Assembly (NCBI GenBank): GCA_001179505.1
Contig: CDMY01000429.1
Location: 1 to 64,000 of the forward strand
DNA length: 64,000 nt
Direction of reading: 5' to 3'
DNA from: Vitrella brassicaformis CCMP3155
Taxonomy: Eukaryota > Protista > Chromerida
A program made the translations under genes and the position numbers. The notes beneath the pieces are model-generated. The model made no database searches and was not told where the DNA came from. It saw nothing but the letters and a program-made list of their open reading frames with translations. Positions 1 to 64,000 of this stretch are shown here, piece by piece. The first letter of the stretch is position 1; every line of letters begins with the position of its first letter.

Positions 1-302
1 CGCACAGAAAACAGACACAAGGCAGATCGACACGGAAGGTCTAGCCAAAGGCCACGATCAGGCACGCAGTCATGTGCTGCGATCAGACAGGCACACAGAC
101 GGGCAGGCAGGCAGACAGGCAGACAGGCAGACAAGAGAAGGCAAAGCAAAGGCACAGCAGCAACGTCGCGACGTCATGAAGCAATTAATCAATGCAGGCA
201 AAATTCAAACCACGGACACAGAAGGCAGTCATCACGAACATGAACGGAAGCAGACCGACTGCTTGGGTTGCCCTTTTTCCACAGAATAAGATGGACCGTC
301 AA

Positions 303-1932
303 TTAGTATGTCGTTCCAGTGCCACAGTCGGCGCTCTGGAAATTGGCGAGCGACTCACTCTTGTCGCAGCAGCAACCGAGCTCTGTGGTTGTAGGGGTGA
401 AGTTTGCCATGTCACAGCAACAGTGAACATAATCTCCGATACTCATGAGGTTCGAATAGTCGTACTGCACACAACACATTAAGCTGTGCTTCCATCGTGC
501 CCTGTGTCTGCCGGTGCTTACCCCCATGTAATTGCAGACATCGCTGAACGTTTCGCACCCGATCTCGCCGTTATTCATTACGGCGCAGATCTCCGCTGTC
601 GCATCTGAGGCCGAGGCAAACATGTGCATACAGAAATACACACATCCATTGATGTGCACTGTGTGGATTATTGAGGACCGGTACCCTGCATTGTGGGTGA
701 GGAGTGGGTGGTCGGGGACAGGGAAACAGCCAGACATCACATCACATGACATGCAGGCAATTCAACCAACAGAACAACCTCTATCTGTTCTGCTCTGACT
801 GACTCACATTGACCTTCCGTATCGCGTGCGTCACGTCGCCGGCCAGTCTCTGCAGGGCGGCCCGCTCGTCGGTGTCTTCGCTCGTGGCGTCTTCGCCTGC
901 AGAGGAGGTCCTCCGGGTGGTGCTACTGCAGGAAATGAATCATCCATCCATCCATCACGCGCGTAAGACACACATGCTTTCATCGTGCTGGCTAACTGCG
1001 TGTCTTCCGTCATCCCCTAGGTTGGTTGGTTGCTTACTAAGTGCCGCACAGGGCGCTTTGGAAGTTGCCGAGCGAAAGACTCTCGTCGCAGCAGCACCCG
1101 ATTTCGCCGCCAGAGTTGACGCCCGCGGGATCACAGCAACAGGATTGTCCCGCTGCGTTCCCGATGAGGTTGTCGTGGTCGTACGCTGTATGGGTGGGTG
1201 TGGTGGGTGGTGGGCAGCAGAGGCATCAAATCATGAGAGAATAGTGTATTGGTTGGTGTCTGTTGGTGTACCCATGTAATCACAGACGTCCGAGAACGTG
1301 TCGCACCCGATCTCGCCGTTGGCCATTTGCTCGCAGATCTCCGCTGTCGCATCTGAAGCCGAGACAAACATGTGCATCCATACACACATCCATACGCGTG
1401 GGCCACTGTGTGTATTGATGATCGATACCCTGCATTGGGTGGAAAGGCGGGAGAGGAAGGCAGCCCCACAGAACATCACGTCACATCATGTCACATCCAG
1501 GCAATTTAATCAACACACTAGCCTTTGTCTGGTCTGGTCTGCTGTCACTCAGTCACCTCGGCCTTCCGTTTTGCGTGCGTCACGTCGCCGGCCTCTCTGT
1601 CGGGGAGGGGAGCTACGACAATGGGATTTTCTTGACTGATCTCAGAGCTACCGCCAGCCACAGGTCGCGATCCGTCACCTGCACAACGCAAACAGCAAGC
1701 ACACACGTAGACAGTGAGTCGTCTGTCCGTGTTCATGTGTACCATCTGTCGCTCGCATGAGGGTGCCACGGCCTTCATCTGCCCGAGCGAGCAAATTCTG
1801 GAGGTCAGCCAACAGTTCCTGGAGCATCTGCGGGTCGCCGGCATTGAGGCCATCGCCACCGCACACTGGGCTGAGGCCGCCAAAGAGAAGCAGGCAGGAA
1901 ATGAAGGGCAGACAGAGCGCAACGCGAGCCAT
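303..1932 (-). CDS. Secreted protein with two tandem 10-Cys domains (CCC...CCC motif), multi-exon
   Basis: ATG at 1932 gives a hydrophobic leader MARVALCLPFISCLLLFGGLSPVCGG. Two homologous exon sets (about 1352-1038 and about 610-303) encode EIC..GEIGC.TFSDVC.YM..YD..CCC..GCCC..NFQSA.CGT. The apparent TAG at 1039-1037 is split by a GTAAGC donor that joins the two halves in frame. The exon2/exon3 junctions need GC donors and are less certain. Confidence 0.65.
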
Positions 1933-2147
1933 TCTCAATGCAGGGATAATGCGGGGGAGCGGCTGAGTGAGCTGAGAGAGTAGAAGGTGACAAGAGCGGA
2001 TTGTGCACGTGCCAGGGTTTGTGTCCGTTCGGTTTCGTGAACAGCCTGTCCCCTCCGCAACGGAACGCAGCAGCACAGCAACGTTAAGATTCTGCGCGAC
2101 CGACTGGTTACGTTTACATGTACGGGACCGTTATTTCAGATATCCAT

Positions 2148-3816
2148 ATGTCCTTGCTGTCGTGCTTGTTGGTGCTGTGCTGGGCCCTTGCCGTCTGCCA
2201 GCCCCTCCCTCGCACTTGGCGACCGATCGAGGGAGGGATAGACCAAGCCATGAGGTGGATCTCAGACGCATTAAGGCTGCAAGAGGGCAACAGGACCGAC
2301 AGACCAGGTGAGCCAGTGCAGCGGGAGAGGACGATGGACAACAGCGCATATTGTGCGGTCTGTTGCCTTCAGGCTCACCACCACCGACAAGTGACAACGA
2401 CCAGGCCCCCTGTCCAGGTGATTTGTGAGCAGGCAGCAAAAGCAAGGGCATCGTCGCAACGGACTTTGCTTTTCTTTCTTTCAGAGCCGCTTCTCCTTGA
2501 AGCAACCGAGCAATTGAAAACGGGAGACAACTGGCAATCTTCACTCAGGGTATGGGATGACGACATCAGTCCATTCGTTATTGTGGCACTTGACGCTGGG
2601 GAGAAAGGGACTGTCCAGCTCTACGTCCGAGATCAAACTGGCCCCGACTGGCCCCCTGGAGGTTTTTTATTCGAGTAAGTGGGGTGCATGATGGAAATGG
2701 TAAATAGCACGCTTCCTGGCAGTGATGCTTTCCCGGCTGTAGGAACATACTTCCTGCCGATGCTCCCTCTGATCACACGGCTGGGACGTACGAGTCAGTC
2801 GTTGTGGTCCTGACGGCAAATATCAAGGACGCCATTGACTTCCAGGTATCCTTAGATGAATCAATTGGAACAAGGGCCATTTAGCGCACACAATAACTCG
2901 CTAAGTGTTCTGTGGACTTTGCATTCTGTAGGTCGAGTGCGTGGATGGGCCTTGTGAATTTAAGCTGATTGCTTTTGAGCACACTGGCAATTGCGTACCA
3001 AGAGCAGTCGATGGAGAGGTACTTGGCGTGAACAAGACTATCGATCTGGAGACACTCCCGCTTTTCCCTCCTCCTCCAGCGCCCCCAGGAGGTCGTCTGC
3101 CAAGACCATGTCCAGGCAAGCGCAAGAAATGAAGAGCTGCGCACTATGATGTACGCCTACGTACCTGAGTGCTCATCAGGTCACCCTTCTGGTCCATTGA
3201 ATGGCTCGTTGGGAGAGGGCGGCTTCAACAGGCTCGACAATATTGCTGGTCTTTTCCCTGCTTCTGGTCCTTTTCCTGCCCGCTATTTCATCGTTGCTCT
3301 GGATTCACTCATTACGGGCAACAGTGACTTGGAGGTGTTCGAGATCGATTCTGACGGATCAACAGGGTAAGGAAGCGGAACTCCTCATGAAATGGACTGA
3401 ATGGTGCGTTCATGCAGGCTCATCACAGCGACCGAGGTCGTGAGTGATGATACGATAGACAGATATGAAGATGTAGTTGTTGTTGATGCAAGTGCTTTTA
3501 ATCGCACTTTTTCTGCTGCAGTAACTAAGCCATGGCTTCAGTGCTCGCATTCAATGCTGTGCGTGGTCTTTTTGTTCAGGTGAAATGTATCACGGGTCCA
3601 TGTGAATGGGTGCGCATCCAATGCCAACAAGCTGAACACATTCTTCTTACTCTCCGTTGTTTGTTTGACTTGCTTTTGCAGCAACTCATCACTTTCTATC
3701 ATACTGGCAATTGCACGCCAACGCTGCCTCACGGCGTGATAGTGCCTGGAGTCAATACACAGATTGCCTTTGACCAACCTTTTCTCTCCCCTATATATAT
3801 TTTTCCGCCTTCCTGA
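2148..3816 (+). CDS. Secreted protein with two homologous modules of unknown family, multi-exon
   Basis: Leader MSLLSCLLVLCWALAVCQ. The GT/GC-AG exon chain is phase-consistent through to the TGA ending at 3816. Repeated motifs: FVIVALD/YFIVALD, YESVVVV/YEDVVVV, GPCEF..HTGNCVP/GPCEW..HTGNCTP. Confidence 0.65.
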
Positions 3817-4335
3817 CAGAGAAGTCATTTGCCATTGTCGCAGCTCTTTTTCCCCCACTCATTTGCGTGCATGACATTCTTGGCATAGTAAGTGGTCACA
3901 TAATGCTGATTCGCTGTATTTCTGACGCTAGACAGAAGCGACGTTTCATGTAATGAATCCTTACGACTGATACAGTACGTATCAGCATGCAAGACTCACC
4001 AGTGTTCGTGCTTGCTGTAAAATCATTCCTGAAAAATACTGACACGGACTCGTACAAAGGCACACAGGTGCATCAATGGCACCTTTCATGTGAACTCAGT
4101 CAACTCAAAAAGGAAAGCCGTCACTTCATTCTCAAAATTGTAAGCGACATCTTATGCCAGAAGCCTACAAGACACGCCACACTTCACTACCCAAGCAAGA
4201 CTCATCAGTCTTGATGCAAGCAACATTACACACACAACAACTGACACACACAAACGGGGCTGATCTGCTGACACACCAACTTTTCTTCACTCAAGTCCCT
4301 CCATCCAAGAGAGACACCATCCCGCTGTTTTTTTA

Positions 4336-7300
4336 TCAAGTCAGTGAATCAGCGTACGAAGAAGGCAAAAAGGAATCTCGCCGTCGCCTCCTTCCACTTA
4401 ATTGCCAGCTGCCTCCTTTGAGCTTTCGTCGGTCCCTTAATCTGCTGAGTCGCCTTACGTGTCGCATCGCTGCCGCATTGCCGGCTGCATCGGCAGAAGG
4501 GGAAAGTACAGACGAGCCGCCCTTGGACGTGTCGTTGATGGCGAGGCTTGATGGCCGTGGCGCCCTCTCCGGCAGCACTGATATGCATTCACGCACGCAG
4601 AAGAGACCAATCGCATTTTCATCTAATGTCTCCTCATGTGTCCCCCCCTTACTGCAATCAATGGCCACAGGGCAGAGGGCCTCCACTTTCGCCTTCTCTC
4701 CATCTGATCTCGCGAATTCCGCACTCAATGGCACAGTGCGAATCAGGTAGTGCTGAGTCGGCTGATAGAGATGGAAGTCATAAACGATCCCTATGATGCC
4801 CGTGTTCGACAGCTTGACAATCTCTCCTGCTTCGCTAGTGTTGCACGACAAAGTGAACATGGGAGGGGCGGTGAGGCTGCCGATGTTCACAGGGCCAGCG
4901 CCTGATGACACCACGGTCGCAATGGAATGGACAAGGTCGTCATCAACAGCCAGGGGGTCCCCATCTGCCATGAGCTGCAGCCGCTTGGAGCGTTGGCATT
5001 GGATCATCACTAAAGCATCCACACGCACACACATACACACAAGCAGGCAGGGTGACAACGAGACATGATATTCCTGGCATGCTCACCTTCATTGGTCTTG
5101 TTGCAGAAGCTAGCCAGACGTCCCAACAGTACAGCTGCATCCTGGATGAAGTTGCTGTTTACAGTCCTTGTACCAATTTGAGACAGCAACCTCAGTCCCA
5201 ACTGATCATCACTCAATTGTGGAGCGCCAGCATCACGTCCGGGAGAGAATCGATATGCCTGAAGACAGGCCAACACACGAAAGAGAAAGAGCACGAGTAT
5301 CGAGGGCACGCCATTTTGCAATCGGAACAACGGAACGCATCATTTACCCCATCAAAAGCCCTATCAGCAAGGTAAACGTCAAATAAAGCGAAATAAGCGT
5401 CTTCATCCGAACCTTCCGGAGCGGATACAATGTCCTTTGTCGATATCGTCGTTGAGAGATTTGCGTTGAAACATCTCTCGACCGTGGCATTTCCATGTTC
5501 AGCAAGACTCAGTAAAGTATACTCGATATCCATCAGTCTCACGCTCGAAGTGAGCAACGCCTCAGGAATGCCCAGCTGGAGACCTTCTGCGTTGTCCAAG
5601 CCGAAGAGCTTCGTGTTGACTTCATCCCCAAAACCGCCCCCTTGGAAGCTGTTCTGAAAGCCGACCGCCACTAGAAGAGTGCCTGTATCATTAAACGGAT
5701 ACCAGCAAGCCACTCAGATCCGCCTAGAGACTACTGCTTAGTTACCTTCGACGAAGACAATACTGCCTGCAGACGCACCAGAGAAAAGGACAGAGCGAAA
5801 CGAGCTAGTGAAGTTTCTTTTCTGCTCATGTACCTGCGCATTCAGACGGCTCGGTTTGGTACACAGCTCCTTTAATGACAACATTTGCCAACGTTGACGG
5901 CTTAAAGAAGCCCTTTGTAAGCGATCCATTGAGTGCTGCTGGCTCATACTCAACCTTCAGTTGCACGCCAGTGCCCCTCGCCTGGTCGGGCTCACAGCTG
6001 TAGATCCTCTCATCGACGACAACCGTGCAGGTGGAGTCGTTATAGCCCTTTTTAATGCATCCCTCGCTTTCACGATACTCGAACATAGAGAGACATCCAA
6101 AAGAGTCTCGACGTGGGGCTGGCCGTTTGCCCCCTATGATAGTGTACAACGATTCCACGCTTATGAAATCGGCATCGAGGAGCTGGTAAGTCCCTGGCTG
6201 CACTGCCGTTGAGATGGCGACGGGCAGCCGTGGCTCGGGACACGCTGCGAAGCACTCAAAGCCAATCTTGCATGCCGTGTTGAGGATGACATCGTCGCTG
6301 GTCCGGTTGCCGTCGTCTTGCCTCTCGTAGACCAACACCGTCGCGTCGACTTGTCTCTGCTCAGTCTGATTAGCCCCCATGCAGTTGTGCTGTGAGAGAT
6401 TGGCAACAACGCCTTCATCTCTGAGTGACGTAGTGGACCCGTCTGTCTCTTCGATCAGCACATCGACAAAGACGGTGTCTCCGAGGGTACCGAACTCAGG
6501 ATCGACTCCAACAGCAGCGATCGATCCAGCCTCGAGGCCGCCAGGGAATACATAAGGCTTGCTGAAGCCAGCTGGGAGAGTCTGGAGCACAAGGCCTCGG
6601 CAATCGACATAAACTAACCATCAAGCAAAGACAATGTGACCACAGATGCATGGAACTAGAAAACGTGCTTTCCTTCTCTCACCGCCTGCCTCTTGGTCCA
6701 ACAAGTAGGTCAGTCGCCCCTTGAGGATGAGATCGAGAGAGCTGCCCGTCTCCAAGTTTTCCAATTTGAATGTCAGCGGCAGAACCGTCACATTCTCGGC
6801 ACACAAGATCTGGACAAAGCTGAGAGTGGGACCGGTTGTTTGTAACTTATCGAGTCGGTCTTTCCACAAGAAGATCTTCGACCGTGTATCATTGACGCCG
6901 AACTCGTCAGCGATCTCTCTGGGCTCAAATACCCTGATCACCGAGAAGCGTGCCACCGTCCGCGCGTTGAAGAGTGGAAAAGCGGGGCTTTGGCCTGTCT
7001 TGAACAGCGGAAACCACAGTGATGGCGCCTCAATGCCGACCAAAGCACGAGAAGGGTCCGCACCAATCGCCACTTGCTCAGCCACGAGCCGCTCCTGCTC
7101 TGCGGGAATTCGATCCTCAGCAGCCGCCACGCGACAGGCCCTGTTGAAATCTTCGGCAGACTTGCCAGAGCCCTCCTCAACTTCAAACACTTTCTGCATA
7201 CAACAGACAAAATCGGAAAGCGGACCAGAATCGTGCTGTCTCTCGCTTCTACGTGTTTACCTTTGAGACTACATTATCATTCTGATCGTAGCTAAATCCG

Positions 7301-9026
7301 GATGCAGTGGCCGCGATGACACCGCCTGCCGCCACGTCGCCCGATGTGATGGTGAAGATACGCTGGTTGAGCAAAGAGGGGCAGCCGGAAGGCACCGCGG
7401 TGGGGAAGGTGAGGAGCCCCAAGGGAGAGCTGGCGGCTGGACTGACCAGAGCAATACCCCGTGTGGTGATGAGCTCTGTCTCTTCTCCTTCGCCAAAGAG
7501 AGTGATGCGCTGCTCTCCTGTGTAGTTGGCAAAGCGAGCTCGAGCGGATATCGCCTCATCGACCAACCCAGTGCTGCACACAGAACAGAGACGCAGGCCA
7601 GAGAGCCACACAGTGAGTGTCACGCGTGCCTCTGGACGGATGGCATTCACCCTGTAAGCTCGATCTGCGCATCGAGGCCGATACACTCGGCTTCGCTGGC
7701 GTCGACCACCTTCAACACACCCTGAATGACAAGCTGATCGACGCACAGAAACCAGGCGAGCCATGATGCATTGTCACCCATCTCTTTCCTCCATCGATGC
7801 CTCCCACTTACTAGTGCCGGTGAGAACTCGTTGCCCTCTCGCACCGAGCAGAGACCGACGTGGGGACAATCAAATGACAGGATGGCAGACACTCCCTCTG
7901 TGGTGCTGCACGATAGGTCGATGAAGAAGTCCTCATGGGAGCCCCCCGCCCTTCCCTGAATGCGCATACAGCTGTCCGTGTCGCCCACATTTTCAATCTC
8001 TGTCGCCCAGGCCTCCGACTTGATGTCTTTGACCAGATAAGTGCCCGGCACGAGCTGTGAGAAGCTCTTCGGGTCGTTGTTGTGGTCGCCAATGGCCAGC
8101 GACGCGGGATCGACGCCACTCGTCTCGGCGATCTCGACGACCTCCAGAGCATTGTAGCAGTCGAGGTTGGGGGCGAAGGGATTGACTGAGTTGGTGCATG
8201 GGTCAAGAGAAGGCGGGGAGCACAGAGACGATGGCTGGCCTTGCAAGACGCCGCGGACCAACGATGGCGTGCCCTCGGGCTCACGACTGAGCGCACCGTA
8301 CAGACCTGCTTGAACAATAGCAGACAGACGATTGTGTATCATGGGCACAGCACTGGGCTCTTCGTGCCTGTTTCTTCGGCCAAGCAGAAGCAAAAGCGTC
8401 GGTCGCTGGAGCGTGCACAGATTGGCTTGTCGGGCGGGCACTGCGAAAGCGCCGCCGAGCCACTATGGCCATCCACAGCACCGCATAGAATACTCTGTCC
8501 ATTCGAAGAGGCGCTCACGGGAGCACCGAGGGTTCTGTTCTGTGCAACTTGCAGCCGTCTCGTGAGGTCGGCCTCTGCAAAGGAAAGGGACGGACACACA
8601 GAAGGCGACAGATGTTGGTGAATGGCTGAATGAAACGTTGCGTGATTCCCCCACCAGCCACACACTGCCCGAAAGCCCTCTCTTGGCCCTGGCCGTCTGT
8701 GAAGTATAGAAAGGGGTTCGGTTCACACGTGGACAGCCGCAGGCCAGCCGGCGGGACCTCTGCAATGACACGATGCAACAGCAGTATCAGTTTTCTACTC
8801 TGGGCTAGGGTAAGTGAGTCAGATCGCGAAACGTACCGGGAAGGCAGTCAGCCGCTGCTGTGGTGACGCCGTCTGCTGATCGGTTGTTGTTGAACACGCA
8901 GGCCGCCGTGAACTGCGCGTCGACGGCTAAGCGAACAGGCGGCCATGCGAGCAGAAATGCGAAGAGGGATCTGGTGAGTCGTGAGGAATGTCGGCTGGGA
9001 TGGACTCGGCATGACAGAGGATGCAT
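4336..9026 (-). CDS. Large predicted secreted protein, hypothetical, multi-exon (may be more than one gene)
   Basis: Chain of long same-strand ORFs (8805-9026, 8515-8778, 8339-8665, 7647-8441, 7249-7764, 6621-7199, 5826-6590, 5213-5713, 4336-5058) with protein-like, beta/Cys-rich composition. The 5' exon carries a hydrophobic segment (SLFAFLLAWPPVRLAVDA). No family recognised. Confidence 0.5.
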
Positions 9027-9107
9027 AGATACTCGCGACGGACTACAAATGACTGTAAGTTCTTCCCCAAAATAACTAGGCTTGCTCTCAGGGCGTGGCT
9101 TGCAGTG

Positions 9108-9638
9108 TCGTTAACGCCTCCCTTCTCTCATTGTGTGTGGACAGTGGCACGACTGCAGATTTGGACTTCTTTCGGCTTCTCCAGTCGTCCGATGAGCATA
9201 GGAGGCTTACAGTGTACGTGTGTCTGAGTGTCTGTCTGCATGTCTGTTTGCTTGTCAGGTGTGTTGGCAGAGGAGTTGAGGAGTGTGTTGCTCGAGGTGG
9301 TGTTCGAGAGCAGTGTGGACAGGGGGGACGACAAGGCGCTGTACGTCAACCTGCCGGCCATGCTCTACAAGACCATGCACGCCACGCAGCACGTGGCACG
9401 CAAGATGGAGGCGCACGACAGCCGGGCGGACGACGCACAGGCAGCCATAAGCGAGATCAGGCAGGAGCTAGCCGAGCTGACAAGGGATGTCAGAGAGATG
9501 AAGGCGCTGGTGAGTGCCGCTGTGGCCGATCGATATGAGCAGAGGGAGGGGCGGGCGGGAGGCGGCCAGGGGGATGTTGGGCCGCCTCTAGTCGATGCGC
9601 TTCAAGACTTGATTCCCCGCATGGGGAGGGACGACTAA
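9108..9638 (+). pseudogene. Internally deleted copy of the S74/ICA-domain gene at 11375-12578
   Basis: 9189-9828 is nearly identical to 12129-12768 (end of intron 3, last exon, 3' flank). 9108-9185 resembles the start region of the intact gene but has ACG in place of ATG (9149-9151). Most of exon 1 and exons 2-3, including the SDGRYK catalytic motif, are missing. Confidence 0.7.
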
Positions 9639-9828
9639 TTAGAACGAAATGTGACGTGATCTCATGCCTTTGTTGATAGAGACCGGTAGGTGCCTTCTAT
9701 TTGTTTGTGTGCGTGTGGCTGACCAGAGTGTTGAATCGACTGCTGTCTATGTTCTTCTTCTCGGTGAATCGCTCGTGTCACGTGGGCACACACACGGCGC
9801 ACACGGGCGGTCATCGATTCACAGACAG

Positions 9829-10128
9829 NNNNNNNNNNNNNNNNNNNNNNNNNNNNNNNNNNNNNNNNNNNNNNNNNNNNNNNNNNNNNNNNNNNNNNNN
9901 NNNNNNNNNNNNNNNNNNNNNNNNNNNNNNNNNNNNNNNNNNNNNNNNNNNNNNNNNNNNNNNNNNNNNNNNNNNNNNNNNNNNNNNNNNNNNNNNNNNN
10001 NNNNNNNNNNNNNNNNNNNNNNNNNNNNNNNNNNNNNNNNNNNNNNNNNNNNNNNNNNNNNNNNNNNNNNNNNNNNNNNNNNNNNNNNNNNNNNNNNNNN
10101 NNNNNNNNNNNNNNNNNNNNNNNNNNNN
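9829..10128. other. Assembly gap (300 N)
   Basis: N run followed by poly-G. Confidence 0.99.
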
Positions 10129-11374
10129 GGGGGGGGGGGGGGGGGGGGGGGGTGCGGGTGGACGGATCGACGAAATTAGTTGGCAGCGGTGAATGTGATT
10201 TGACTGCCGAGGCACGCAACGATCAGCGGGAAATGGCCATGGGCTCCATCTTCTGGGGAGAGGGGAGGGAGCGAGGGCCAGCCTTGCTTTGCCTTGGTTC
10301 TTCTTTTCCGGTGGATTGATGTGTTGTGTACGCGTGGAGACACACGGGCAGTCATCAACCGATCAAGGCTTTGGGGAAAAGAATGGCTGTTCTTTGTTTC
10401 ATTTTTCAGCCTTGACGCCGTACTGCCTTTGTTTCGTACGTACACATGATACGGATAACGGTACATGCGAGTGTCTCATCATGATGGCGACGCTCCTCTC
10501 GAGCTCATACAATGGGTGTTGAGGTGTCTAGACCACAAACAACAGTGAGGCTGGAGGTGGCAGTGGGACTGCTGATGTCTTCGCTTCAGCTTTGGGCTCA
10601 CTGTCATGAATGCACTTCATGTGTGTGTCACTTCCCGTCGTCATTCATATTGCGGATCTGTCGGTCAGACGTGACAGCGAGAGACGTTGCATATGTGTGT
10701 GAGCGTGACATGACCAGACTCAAATACTTGTACACCGAGAGCAGCTGACATAGAGGCGCGGGGCTTCGTACTGTGCCGATCGGTCAATACTGACGTAAAC
10801 CATGGCTAATGTCTTGACGGAAAAATGTGACGACGTTGCATTCGTCAGTACATGCACAGGCGTCTGTGGGAGACTGGTGACATGGACAGTTGCTAGTCGG
10901 TGGCCGGCGACGTCAGTCAGTCAGACTGAGTGCACATTGTTCGTGAGCGCACACTGTGCGGGGTGCTAATCACACACTCACCAACGCCGTCACGCGGCCT
11001 ATTTGGTCACTGAAGCACATAAACGTGAACGACACATCCATCAAGTAAGCCAGTTTCAACACATAAATGAATGGACACTCGTGCCTCTCTGCTAAGCCGG
11101 TGTGTGGGTGTGCCTGCCAGGTGCTGCTGCACACGCTCATCCAGCCACGCTGTATGAGTATGTTGGTTGTTTCCCCGCCGGCCTGCAATGAGAAAAACCT
11201 CCTCGCAGCGATCGGCCAATGCGAGCTTAGACAAGGGCTGTCAACGTCAAGGGCTGTAGTTGAAGGGCTGCGAGAATGCGAAGAGGGATGGAGTGACGCA
11301 GGTTGGGTGAAAGAGCCTCACCGTGTCATGTTACATCAACGTTAACGGCTGCCCTCTTCTACACTGTGAGCGAC

Positions 11375-12578
11375 ATGACTGCAGTATCAGATGTATTTCG
11401 GCTTGTCGCCCTCATCGCGTCGCTCTGTCGGGCGCGTAGAGCAGCGGCGCAACCACATCTTTTCCCTCATCCACCGGACAGCGGAGCAATCGATGACCTC
11501 TCGAAGCCCGATGGCGGCAATGTGCTCACAGCCACAGCCAAGGGGCTCATCGGCACGCCCGCCGTCAACAACAAAACAGGAGCCTCACTCTTCCAATACG
11601 CCACCTTCCAGTGCGGTCCGCCAACAACAATCCTCTGTGCATGGCGTATGATTGCCTTGCGCTTATGTCCGTGTTTGTCGCCTCACGTGTGTCCAGGCAA
11701 GGACCCAACTCTCGGGGCTGCCGACCTGGAAGCTGACAGGGCGCTCCTGCAGGGATTCGGTGAGGACACCGCACCTGCACCTGCCTGCACCGAACACACA
11801 CAGAGGCTGAAGGACACACACATGGAATGGCTGGTTGCGTGTGCAGGCATGTTGGGGTGTGGGACTGATTTCCCTCTGTACGAGGTATACGCCGGGGCCC
11901 TCTTCAGTCAGTACTATGGTGCGCTGAGCGACGGCAGGTACAAGACACACGTCATCAAAATGGCCTCTATGAGCGGACGGGAGGCGTTCGAAGCCATCAA
12001 GAGGATAGACTTCTACAGCTTCCAATGGAAAAGGGACCGCAAACGACACCGTGCTAATGGGGATGAGACGCACAGGGACAGAGCCCCTTACGCGGACCAA
12101 TGGCAATTCGGTCGGTGGTGTTTCTCGCCCGATGAGCATAGGAGGCTTACAGTGTACGTGTGTCTGGGTGTCTGTCTGCATGTCTGTATGCTTGTCAGGT
12201 GTGTTGGCAGAGGAGTTGAGGAGCGTGTTGCCCGAGGTGGTGTTCGAGAGCAGTGTGGACAGGGGGGACGACAAGGCGCTGTACGTCAACCTGCCGGCCA
12301 TGCTCTACAAGACCATGCACGCCACGCAGCACATGGCACACGAGATGGAGGCGCACGACAGCCGGGCGGACGACGCACAGGCAGCCATAAGCGAGATCAG
12401 GCAGGAGCTAGCCGAGCTGACAAGGGATGTCAGAGAGATGAAGGCGCTGGTGAGTGCCGCTGTGGCCGATCGATATGAGCAGAGGGAGGGGCGGGCGGGA
12501 GGCGGCCAGGGGGATGTTGGGCCGCCTCTAGTCGATGCGCTTCAAGACTTGATTCCCCGCATGGGGAGGGACGACTGA
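11375..12578 (+). CDS. Secreted protein with C-terminal intramolecular chaperone auto-processing domain (peptidase S74/ICA, phage tail-fibre type) and coiled coil
   Basis: Four phase-consistent exons 11375-11615, 11697-11759, 11847-12110, 12199-12578 (315 aa). Leader MTAVSDVFRLVALIASLCRARRAAAQ. ICA signature SDGRYKTHV..AFEAIKRIDFYSFQWK..FGVLAEELRSVLPEVV..ALYVNLPAML, then a heptad coil (AISEIRQELAELTRDVREMKALV). Recognised by motif only. Confidence 0.85.
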
Positions 12579-14049
12579 TTAGAACGAAATGTGACGTGAT
12601 CTCATGCCTTTGTTGATAGAGACCGGTAGGTGCCTTCTATTTGTTTGTGTGCGTGTGGCTGACCAGAGTGTTGAATCGACTGCTGTCTATGTTCTTCTTC
12701 TCGGTGAATCGCTCGTGTCACGTGGGCACACACACGGCGCACACGGGCGGTCATCGATTCACAGACAGACAGCCAGCCGGCCTGTCCGTCGATCGAAGCA
12801 GTCGATGGAACCGAAGCGAAGTGAGCGAGAGAGAGGCAGTGGGTGTGCTGTGTGTCATATTTCGAATTCCTTCCTTGCTGCCGTTTGTTTTGTCCATGCG
12901 GTACGTATGACTGTCGTGGGTAATTAAGTGGTTCGGCAGTTGTGTGCACACACTGACACGTGCAGACAGTCAGTCAGAATACACATGTACTGTATACGTA
13001 TGTGTGTATGTCACGTCGATCGTTGGTATACAGAGGCGCGGCTGACGTCTGTACTCTTCTGTGTGTGGCGGGTGACATGGACACTTAACAATCGGTGGCC
13101 GCGACGTCAGTCAGTCCACTTGTTTACACACGTCGACGTCGGCACGTACCATCGACACAAAAGTGCTAATTAGCACACATACACATAGGTCTTCGATATC
13201 ACGGCGTACTCACTGAAGCCCACAAAGGTCAACGACACATCATCAGGTAAGCGAGGCCCAGGCAGCTTCAACACACACGAATGCACACCTGCACGCGACG
13301 TACCGACATGACAGCCACATGGGATTACTGCCATCATGCAGAGCACACAGCGCACGTGGCTGTTAGGCCAGTGCCCACCGAGGATGGTCATGTATGTGAA
13401 TGAGTGCATCAGGTGCGGCCCTCGGGCTGCGTCGACTCGATAATGACATCGCCTCCGTAGGCCTGACCACACAGACACAGACAGCCACGCCTTTCAGCCG
13501 TTACACACTGCCCCTTGTGTGTCTCTCTTTGTATGTCAGCCCACCTCTGTGGGCAGCGGTCTGTTCAGGACGTGCTCGTTGACTTCACGTGTCAGCTCAG
13601 CCATCTCTGTAAGTGAAGCCACGCACAGAGGGACACGATGCCCACACTAGTGGATGGATGGATGTCATGTGTGTGTGGCCTCTCTCTCTCCCCCTCACTG
13701 ACTGTCTTCCTTCGTCAGGGCAAACAGCAGACTTTCCTCGAGGGAATCCCCGCCGACCGACAACACACGCATCCGGGGGCGCAAGTCGACTGCACACACA
13801 CAAATAAATGGACGCCATGACACACAGTGACGGTCTGTCTTCCTCACTTTGTGTCGTCTGTGGGGCCGTCGGCTGTCCGATTATGTGTTGGTTGTGCACA
13901 GCTGCCGTGATCGGAGCCCTGGTGGCTGCACATCGTATCAGGATCGGTCGCTGTGTGTCTCAGTGTCTCTGTGTGTGCGTCGGGTGTGTACTGTCGTGTG
14001 TGTCGAATGCACATGGCGGGCGGGGCAATGGGCCGGCGGGCGGCACCAT

Positions 14050-14349
14050 NNNNNNNNNNNNNNNNNNNNNNNNNNNNNNNNNNNNNNNNNNNNNNNNNNN
14101 NNNNNNNNNNNNNNNNNNNNNNNNNNNNNNNNNNNNNNNNNNNNNNNNNNNNNNNNNNNNNNNNNNNNNNNNNNNNNNNNNNNNNNNNNNNNNNNNNNNN
14201 NNNNNNNNNNNNNNNNNNNNNNNNNNNNNNNNNNNNNNNNNNNNNNNNNNNNNNNNNNNNNNNNNNNNNNNNNNNNNNNNNNNNNNNNNNNNNNNNNNNN
14301 NNNNNNNNNNNNNNNNNNNNNNNNNNNNNNNNNNNNNNNNNNNNNNNNN
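14050..14349. other. Assembly gap (300 N)
   Basis: N run. Confidence 0.99.
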
Positions 14350-15761
14350 TGTCATATTTCGAATTCCTTCCTTGCTGCCGTTTGTTTTGTCCATGCGGTA
14401 CGTATGACTGTCGTTGGTAATTAAGTGATTCGGCAGTTGTGTGCACACACTGACACGTGCAGACAGTCAGTCAGAATACACATGTACTGTATACGTATGT
14501 GTGTATGTCATGTCGATCGTTGGTATACAGAGGCGCGGCTGACGCCTGTATTTAACAGTGTGTGTGGCTGGTGACATGGACACTTAACAATCGGTGGCCG
14601 CGACGTCAGTCAGTCCACTTGTTCACACACGTCGACGTCGGCACGTACCATCGACACAAAAGTGCTAATTAGCACACATACACATAGGTCTTCGATATCA
14701 CGGCGTACTCACTGAAGCCCACAAAGGTCAACGACACATCCATCAGGTAAGCGAGGCCCAGGCAGCTTCAACACACGAATGCACACCTGCACGCGACGTA
14801 CCGACATGACAGCCACATGGGATTACTGCCATCATGCAGAGCACACAGCGCACGTGGCTGTTGGGCCAGTGCCCACCGAAGATGGTCATGTATGTGAATG
14901 AGTGCATCAGGTGCGGCCCTCGGGCCGCGTCGACTCGATAATGACATCACCTCCGTAGGCCTGACCACACAGACACAGACAGCCACGCCTTTCACCCGTT
15001 ACACACTGCCACTTGTGTGTCTCTCTCTGTGTGTGTCAGCCTACCTCTGTGGGCAGCGGTCTGTTCAGGACGTGCTCGTTGACTTCTCGTGTCAGCTCAG
15101 CCATCTCTGTAAGTGAAGCCACACACACAGAGAGACATAATGCCAACACTAGTGGATGGATGGATGTCATGTGTGTGTGGCCTCTCTCTCTCCCCCTCAC
15201 TGACTGTCTTCCTTCGTCAGGGCAAACAGCAGACTTTCCTCGAGGGAATCCCCGCCGACCGACAACACACGCATCCGGGGGCGCAAGTCGACTGCACCCG
15301 CATAATGAGGCCATGACACACAGTGACGGTCTGTCTCCCTCACTTTGTGTCGTCTGTGGGGCCGTCGGCTGTCCGATCGTTTGCTGGTGGTACACAGCTG
15401 CCGTGATCGGAGCCCTGGTGGCTGCACATCGTATCAGGATCGGTCGCTGTGTGTCTCAGTGTCTCTGTGTGTGCGTCGGGTGTGTACTGTCGTGTGTGTC
15501 GAATGCACATGGCGGGCGGGGCAATGGGCCGGCGGGCGGCACCATCATCACACCAGGACCTAAGGGAGACACACACACACGAGCCCAGTGGACACAGCAG
15601 CACGACTCCCTCCCGACTCATTCACGCATACCATTCTGCATGACGGGAGGTCCATACGGCATCATCGTGGGGGCAGACGCCTCGTGGTGCGGCCAATACC
15701 CCACTGGGGCGCCTGCAGCACACGGACAGAAGACAGAGGGGACATCATGCAGTTAGTTGCA

Positions 15762-16061
15762 NNNNNNNNNNNNNNNNNNNNNNNNNNNNNNNNNNNNNNN
15801 NNNNNNNNNNNNNNNNNNNNNNNNNNNNNNNNNNNNNNNNNNNNNNNNNNNNNNNNNNNNNNNNNNNNNNNNNNNNNNNNNNNNNNNNNNNNNNNNNNNN
15901 NNNNNNNNNNNNNNNNNNNNNNNNNNNNNNNNNNNNNNNNNNNNNNNNNNNNNNNNNNNNNNNNNNNNNNNNNNNNNNNNNNNNNNNNNNNNNNNNNNNN
16001 NNNNNNNNNNNNNNNNNNNNNNNNNNNNNNNNNNNNNNNNNNNNNNNNNNNNNNNNNNNNN
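15762..16061. other. Assembly gap (300 N)
   Basis: N run. Confidence 0.99.
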
Positions 16062-17480
16062 CAGCCACGCCTTTCACCCGTTACACACTGCCACTTGTGT
16101 GTCTCTCTCTGTGTGTGTCAGCCTACCTCTGTGGGCAGCGGTCTGTTCAGGACGTGCTCGTTGACTTCTCGTGTCAGCTCAGCCATCTCTGTAAGTGAAG
16201 CCACACACACAGAGAGACATAATGCCAACACTAGTGGATGGATGGATGTCATGTGTGTGTGGCCTCTCTCTCTCCCCCTCACTGACTGTCTTCCTTCGTC
16301 AGGGCAAACAGCAGACTTTCCTCGAGGGAATCCCCGCCGACCGACAACACACGCATCCGGGGGCGCAAGTCGACTGCACACACACAAATAAATGGACGCC
16401 ATGACACACAGTGACGGTCTGTCTTCCTCACTTTGTGTCGTCTGTGGGGCCGTCGGCTGTCCGATTATGTGTTGGTTGTGCACAGCTGCCGTGATCGGAG
16501 CCCTGGTGGCTGCACATCGTATCAGGATCGGTCGCTGTGTGTCTCAGTGTCTCTGTGTGTGCGTCGGGTGTGTACTGTCGTGTGTGTCGAATGCACATGG
16601 CGGGCGGGGCAATGGGCCGGCGGGCGGCACCATCATCACACCAGGACCTAAGGGAGACACACACACACGAGCCCAGTGGACACAGCAGCACGACTCCCTC
16701 CCGACTCATTCACGCATACCATTCTGCATGCCGGGAGGTCCATACGGCATCATCGTGGGGGCAGACGCCTCGTGGTGCGGCCAATACCCCACTGGGGCGC
16801 CTGCAGCACACAGACAGACGACAGAGGGGGCATCATGCACTTAGTTGCATTGTGTGCCGCTCACCGTGTGGAGTGAATTTCATTTCGGTGTCGGTGTCGG
16901 ACTCGTGACGCGACAGAAAGCACCCGCAGCACGTCTGAACAAATGCGACCCACACAGTGAAGTCACGCACAGTGCATCCCCCATGGCTGGCTACTCAGCT
17001 GACCTTTTCAGAGGGCCTGACGGGGTTGCTTTGTTTGGCGCCCATTGCAGTACGGGAGACGCTCACTCAGTGCACAGTGAAGACCGACAGGCGACTCAAG
17101 GGGGTCACCGGATGGAGCAAAGGATGGAAGGCTCTCAAGTTGAGTCGAACGGGGGAAGAAAGGCAAAATGGGAAGGAGAGGGGGGTGTCCACAGTCGTTG
17201 CACTGCGGAGCGGGAGGGTCGCACAGACCCCACACGACGACAGCGCTCTGCGGCGCTGCAAAGGCGGGAGAACGATGCGAAGAAAGAGAGAGGGAAACGA
17301 TGCGATGGAATGCGATGCGAGTCGGGCGGACCCGGGATGACGGTGCTGCTGCACTCGACGGTCAGTCTTTTTTTGCAAACACGCTGGACGATGCCTCGAT
17401 AATCACAAATCGCTGGGAACTGCGCGAGCTTGTTGCGGGGGCGCCCCCAGGTGTGTGAACCTCTGTGTCTTCCCGTGAGA

Positions 17481-19060
17481 ATGGCGGCGCACAAGACGTT
17501 TCTTCTGGTCGCACTGTGCATCCTCGTAGAACTCCTCGTCACCGCCAATGGCGCCCATGAGCAGAGTAAGACCTCCTGGCCCACTGGCCTGCAGGCATGC
17601 CTGCAATGCTGCATTTGGTCTGCATGCGTTCATTCATTCTCGATCTGCCGGTGCGTCAATGTGCGCCCATCGACGAGAAATACGTGCGCCATGCGTTCAT
17701 ATGTGCGTGTGTGTGGGGGGGCTGCACTGTTGCAATGCAGGGACGTCTGCCGAACTGTCCCTCGTGCAGCTGCAGGAGCAGCTTGACCGCTACCAGGAGG
17801 CCATCGATGCCTTCAACCGCACCACAGCGGCCGCCAACAACCTCGCCCTCCTTGCGCACAACGTCCTCCACCACGCTCAGCAAATACTCCCGCAACCTCT
17901 GACGCACCTCAGTGAATACGTAAGGGCGACACCAGCTGAACTCCACACGTCAATGGACCGCTGCTCTTGTGCTGATTGTGTGTCAGAGTGACATCTTCGA
18001 TGCCGTCCTTCACGGCGATGATGCGGCGGTCAATCAGCTGCTGGAGGGGGACCCCACACTGATCGACAAACGAGACTTCTATGGGGTGTGCAATCGGGAA
18101 GGACGATAGAAATGCGCTCAGTGGTCTGTCTGTGTGTTCTCATCAATGCGCGCAGAGGACACCGTTCCTCGATGCTGCTGAGAAGGGTCACGTGGGCGTC
18201 ATGAAAGCCATCCATGAGAGCAAATCTGACGTGCTGCAGCAAACAACAGACGTACGCGGTACCGACACAGACAAAGAATGATCTGTGCTGCTGGTGAGTG
18301 ATGAGGAGCGATGTGTGTGTTGGCTGTGATGCAATGCAGGATAAAAAGAATGCCCTGCACCTCGCTGCCTACGATGGTCATGTTGCGGCGGTCGATCAGC
18401 TGCTGGAGTGGAATCCCAAACTGATCGATGCAGCTGACAAGGTGACAGAGCACACACACGTCTCTGACACCTCAGTGTGCCAACTGTGTGTGTGTGCGTT
18501 GATTGCAGTATGACAACACGCCACTCATGGGGGCTGCCTTCGGTGGTCATGTCGAGGTGATGGAGGTTTTGTATGCCAAAGGAGGGGAAGAGCTTCTCAA
18601 ACAGACGAACAATGTGAGACCTCATTCGCGAAACAGAAACACAGAATGCCTCTCATCTGTCTGATTGCCTTTGCCTGTCTGCATGACACACACAGGACAA
18701 CTGGACGGCACTCCATTGGGCTGTATGGGGGGCTGCGCGCCATGGCAACTCTGCAGCTGTGTCTCAGCTGTGAGCGACACAGATGACTGACTGACGCGAA
18801 TGTCTCATCCAATCTCTCTCGGTCTCTCTGTGTGTCTGTCTCAAAGGCTCAAGTGGTATCCCGAACTGCTCGACATCGAAGACAACGACGTCAGTACACA
18901 CAGACATTCACACCATCGATGGTTTGAGTCTTGTGCTTATCGCATCTCATGACGGCAGGGGAAGACGCCGTGGGACTTGGCGGAGAGGTACAACGAGGCG
19001 GAGATCGGAGGGATCATGGCGAACATCAACAAGTGTCAAGAAATTCAATTCGTAGGCTAG
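17481..19060 (+). CDS. Ankyrin-repeat protein with N-terminal signal peptide and short coiled coil
   Basis: Exons MAAHKTFLLVALCILVELLVTANGAHEQ / LVQLQEQLDRYQEAIDAF / SDIFDAV / RTPFLDAAEKGHVGVMK / KKNALHLAAYDGHVAAVDQLL / NTPLMGAAFGGHVEVMEVL / GKTPWDLA..FVG-stop, with mostly one ankyrin repeat per exon. Confidence 0.85.
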
Positions 19061-19673
19061 CTCCACAGATACACACATACACATACATACACACACACAG
19101 ACTGTAACAGAGAGGGAGACAGAGTGAGAGACACACAGAGAGAGAGGTTTTCCTGGCTGGCTGTGTCTCACTCAGTGAATTGTCCTCCAACGGATGGATG
19201 GATGCGTCACGACCTCGGTCTCTTTTCTTTTCTTTTGTGTTGTTTGTTTCTTTTTTTTTCATTTTTGCCGGAGAGGAGAGAGGGGCAAAGGGAAGAGAGA
19301 GGGGGAAGGGGAACATGCGAACGGAACACTGACCGTCTCGATCGATCCGAAGGACTCTTAAGATGCATGATCGATACGGATGTGCTGAAGCAATCAAACG
19401 AGACGACAGGCAATCAATCGGTTAAATCGATGCACATGAGGTCTTGACACCTCCACACACCCACCCCTGCACCCAACAGGCCCGTAAGTGGTGTACAGTT
19501 CAGTCCCCACACGAGACAGTCTCCATGTGCACAGTGCAGTACCGACACAATGATCGATCACATCACCGGACACAGCTCATGGTCCGCTGCACCGCGCCCG
19601 CCGGGCCAGAACAGCCTCGCTCGACATATTGCTGCACACGTTCAGGGATGCACGGCACGCATTCACCGGGCTG

Positions 19674-20850
19674 TCAGCGCACACAGTGTGTGTCTGTCAG
19701 GAACGTTTGTACCTCAGCAGCAGTAGGGGCGTTGTGGGTGTTTGTCTCCGTGTTGGTTGTGGGCGTGGTGGCTTCCGTCTGGCGCATGAGCCTGTCGTCG
19801 AGATTGCCGCCATACAGTTCGGCCTCGTCAACCCAGCTGATCGACGACCTGCAGTCAGCACAAATGGATGGATGGATGCCACGATTACCTTCGTCTGTGG
19901 TGGGTGTCACGGACCTCTCTACGATCCAGTCGATGACCCGCTGTGCCACGAGCATTGCCTCGAGCTTCGACTGCACTCGGGAGTCCTGCAGATTGAAATA
20001 CACACACACACATGCGTGTGTGTGTGTGTGGGGGGGGGGGTATTCTTTCTTAGGCGTGTGCGGACCGACCACAAGCTTGAGCTTCTTGATGTCTTGCTGC
20101 ACTGCACCGTGTCGATGGTGATCTGCAGCCCGTCAGGCTACACAGAGACACAAACAGACAGATAGACAGACAGGCACGTGTACTTAAGCGCAGACTCACC
20201 GCCACAGTCAGCCCCTCTCTCTCGGCGATCTCATCCACGATAGGATAAACGATGGATGCCTGCAGCTCCCTGCCCACAAATACACACACAGGTATGTGTG
20301 CAGTCCAGCAGAGCCGCCCTGTTGAATGCAATGCCTACTCACTACACTGTGTGATGGCGGCTTGTTTCCTGCGAAGGAAGGTACGCATCAAGTGAATGCG
20401 CTCACAGATGAATGGATGGACGGCCGTTTGTATCGGTATCTGTGCATTCGAAAGTCGAGGTCGGGCTTCACGGCCGTCGCCTGCTCTCAGCCAGACACAC
20501 ACACATACATACACACATGGGCACTGTGAGTGATGTGTGCGCGTGCCGACAGGCGTCCTGCTGCAGGTACCTACCTCTAGCTGCCTGTACATTGTCTCCC
20601 CCAGTGTGGCGAATGCGATCGACGGCCATACGTCCATCCGTCTCGATCTGAAACTGGAAGGGTTCGCCGGGCCTTTTGGCGTTTGAGCATGCGAGTCCTG
20701 ATCCACACGTGGGCCAGATCGCATGACAGGCAAACGTCCATGAAGACGCGAGAGACATCCAGCAATCGTCACTTGACGGAATGTATATGTATGCCCGCAG
20801 CATGGTCTCATCCACTGGCGTATGAGCAATAAGCACGACCACTCACTCAC
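19674..20850 (-). CDS. Hypothetical multi-exon protein
   Basis: Protein-like segments between microsatellite introns (MDVWPSIAFATLGETMYRQLE; ELQASIVYPIVDEIAEREG; LQDSRVQSKLEAMLVAQRVIDWIVE). Exon chain not fully resolved. Confidence 0.4.
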
Positions 20851-20953
20851 TCACTCCCTCGCTCACCAACAAATACCTCCGGCCTGCCTGTCTGTCTATC
20901 TATCTGCCCCTCAAACACCACACCATAACCCCTTAAGTGTAATCATCCGCTAG

Positions 20954-23736
20954 CTATCTGAGATGGTTTTGCAGGCATATGCCCAGCGCACAGAAAGGGC
21001 ATTCATCCGACTTCACCCACCCGTCCCCCTCATCGCGCCTCTCACTGGTCCTCGAAGACGACCCCCTCGCTCTCACACACACACGCCCTCTCTCTCTCTC
21101 TTCCCGACCCCCAGACTGCTCAGACGGATATGTGAGGGACCGCTCGCGAGACAACTGCAGCGGGGAAGGGGCCCTGGCCTGACGCGCCGACGCTCTGCGG
21201 GCTGAGCGCTGTTGCGCTGTCGCGGTGGAGGTGCTGGTTCGGTATCCCTCGTGCAGCGACCCCTCCGACGAGGCGCTCGCCGATGTCTCGGATGACGCGT
21301 CACTGAGGTTTGTCGCTCGTGGCTGTTGGCGTGGCTGCTCCCTGGTCTTGCTTGTGCGAGAGGGCGAGGTGGGCCGGTGGGTTGGCGAGGGCGGGCCACC
21401 TGCGGTGCTGGGTGATGCTTGTGCGGTCAAGAGTGTGGTGCGATTGAGGTTGTCGCTGCCAACGAACTCGAAGGGCACGTCCATAACGTCAAACCATCCC
21501 TGCATGAGGGGCGTCACGAAAGTCGTCTGCAGCCGCCGGAACGCCCCCATGCCCCGCTGCCATATCGACGACTGCTCCTCCCGCCCGGCAGACAATGACG
21601 AGGCGTCGCTGGCAGCCGACTGGCTTGCCGGCACGTGCAACTGCTGCTGGTGGTGGTGCTGGTCTTGGCGGTCTTTTGTTGATGGCCTGGCCTCCTGGAT
21701 GCGTGTGGTGGGTGAAGAATGGTGGAGGGACGGCCGCTGCGGCTCCTGAGATTGGACGGGCCGGGGCTGCCTTGCCGGTGTCCCCTTCTTTCGTCTGGCC
21801 CTGGGTGGGCTGGCAGGTGTGTGGGAGGGTGGCGTGTCGAGGGCTGACACAGGCAGGTGGATGTGGTGGACGAGAGACCGCCGCTGCATGTCCTGATGTC
21901 ATGATGCCCACATCACAGACACACAAGACAGTAAGGCATCTGCTGGTCAAGTGCTGATTGACTCACCCTGACAGTGCGTATTCGGTATGAGGTGAGCCAG
22001 AACATGCCGATGACCGTAAAGCTGCCGCCCACGAACAGCAGGGCGTTCAGACCCGCCAGGAACCGCAGAAACGAGTGACGCCGGATCAGCAAGTGCAGCT
22101 CGTGCAACACCTCAAACCAGTCGATGACGGTCGTCTGGTTGGGCTGGTGCAGAGAGCCGTCAACCACCGTCGCCAGCCCTCCCCTCTCACGCCTGCCGCT
22201 GGTCGTCAGCCCAAGTAACGGCCGATGCTGGTGAATGGCAGCCGAGCCTCGCAGCACACGAGTGGGCCCACTGCTGCCCGATTCCTCCCAGCAGCTGCCC
22301 ATCTCGGTTGGGCTGGTGGGTGGTGTCGACGGGGGCATGGCGGCCGATAGACGGACACCGACACCGACATCGGCGTTGGCGGCCTTCATGGATGGAATGT
22401 GCACGAAGGAGAGGAGAAAGAACGCAGTGCTGCAGAGGAAGAGGATGTACAGGGCGATGTAGAGGTTCCATGTCCACGCGCTCCACCACCGCACGGCCAG
22501 ACGAAAACGCGGCGAGAAAAACACCCACCACTGAACACACACGCACACACGCACACACGGGCGCAGGACTCAAATCTGTATGAGTGCAATCAATGCGATG
22601 AACGACTCTCCTGATTTGTGGATAGCTGACCAGGACGCTAATGACGGCACAGAAGCCGAGTATGGGCACCTCCGGCATCTTCCACCTGCCCTCGTGCCGT
22701 CCATCCGCCCCCAGGTTCTCCACCATGGCCACGAGCATAGTGAAAAGGGCAAAGAGGGGCAGCCAGATGAGCATCAGCCGCAGCAGCAGCCAGTGCCGGT
22801 CCCGCCACGTCTCCTTGCACAGCTCATAGGGGCAGGTGGGAAACCGGTCCGTCACCTGGAACGGCGTCTGGCACGCCTCACACGCGGGCGCGTGACGTTG
22901 GCACCGAGCCCGCACCTCAGAGGTGTGGCACGCCCGCTCGGCGCAGTGTCTGTGGACCATCATGGCGTCGCCGCACCGTGAGCAGGGTGCTATCCATGAG
23001 GGCAGCGACTGGTTGGGGTGCATCGAGCCCGAGAAGGTCAGATGGAGGGACAAAGGCGAGCCGTAGAGGGTGACGTCATGGCAGATGTCGAGCAGCGGGG
23101 GGCTGCACAGCCGGCAGGTCCGCAGCAGCTGCAAAGGCGGCACACAGGTCTGTCCCACTGTGTTGATGTAGCTGACAGACAGACAGGCAGACAGACAGAC
23201 AGGCAGACAGGCAAGCAGCAAGAGAAGAGATGCATGCAGCGCGACACGCATGCGTCCCTTGGCCATTCCCTCCCTCCCTCCCTCCCTCCCTCACCTGGCC
23301 ATCTTCCACGGCCTATCGGCCTTAGGCACGCACAGTGCGGCCGAGGATCCCTTCCTCCCGCCCTTGCGAGACCTCAAGAACCGCGCCACTGACAGGGCCG
23401 TGGGCTTGACCCTTTCGGCCACTTCGGTGCCGTCCATCAGGCCACACCGCGCTGCCCACTTGTGGGCAAAGAAGGCCTTCCAGAACGCGTCGGTGTCATG
23501 CTGCTTGAGCCCTGATGGATGGAATTACACAACACAAACACCCACACACGAGAATCCATCATCAAATGCACATCAGCTGTCAGTGAGCAGTCGTGTTGCG
23601 TCCGTCAGTCATGTGTCGTGTCACCTTTGGACAGTCGCAGCAGGATGAGCATGTCCCTGAAGCGCAGGAAGGAGCCCAGCAAGGTGAGGAGGTCGATGCT
23701 CTCGAAGAACTTGAGGTGGTGGTTCTCTTGCATCAT
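20954..23736 (-). CDS. F-box-like + RING-CH (RINGv/MARCH-type) multi-pass membrane protein
   Basis: Exons 23736-23625 and 23511-23295 encode SIDLLTLLGSFLRFRDMLILLRLSKGLKQHDTDAFWKAFFAHKW (F-box-like) and splice in phase to the exon starting at 23171. That exon carries CRLC..PCSRC..VHRHC..CEAC (C4HC3). About four hydrophobic segments and a low-complexity tail follow. Confidence 0.75.
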
Positions 23737-23987
23737 CTTCTACCGCAGACAGACTGATGAGGGAGGCAACCCACTACTGCATCCGTCAAGGCAGCTAGGG
23801 CCATCAGACATCGCGAGGCCTCCCTGATCTCCACAGCAGCAGCGGTTTCAGGTAGCACCCTAGGCGGCGATGGCGACATGCAAGCTCACAAATAAGGAAG
23901 GGAGGGGCACCGCCCAAAGCACCTCCATATCTTTTGCTTCACTCGTCTTATCTGTATCGCCTCAATTTTTCGCTTCTCGCTGTGATC

Positions 23988-25874
23988 ATGGACCGTCTGA
24001 GCGTGATAAGCGGCCACCTGTCTTCCTCGGCGCAGCCAGCTCCCGCCACGAGCACCACGCCCTCATCTCCCACACGCAGTGGTCGCAAGAGCGCCCTGGT
24101 GGACCCCCTGCAGTTCATGCAGCTCGACGCCATGCTTAGCGCCGGGGAGCGGTCTTTGCGGCAGAGGGCCAGGCGTGTGCTGGAGGAGGGGCGGGACGAC
24201 AAGCTGCTCAACGAGCTCTATGAGAGGGCGGAGTTCTCGCCCGCCCTCGTGGACCTCGCCAAACAACTGGGACCCGCCGGACTGCAGATCAAGGGCAACG
24301 GTGAGGGGGGCAAGGAGGGAATAAGGCGTGTCAGTCTGTACGCCCATTCTGTCTTTCTGTCTGCCTGCCTCCCTGTCTGTCTGTGTTGATTGAGTCAGGT
24401 TGCCCTGGTCTGACTCAGAGTGAGACGCTGGTGCTGGCCATAGAACTGGGCCGCCTCGACGCGTCGTTCGCCACCTTCTACCTGGTGCACAGCGGACTCG
24501 CAATGGCCTCCATCAATGTCGCAGGCACGCCCGAGCAGAAGGCCAGGTGGCTGCCACGCATGGCCAGGTACGAGCTCATCGGCGCCTTCGGCCTCACCGA
24601 GCCTGACTACGGCAGCAACGCCACTGGCCTGCAGACAACTGGTGAGCACACACGCCCGTCACTGTGGACTATTCCACGTTCCTGAGTCACTGTGGGCTTG
24701 TTGTCACTCAACTCACTGTCGTGCAGCTCGGAAAGTGCCCGGCGGCTGGGTGCTGAACGGGCACAAGCGTTGGATCGGCAATGCGACCTTCTGCGACATC
24801 ATCGTGGTGTGGGCGCGCGACACGGCGAGCAACGCCATCAAGGGCTTCGTGGTGGAGAAGGGCATGAAGGGCTTCAAGCCACACAAGATCGACAACAAGA
24901 TGTCGCTGCGGATCGTCCAGAACGCCGACTTCGTTCTGGACGAGTGCTTCGTCCCAGAGGACAACCACCTCTCGGCCGCCAAAAAGTTCTCAGGTGCGTC
25001 AGTCAGTCAGTCACCTCAGCCTGCGCGGGCCTCACGAGTGTGATCGATCTGCAAAGGAGACGTGTGCTGCTTGCCTTGCGTGTGCGGCAGATGGTACTCA
25101 GATGGTGTTGGAGTCGTCGCGGGCTGTAGTGGCGGCGAGCGCGGCGGGCTGCCTCCTCGGTGAGTGAGCCCTTCGGTCGGTCGATCGGCCGATGGCGACC
25201 ACGACAAGAGAGAGATAGAGCACTTTGGTGCCGGCGCATGTGTATGTCGGCTGTGCGCTCTGCGTGTGTGCAGGTGCGTATGAGCGAGCGCTGCAGTACT
25301 GCATGGACCGCACCCAGTTCAACAAGCCCCTGGCGTCCTTCCAACTCGTCCAGGAGAGACTCATGCGCGCACTCGGACACCTACAGGCAAGCAATCAATC
25401 AATGGGTGGACAGACGAACGGACACAGGACAGAAACCTCTCATTCGCTCTCGCTCTCTCTGTGTGTGGTGCGTGCAGGCCTCCATTCTGACGGTGATTCG
25501 CCTCGGTCGCATGATGGACGAGGTCAGCCAGCACAGCACAGCACCCACACAACCACACCAACACAACAAAGTCATCCACAGACAGACAGACAGACAGATC
25601 GACCGACCGACCAAATGAATGCCATTTGTGTGTGTGTGTGCAGGGCCAGGCTACGATGGCCCAGATAGCGTTGGCCAAGGCCTGGGTGACCCGCACCGCC
25701 CGCGAGGCCGTGGCGCTGTGCCGGGAGGTCGTGGGGGGCAACGGCATCATATCCGACTTCGGCACCATCAAGCCCCTCATGGACCTGGAGGCCATCTACA
25801 CCTACGAGGGCACGTACGACGTCAACATGCTCATCGCCGGCAGACTCGTCACGGGGCTATCAGCCTTCGTCTAG
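23988..25874 (+). CDS. Acyl-CoA dehydrogenase family protein (glutaryl-CoA dehydrogenase / plant ACX4-like) with PTS2
   Basis: Motifs [38 protein letters not shown]. The N-terminal RLSVISGHL matches the PTS2 consensus R-L-x5-H-L. Confidence 0.92.
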
Positions 25875-26631
25875 CTCTTGTGCAGGTCTGCCCATCCATC
25901 CATCCATCCAGGAATTTTATCCTTGGTGTAGTCGACGCAGGCCGCCGGCAGCTCTGTGAGCGAGTCGGCGGCCATGCGTGCGTGTGGCCTTTTTCTCGGT
26001 TATCTGTTGTTAGTGTAATAATGTTGTGTCTGTCTGTTCGAATGTGTCTGTGTCTGTGTCGGTCGCCGGCCGCTTTGTGGCCAAGCTACTTTTCCCGGAA
26101 GGCGTCACGAGGCTGCGTGGGTTTGTGTGTGTCTTTCTCTCTCACAATGACTGCGTTGTATGTATGTCAACTGACATGCGTGGGTGTGGTGTGTGGTGTG
26201 CGCGAGCAGGGGGCGTGGAGAGACATGCCATCCCCCGGTCGCATACGCCTCAGTCTCGTCAGTAGAGAGAAGTATTGAGACCACCGGCATTCGTGCAGCG
26301 GGCTGGTGGCAATATCTGATTCTGATGTCGTTCATGGCGCACGCGACTTCGTAATCAACCGAAATTCCATCAGATCCCCCTCCCCAAGTTTCCGTGTGCG
26401 TGCGTGAGTGGGAGGGGCGCTGACCTCCACCGCGAAAGCGGTGGGGATGGGCATCAGCAGCGAGAGGAAGCGCCATTCCGCTCCACATGCGGGCGTTTTT
26501 TGCTTTGTTTTTGGCACTCCGGAAAGCCCCATCTACCGAATTTATTTTGCTTCGTAGGCGTCTCGCAATCCCCCCTAGCCCATTTTTACAATTTACCATC
26601 CGCAGGGAAGGTTTTGTTCCCTACGACTAAC

Positions 26632-29470
26632 ATGGGTTCACCAGGAGGTGAGGATGCGTTGATAGACTGGCCGTCCGTCCTACAACAATACGCGGTAAGC
26701 GCACAACAATACATATGTGCCACCGATATGGCTCCCGGATTTGATGCATTCCACCCTTGCGCCAGGACGAGAATGGCTGGATAACTCTGGAGGGCCTCCA
26801 GCGTGCAGGCGTTGCCCACTCCCTGCCGCTGGACAAACTCAAACAGGCTCTCGGTGAGCAATACATACGCAGGACAGAAGGAAGAAGGCGAATCCACCCA
26901 TCCATCCGCCCTTTGGTCGTTGCTGCCCACACAGGTCTGCCCCCCTGGTCCGTCAACTCCATGGCACAGGTGAGCCGACGCCGACACACACAGGGAAGAC
27001 GGAAGGACCGTCACGCATCTCTGTTGACGGATGGATGGATATGGATGCAGTGATGGTCACGATGTATCTCTTTTTCAGGCGGGTGCGGTTCATCTGCCGT
27101 CGCCCCGCGAGCGCCCCCCTTCGTCCCCCGACAGCTCCAACTCACCCCCTACCGCACGCACCACACTCAGAGCCGTATCGTCACCCTCACGCAGATCGCC
27201 ACCTCGCAGGGGCACACCCAATCGAGGACTCACCACTGGTATGTATGTCTGGTACAACAGCACATGCGCACCGACAGGCATGGCATGTGATGTTGTCATG
27301 CTCCCGCTTCTGGATGGCCATTGTTAATTGTCAGATTTCGATGATTTGGTTCGAGCGTTGAGCAGTGCGGCAGCGGCGCCTGCAGTTGTCGTGCCGTTTG
27401 GTGGTGCCCGTACCAGTGGTGGTGACGGTGGAGCATACGAGTCGGACGGCGTGCTGGGTGTGTCAACTTCGTCTCGCGAGTCGATGGGAATCGCAGAGGG
27501 GGACAGCAGCAGCGGTAGCGACCTCACACACACGAGTGCCAGCGCCAATGCAGCAGAATATGGTCGGTACCACAGTCGCCCGCCTGTTGGTGTGGGTGGA
27601 TATGCTGTCACCTCACTGCAGCACGGTACTGTGCGTTGTGTTGTCTGTCTGTAGCAGGTATGGTGGCATCGAGTTCCGCGGAGACCAACCTGCAGATCAT
27701 GTTGGAGCATCTCGACACAATATGCCAACGGGAGGAGAACCGCGCCGTCAACTTCGGCAAGCAGCACGATAGATACAATGGACGAAAAGCCCCGCATGGC
27801 ATGGATCCTCTCTCTGTGTATCTTGGTGTGCAGTGCAAACGGCGATTGGCGAGGTGCAGGACTACGTTTACAAGGGGGATGGTGAGCCGATGGTGCCCAA
27901 CCGGGCCGGGCACGAGATCGAAGGTGGGTGGGCACGTGCTGACATACAACGGATGGATGACATGGGTGTGTGTGCATATATGTGACGTTGAAGGGATGGT
28001 GCGTTGCATGGTGTCGTCGATCAAGTCCGCCTGCAGTGTCATCCGGAACAAGGTCACCATGCAGCAACGCCTCCACGTAGGCGACGACAGCAGCCTCTCC
28101 ACAAACACGCTCCGCCTCCCACCCAACGTCCCTATGTGTCTTGTGTGTTCAGGATGAGTTGGCTGCCATGCGCCGTCGGGAAGAGACGAAAGACCGGGAA
28201 ATCGCCTCACTCAAGGACGTAAGGCGACCGCAATCCCATCGCACCCGCGCCCGCACCCATGTACATATATTTGTGTGTGGGGGGTCCAGCGTGTGTCTCG
28301 GACGTCCAGAGAGTTGGAGGATTTGTATTCGGAGGAGTTCACAGGTCGCGAGGCGTGTGAGCGGCAGGCGGCCAGAATCAAGCATTCTGAACAGGAAATC
28401 GCACATGTAATTGCGTACCACATCTTTGCGAATGTTGTTCGCTTCGCATCTATTCGTGTGTGTTGATGTCTGTGTGCAGTTGAAGGGGGAGGTGCAGCGC
28501 AGTCTCGAGGCCGCCGCGGAGAGCGATGAGGCCATTGCACAGCTCCGACGGTCAGCAAACACACCCAGCCCGCCCAACACGCAGTCGCCTTTCTCATGAT
28601 GTGGTACATGTGCCTTTGTGTGTCTGTGTCAGGACTCTGCGTGAGAAGGATGAGTCGATCGTGCAGCTCAAGGCGCAGCTACGTGTGTGCCAGCGGTCTC
28701 AAGACGACAATTGCAACGACTCCCAGCATGTATGCCCGTCCGCCCCACTCAGCGCCCGCATCCACCCACTTGGCCATGCGTCATCCCGTCCTCATCCCAC
28801 CGTCCCGCCCCTTGCACTGCCCGTCACACCTGATCCAGCAGCCAACGACAGAGAGATCAGGGCCCCATCGTCCCCCTCCCCGCCCAGCAGCACCAACTCC
28901 ATCCCGTGGCATGTGGGGGTGAGACCGTTGGCCGAGTTCATCCGCAAGATGAGACAGGTCCTCATGCATGAGGCATTCTACATCGTACTCACTTACACGC
29001 TGGCCACCCGCACCACCCGCACCACCACCACCACCACCAGTCAGCAGCAACTGCAGCAGCCGGCCCATCGCAGCGTCACGCGGCGGCCTTCGGTTGGCCG
29101 TCCGCCACTGCCGCCCAGCCACAGGAATGGGGGGATCAAACAGGGTGGTGGCGGGGAGGGGCGTGTGCAGGGACATGGAGAGGGTCAGGCGGCGCTGCTG
29201 GCGGCCTGGCTGGACTTCACCCTCCTGCAGATGAGGGGCATGGTGAATGAGAGACAGGCGGAGTGGGAGAGGACAGAGAGGGAGAGGGCGGAGAGGGAGA
29301 GACACCTGCAACAGCAACAGCAGCAGCAACAGCAGCAGCAGCAGCAGCCCGTGAGCATCAGGATGGCGCCAATGGTCACTGCCGAGCAGCAGCCTGACGC
29401 CGACGAGACACCAAACTGCTCCTCTGAGACATTTAAACGCACACGTGAGTGGGCCAGTGAGCACAAGTGA
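26632..29470 (+). CDS. Hypothetical coiled-coil protein with Ser/Pro-rich and poly-Gln regions
   Basis: Exon chain from MGSPGGEDAL through DELAAMRRREETKDREIASLKD, LKGEVQRSLEAAAESDEAIAQL and TLREKDESIVQLKAQL to a poly-Q tract at about 29308-29348 and a stop at 29470. Confidence 0.6.
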
Positions 29471-30095
29471 CTGACCGGTTTGTGTGCGTCGGTGGGTATG
29501 ACTTGTGTGTGTGTGCAGGGGGCATTTTGCTGACCATCATCCAGTGGCTGCTGGCGGCAGTGATATTGTCTGCCGTCGCTGCGCTGGTGCTGTGAGCCAC
29601 CCGACGACCCGCATTCCTTCAGACAACAGACAGACAGACAGACAGACGTGTGTTTGTGTGTGTGTGTGTGCGCGCGAATGACTGAGCGGACGCCATGATG
29701 GACCGACCGACTGCTTTCAACCGCCTCACATAATTCGTGTGTATGGCGGTGAAAATGGATTTCAGTGCGATGTGTGCAGCCGGCCGGCCATTGAACGGTG
29801 AGGAAGATCGAGGGCCCATACACTCACTCGTACACCCACACAGGTTTTCGCTTACCCACGCCTACATGAGTTCCTTAGACATCAATCGAAGGGCTCCGTT
29901 TGCGCACCGCAATCAGACAGACACACAGACAGACAGACAGAGGGCACACCGAATGAACCAAATTCTTCTCCAGAGGCACAGCTCACATCACATGCACTCA
30001 TCCATCCCTTCCTTCCTCCCTCGCATGTGCGAGACCGATAAGCCAATCACATCCATCCATCCATCCATCCATCCACAGGTGCATCCCATTCCCCC

Positions 30096-32307
30096 TCACG
30101 AAGTTGCTTCCCTGAGGAGCCGCTTCTTCTCAACTCGGTACCTCACGGCCAGCCTCTCACGTTGACTCGCCCTCGGCTCACTGCGGGTCGATATCGCCCG
30201 GATGTTTTGACTCCCTGACGCACCGGCATCGAGCTCCGTCAGGTCTTGCTCGAGTGTGGTGGGCAGCTTGGACAGCTCCGTGGCCGCTGCAGCCCGCAGC
30301 ACCACCGATGCTCTCCGCTCGTTGGACTCAGACACCTCCTCACCGAACCTCTGGATGAAAGAAAGCCATTGAAACAGACGCACACACACAGGGAGAGAGA
30401 GAGGGTGGCTGCCTCCTTGTTTGTTTGCGTGCCTGAAGCGGCAGGTTTGTTTCTTGGTCTCCGTGTGCGACGAGGAAGCGAATGAGCTGCTGCGACCCGC
30501 TGTCGAAACACGCCCTCCCACCCACACGCCTCTCTATCACCAACTGCACACACAACAATCCATCCCACGATGGATATGGATGAATGGATATTTGTCCCTC
30601 TCCTGCTGACCGTCCTGAGCATGTCGACGTATCCCTGCTGCTGCAGCTGCTGCAGCCGCTTCAGCAGCCTCTCCGCCAGCCGCTCGGACCCGTCGTCCTT
30701 AGTGGCGAAGAACTCATCATCGCCATTGTTTGCGGCCATGGCTCTCAGTTGGCTGATGCACTGGGGGTCTCGGAGGGTTTTGATGATGTCGATGACGTAG
30801 GTGTCGTGCGGATTGCCCTCCTCAATGAAGCCGTATTGCTGCAGCAGCTGGTCGTTGCTCCGCGCACCGTAGCTACATGCACCCACACACACAAAAAGAC
30901 CCGTAGAGTAGAGTGAGTGATTTTTGTGGCTGATTGATTCACTTCACTGTCACTGACTTGAGGCAGATCTGTTCGTTGGGAGACTTGCCTTCGGCGGCGG
31001 GCACTTCGAATTGACCCATCAGACCATTGAATTCGACAGTTGTCTGCGGGCAGCCGGACACGCGATATCACCCACTGCTGAGGACGGCCCTTTGCCTGTC
31101 TGTCTGTCTGTCTGTCTGCCAGCAGCGTGTCAGTCAGTATAGGCAGACGTCGGCTTGCCTCTGTGTGTGAGGAGTGGTTCAAGAGATCGATGCCTGGGAT
31201 GAGGAAGCGACTCCCGCCCTGACGCTGGAACACTCGCCAAGCATTCCAAGCCTGCAAACACACACACAGACGGAGCGTGATTACGCCAAGGCACACACAG
31301 TATGGTGGGCCCCCCTGGCCTACAAAGATTGAGAAGAAGATTGCGGCGAGTGTGTTGAGGCCAACCGAGAGCCACTCAGGTGTATCCAACACAGAAGACA
31401 GCAGCTTCTCGGCCACCGAGAAGCCGACCACCGATGGCAGAAAGCGAAAGTCGTAGAGGGCCTCTGAAGTGGCGATACTACGCGACCGCACCACGTCCAG
31501 AGCCCAGAAGAAGTCATCCTCTGAGATGTCGACAGTCTCTCTGCCCGCCGCTCTCGCCTCCAGCATGGCAGCCCTCAGCTTCCGATACCCATCTCTCCAC
31601 TTCTGCTGCTGTGCGCGGAGCCGCTGCTGAATGTAGGGGCACTGCAAAGCGGCGATCTCGCTCTCCTGCCAGAAGAAGGGCACGGTGGTCTGGCCGCTCT
31701 TGGGCAGCAGGCTGATCCAGCTGCTGAAGTCCGACGCCTCTCCCTGCCTCTTCTCATAGAGGAGCGTCAGAGCCATCCGCACGTCCCACGGTGCCTCGCC
31801 ACAGTAGCCGTCAGACAGGAAGGGGAACGGATTGGCGTCCGCCCTGGCGCCCTTGCTCGTCGACGAGAGAGCCTCCAGCGTCTGGTACTTGGGCACGCCC
31901 AGCATGATCTCGCCGGCCTTGACCGTATCCGTCGCAATAAGGCCGCGCACCGCACCCTCGGCCATGGCAAACTCGCCCAGCGCCACTGCTGGGTGCCGAA
32001 ACAAGCCCAGATCCGCGGAAAGCTGGTCGAGATCTGGGCTGCTGATTCGCCTTGCAGCAGGTGTGGCTTCGGAATGGGCTGGATGATGAGTCGCCAACGT
32101 CGCGGCCGGCTCCATCTTGGTGTCTGAGGCGGCCATCGGCATCTTGGTGCGTGCTTCATTGCGAGAAGACGATGTGAGTTGCGGCCTTGGCAGAGCGAGA
32201 TCAGCATTCAGGAAGGGATGGTGGTCGTGGCCAATCGATAACGTGCCGCGGACGAGGGCGAGGGACGCCAGAAGGGCAAAGGATATGAGAGTCCTCGTCG
32301 TGATCAT
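30096..32307 (-). CDS. SET-domain lysine methyltransferase (Rubisco-LSMT-like), probably plastid-targeted
   Basis: RGLIAT..AGE..L.VP, ALTLLYEK, W.SLLP, FFWAL.VV.SR, LIPGIDLLNHS, LLQQYGF. N-terminal signal peptide (ITTRTLISFALLASLALVRG) followed by a Ser/Thr/Ala-rich extension. Confidence 0.88.
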
Positions 32308-32467
32308 GAGTAGTTTTCGGCCAGGACGGGTTGGGCTGATGAAGATCCAGTCAGGAACAAGCACTGCGTCGCTTCCCTTGCTTTCTCTCCCCCGATCCCG
32401 TGTGCGAGCCCAGCTTGCAGGCTGACCTGCTGGAGGAAAGATCTTTCTCGGCTGCTGCCAGAGCAAC

Positions 32468-33318
32468 ATGGCGATGCGCATGCCGCATCATCGACGTCGA
32501 ATGCACAGTTGGCAGTTTTCATGCTGCTGCGCAGCTCTGACCCATCTAGCGGCGCTCATCTCCGCAGCAGCAGCTGCTGCTCCGTCGCCACTGCGCCGTG
32601 CTATCACCGTCCCCTCTTTCATCCTGCCATCTCGGCCTTTGTCCGCCTCGTTCAGAAGACGACCATCGTCATTGCCACTGGCTGCGGGCAAGGGCCGTGC
32701 ATCCGTCGGTGGCTACCACTGGGTTGAGGACAACGTCAAGATCGATGTGCACTTTCCCCTCGACGGCCACCCCGCCGTCCAGCCGGCCGATGTGTCGCTC
32801 AAGACGACCACCACGAGTATCAACCTCTCACTCAAGGGACGACCTTTGCTGAGGGGTCCGCTGCGTGGCCGCACCGACCCCGATGAGACCTTGTGGGTGT
32901 TTGATGAGGGTGAGGGGGGAGAGAGGGAGCTGGTGGTGTCTTTGCCCAAGAATGAGGTGCGGGACGCCGAGAACCGCAATGACTGGTTCGGTGTGGTGCG
33001 GGGCGACAGTGCCGTGTCGATAGATTACATGTACTATGACGACGGTGGGCAATACGAGTACCGGCGTGTCAAGGGCGAGGACTTCGCAGCACAACTCGTG
33101 CAGCAGGTCAGTCAGTCAGTCAGTCAGTCAGGGAGAGAGGAGGGGCCACACACAGGTACAGGACAGTTGTGGATGGACTTTCTGAGTGTGTTGCGTATGT
33201 CTGTCTGTCTGTCCCTTTGTCTGTGTGTCAGGTGATGGAGCTGGATGACCGAGAACAGCCGAGTGTGCTCGATGACTTTGACTGCGAGCCGAGAAAGGCC
33301 CTGGGCCTCCCAGACTGA
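32468..33318 (+). CDS. CS (p23/NudC-like) domain protein, probably plastid-targeted
   Basis: YHWVEDNVKIDVHFPL..DVSLKTTTTSINLSLKG.PLL.G.L...DETLWVF..LVVSLPK..W. The leader has a hydrophobic stretch followed by a Ser/Arg-rich transit-like region. A second exon ends GLPD-stop at 33318. Confidence 0.8.
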
Positions 33319-33460
33319 CTGGCGACGAGATGTGTGTGCACATGTTTTGCTGGCCTCTATAAGCCCTCAAATCCCCTTGGAAAAATTCGCAAATACGTTC
33401 ATAACATGACCGCTGGACAGCTGCTCTCAGCTTGTTGCATGCAACATGGGGGGGGGGGGG

Positions 33461-33760
33461 NNNNNNNNNNNNNNNNNNNNNNNNNNNNNNNNNNNNNNNN
33501 NNNNNNNNNNNNNNNNNNNNNNNNNNNNNNNNNNNNNNNNNNNNNNNNNNNNNNNNNNNNNNNNNNNNNNNNNNNNNNNNNNNNNNNNNNNNNNNNNNNN
33601 NNNNNNNNNNNNNNNNNNNNNNNNNNNNNNNNNNNNNNNNNNNNNNNNNNNNNNNNNNNNNNNNNNNNNNNNNNNNNNNNNNNNNNNNNNNNNNNNNNNN
33701 NNNNNNNNNNNNNNNNNNNNNNNNNNNNNNNNNNNNNNNNNNNNNNNNNNNNNNNNNNNN
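33461..33760. other. Assembly gap (300 N)
   Basis: N run flanked by poly-G. Confidence 0.99.
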
Positions 33761-33995
33761 GGGGGGGGGGGGGGCTTCCTCCCCTTCAAGTTCCTTCAAG
33801 TTCGAATTCTTCCCCTTCCACTCTTGTTTGCGCTGAAACATCTTTCCAACGGGGCCGGACGGCCGCCATCCATCGACACAATCCCTGTGTACAATGCTGT
33901 GTTCTTGTCGATGCAGCAGAAGCTGCCCCGATTTTGACCGTAGGCGCAGCAGAATTCGGCAACTAGCTACAAGGTCTTTGTGATGCCACTGCTGG

Positions 33996-34385
33996 ATGTC
34001 TGTCCCTGCTGATCGATCAGTTGTCTCGCTGCTCATCGCGCTGACCCTCCTCGCGGGGCTCTGCACATGTAGCGCCTCGCACATCAATCACGGCAGGGCC
34101 AAAGCCATCATCCAGTTGGCAACGACCGTCGGTAGCGCGGGGCGCGCGCGCACACAGAAATTCACACCGAGACAGACAGAGAGACAGACGATTATTGGTG
34201 CATCCGATCAATGTGATGCAGCTCGCGACGAAAAAATGACCGAGTGCACCAAAGACGATGACTGCAAAGAGATCCGGATTGATGGCAAACAGACGAAGTG
34301 CTACGAGCAGCGCTGGAACTTTAAAACAAAGACAGCGGTGAAACCCCCAAAGGGTTTTTGCAAGGTGGGACAACGCAATGAGTGA
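33996..34385 (+). CDS. Small secreted Cys-containing protein
   Basis: Leader VVSLLIALTLLAGLCTCSA. Mature part QCD..ECTKDDDCK..KCY..GFCK. A probable in-frame 69-nt intron lies near 34127-34195. Confidence 0.55.
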   Translation: MSVPADRSVVSLLIALTLLAGLCTCSASHINHGRAKAIIQLATTVGSAGRARTQKFTPRQTERQTIIGASDQCDAARDEKMTECTKDDDCKEIRIDGKQTKCYEQRWNFKTKTAVKPPKGFCKVGQRNE

Positions 34386-35326
34386 GTGAGCGAGTGAGTC
34401 ATGGACAAGCCATTCACTTGTTATATATGTATATGTATATGCATATGAATATGTGTGTGTCCATACAGACAGCAGGAGAACGCGGAGACCGGTGGGCGGG
34501 CAAAGACACATAGCCTGAGTCGGACATCATGTGGATTGATTGTCTGTGCGCGCGTGTGTGTGTGTGCTAACTGCGATGCATGTCTGCAGCTGGTAAGCCA
34601 CACGTAAGCATATGTACATCTTCATACATTCTGCACGTGTGCATCTGTACAGCTCGCCGTCCCATACATGTGGAACATACAGTGGACACAAAAAGGTACC
34701 GAGGCGAGACATGGTAGGAACGTACTTGGCAAGGGAGTCTGCAACGAGGAATTACTCATGTCTGAACCAGCTGGGTGCCGGAGGATTTGTATGCCACAGG
34801 CAGAGTGACGTTCTGTGGGGATAGGCGTTGTGGACTGGTGTCCATAGGAACCTGACATGAGAACGAAGTGCCGTTGAATGAGTACGAACGATCACTTTCA
34901 GTCAACACGCACGGTGCTGTTGCATATACAGCGAAACCTACCTCGAACTCTGAACCGCAAACGGAGGCCTTGGACTAATGTCTATGGGACTCATGTGTGC
35001 GTTGCTGGACCGGACCGATGTGCGTGTCGATTGGCGGGGCTCAATTGCCTGGTAGGCGTGATGCGCTCGTGTGTGTATCGTCCAACGAAAACATACATGT
35101 ATGGTCTCTCTGTGGGTGCCGTGCGTGTGTGTTTTCCTACGGCACGGCAGCCAGTCCAGGAGGGTGGTTCATACGGCTGCGGGAGTCAGTGAGGAACGAG
35201 GCACATCTCCAGTCGTGTCGGCCGACTAAACAGACGACTTATACGATTCATCTACACGGCACCGGTGCCTCCTCCCTCTCTCCCTCCACACATAGACGTG
35301 TGTATGTACACATGTGGTCAGCCAGG

Positions 35327-35529
35327 TCAGCCCTCCAGCAGCGCCTCTAAGTCACGCGCGAACGCATCATCACCGGCCGCCTCGGGCACCGCTACTTCTG
35401 ATGCTGATGCCGCAGCTTTCTTGCGCCGCTTTGGGGAGCGGCCACTCCCCGCGTCGTATGGTGCGTCGGCCGGTGGCTGCTGGTCGGTGAGTTGCAGGGG
35501 AGCCGCGGATGAGGGAAGAGCTGACTCGG

Positions 35530-35562
<33 letters not shown>

Positions 35563-35857
35563 ACGCTGACGCACCTGAGGTAAAAACAGATGGGTGTATG
35601 TCGGTGATCTCCCTGTTTCTGTGTGTCATGTCAGCCAGAGTCCTTTGTGCCTTCTCACCTCCGTCTGCATCTCCACCTCCATTTCCATGGCCATACTCGT
35701 CCACCTCACGTTGGCTCTGTCGCTTGAGGAGATCCCCCTCCTCGGCCATCAGTTGCTTGAGGGAGGCATCCACTTGCCTCTCCAGCTCCACCAGCAGGAT
35801 CCTCTCACGCTTGAGCACACGCAGCTCCTGCTGACCACTCAAGTGGCTGCACAACAT
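35327..35857 (-). CDS. Hypothetical coiled-coil protein with poly-Ala and a basic NLS-like motif
   Basis: Open frame with ELRVLKRERILLVELERQVDASLKQL, a poly-Ala from a (GCA)n tract and PKRRKK. Divergent from the monooxygenase gene. Confidence 0.45.
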
Positions 35858-35965
35858 GACGCGCACCTCTGTATGCGAGCTAAGCTCGCAGACGCTCGGG
35901 GTCTCGAAGCGCTCAGAAGGGCTTTTCAAGCAGGAGAGTGGCGCCAGCATTGCATAGGGGCAGGC

Positions 35966-39730
<3,765 letters not shown>

Positions 39731-41210
39731 TCCATCAAGAGGGAGGGATGGAGGGAGGGAGGGGGGCGTGTGGTTGTGTTGTGTTGTGCAATGTAGGCCA
39801 GTCAAGTCTGTTGTGGTTTGTTTTTTGTTTCTGGGTGGCTTGTGGGTGGGTGTGACGTGTCGGCTGAGGTGGCGTGACTTTATTCAGCGAGGCAGGCAGG
39901 CAGGCAGGCAGGCAAGCCCCCGAGACGGGGAGAGGTATGATGGTACGTGCCTTGCTCGGTTTGGTGGGGTGCACTGGCAGTAGGGAATTGGGTGGCTGGG
40001 TGTGTTTTATATTCTAAAGCACGCAGACACACACCCACACACGTGTGCCTTCATATGTGTCCTTCGTGTCTGTGGACGACGTGGCGTTGGCTGCATTGCA
40101 ATGTGTCCGTTGGTTCTTGTTGCTTCTGAGGGCTTACGAGGGCTGGCTTGGCTGACGGGCTTGGTTCCACTCATCTCAGAGAGTGGGTGAGTGAGATATT
40201 TGGGCGTGGCGTCCGTCGTGAGTGTGTCCACAACAAGGGGGCTCGGGAAGTCGATGGATCGGTGCAGTTGCCTGTGTTGCGTGTGTGATTGTGCCTCTGT
40301 GTGTGTGCCTCTGCGCGTGTCCTTTAAGAGAGAGTAGAAAGACCATTGACGGAGAGAGAGAGGAAGTATGTGTGCGTGTGTGTGTGCGTGCGTGTTGGTC
40401 TTTTTCGTACGAGTAAGAAAAGTAGGTAGGTAGGTAGGTAGGTGTTTTTGCCTCACACTGAGTCAGCCCAGCGTCACATGCTACCGGCGGCGTTTCGTCT
40501 GCTCTCCTCCCAGAGACCAGACCATACACACACTAACTGCAGAGGTGGATGCATCTGACGTGACACGCAGCAGTGAGTGAGTGAGTGAGTGAGGGGCGGG
40601 GGGACGTACACACATATACACATTGACGAGGGAGAGCCGCGTTACGTACGCACAGACCTGCAGACGATGACAGAGTGTCTGTCTGTCAGACTGACTGACT
40701 GACGTCAGTCACTGAGACTGACGCTCATCTACACACACACGTGTTTTCTCCACATATGACCCTCACATATATAATTATTCTGTGATGAATGAACACACAC
40801 ACACACGCACTCGGCGTCCATGAGAGTGAGACCTTTCGTGTGGGGTTTTGATCGCGCGAGCGGTGGACGAGGGGGGGAAGAATATATTTGTCAATATTGA
40901 AGCGTTTCATCCCCACAAACCAGACCGCACAGCAGGCAGCACACCATATTGCCGACTACTTTTGACACATATAATCATAGCTTCGGGGGTCTGTTTGTGC
41001 GTGTGATTATGTGTGGGTATGCTGTCGGAACGCAATGAGAGCGCCTCACACACAAGAACGTCACACACAGACTATGTGCCACTCGCGCGACAAGAGTGGC
41101 AGCTGCTGGCCAGCCATCAGGCACCCCCGACATACAGACACACACGTAGACAGACACAAGGCCTTACACACACAAACACACATCAGACCACGACCATTGT
41201 TACACAGTGT

Positions 41211-43917
41211 CTACCGCTTGTACTTCGCCATGATCTCTATGATCTCCGGCTCTTCCTCCGCCATATCCCACGGCGTCTTCCCCTGTCGTTGAGCACATCA
41301 CTCGACCCATCGATGGTGTGAATGTCTGTGTGCACTCACCTCGTTGTCTTTGATGTCGACCAGAGCACCGCCGCCCCACTCGAGCCTTTGAGGATGACAC
41401 AGAGGCAGAGAGAGAGTGGGTGAGACACTCGCGTCAGTCAGTCATCTGTGTCGCTCACAGCTGAGACACAGCTGCAGAGTTGCCATGGCGCGCAGCCCCC
41501 CATACAGCCCAATGGAGTGCCGTCCTGTTGTCCTGTGTGTGTCATGCAAACAGGCAAAGGCAATCAGACAGATGAGAGGCATTCTGTTTCTGTTTCGCGT
41601 GTGAGGTCTGACCTCGTCCTTCTGAGTGAGAAGCTCTTCCCCTCCTTTGGCATACAAAACCTCCATCACCTCGACATGACCAATGCCGGCAGCAAAGAAG
41701 AATGGCGTCTTGCCAAACTGCAATCAAGACACACGCACACACACAATCGACACAAAGGAGGTGTCAGAGACGTGTGTGTGCTCTGTTGCCTTGTCGGCTG
41801 CATCGATCAGTTCGGGATTCCACTCCAGCAGCTGATTGACAGCCGCAACATGACCATCGTAGGCAGCGAGGTGCAGGGCATTCTTTTTATCCTGCATTGC
41901 ATCACAGCCAACACACACATCGCTCCTCATCACCAGCAGCACAGATCATTCTGTGTCTGTGTCGGTACCGCGTACGTCTGCTGTTTGCTGCAGTACGTCA
42001 GGTTTGCTCTCATGGATGACTTTCATGACGCTCACGTGACCCTCCTGTGCAGCCACGAGGAAGGGCGTCATCTGCGCGCGGGAATGAGAACACACAGCCA
42101 GACCACTGAGCGCATTTCTGTCGTCTTTACGATTGCATACCTTGAAGGTGTTTCGTTTGTCGAGTATGTCCTTGCCGTCTCGGGCGATGAGCGAACGAAC
42201 GTCTTGCGTATCGCCGGCCTTGGCGGCATCGAAAATGTCATTCTGACACAAGCAGCACAAGAACAGCGGCCAATTGACGTGTGGGGTTCAGCTGCCGTCG
42301 CCCTTACGTGTTTGATCTGTGGCTTGGACCGGCGCGGGTGCTGGGGAGGGGCCTCGGTCGCTGAGCTTGTCCAGCAGCTTATTGCAATATGCAGCACACC
42401 AGATGCACAGACAGACATAGTGCAGACGACATTGGCTATGCAACATAGCGTACACATTGGCCCTTTCATTGACATCGCCCTAATCCGACCTCTTGTGCGC
42501 TCGGCCGGCTTTTGGCATTGAAGGCGAAACAGCTCTGATTGGCCACGCGAACAACGAGAGAGTCACATCCACCATTTATGCAGCACTGTGCGCCCAATGT
42601 CTTGCCTGGATGGCCTGTTTGACATTGACGGGGGCACTCTGGGGGATAGGGGGCGTCTGCACGACACAGAGACACGCGTGCTGACAGATGTTGGTCCACA
42701 CAGTTGTGCAGCCGCACACCTCTTTGTTATCGTATATCTTCTGCTTGATTTGTCCCTTGCTGAGGCCGGCGAAGGGCGGAGACGCTGCAGACACAAATGG
42801 CATACCGACGCACCTGTCTGACGTCCTGTCTGCCGTGGTCTCTGTGTCTCACTCACTCACCGCCGAATATCTCAGCAAAGATCAGCCCGACTGACCAGAT
42901 GTCCGACTTGAGCTCCAACTTGGGCCCTGAGAGACGTCAAGAGTCTCATGAGGTGTCTGTGTGTGTCATGCTGTGGTCACTTTCTGTGAGGGCCTCTGGA
43001 GAGGCATACACTGGAGTTCCCGCTGGAACCACGGATCCAATGGGTCGCTCTGAAAGATACATGATTTGCGTCTTCTCACCGAACTCAATGAAGCTCAGGT
43101 GCGACCTCTGGTCCGGCATAACCCAAGCTAGACCAAAGTCTGAGAGCTTCACATTTCCATCGTTGTCCAACTGCACATCAAGCAGCGGAGACACACGGAT
43201 GCGTACACAGAGAATGTGACTGCTGTATGTCCCAGTCACCAGAACGTTGTCAGGCTTGAGGTCGCGATGGCCGATGCCGTGGCTATGAGCATGGATCAGG
43301 CCCTCACATATCTGGCAAACACAAAACACCGATATTCGCGTCGAAGTGGGAAGCGTATCGCCCGCCTCACCTGCTTGGCATATTTATACTGCAGGTGCTC
43401 AGGGACTTCCCCCGCCCTCTGACGCAGTTTCTTGAGGCACTTGTCCAGTGAGTCCTCGTAATATTCTGCAGAAGGGACGGCATGCAATGTTCTGTCTGTT
43501 GTTGTATCCTCACCCATGACGAGAAAGGGGATTTTCCTGCCGTAGCACACGCCCAGCAACTTCACCACGTGCGGGTGCTGCAGACGGGCCAATGCGTCCG
43601 CTTCCTGTAGAACTCTGTCTTTCAGACCCTGCACAGTTGCACGTCCGGCCCAGCCGATGTCATTGCCGCCGATTACACATTGCTACCTCTTTGCCCAGTA
43701 CGTCTTCCAGTTCCCTTTTGGCCCTCTTGATGGCGACTCTCCGATCCCCCCACATGGCCCTGTACACCAATGCGAAACCGCCGCCTCCTGACAGGGCAGT
43801 CCACCCAAACGAGTGTCCGGTGTGTGAATGAGTCGGCTCCGTGTTTCTCACCAACGTAGTCTTCTTCTTCATCCCAGTGAAGATCATGGATGTTAATTAC
43901 GCAAGGGCGCGCTTTCT
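41211..43917 (-). CDS. Protein kinase (TKL-like N-lobe) fused to C-terminal ankyrin repeats, paralogue 1; 5' end unresolved
   Basis: GGGGFALVY, VAIK, VKLLGVC, HRDLKPDN, DFG, GTPVYASPE, KSDIW, then ankyrin exons NDIFDAA / TPFLVAAQEGHV / KKNALHLAAYDGH / KTPFFFAAGIGH / GKTPWD. An acceptor at about 43917 implies a missing upstream exon. Confidence 0.88.
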
Positions 43918-45535
43918 AATGAAATTTGGGGGGCGACGGGAGTGATAGGTAACTATAGGTGCATCAGGACCGCATGATGCCCGCTGTCACATGAGACGCG
44001 TGCGGCCCCCAGTCTCCTTCAGGCTGTCGAGAAAATCGTGATTCGATCCAAAGGCGAGACCCGCCTCGCCAGATAAGCATCGGGCAAGGACCGCGTCTAC
44101 ACCACACTGTCAGCGCCATCGCCCTCGTCAATTTAAGCCCACTTTCAGCCCCGTCCGTGACCAGGAGCCAGATCTACGGGCACTTCTATCCTGGGCTGGG
44201 TGGGAGCCAGCTCTCCCCACGGTGCTGCCCGCATGTGAACCGCATTGATGAGAGCTACCATTCGTCCATACAACCCACCGCCCCACTCGGCCTGTGACGC
44301 CCTCCATCGGACACTCTCCATCGGACACAGATGGTGAGTTCCCTCCACTCACGTCACAGGATGAGTGCCCCGGCGGGGCACCCGACGAGATGGGTGGTGG
44401 GTGTTTCTCTACAGGGTGGCCGGCTATATTGACCATGCATGGCTGATGTGAGACATCCATGGCCGGCCACCTCGTGGCCAGTCAGGCCAGGATCACGGCC
44501 GTCNNNNNNNNNNNNNNNNNNNNNNNNNNNNNNNNNNNNNNNNNNNNNNNNNNNNNNNNNNNNNNNNNNNNNNNNNNNNNNNNNNNNNNNNNNNNNNNNN
44601 NNNNNNNNNNNNNNNNNNNNNNNNNNNNNNNNNNNNNNNNNNNNNNNNNNNNNNNNNNNNNNNNNNNNNNNNNNNNNNNNNNNNNNNNNNNNNNNNNNNN
44701 NNNNNNNNNNNNNNNNNNNNNNNNNNNNNNNNNNNNNNNNNNNNNNNNNNNNNNNNNNNNNNNNNNNNNNNNNNNNNNNNNNNNNNNNNNNNNNNNNNNN
44801 NNNGCGAAACCGCCGCCTCCTGACAGGGCAGTCCACCCAAACGAGTGTCCGGTGTGTGAATGAGTCGGCTCCGTGTTTCTCACCAACGTAGTCTTCTTCT
44901 TCATCCCAGTGAAGATCATGGATGTTAATTACGCAAGGGCGCGCTTTCTAATGAAATTTGGGGGGCGACGGGAGTGATAGGTAACTATAGGTGCATCAGG
45001 ACCGCATGATGCCCGCTGTCACATGAGACGCGTGCGGCCCCCAGTCTCCTTCAGGCTGTCGAGAAAATCGTGATTCGATCCAAAGGCGAGACCCGCCTCG
45101 CCAGATAAGCATCGGGCAAGGACCGCGTCTACACCACACTGTCAGCGCCATCGCCCTCGTCAATTTAAGCCCACTTTCAGCCCCGTCCGTGACCAGGAGC
45201 CAGATCTACGGGCACTTCTATCCTGGGCTGGGTGGGAGCCAGCTCTCCCCACGGTGCTGCCCGCATGTGAACCGCATTGATGAGAGCTACCATTCGTCCA
45301 TACAACCCACCGCCCCACTCGGCCTGTGACGCCCTCCATCGGACACTCTCCATCGGACACAGATGGTGAGTTCCCTCCACTCACGTCACAGGATGAGTGC
45401 CCCGGCGGGGCACCCGACGAGATGGGTGGTGGGTGTTTCTCTACAGGGTGGCCGGCTATATTGACCATGCATGGCTGATGTGAGACATCCATGGCCGGCC
45501 ACCTCGTGGCCAGTCAGGCCAGGATCACGGCCGTC
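43772..45535. repeat. Apparently identical 732-bp direct duplication across a gap (probable scaffolding artefact)
   Basis: 43772-44503 matches 44804-45535. The offset of 1032 equals 732 plus the 300-N placeholder. Confidence 0.85.
44504..44803. other. Assembly gap (300 N)
   Basis: N run. Confidence 0.99.
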
Positions 45536-46049
45536 TCCCAAGCGAAGCAACCGAGAGGGGTTGTCTGCAGTGATGCAGTGATTCACTGAATGAATGAATG
45601 AACGAATGAATGAATGAATTAATAAATGAATTGAATGACAATATTAATGATTCATCATTGATTGTTGACTGACAAGCAAGCACACAATCGTGTGGCTCGA
45701 GAGAATGACAGAGCGATTCGTTCGTCCACGCCTTATCCAGCGGCCCGTCCCATTGCAGAATCACTATCATTACACTGATGTGTGAGACCTCCAAAGAGGA
45801 GCAGAGCGATCACAGGAGTGCACGCTGAAGTCTGTTTTATCATGAGAAAAAGTCCGTTTCAGGTGATAACGAATTAGACACAGACACCAGCTAGACAGAA
45901 AGACACACCGCACACATCTCCCCCGCTGCCCTTTGGGCTCTCTGCACTGCAACACAAAAGTGGCAGCTGCTGTTTATCAGGCAAACGCAGCTGGACAGAC
46001 ACAAGGCCTTACACACTTCACACACACATCAGAGTCAGACCAGAAGAAC

Positions 46050-49000
46050 CTATCGCTTGTACGGCCGCATGATCTCTCTGATCTTCGGCTTGTCATATTT
46101 CACCGTATAGTCCCACGGCGTCTGCCCCTGTTGTGATGAGATGAGATGAGCACACCACTCGACCCATCGATGGTGTGAATGTCTGTGTGTACTCACGTCA
46201 TTGTTTTTGATGTCCAGCAGAGCACCGCCGCCCCACTCGAGCCTTTGAGAATGACACACACAGGGAGAGAGAGAGAGAGTGTGTGGATGAGATGTTCGCG
46301 TCAGTCAGTCATCTGTGTCCCTTACAGCTGAGACACAGCCGCAGATTTGCCACAGCCTGCAGCCCTATGGAGTGCCGTGTCTCCAAGCTGTGTGTGTCAT
46401 GCACACAAAGGAAAGGCAATCAATCAGATGAGAGAAGACTGTGTGGTCTCACCTTGTTGGTCTGTGTGAGCAGTTTTTCCCCTCCTTCGGCATACATTGG
46501 CTCCAACACATCGACATGACCATTTCCAGCAGCCATTATGAATGGCGTGTTGCCACGCTGCAATCAACACACACGCACAGACACACACTGAGGCGTCGGA
46601 TACATGTGTGTGCTCTCTTACCTTGCCGCGTGCGTCGATCAGTTTGGGATCCCACGACAGCAGCTGATTGACCGCGGCAAGACGGCCATACTCAGCAGCC
46701 CAATGCAGGGCATTCTCACCATACTGCATACCATCACAGCAACACACATCTCCTCCTCATCATGACCAGTAGCAGCACACAAGATGGTTTGTCTGTGTCG
46801 GTACCTCGTCTGTTTGCTTCAGTACGTCCGGTTTTCTCTCATGGATGACTTTCATGACGCCCACGTGACCCTCCTCTGCAGCCAACAGGAAGGGTGTCCT
46901 CTGCAGGAATGAGAGCACACAGACAGACCACTGAGGGCATTCCTTTCATTTTGACCACTGCGTACCGCCGCGTATCCGTATCGTTTGTCGAGTATGTCCT
47001 TGCCCTCCTTTGCGATGAGCAAACGAACCGACTCCTCATCGTTGTCCCTGACCGCTTTGAAGATGTCATTCTGACACACACCCAGCACAAGAACAGCGGC
47101 CCATTGACAAATGGGGTTCAGCTGGTGTCTTCCTGACGTGTTTGATCTGCGGCTGTGGGGCGCTCGGCGGTGTCTTCACTACCCGAAGCTGGCTTAAGAG
47201 TCCTGCACGACACACACAGAGCCACAGCAATATATTTATTATTATTTCACGACACACAGAGCATGGATTGCTGTCGCTCTCTCTCTGTCTGTGTGTGTGT
47301 GTGTGTGTGTGTCCCCGCAGACCTCTGTGCTGTGAGGGCGGCTGAGAGGTCTTGGCCAGACTGCTTGTCGGCCCCGTTGTGGTGCTGACAGTGCTCATGT
47401 GGACACCCGACGAATGGCCGACGGGAGACACACTTGTTCTTGGCGAGGCAGCCGCTGCAGACCACAACGAGAGACACAATGACGAACACTTCTTATGTCC
47501 GACTCGAGAAGGTGTGAAGATGGACTTTGTCGCTTTGAGCTTCCAAACAGCCACCTCAGCGGGCCCTTGTGCGATGGCTCAGCAGCCATGTTCTCCTTTG
47601 CCGTGTCCGTGTCCCTGTCTGGTTGGGGAGGGGAGGGAGTCGGAAGAGGCGAGATCTTCAACTTGTCGAGGACCTGCCATCAAGACGCATCAAGTGTATG
47701 AGCCTTCCTTCCCTTTGTGTGGATGTGACTTGTCGGGCTGTGGGACGACTGGCCGCCTTAAAGGCAAAACAACTCTGATAGACGCAAAGAGGGGAAAGGA
47801 GGTAGTGAAGGAGAGAGAGAAAAGTAACACATATCGTCGGTTGGTCTGCCTTGATGGCGTCCTTGATGTGCGGCGGCAGAGATGCCGGGATGGCGGGGAT
47901 CTGACATGAAAGGCGACACGTGGTAACAGCAGAGCCATAGCAGTCTGATGACATTGTACCTCTTTCATGTTGACGACTTTGTGGCTGATCTGCGGGGGCC
48001 CTTTGCCCTCAAACGGCCGCCGACCTGCACCCAAAGTCGGTCGTGGCGCTTTGTTGTTGGGGTATGTTACAGAGGATCTGCTGCTGACCTCCGTGAATCT
48101 CCCCCAGTACTGAAGACGCCAACACACACACAGATGGACAAGAGAGAGACGATGAAGAAATAGTTGTGGGATGGCTTACTGCCGCCCAAAGCCCATATGT
48201 CCGCCTTGACGGTCAGCTTGTCCACTGAAAGACACAACCACAAGGGCCCCCAGTAACATCGACTCGCTTTGCTTACAGTCTGTGTCGAAGCCCTCGGGCG
48301 GCATATAGTTTGCGGTCCCGCCGATAAAGGTAAGTGTTGTATTCCTCTGAGCGCCGCGAATCATCCCAAAGTCGGATATTTTCAGAGTAAGGCGTTCACC
48401 CAACTGACAGACAAACAAGTGGGAGAACGACAAGAGCTCTGCAACTCTATGAAAGAGAGGCTCTCTGTCGTGGCCGACCAGAATGTTCTCCGGTTTCAGA
48501 TCTCTGTGGACGATGCCCTGATCATGCAAGTACTGCAGACCCTCACAGATCTGTGACCAACACACACACAGATGATGAAAGACACAAGAGACCTCTGTGA
48601 TGCCATGTTCCTTTCGACCTGTTTGGCGAACCTGTCTCGCACGTCGGGCGGCAGCGGCCCGTGTTTGGCCAAATAGTCCGCCAGGGAGCCGCCCTCACAC
48701 AACTCTGACGAGAATGAGAAGAGGAGACATCAGAGGGGACAAGGCCGATGGACGAGAGGAAGAATAGACTGACTACCTAGGACAATCATGAGTCCGTGTT
48801 TGTCGTCTCGGCAGACGCCCAGCAGCTGCACTATGTTGGGGTGTCGGAGCTGAGCCATCGGGAATGCCTCCTTGAGCACTTCCATGAACTGCGACTGCAC
48901 ACAAACAAACCGATCCAGCAACAAAGAGGGGGAGGCGTGTTCTTGAGGCTCTCGCTTGCTGGGCACCGCTTGGTCGAGCTCTTCATTTGCTTTGTAGATT

Positions 49001-49188
49001 TTGACGGCCACGGGCCGCCCTCGCAGCTCCCCTCGACGGACAACCCCGAACCCACCACTCCCTGAGGAACGGGATGACAGACAAACACACCCATCGGTGC
49101 AGCCAATTCGCCGGGTGGGAGAGTGGTGCTGACCGAGCTCCTTGTCGCTCACAGTGAGGTCCTTGGGGTCGATCACCAGATCGACCAT
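46050..49188 (-). CDS. Protein kinase (TKL-like) fused to C-terminal ankyrin repeats, paralogue 2; may extend further 5'
   Basis: LGSGGFGVV, VAVK, HPNIVQLLGVC, HRDLKPEN, KISDFG, GTANYMPPE, ADIWALG, then ankyrin exons NDIFKAV / GHVGVMKVIHE / ENALHWAAEYG / GHVDVL / GQTPWD..YKR-stop. Confidence 0.9.
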
Positions 49189-50354
49189 TTGAACAAGAGG
49201 AGAGGGGGGGAGGGAGATTGCGGGTTCTAAGCTCGCGCCCCCTCCCCCTTTCCGGCCGGAAGGGACCTTCGGAAGAGAAATTGGAGATCTCCGCTGTCGA
49301 TGATATGTTGCGACTTGATGAGTCTAGGGGGTAGATGAGTCTGTGGCCGAGCGGATCTTGCACCTGCAGCAGGACGAACAGTTTAACACCAACAGCACCA
49401 GGCCAGCCAGGTTGGATGGATGGCTGTGTGGCGTAGACATTGGCGTAGACAAGGCAGCTTGAGTTCATCAATCGTTCCTTGACAGTGAGTGAGGCTTCAA
49501 CCAACTTCAACCAACCAAGGCGGGCATCGTCAGTGGGAAGACCTCTGTCGACACCACACTTGCAAGGCCATTCATCATGAAAAAGAGCGGCTGAGGCACA
49601 CAGGGCACTCCACCGCCATTACACTCATCGCTCCTTCCTCACTACACCTACACGCAAAAAATGGAATATACATACATAAGCAGATACACGACGCAATGCA
49701 TCCCTACTGACTTGACGCACGCTGAGGCATGGCGTATGCAGGTGTGTAGGTATGGACCTCCGCGCCACACACGGGCCAAGACACACACACGCACGCACAC
49801 ACACACACACACGTGCGAGGACGACACGGATGGGGCCGTTGAAAACTTCGCTCTCCGCTGGACGAAAGAGCGTTAGAACAAACACACACACACACAGTGC
49901 ACACACAGACACAATGGAGACACAGCCACACGTGCATTGCAACACGCGCAGGCATGAGTACGTACGCTTTTATGTATATATATTACCGTTGTAAAGGCAC
50001 CCATCCATCGGCCGACCGAGATCGATACTTACATACCTACACCCATGTACTATGTATGGCCCGTTCGTCAGACCACACAAGCACAAGAAAACGCCACGCG
50101 ACGACACTAGCAGGCAGGCAGGTAGGTCTGCACTCCCTCCGTCGCATCCGCCCTCCCTCCCTCCCGCCCTCCCACCCAGGCAGTAACACTCAAGCGGCCT
50201 GACTGACGTACACCAACGGCCCGCTCGACTAATAGAAAAGGACGCCCGGCCCATCCTACATTCACCCATTGCCCATCGACTCAGCATCTTCCTTACTCTC
50301 CCTGTCTGTGTCTCCCCCTCCCTCCCTCCCTCCCTGGCCCGCTTGACGGACCGG

Positions 50355-50429
50355 TCAGAGCCGTGACTGTGGGCTGCCTCCCTTCCTCTCTGGGTGGAGG
50401 ATGTACTGAATGTGGCGGTAGTAACCCTG

Positions 50430-50460
<31 letters not shown>

Positions 50461-53400
50461 CAGACAGACAAACACTCGAATGTGCGCGTGTGGGTGTGAG
50501 GGTGTCATCCATCCATCCATCCATTTTTCTCACCTCCGACACGTCGGTTTGGTTGAGGGGTTCGTATTTGGTCGACTCGTAGAGCGCCTCGTACACGCGG
50601 CCGTCGTAGCGCCCCAGGGCCGAGTTGAGCAGGTTGTCCGGGATGTTCCACGAGTCCGCTATGGCCACGGCGTTCGGGCGCACCTCCTGCAGACACACAT
50701 CAATCAATTGGTTGATTGATTTTGATTGGACAAACTGAGAAGGGATCAGTGTGAGGGCGCGTCTGTCTGTCTGTCTGTCTGTGAGAATGTGGTTGCTTGC
50801 CTTGAGGAGCTGCTTGATGGTCTGCAGGAGGGGCATGGCGTGGTCAGCCTTGAGCACACGGGCCAGCACAAACTCACCTACACACACAAACCGGTGCGTC
50901 CATCCATCCATCCACACGCGTGTGTGTACCGAAAGTCTGGTCGATCCAGTAGAGGGTGTATAGGTCGGAGAGCGTCTTGAGGACGTCGATGACGTTGGTG
51001 TCGATGGGCGGTGTGTGGCTCTGCAGCTCCTGGATCTTGTCCTGGAAGCACCGGTGCAGCACCACGTGCGCGTGGGCCTTGGTCAGCCGACACATCTCGA
51101 TCTTCACGTCGTCCAACGCCCTCATCTACACACACACACACACAGATCCATCCATCCATCCATCTCTGTCTGCCTTTGTGTGTGTGTGTGTGTCCGCTGC
51201 TAACGCTGTTGTGTCCCTTCTGCGTTGCGGCCATGAAGTCCTGAGCCGTGCCGTAGATCAGCACAGACGCACTGCATCACCCCACCCACCCACACACAAA
51301 CACACAAACACACAATGGATGGACGGACGCACCCACATGCTCACAATCCTGCCTACCGTTTCTCCAGGGCCTGTTTCTGCCACTGGGGATCCCTCCAGTC
51401 GACGGCCCCGGCCTCGCTGCCCCCCTCTCCCTCTCCCTGTTGGCCCATGAATGCCACGGGGTCGAAGTCGAAGATGTACCTCATGGTGGACTCGGGCGGC
51501 GGGGGGCTCTTGCCCTTCATCTTGTGCTCCACCGCCTTGAGCAGCGAACGGCCCGTCTGGATCGACAGCACCACAAAGTCACCCTGGATGGATGACACAC
51601 AGACAGACAGACACCCGACACACAGACAGACAGACAGACAGACACCCGACACACAGACAGACAGACACACAGACAGACAGATGGACGGATGCAGGCAGGC
51701 AGGCAGGCAGTGACTGGTGGGGGTTTCCTTGCTTGCCTCGTAGGTGGCTTGTGGGAGGAACGAGGCGAAGTGGAGGGGCACGCCGGCGGCGTTGAGGAAC
51801 CCGTGGCCGCCCAGGGCCTTGCGGCACGCCTCCATTCCATCCGCTGATATCAACGTCGTCGCCGCCTTGAGCGCTGTCGAGGCACACACACACGTAGAGG
51901 CAGAGACAGGGAGAGAGAGAGGGAGGGAGGGAGGGAGAGCAGAGTGTGGGTGGATGTGTGTGTTGTTGAGTGGTACCTGATGTGACGGCATGGCATTCGG
52001 GGAGGAGGGAGAAGTCGTTCTCCATGCGAGCCTTGGCCTGCACAGACAGACAGACAGATGGATGTGCCAAGGCCCCTCCCTCGTTGCTGGCCGTGACCTA
52101 CCATCATTTTGTTGTAGAGTGCGTGTGTCCAGAGGCCCGTGAAGTGCATGGCGAACGCCGTCGCCATCAGAGGAAATATCGTCAGCTGCTGAGTCGAGTA
52201 ATCCAACACCTGCACACACACACACACGCATCACATCACACTCGTGCGTGCCGCAAGGTGAGAGGTGTCTGCCGCCCCGCACCTGGCTCTCGGAGCCGCC
52301 CATGCGCGCGGCAGCGGCCTCTGCGGGGTCGGCCTGTGTGGCGCTGTCCATGTCCATCTCCATGGACGGGAACTGACGGCGAACCGCAGAATAACGAGTC
52401 TGCCCTCACACACACACACATCGAGGCAGACAGCCACAGACGGGGACACAACAGATGGTGTGCGTGGTGTGGGTGAGCAGAGGGCTTACGGCGATGATGC
52501 AGGCCTTTGCGAGGTGCAGTCCTGCCCCCATGACGAGCTGCTTGCGGGTGTAGGTCATGGTGCCGTACATCATCTTGTCGTTGCCGATCTTCTTGTGGTT
52601 GCCTTGCTTGTCCACCGACGAATACCTTACCACACCACACACACACACACACATTACACAATATGTATGGCTCTGTGTGTGAGTGTGTGAGCGTGTGTGT
52701 GAATGTGAGCAGGTCGTTCGTTGACCTGGCGAGCAGGTGTCGTCTGGGGATGCGGACGTTCTCGAGCTGCATGGCGCCGTTGTCCATGCCGTTGTACCCC
52801 AGCTTCTGACCAATGTCGAACAGAGTCACGCCTACACACACAGACACAGACACAGACAGAGAGAGAGACAGAGACAGGGGGAGGGGGGCAGTCGCACCGT
52901 ACGACCGACTGCCCATGTGAATGTGTGTGTGTGTACCCTTGATGGCCTCGTGTGTGTTGAGGTCCCGCACTTGAAGGAAAAATGGATGCGGGCCGTAGTC
53001 CTTGCCCCTGCACACACCAGCAACCGCAGCAGCAACAGCCATGGCAGTGACACAGAGAGAGAGGCAGACATGCCTCTGTGCTGTCCTGTTCTGAGCTTTT
53101 ATGTGTGGTGTGGGTGTGCACCTGATTTTGAGTCTGGCCATGCAGATGCAGTGGGTGCACGACTTGGCCAAGCCGCCTGGCCACCATTTGGTCGCCTGCA
53201 CACACACACACACACACACATACACAGCGTGTGTCGTGTTGAGCACAGCACGGCCCATGGCTGGCGTGCTTGTGTCCCGACCGACCGCACCGAGAGCGAC
53301 GGCGTGTTGAGCACCCACTCCTCCGTGCCTTCGTCGTAATCCGCCGTCGTCTCAAGACCTGCACACATAAACACACACAAATGTACCCCCATAGAGAGAG

Positions 53401-54279
53401 AGAGAGAGAGCGTCCGCACGGCTGTCTGTGTGTCTGACCGACCGGCGACGTTGGATCCGTGTGCGAGTTCGGTTTGCGCGTATGTTCCGATGATGCGGAA
53501 GTCGCGGGCCAGCGGCACCCACCAATCGCACTGCTCGTCGTCGGCCAAGCTCTGATACACACACAGACATACATACACATACACATGGGGTCGTCTCGGT
53601 CTGTCTGTATGCCTCTGTGTGTGTGTGTGTGTGTGAGAAGCTATCTATAGCTAGACAGACAGACAGGTAGGTCTTTACCTGTAGGCATGGCAGGAACATG
53701 GTGAGGTGGAGGAGGAGGAAGAAGTCCTCCCCCACGGCCAGCTGCATAATCGTCAGCTCCTCGTCGCTCATCTTGTACTGACGACACAACCTACACACCA
53801 AGCAGTCACACACACACACACAGACACATAGACCTTCCCAGTGAGTGGCGATCCGACCACACGCACATACACACACCTGACGAACTCCTCGGCCCTCTCG
53901 CATGCCCTCAGGTATCGCTCGCTCCTGGGCATCCACCACAGGTCACTCAAACGAAACTTCGGATTGTGGCTGAACAGCTTGCGAATCCTGCAGTCACACA
54001 TCAGACACACCACACGCATCAATCAGCAGGAGGAGGACACACCCACGCACACACACACACACACATGCATATAACTGAGGGCCTCCGTCTTTTGACCGTT
54101 CGTCCGCCTGGGTAGGACAGGGCCTACCTATTGATTTTTTCGAGGTCGTAGGTGCCGTAGATGGCGACGGTGAGGTCTGAGGTCCTGAAGGAGGCCCGCT
54201 GACGCTCGCGCTGCAGGTCGGGCACCACCGAATGACGGTCAACCAACGTGGTCGGCTCCATCACAGTACTGAGGCTCAT
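50355..54279 (-). CDS. ACOX1: Peroxisomal acyl-CoA oxidase (ACOX1 family) with PTS1
   Basis: GTYAQTELAHGSNV.GLETTA, ATKWWPGGL, DIGQKLGYNGMDNG, EACRKALGGHG, TYEGD..VL, LNSALGRYDG.VYE. The last exon ends PQSRL-stop (PTS1 SRL). Confidence 0.95.
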
Positions 54280-54517
54280 GCAGGACGCCTGTGCTGAACT
54301 ACACTACGCAAGGGGGGGAGCGATTCGGAAGGGGGGAGTGCGAGCTTTGAGGTGGAGAGATCTGCGCGCGTGATGGATCCTCATCGCGTCGCGTCTATCG
54401 CTTGAAGGCCGTCTGCTGTTGGGCAGAGATTGATCTCTCCCTTACCGCAGACAGACGAGTGCATCGACCAGCTCAGCAGTATCGGTATCTGTGACCATCT
54501 CTCTGCTCTGTCCCTCG

Positions 54518-55205
54518 ATGTCTGTGGCGGCAGGGAGTGCGGCCGCTTCGTTCACGTCAGCGGCGCTGAGCAACAGCGTGTACATCCGGAACCTGTCTCC
54601 ACTCGCCTCTGAGGAACACATCCGCACCACATTCGGCGACTGCGATGACATCGTCACCGTCACTTTCAAACTGTACGGATATGTGCGACTGACTGCACAC
54701 ACAGATGGACACCAATGTGGTATGGATGTGGGTGTGTGGGTGTGTTCATTCAGGTTCCCCGGCAGCACGACTCAGCGGTACTGCCAGGTTGATTTCAAGA
54801 CTGCGGGGGGCGTGACCAAGGCGAGCGCACTCAACAATGAGCCGCTGCTGGGGGTGCCCATGTCCATCACGGTCATCGAGCCCGTCACGCTGCCTGTCGC
54901 TGTACCAGGCACGCACACACAAGACACACACACACACACACACGCCTTCTATGTGTTGTGTTGTGGTATGGTATGATGTGGCGTGTGTGTGTGCTGTTTG
55001 TTTGTTCAGGCATTGGTGCGCTGCCGAGTCTGCCGGCGAATGCCAACCCGCAGCAGGTGGCCGCCTACCACGCACAGGCACTCCTGGCACAGAGGGTCGG
55101 CGGGCAGCCGCCACCACCACCAGGTCCACCCCCTCCAACGACAGCAGCAGGCAAGCAACCAACCAGCCCAGGCCACACAGAATGGCTCGTTTGTTTGGTG
55201 ACCTC

Positions 55206-55239
<34 letters not shown>

Positions 55240-56638
55240 TGGTCAGGTGGTGTTGGTGTAAACATCACAGGTTCGCTTGGCGGAGTGCCGGTGGCGAGGC
55301 CGTTTATGGAGCCGGAATCGGCACAGATTGCCAGGACCATACACGTCGACAACCTGCCAATGGAGGTAGGTGAGATGGATGGATGCATGAAGACGTCTCT
55401 CGAGAGAGAGAGAGGCAGGGATCCTGGCATGTGTGTATGTGTGTGTGAATGTGCGTATGGTGCGGTGCAGACGACAGAGGACGACCTGAAAGGCGTTTTT
55501 GGTCTGATGGGCACCGTCACTGCGCTGCGGGTCATTCAGCCCCCAGACAAGGACGGGTGAGCAGTCAGTCCGTCGAGGGGCGGAGGAGTCCATCCATCCA
55601 TCCACTCTAGAGTCCATCTTTCTGTGTCCTATATGTGTGTGTCAGTGACAAGAAGTTCGCTCTCATCGAGTACAAGGACCGAAGCCAAGCCGAGCAGGTC
55701 AGTCAGTGTTACTGAGTGGCTGGGACACAGCACTGGCAACCTCCCCCTCCATAGATATCGCCTGTGTGCAGGCCTTCAAGCTCAATGGCTACCAGATGCG
55801 CGGCAGGAAGATCAAGTGGGCTGTGGCCGATCCCTCATGTGTCTGTGATCCATCCATCCATCCGTGTGCCTGTGTATGTGAATGTATGTATGTATGTATG
55901 TGTGTCTGTCTGTCAGGCTGTCTCCCTCCAAGACGACGGTGCATCCCCGCGAGCCGCTGAACGTCTCGTTTGACGTGCCCATCAACAACCCGGTCCCCGT
56001 GGCCTACCAGCAGCTGCAGAAAATACGACTCGAGGAGAAGATGCAAAAGGTGAAAGGGCGTCACGCCACGCCACGACACGCCACGCCACGCCACACGGCG
56101 CAGAAAGTGTGAACATATGGATGGATGGATGGATGTGTGTGTGTGTGTCAGGTCCGTGCGGCGCAGGAGAACCTCGTCAAGAAGCTGGCAGAGAAAGGTG
56201 AATGATAGCACATCCATCCATCCATCTCTATCCATCTCTATCCATCTCTGTCCCTAATTCGGCACACATACAATGTGTGTGTGTCGCTGTCTGTCATTCA
56301 TATCAGATGCTGCCCGGCGTGAGGAGGAGAACGTGCGCCGCGAAGACAGGAACAGACGCGGCAACAAGTATGAAGGCACGGCACCGCACGCACACCAGCC
56401 ATCGCCGCCACCAACGCACACACACCTGCACTGCATGTGTGTGTGTCGGTGCGTCAGTCGTTCCCGGTCTGGGTCGTCGAGGTCTCGTTCGTCGTCCCGT
56501 TCCTCGTCGGTGGGGCGGCGGCGCCGACCCAGCCGCGACAGGGACAGACAGAGATACAGGGACAGGTAGATCCGTAGGTCAATGCGGGGGGCTGGGTTGA
56601 ACAGACGGGTGAATATAGATAGCACTCCTGGTAGGCAC

Positions 56639-56669
<31 letters not shown>

Positions 56670-58534
56670 CAGGGACAGAGAGAGGGACAGGAGGTATCGC
56701 GACTCGGACAGGTGTGTTGTGTCTGGAGGCACGTATGGATGGGCGTATGGATGGATGGATGGATGTGTGTGTGTGGCGCTTTGGTTGCGTGTCTCCATCA
56801 CATGCAATGCATCCGCGTCCATCCATCAGACGTCGGTATGACGAGGCGCCCTCTTGGTACCTGAAGGGCAGGGGATACCACGACAGAGGCAGGAGGAGGT
56901 CAGCAGCCAACCGACCTTGAAGCACCCTCTCTGTCTTTCTCTCTCACCAACACACAACCACTTGTCCGCGTGTGCAGGCGTGATCGCGACCGAGATGTGG
57001 ACGACGACTGGCGCGACAAGGACAGAGACAGAGACAGAGACAGGGACCGTTCACGGGTGCGCACACAGACACAACACAACATGTAACTAACGCACTACTG
57101 GTGTGCAGGACCGCTATCGGGGGAGGAGGTCGCCCTCCCATGACGACGAAGACCGTGACCGTGACCGTGAGAGGGGCAGGGACAAGGAGAGGCGGCGACG
57201 CGACGTCAATGAAGACGACGACCATGGCGATGTGGGCGAGAGGGAGGGGAACGTCAAGACGAGGACCAAACATGACAAGCGGGACGATGAGAGAGGTAGG
57301 TACATCACACACACACGTGTCCATCCATCCATCCATGTATGTCTGTATGTATGTGTCGATATATCTGTGTGTTGCGTGCAGGCGGTGGTGGTGGTGAAAG
57401 TGAGAAGGCCCCGCAGCGCGCAAAAGATGAGATGGACTACAGGTGGGTGGGTAGTACACTTTGACAGGGACAGGCAGGTGCACACACACACAGGCAGGCA
57501 GGCAGGCAGCCTTGCAGCCTTAGCGCAGCGCAGCGCCCTCCACCCATTGATTCCTAGCATCCATCCATCCATCCATGGTGCATTCATCACTCCTTCCACA
57601 TGTATGTATGTATGGCATATATGTCGCGGGCGGGTGGGGTGGTCAGCCCCGAGAGAGTCAGTGCATACATGGATCTGTACCCACCTACTGGGTAAGCTGC
57701 CTGCCTACCTGCCTACCTGTGACCCCGATCCACTCACTCTCACCCTATCTATTCTCTGTCTGTCTGTCTGTCTGTTTGTGTGTGTGTGTGTGTCGCTGCC
57801 GGCCTGGTGTGCCTGTCTGGGTGCGCTTCGTTCAGTCCCGAGAGTCGCCCTGCAGCCAAGAAAGACAAGAAGAGGCCGCCCAAGGACCAGGACAATGAAG
57901 ACCGCGACCGCGATATCGACGACAATGACGACGACAGGCCACACAAAACCAGCAGAGACAGAAGGTGCGTGCGTGCCTGCCTGTCTGCCTGCCGCACCAC
58001 ACAATCCGCCCTCGATCTGCTTGTATGACGGGCCTCCACGTGTGTGTGTGTGTGATGCACTCCCTCCCTCCCTCCCTCCCTTGTCTCAGCAGGGACGATC
58101 GACGTCACGGTGAGGCAAAGGTCAACGGCAGGGAGCGGGACCGTGACCGAGGCGATGAGGACGATGATGACGATCGCAGGCGACACAAGCGCGACAAGAG
58201 GTCGGTCGGGCACGCACACACACAGAGAGGCACATCGATGCGGTGCATTCAGGTCGGCCCGTCCACGGATGATGTGCATTGATTGACTTTGTGTGTGTAA
58301 CGTCAGTCACAGGGGGGACAAGAGGAGGCGGGACGACTCAGATCAGGACGACAACCGGGTACTCGACTCACTCAGCCCACCACACTCAGCCAACGCACCC
58401 TGTGTGTGGTGTGTATGGTCTGTCTGTCTGTCCGTCAGGACCGCCGTCGTGCCGACACGAGGCGGCACTATGAGGATGACGACGACGACGACGACGACGA
58501 CCGAGACAGACAGAGGAAGCGACACGCCAGATGA
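54518..58534 (+). CDS. Two-RRM, RS/RD-rich splicing factor (SRSF11/SREK1-like)
   Basis: RRM1 SVYIRNLSP..YCQVDF and RRM2 RTIHVDNLP..FALIEY..AFKLNG. Many short exons follow, encoding RS/RD/RE dipeptide repeats and ending RKRHAR-stop. Confidence 0.85.
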
Positions 58535-59128
58535 ACCAAACCAAACGAGCGGATGGCCACGCCGCTGGTTCTGCGAAGGGTACCTACCCGAGTGCAGTGC
58601 ATGTTTAGGGGCGATAAATAAGATGCGTGTATGTGTGTGGGCTGTGCGGGTGGGTGCGTATGGCCCTTGCCTCCTCCTCTCTGCGCAGCGCATTCATGCC
58701 GGCGTGCTCCCGTGCCGTCAAAGGAAGGAGGCGCTTTAGAGCATCATCAATCTTGTCAGTCACGTGTGGGTGTCACGGACGGTCAGCCCTGCCTGTGCTG
58801 CTGTGCCATGTGTGTGTATTGTGGAGTCTGGATGCCTGCCTGAATGAATGAATGAATGCAGTGTGTGTATGCGTGGAGCAGTAGAAACACACCTTCCTTC
58901 TCCAACAGGTGAATGACTCACGCCAGGGTTTGGGGCTGGGCCTCGGGCTACACAGGGTTAGGGTCATAGGGTTAGCGTTTTGTCGAAGGGAGTTCAAGCC
59001 AAGATTCGTGTAGCGACGTGCTTCAGACCCGCTCACACGTCTTTAAGTCATAATCACTGTCCGATAAGAAGATCGGTTGGGCAGAGATAGATCTCTTCTG
59101 ACCACTCCTTCCTGCAGTTGTCAGCAAG

Positions 59129-59832
59129 ATGTGGACGTCCGTCGCGTTCGTGGCCGTTGTGCTGATGCTGACTCAAGGAAAGGTGAGGAGCGGGAGAGGG
59201 GAGAAATAGACACAGCTGGATGGTCGCATTGCTGTGTGTGGTCTGGAGCTCGGCAGGAGTGCATGGCTTATGCGCCAGGCATGTCGGCCTCGGCGCTGCA
59301 GTCAGTGATCCAGAAGCCGGTCTCAGCCAAGCCGGTGCTGCGAGGACGGACTGCCACTCTCGTGTCGTCATCGTCTGTCGCCAAGCCACCCGCTGCAGCC
59401 GCCAGCAAGGCTGAGGTCAGTGTGTCAGAGAGTGATCACGTGTTGTGTGTGGTGATCCATTGTGCTGTGCATGGCTTTTGCCTCGTTCCCTGTTTCTGTC
59501 TGTGTGTATGTCAGACTGTCAAGAAGGCCGAGTACGTGGCGATAGTGGCCAACAAGGCGGGCGTGTCCAAGAAGGAGACCGAGACCGTGCTCAAGGCGCT
59601 GACCGAGACCATAGTGGAGACGGTGGTGAGTGGCAAGAAGATCAACATCCCCAACATCGGCACCTTCGAGCCCAAGCACCGCCAGAAGAGGACGGGCCGC
59701 AACCCCCGCACGGGAGAGGTGCTCGACATCCCCCCTTCCACAGTCCCCAGCCTCTCCATCTCCACCGTATTCAAGAAGGCCGTCAACGGAGAGGGACCGC
59801 TCCCCGGCAAGGCCGACAAAGCCGCCGGATAG
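59129..59832 (+). CDS. HU: Bacterial-type histone-like DNA-binding protein HU, plastid-targeted
   Basis: KAEYVAIVANKAGVSKKETETVLKALTETI..GKKINIPNIGTFEPKHRQKRTGRNPRTGE (HU/IHF signature). Spliced leader MWTSVAFVAVVLMLTQGKECMA-YAPGMSAS.. is a signal peptide followed by a Ser/Ala/Lys transit peptide. Confidence 0.95.
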
Positions 59833-60910
59833 ACAGACGGACGGACGACATTTCATTCGATGGATGGATGCTTCCGGCATGCATACCTGTGTGTGTGCGG
59901 GCGGGCGGGAGGGCGTGTGCGTGTGTGGGCGGGGGTTGGCAGTGTTGCAAGGAGGGAGGGAGGGGCGTTTTAGAGCCATGCGTGCGGTGGACGGACGGGT
60001 GAAATGATGGACGGACCAAGACAGAGAGACGGATGTGTGTGTGTGTATGTATGTATGGGTGAAGGTACTTTTTGCCCGGTGGACTGTTTGGTGCTCTGTG
60101 AGTGAGCTTTGTACCATGGTACCTGCCTGCCTCACCTCGTCTGGCTGTCTGTCTGTCTGTATGGCTTGCTGGATGGATGAATGCCCGCCTGCCGCATTCG
60201 TGTCGTGATCGAGCGAGAAAGCGGCAGATGGTTGGGCTTGCTGCCTTGGCTTTGTGGCTGGCGAGAGGGAGACAGGGAGGGAGGGAGGGAGGTGGGGAGG
60301 GAGGCCTCCTCCTGTAGACTGACGGCGAGTGACTTTTGGATGTGAGGCTTCTGATTTGTACGTCGTTCCCGCCTCACATCCAAAAGTATGTGGTATGGAG
60401 TGGTATGGATTGTGTGGTATGGATGTGGGGTATGGAGTGGTGTTGCGCTGGTGCAGATGTTGTGTGTGTGTTGTGTTGTGTTGTGTCGGTGGCCGGGTAG
60501 CACACATCACTCTGACGGACATTGAGATCATATCACGCATTGTGGTGCGATTTGTCCATTCTCAACATTCTGCACGCCCTCTGTAATGCGGCCACACACA
60601 ATTGAGCCTAGTATCATCTGCGGCGCGCGTGTGTGGCTTGTGTGCCGTCACTGTTCGTCACAAAGGGCGTGGATGTCTGTGAACTCGTAATCGTCCTCCT
60701 GCGAAATGCAGTGACGCACACATACACACATACACGACACTCAGGCGGGGCAGTTGGCGGGGCGCACCTGATGCCTGCCTGCCTGCCTGCCCTCCCTGGT
60801 CATGGTATAAGTGGTGATGGTGTGGCCTCTCGTATGCTCTGCTCTGTTGGTGCTTTTCTCCTCTGTCTGTCTGTCTGTCTGGCTGAGCGACTGGGTTGTG
60901 GGTAGAAGGA

Positions 60911-62794
60911 CTACATAGAGGACGAATGGCTGCATATGCCGACACTGTGTGTCTGAGTGACGTACACGTGCGTCCACACCTGCAGCTGAATCCATTCATT
61001 GATAGGGAGAACAGAGTCTAGATCATCGCTTCTTTGCTTTTTCTTCATTCCATAAGCCCAAAAGCCCGCCGCTAGTGATACCGAAAGCACCCTACGCAAG
61101 AACTGACGGCACATTTCTGCACTGACGTACACATCTGGCTGGCATAACCGTTAGTTAAAGTCACAAATAGACGTCGCCGAGGAGATTGAAGAAGCCTAGC
61201 TTCTGCGTGAGGGTCCTGCAAAGGAGAACGTACACACATTCACACGAGGTTACGTCATTCGCAACAACAATACCGGTATCGTTCGGTGTCCTTCCCAAAC
61301 ACGTTGATTGTCCAGGGGAACCTGTGCACACACATACGCACTCCCGTCTGTCTGTCCGCACACACGACAAGTCTCCCTCTCCCGTTTGCGCACAGCTGCC
61401 CGATGGTGTTGATCCGCTCATTCACGTCAGCAGGCGAGAGGTTTGGACCTGGCCTCAGCTTCCATGTCTTGACTCCTGTGGCGAGACACGAAAGGCAAAA
61501 GTGAGTGTCTGCGCGCAGGGGATGGTGTCTTCACTGACCGAGACAGAGGTTGATGATGGTCTGGTCGATGCTGCCTGGGTGAATGTCCCACGCACCCTTA
61601 GGGGTGAAGTAGCCGTGGAAGATAGACCGTTTGGACCTGGGCGAAGAGACGCATGCAAAAAGATGCGTGTCAGCGAGACTGAGTGAGTGTGTCGGCTGCT
61701 CCAGCACCCGAGTATATCTAATGGCGTCGAGCCACGGTCTGTCAGCTCTTTGAGAGCATTCGCGTTGTGTATCGCCAATCTGGTCATTCCAGTCGATGGA
61801 TACATCGTTTGTCCGGTCACTGTTTGGCGTACTTGAACATCAGTGGGGCGAGCTGATGAGGCTTGTTGTGGAGTTGTTCCAGCCACTTACTCGCGAACTC
61901 GTTGTCCGACCGCCTGTGCACCTTGGGCCTGAACAGCAAAGGATTGTCCGTGACTCCGTGTGTCCACATGCTGAGCGAGAGTCGATTACCTGAACAGCTT
62001 GTTTCGAAAAAGGCCAATTTCAGCCTTGTCTGCGTCTGTAAATCACACAAAACAAGCACGTCGGATCTCCACACGGCCTTCTTGCATCGATGCCTGTCTG
62101 CCGCTTACCGTGGACATGGACGCCCGTCTCGAGGTCGAGGTAGCCCAGCAGTCTGAACGCCAATGAACGAGTAACATGTCAGCAGAAGAGGTCTCTGTCT
62201 CATTACGATCGATCGTTCAGGTTCGCAGAGGAAATGATTGCATCCGTGTCGTCGGCAATCAGCGCCTTGGAATGAACGTACGTGTGCGCCCACTCTATTT
62301 CTCCCTGGCCTGCAGGCAGTCAGTGCGCAAAAGGCGCCGCGGTGGCTTTGAGCCTTACCAAGCCTTTGGTAAGTGACTCCGCCCTACGAACAGGCAGACC
62401 ATTGTTTTTCATCTGCAGATGTGTGTCGTCCTTCAAGACTGTGGACCTGGAAGAGAACCGCCAAGTAGTCCGTCAGTTTGGTCCTGCTCCCCACGAGGCC
62501 TTCGTGCTGAGCGCTGCTGAGGACCCTCTCAAGAGCAGGCACCAGGCCACACTGGTGGTGGAATAGCGTCACGTAACGCGGATAGAACAGCTGCGGCGTG
62601 CCACATCGGATCAGCACATCTGAGCACCATCGAAATCGTCTCTCCTTTCTCACCCCGGCTTCCTCAGCAACGAGCGACTCGACCAGAACGACGGAAAACT
62701 TCTCTTTTTTTTTCGGATGGCTCGCTTGATGCGCCTGTGTCGACGCACAACACGGGGGGCCTGTGGACGATGTCCATTCGTCAGATCGGCTCAC
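60911..62794 (-). CDS. Hypothetical multi-exon protein with a JmjC/cupin-like segment
   Basis: Phase-consistent exons give ..GSKRSIFHGYFTPKGAWDIHPGSIDQTIINLCLGVKTWKLRP, resembling the JmjC H-x-D...G-x-K-x-W/F-x-L-x-P strand pair. Both ends are ambiguous. Confidence 0.4.
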
Positions 62795-63714
62795 CTATAG
62801 AGTGCTATGGCGATGTGATTCTAAGACACACGCACACCCACAGATGGACAGAGAGCGTGCTGCAGAATCCCAGACCTTAGCGAAGAAGTTTTTCTTTGAC
62901 GACTCCCATGTCTGAAGAAAAGCACAGAAGCAGAGAAGCAGAGAATTATGGTTGGAGAAACATCGTCTCTCTCCGACGGACGCAGTCCCCAGGAAAATTG
63001 CGGCTGCTGTCTGCTGGCGCCGACGACAGTTGCGTGTGGAAGTCAATGATCTTTTTGGGGATGCCTTCCCACGGGCGCAAAGCAGCGCTGTATATCGAGA
63101 ACCAGATTGAGAAGCTGGCCGGTCCAATCACTCGCCCAATTGAAATGCTGTACCTGACGATATACTGGTTCTCGATATAGACGTACGATTGGGCGTTCTA
63201 GGTAGATCACAGCACGCGACAATATTGAGGCCTCACCGACACAACACGTGTACCTTAATCAGGCTCAGGTACGCGTCGTAAACGCTTGTGACTGGAACGG
63301 AAACGAAAAGACAAGAGACAGCACTCTAAACTAACATGTATGCCTTTGCCTACCAGGATGTGAGTATCCTCCGGTCCTCAACCAATAGTAATCACCTGAA
63401 ACACGAGCAGGAAATCAGACATTCCATAGGTACCATGATTGACTACCCACCTGTGACGAGGGCTCGACACTGAGTTGCGCTGGGCTTGGCGTCGTTGCCG
63501 GACAGCAACTGCCGGACAATGTCTCTTCGTCTTGTGGCGGCAGCTTCGTCTCGCTTCCACTCTTCCATTGAAGGAGGGAGATTTTCTTGTTTACACTGAA
63601 AGCGGGCAACGCGCAATCATGGAGACGTCGCCAAACACAGTTACAATAATGCTGCTTGACATACCTCTGTCTTGGTGGTGAAGAAGCTTGTGCCATTGCT
63701 GTGGCAGCCATACC

Positions 63715-63785
63715 TAACACGTTCTCACGTGAATTGGACTTATTCTCAAGTATCGGTCTTGTCCGATTCACGTGAGAACGTGTTA
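63715..63785. repeat. Perfect 20-bp inverted repeat (hairpin) containing CACGTG cores
   Basis: TAACACGTTCTCACGTGAAT (63715-63734) is the exact reverse complement of 63766-63785. The stem extends by a T-G pair and GGAC/GTCC around a 21-nt loop. Confidence 0.9.
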
Positions 63786-64000
63786 CCTCCAACAATTCAC
63801 GTGAATGGAAGCAATGTCTGCTGCTGCTTGACCTGTCCAGACAAACGAACATCAGTGAAACCGGAGACGTATCTGGCGATCGACACTGCACCTGTGATGC
63901 GGGCCTGTGTGCCGTGATGGTCTTTGTTTGACGATTTTCGCTTTGGATTGCTCCGATGGTGCGATGGGGTAGCTGCCCTGCTCAAATGGGTTTGTGTATG

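What the first reader, a model, noticed from the sequence alone, without database searches (positions are those of the whole stretch)
11375..12578. Spliced, secreted eukaryotic protein built on a phage tail-fibre autocleaving chaperone (S74/ICA)
Seen: four in-phase exons encode a signal peptide, an approximately 100-aa passenger ending in EVYAGALFSQYYGAL, then SDGRYK, FYSFQWK, G-V-L-A-E-E-L..V-L-P-E-V-V, ALYVNL and a coiled coil. Known: this is the intramolecular chaperone architecture of phage endosialidases and tail fibres. The Ser..Lys dyad at i,i+5 matches endoNF Ser911/Lys916 and human MYRF Ser578/Lys583. In the eukaryotic cases I know (MYRF, Dictyostelium MrfA) the domain releases an Ndt80-type transcription factor. 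Inference: here there is no DNA-binding domain, but there is a secretion leader, so this may be a domesticated virus- or phage-derived system that trimerises and self-cleaves to release a small extracellular trimeric fibre or adhesin. It has acquired three spliceosomal introns, one inside the ICA domain.
Basis: partly seen in the sequence, partly recalled or inferred. Interest (0 to 1): 0.85.

Follow-up and report, generated by a model that had tools for sequence, protein, structure and literature searches.

The report
Secreted algal protein with phage-type self-cutting cap
A chromerid alga (Vitrella brassicaformis or a very close relative) carries a real, intron-containing nuclear gene for a small, probably secreted protein built on the trimerising, self-cleaving "chaperone" domain known from phage tail fibres and animal MYRF; it belongs to a small algal family that databases label automatically but nobody has studied.

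Summary
Exons 11375-11615, 11697-11759, 11847-12110 and 12199-12578 (+) give a 315-aa protein. It has an N-terminal hydrophobic leader, a ~100-aa passenger ending ...YYGAL, then SDGRYK (Ser129/Lys134), FQW, GVLAEE, LPEVV, ALYVNL and a long helix.

- **Domain:** Pfam Peptidase_S74 is above threshold.
- **Splice test:** a profile built only from prokaryotic relatives scores the spliced product at 76 bits as one domain, against 32-33 bits for either half or for read-through.
- **Paralogues:** a Vitrella paralogue (65% identical) has the same four-exon structure. A third, mucin-like paralogue shares the intron inside the domain. dN/dS is 0.36.
- **Fold:** the paralogue's model matches the MyRF and endoNF chaperone structures.

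Secretion, trimerisation and self-cleavage are inferred, not shown. RNA support is thin and confused by near-identical copies. The gene lies between two assembly gaps, next to a 5'-truncated second copy. The nearest non-Vitrella relatives (about 30% identity) are bacterial or mobile-element "tail fiber domain" proteins, not MYRF or known eukaryotic viruses, so the origin is unresolved.

This scan already met the same Vitrella family on other DNA. Verdict: a new variant of a known kind, of moderate interest.

The parts
11375..11615 (+). Exon 1 (241 nt, ends in phase 1). Met1, the hydrophobic leader (residues 1-25, 11375-11449; predicted cut AAA|QPH) and the start of the passenger with the sequon N66-K-T.
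   Evidence: The length equals exon 1 of the paralogue gene in L001. Hydropathy and sequon.
11616..11696 (+). Intron 1 (81 nt, GTCCGC..CAG). An alternative in-frame donor at 11646 would add 10 residues.
   Evidence: The protein alignment to P0001 has no gap at FQC[G]KDP. Introns are about 45% identical between the paralogues, exons 74%. No RNA contig covers it.
11697..11759 (+). Exon 2 (63 nt), passenger ...KDPTLGAADLEADRALLQGF[G].
   Evidence: Same length and phase as exon 2 of the P0001 gene. The prokaryote-only profile match already starts here, at residue 84.
11760..11846 (+). Intron 2 (87 nt, GTGAGG..CAG).
   Evidence: An RNA-run contig (X1, exact match) begins at 11846, the exon 3 boundary.
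11847..12110 (+). Exon 3: the pre-cleavage motif MLGCGTDFPLYEVYAGALFSQYYGAL, then the N-terminal three quarters of the S74 domain (SDGRYK...FYSFQWK...QF[G]).
   Evidence: Pfam PF13884 at 28.7 bits over residues 27-82 of this exon, that is 11927-12094. Alignment A1. X1 contig 11846-12082 with no mismatch.
11927..11944 (+). Catalytic motif S129-D-G-R132-Y-K134. The predicted scissile bond is Leu128|Ser129.
   Evidence: S, D, R and K are at least 90% conserved across 36 rows. They align to the MyRF ICA motif A(S)DLRAK in 7dc3. The dyad's role is described in PMC3742443 and PMC8326128.
12111..12198 (+). Intron 3 (88 nt, GTCGGT..CAG), inside the S74 domain, phase 1 in the Gly codon of F[G]VLAEE.
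   Evidence: Same position and phase in the P0001 and P0003 genes. An RNA-run contig in X2 joins 12109 to 12198, GT..AG, skipping 88 nt. Its upstream part belongs to another paralogue. Splicing doubles the domain score.
12199..12578 (+). Exon 4: the rest of the S74 domain (GVLAEELRSVLPEVV, to about 12242), ALYVNL, a long predicted helix or coiled coil, a Gly-rich linker, a terminal helix and the stop codon TGA at 12576-12578.
   Evidence: The P0001 model has helix 220-284 at pLDDT 84-97.
9185..9828 (+). 5'-truncated second copy: the tail of intron 3, exon 4 and the 3' UTR. It is 98.6% identical to 12125-12768 and ends at an assembly gap. It carries Pro to Leu at the near-invariant Pro of LPEVV.
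   Evidence: Its upstream junction is present in contigs of four runs.
14350..14998 (+). Continuation of that second copy (96.9% identical to 12853-13500). It starts right after an assembly gap.
   Evidence: X1 contig 12495-13014 carries variants of both pieces, so they are contiguous in reality.

Best explanation
This is a functional nuclear gene of a chromerid alga (Vitrella brassicaformis or a very close relative). It encodes a 315-aa precursor of a lineage-specific family built on the S74/ICA (intramolecular chaperone, auto-processing) module. Proposed mechanism, with the status of each step: (1) the N-terminal leader takes the precursor into the ER (inferred). (2) Three chains associate through the C-terminal ICA domain and its long helix (inferred from the family). 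(3) The assembled ICA trimer helps the short upstream segment fold. That segment includes the conserved G-C-G-T-D-x-P-x-Y-E-x-Y-A-G motif, which is homologous to the G-I-G-T-x-x-P-x-Y-x-L-x-V-x-G motif before the cleavage site of bacterial and phage fibres (homology shown, role inferred). (4) The Ser129/Lys134 dyad, with Asp130 and Arg132 conserved, cuts Leu128|Ser129 (residues shown, reaction inferred). (5) This releases a ~10.7-kDa-per-chain acidic N-terminal piece with two conserved Cys and one sequon, plus a ~21-kDa ICA/coiled-coil piece, outside the cell or in the cell wall (inferred). Shown here: gene structure, domain identity, conservation of the catalytic motif, purifying selection and family membership.
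For: - Pfam S74 is above its cut-off. The paralogue covers the model 1-57/58 at 41 bits.
- A prokaryote-only profile scores the spliced product at 76 bits as one contiguous domain.
- S129, D130, R132, K134, W162, G190, A193, P201 and V204 match near-invariant columns.
- The profile hits the MyRF ICA structure 7dc3 at E 5e-22, plus phage and Bdellovibrio fibre structures.
- The AlphaFold model of the 65%-identical paralogue has its best Foldseek PDB hits in MyRF ICA (7dc3), endoNF chaperone (3gw6), GA-1 (3gud) and T5 (4uw8).
- Exon lengths and phases match the annotated paralogue gene, and the intra-domain intron is shared with a 44%-identical paralogue.
- dN/dS is 0.36 overall and 0.27 in S74. 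Exons are 74% identical and introns about 45%.
- An exact RNA-run contig covers exon 3, and a spliced junction contig exists for intron 3.
- Leader and extracellular hints: the cut site is conserved, P0003 has a canonical signal peptide and a Pro/Thr-rich stalk, there is no other hydrophobic segment, and the Cys pair and sequon are conserved.
- Neighbours at all three loci are ordinary host genes.
Against: - No cleavage, trimer or localisation data exist.
- The leader has no basic n-region and has RARR in its c-region, which is unusual for a signal peptide. No predictor was run.
- The passenger is only ~100 aa and its model is low-confidence (pLDDT 35-50), so 'fibre' may be the wrong picture.
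- The only spliced RNA contig over intron 3 continues upstream into a different paralogue, and exons 1-2 have no RNA coverage in the two small RNA runs.
- Structure prediction used the paralogue, not this exact protein.
- Local assembly is uncertain because of gaps on both sides.
Confidence: 0.6

Rival explanations
1. The S74 domain here serves only as a trimerisation and folding module and is not cut off. The mature product would be the full-length secreted trimer, with the coiled coil as a functional part.
For: The passenger is very short for a released fibre. The C-terminal helix and tail are long and under purifying selection (omega 0.32). According to an earlier, unchecked note of this scan, another Vitrella subfamily has lost the lysine, so non-cleaving use may exist in this alga. 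In MyRF the coiled coil, not the stalk, drives trimerisation (PMC8326128).
Against: Ser, Asp, Arg and Lys of the cleavage motif are all retained in the window gene, P0001 and P0003. That would not be expected if catalysis were dispensable.
Confidence: 0.17
2. The protein is not secreted. The N-terminal hydrophobic stretch would be a signal anchor or an organelle-targeting sequence, so the protein works inside the cell or tethered to a membrane, closer in logic to MYRF.
For: The leader is atypical: acidic n-region, Arg inside the h-region, RARR before the presumed cut, and a 10-aa Kyte-Doolittle hydropathy mean of only 2.16. Chromerids use signal-peptide-led bipartite leaders for plastid import (general knowledge).
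Against: The segment after the presumed cut is acidic and Pro-rich, unlike a transit peptide. Paralogue P0003 has a textbook signal peptide followed by a mucin-like Pro/Thr stalk. There is no second hydrophobic segment, and the Cys pair and N-X-T sequon are conserved.
Confidence: 0.13
3. The gene is part of an endogenous eukaryotic virus, for example a polinton-like virus or a giant-virus insert, and encodes that virus's fibre rather than a host protein.
For: S74-capped fibre proteins are reported as ubiquitous in polinton-like viruses integrated in protist genomes (PMC12220804). The gene family has several near-identical and decayed copies.
Against: Spliceosomal introns are conserved between paralogues at three separate loci, each flanked by host genes: mitochondrial carrier, ATP synthase c, glycosyl hydrolase 3, kelch, ankyrin and RING-CH. 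Ten neighbouring ORFs have no Pfam hit and no viral hallmark was seen. The best IMG/VR matches are only 25-38% identical over part of the domain. The gene is under purifying selection.
Confidence: 0.06
4. This copy is a non-functional duplicate or an assembly artefact, and only other family members are functional.
For: The gene sits between two 300-N gaps. A 5'-truncated copy, a mis-framed copy with Ser to Arg at the nucleophile (P0032) and further fragments exist. RNA depth on exon 3 is low (about 4).
Against: The reading frame is intact across four exons and all conserved residues are kept. dN/dS is 0.36 against the paralogue. DNA-like contigs of two runs match 10900-12158 without a mismatch, and an exact exon 3 contig occurs in an RNA run.
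Confidence: 0.04

Closest known systems
Vitrella brassicaformis CCMP3155 'Peptidase S74 domain-containing protein' paralogues: P0001 (309 aa, contig CDMY01000332.1) and P0003 (CEM12505.1 / A0A0G4FHP0, 431 aa)
   Same: P0001 is 65% identical over the full length. It has the same four exons with the same phases, the same leader, passenger, S74 and coiled-coil layout, and a paralogous upstream neighbourhood (~74% nt). P0003 shares the ~75-aa pre-cleavage module, the S74 domain and the intra-domain intron.
   Different: The window gene itself was not found among database proteins. P0003 carries a ~220-aa Pro/Thr/Asp-rich stalk and has a shorter C-terminal tail. These entries carry only automatic names. 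No paper on them was found.
Bacterial 'tail fiber domain-containing proteins' with C-terminal S74, including the Bdellovibrio fibre proteins solved as 8ond, 8ojn and 8oml
   Same: These are the nearest non-Vitrella sequences, 25-33% identical over ~170 aa. They share the G-I-G-T-x-x-P-x-Y-x-L-x-V-x-G motif immediately before S-D-x-R-x-K, then the S74 domain and a coiled coil. Some are cellular or mobile-element genes rather than phage genes.
   Different: They are prokaryotic and have no introns. Passengers are usually longer and repeat-built. The Vitrella motif has Cys in place of Ile and a eukaryotic leader.
Phage tailspike and tail-fibre intramolecular chaperone domains (endoNF 3gw6, GA-1 gp12 3gud, T5 pb1 4uw8)
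   Same: Same fold by Foldseek on the paralogue model and the same Ser/Lys dyad spacing (S911/K916 in endoNF; PMC8326128).
   Different: The passenger here is ~100 aa with no recognisable enzymatic or receptor-binding domain. This is a host nuclear gene, not a virion component.
MYRF / Dictyostelium MrfA ICA domain
   Same: This is the best solved-structure match of the family profile (7dc3, E 5e-22) and of the model. It is a eukaryotic, intron-containing context with a Ser-Lys dyad.
   Different: There is no Ndt80 DNA-binding domain and no transmembrane segment after the ICA domain. A leader sits at the N-terminus instead. P0001 alone gives no PDB sequence hit at E<=1 yet reaches bacterial proteins at E 1e-6 in a far larger library. 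The sequence is therefore closer to bacterial S74 than to MYRF.
S74-capped fibre proteins of polinton-like viruses in protist genomes (PMC12220804)
   Same: An S74 domain at the C-terminus of proteins encoded in protist nuclear DNA.
   Different: Those are large modular proteins (laminin-G, collagen and adenovirus-fibre domains) inside viral elements. This one is small, spliced, flanked by host genes and has no viral hallmarks nearby.

Membership tests
Peptidase_S74 / ICA (intramolecular chaperone auto-processing) domain | Sequence match to the family profile above the curated threshold | tested here: met
   PF13884 scores 28.7 bits on exon 3 alone (cut-off 22). The spliced paralogue scores 41.1 bits over model positions 1-57/58. 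A prokaryote-only profile gives 76.1 bits on the spliced window product.
Peptidase_S74 / ICA (intramolecular chaperone auto-processing) domain | Catalytic Ser and Lys five residues apart in S-D-x-R-x-K at the domain start | tested here: met
   S129-D-G-R-Y-K134. These columns are at least 90% conserved in 36 rows and align to the MyRF motif.
Peptidase_S74 / ICA (intramolecular chaperone auto-processing) domain | ICA fold followed by a long C-terminal helix that forms the trimeric coiled coil | tested here: met
   Tested on the 65%-identical paralogue P0001, not on the window protein itself. pLDDT is 77-97 over residues ~130-290 with helix 220-284. The top Foldseek PDB hits are 7dc3, 3gw6, 3gud and 4uw8. 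The trimeric state was not modelled.
Peptidase_S74 / ICA (intramolecular chaperone auto-processing) domain | Sits C-terminal to a trimeric, beta-rich passenger whose folding it assists | tested here: inconclusive
   The ~25 residues before Ser129 align to the conserved pre-cleavage motif of bacterial fibres. However, the passenger model is low-confidence and no known domain was found in residues 26-100.
Peptidase_S74 / ICA (intramolecular chaperone auto-processing) domain | Trimerisation-dependent self-cleavage that is abolished by Ser or Lys mutation | not testable with these tools
   Needs expression of the wild type and the S129A and K134A mutants.
MYRF / MrfA membrane-bound transcription factors | Ndt80-type DNA-binding domain N-terminal to the ICA domain | tested here: not met
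   No Pfam hit other than S74 in the N-terminal 245 aa or in P0001 and P0003.
MYRF / MrfA membrane-bound transcription factors | Transmembrane segment C-terminal to the ICA domain | tested here: not met
   The highest 19-aa hydropathy mean after residue 30 is 0.85.
Fibre protein of an integrated polinton-like or giant virus | Located inside a viral element with hallmark genes, typically intron-poor | tested here: not met
   Three conserved spliceosomal introns. Host-type neighbours at three loci. No Pfam hits in ten flanking ORFs. This last test is weak, because spliced genes are poorly covered by ORF scans.
Classical secretory protein | Cleavable N-terminal signal peptide | tested here: inconclusive
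   Heuristics only. The h-region VFRLVALIASLC has a hydropathy mean of 2.16. The A-x-A|Q/N-P site is conserved in three paralogues, and P0003 has a canonical leader. No SignalP or TargetP was available.

The most novel reading that the evidence does not exclude
Chromerid algae took up a bacterial or phage S74-capped fibre module independently of MYRF, gave it introns and a secretion leader, and expanded it into a family of self-processing trimeric cell-surface or extracellular proteins. That would amount to eukaryotic 'tail fibres', used for cell-wall building or for binding bacteria or the coral host. This small gene would be the minimal member. The truncated copy could supply a free chaperone/coiled-coil fragment.
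Probability: 0.3. Interest if true: 0.7.

Novelty: new variant of a known kind. Interest (0 to 1): 0.5.

Why it matters
The only experimentally studied eukaryotic use of the phage ICA/S74 self-cleaving domain that I know of is MYRF/MrfA, where it releases a transcription factor from the ER membrane. A secreted, intron-bearing, lineage-specific family with an intact catalytic dyad in a relative of apicomplexan parasites would be a second, mechanistically different co-option. It would also be a likely case of prokaryote- or phage-to-eukaryote transfer followed by domestication. At 315 aa with a ~100-aa passenger, the protein would be a compact natural system for studying chaperone-assisted trimer folding and auto-processing in the eukaryotic secretory pathway. 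It is not a new kind of domain or chemistry, and databases already attach the domain label to the paralogues.

Tried and rejected
- **Alternative donor for intron 1 (11646, 325 aa):** rejected. The paralogue's exon 1 is 241 nt, and the alignment is gap-free only with the donor at 11616.
- **Read-through ORF 11303-12478 (391 aa) as the product:** rejected. It scores 33.5 bits against 76.1 for the spliced form.
- **phmmer of P0001 against PDB sequences:** no hit at E<=1. Only the profile reached solved structures.
- **Rfam scan of the window:** nothing.
- **Pfam on ten flanking ORFs:** nothing.
- **Tandem repeats in 9000-16500:** none. The apparent low-GC, stop-free stretch at 14050-14349 is a run of N.
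- **IMG/VR scan:** the first alignment was too diverse. The narrower one found only 25-38% identical partial matches.
- **Eukaryotic relatives outside Vitrella:** an exhaustive phmmer over 1.84 billion representatives gave 43 hits. Thirty of them were looked up, and all except the Vitrella protein P0003 come from metagenomes or bacterial MAGs. The top 120 hits of the profile search are bacterial or unnamed.
- **Literature:** no paper linking Vitrella or chromerids with S74, endosialidase chaperone or tail-fibre terms.
- **My own error, corrected:** I first assumed P0003 shares intron 2. On checking, its first intron lies 8 residues upstream, so only the intra-domain intron is shared.
- I did not fold or search the exact spliced 315-aa window protein with the database tools, because it has no reference and I did not paste it. 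P0001 and the single exons stood in for it. No phylogeny with MYRF was made, because no MYRF sequence was available as a reference.
Full report
**What is in the sequence**

The window is eukaryotic nuclear DNA: 50-60% G+C, short GT..AG introns and 300-N assembly gaps.

From the ATG at 11375, four exons form one open frame of 315 codons ending at TGA 12576-12578. They are 11375-11615, 11697-11759, 11847-12110 and 12199-12578. The three introns are 81, 87 and 88 nt, all in phase 1.

A second possible donor for intron 1, at 11646, would give 325 aa. The annotated paralogue has an exon 1 of exactly 241 nt, and the protein alignment is gap-free there only with that donor.

**Is it more than chance?**

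Yes, on several independent counts.

- Pfam Peptidase_S74 (PF13884) matches exon 3 alone at 28.7 bits (gathering cut-off 22). The match begins exactly at Ser129.
- I built a profile from 32 prokaryotic or metagenomic relatives only, with no Vitrella rows, and scored alternative products:

| Product | Score (bits) |
|---|---|
| Spliced 315-aa protein, one contiguous domain (residues 84-272) | 76.1 |
| Read-through frame | 33.5 |
| Exon 3 alone | 32.4 |
| Exon 4 alone | 31.3 |

- The 12110/12199 splice therefore joins two halves of a single domain in register.
- In an alignment of 36 sequences, S129, D130, R132, K134, W162 and the Gly, Ala, Pro and Val of G-x-x-A...P-E-x-V are at least 90% conserved. 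The window protein keeps all of them.

**Relatives and gene structure**

The only close relatives in about 5.8 billion clustered proteins, and in an exhaustive phmmer over 1.84 billion representatives, are Vitrella brassicaformis CCMP3155 proteins plus short fragments. Both are automatically named "Peptidase S74 domain-containing protein".

- P0001 (309 aa) is 65% identical to the 315-aa model over its full length.
- P0003 (431 aa) is 44% identical to P0001.

The P0001 gene has exons of 241, 63, 258 and 368 nt with phases 1, 1, 1. The window gene has 241, 63, 264 and 380 nt with the same phases.

The P0003 gene shares the intron inside the S74 domain (F[G]VLA(D/E)E, phase 1) but not the other two. 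That intron therefore predates the split of the subfamilies.

Between the window gene and P0001, exons are 74% identical and introns about 45%. dN/dS is 0.36 overall and 0.27 in the S74 part. Both copies are under purifying selection.

The P0001 locus is a paralogous block. Its upstream genes also match the window, at ~74% nt identity.

Neighbours at the three loci are ordinary host genes: mitochondrial carrier, ATP synthase c, glycosyl hydrolase 3, kelch and alpha-amylase. In this window, earlier notes report ankyrin and RING-CH genes.

I infer that the window comes from Vitrella brassicaformis or a very close relative. I did not prove it independently.

**Fold**

The profile of the family reaches several solved structures:

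- the MyRF ICA domain (7dc3, E 5e-22), including the G-x-V-G-I-x-T-x-x-P motif before the cleavage site;
- a phage long-tail-fibre tip (6f45);
- Bdellovibrio fibre proteins (8ond, 8ojn, 8oml);
- the GA-1 chaperone (3gud).

An AlphaFold2 monomer model of P0001 is confident for the S74 domain and the long helix (pLDDT 77-97). It is poor for residues 26-123.

Its best Foldseek PDB matches are MyRF ICA, the endoNF intramolecular chaperone (3gw6), 3gud and T5 pb1 (4uw8).

**Secretion**

No predictor was available, so the evidence is circumstantial.

In favour:

- The leader MTAVSDVFRLVALIASLCRARRAAA|QPH has a 10-aa hydropathy mean of 2.16. No other hydrophobic segment exists; the maximum 19-aa mean after residue 30 is 0.85.
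- The A-x-A|Q/N-P site is conserved in all three paralogues.
- P0003 has a textbook signal peptide (MKFLRLVILAFLLVANVRA|QPP) followed by a ~220-aa Pro/Thr/Asp-rich, mucin-like stretch.
- Two Cys (80 and 106) and an N-X-T sequon (N66) are conserved.

Against: the n-region is acidic and the c-region is basic (RARR).

I rate secretion as likely, not shown.

**Expression**

Two small runs that behave as RNA have no coverage of the intergenic DNA or of exons 1-2. They hold:

- an exact 237-nt contig (X1) that begins at the exon 3 boundary (11846-12082, depth about 4);
- a contig in X2 that joins 12109 to 12198 (GT..AG, 88 nt skipped).

The second contig continues upstream into sequence that differs from the window, so it comes from a further paralogue with the same intron. 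The junction is therefore supported for the family. For this copy it is supported only over the 24 + 65 identical bases.

Two DNA-like runs match 10900-12158 without a mismatch.

- The gene lies on a 3.9-kb piece (10129-14049) between two 300-N gaps.
- A 644-bp copy of the intron 3 tail, exon 4 and the 3' UTR sits at 9185-9828 (98.6% identical) and ends at the first gap. A 650-bp copy of the 3' flank sits at 14350-14998 (96.9% identical) and starts after the second gap.
- One RNA-run contig carries variants of both pieces, so they form one contiguous, 5'-truncated second copy. It is either a real partial paralogue or an alternative haplotype around which the full-gene contig was scaffolded.
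- That copy has Leu in place of the near-invariant Pro of LPEVV. Its upstream junction appears in contigs of the RNA runs at higher depth than exon 3.
- Other decayed copies exist in public data. One is P0032, a mis-framed ORF with Arg at the nucleophile position. Another is P0004, a further exon 4 fragment.

**Origin**

Outside Vitrella, the best matches are 25-33% identical over ~170 aa and come from metagenomes.

- Where context could be read, the contigs are bacterial or plasmid-like. One carries GatB and DivIVA. Another carries a T4SS coupling protein, RepA and MobA.
- Named hits are bacterial MAG "tail fiber domain-containing" or VCBS proteins.
- None of the 30 hits looked up, apart from the Vitrella protein P0003, came from a eukaryotic reference set.
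- IMG/VR matches are no closer, at 25-38% over partial regions.
- P0001 alone does not detect MyRF at E<=1.

S74-capped fibres are common in polinton-like viruses of protists (PMC12220804). Nothing viral surrounds these loci, however, and the genes are spliced.

The data fit an old transfer from bacteria or phages followed by domestication. They do not exclude a viral intermediary or a shared origin with MYRF. No phylogeny with MYRF could be made here.

**Mechanism, committed**

I propose the following sequence:

1. ER entry by the leader.
2. Trimerisation through the ICA domain and its coiled coil.
3. Assisted folding of the short conserved upstream module.
4. Ser129/Lys134-catalysed cleavage of Leu128|Ser129.
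5. Release of a ~10.7-kDa-per-chain acidic N-terminal trimer (pI 4.5) and a ~21-kDa chaperone fragment.

Only gene structure, domain identity, motif conservation and selection are shown. Every biochemical step is inferred from the family. Overall confidence is 0.6.

The main rivals are a non-cleaving trimerisation role (0.17), a non-secretory location (0.13), a viral element (0.06) and a dead copy or artefact (0.04).

**Novelty**

The domain and its chemistry are known, and the paralogues already carry the automatic label.

This scan has already met and followed up the same Vitrella family on other DNA (17 notes). One of those notes, a 1446-letter mucin-like gene, matches the span of the P0003 gene. 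I treated these notes as leads only.

I found no paper describing host-encoded, secreted S74 proteins in chromerids or other alveolates.

I file this as a new variant of a known kind, with moderate interest (0.5).

Noticed in passing
window 9185-9828 and 14350-14998: A 5'-truncated second copy of the S74 gene: the intron 3 tail, exon 4, the 3' UTR and the flank, 97-98.6% identical. It is split by the scaffold around the full-gene contig. It carries Pro to Leu in LPEVV and TAA instead of TGA. An in-frame ATG at 9240 could give a ~132-aa ORF made of the chaperone C-half plus the coiled coil. RNA-run contigs cover its upstream junction.
   Followed up: partly
window 9829-10128, 14050-14349, 15762-16061, 33461-33760, 44504-44803: Five 300-N assembly gaps. 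The apparent low-GC bin at 14001-16000 and the stop-free ORFs in five frames at 13808-14448 are artefacts of the N runs.
   Followed up: yes
window 2962-8967 versus L001 3699-9518: The genes upstream of the S74 gene are also duplicated: 67-74% nt identity to the neighbourhood of the P0001 gene on CDMY01000332.1, including a 1306-aa protein with no Pfam domain. The S74 pair therefore arose by a segmental duplication of at least 6 kb.
   Followed up: partly
run X2, contig 5 (lies on window 12086-12109 and 12198-12262): An expressed further paralogue. Its exon 3 differs from the window (...GDERHTERP... instead of ...GDETHRDRAP...), but its junction region is identical. This suggests gene conversion among copies, or a chimeric contig.
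   Followed up: no
P0032 (71 aa) and P0004 (62 aa), public metagenome or assembly ORFs: Fragments of additional family copies. P0032 reads GALRDGRYK, with the nucleophile Ser replaced by Arg, and its upstream frame is shifted, so it is probably a decayed copy.
   Followed up: no
window 10863-10922, 13058-13116, 14559-14615; also 11007-11053 and 14709-14755: Short (47-60 nt) repeats, 83-87% identical, lie both upstream and downstream of the S74 gene. They may be remnants of a tandem duplication unit of about 2.2 kb.
   Followed up: no
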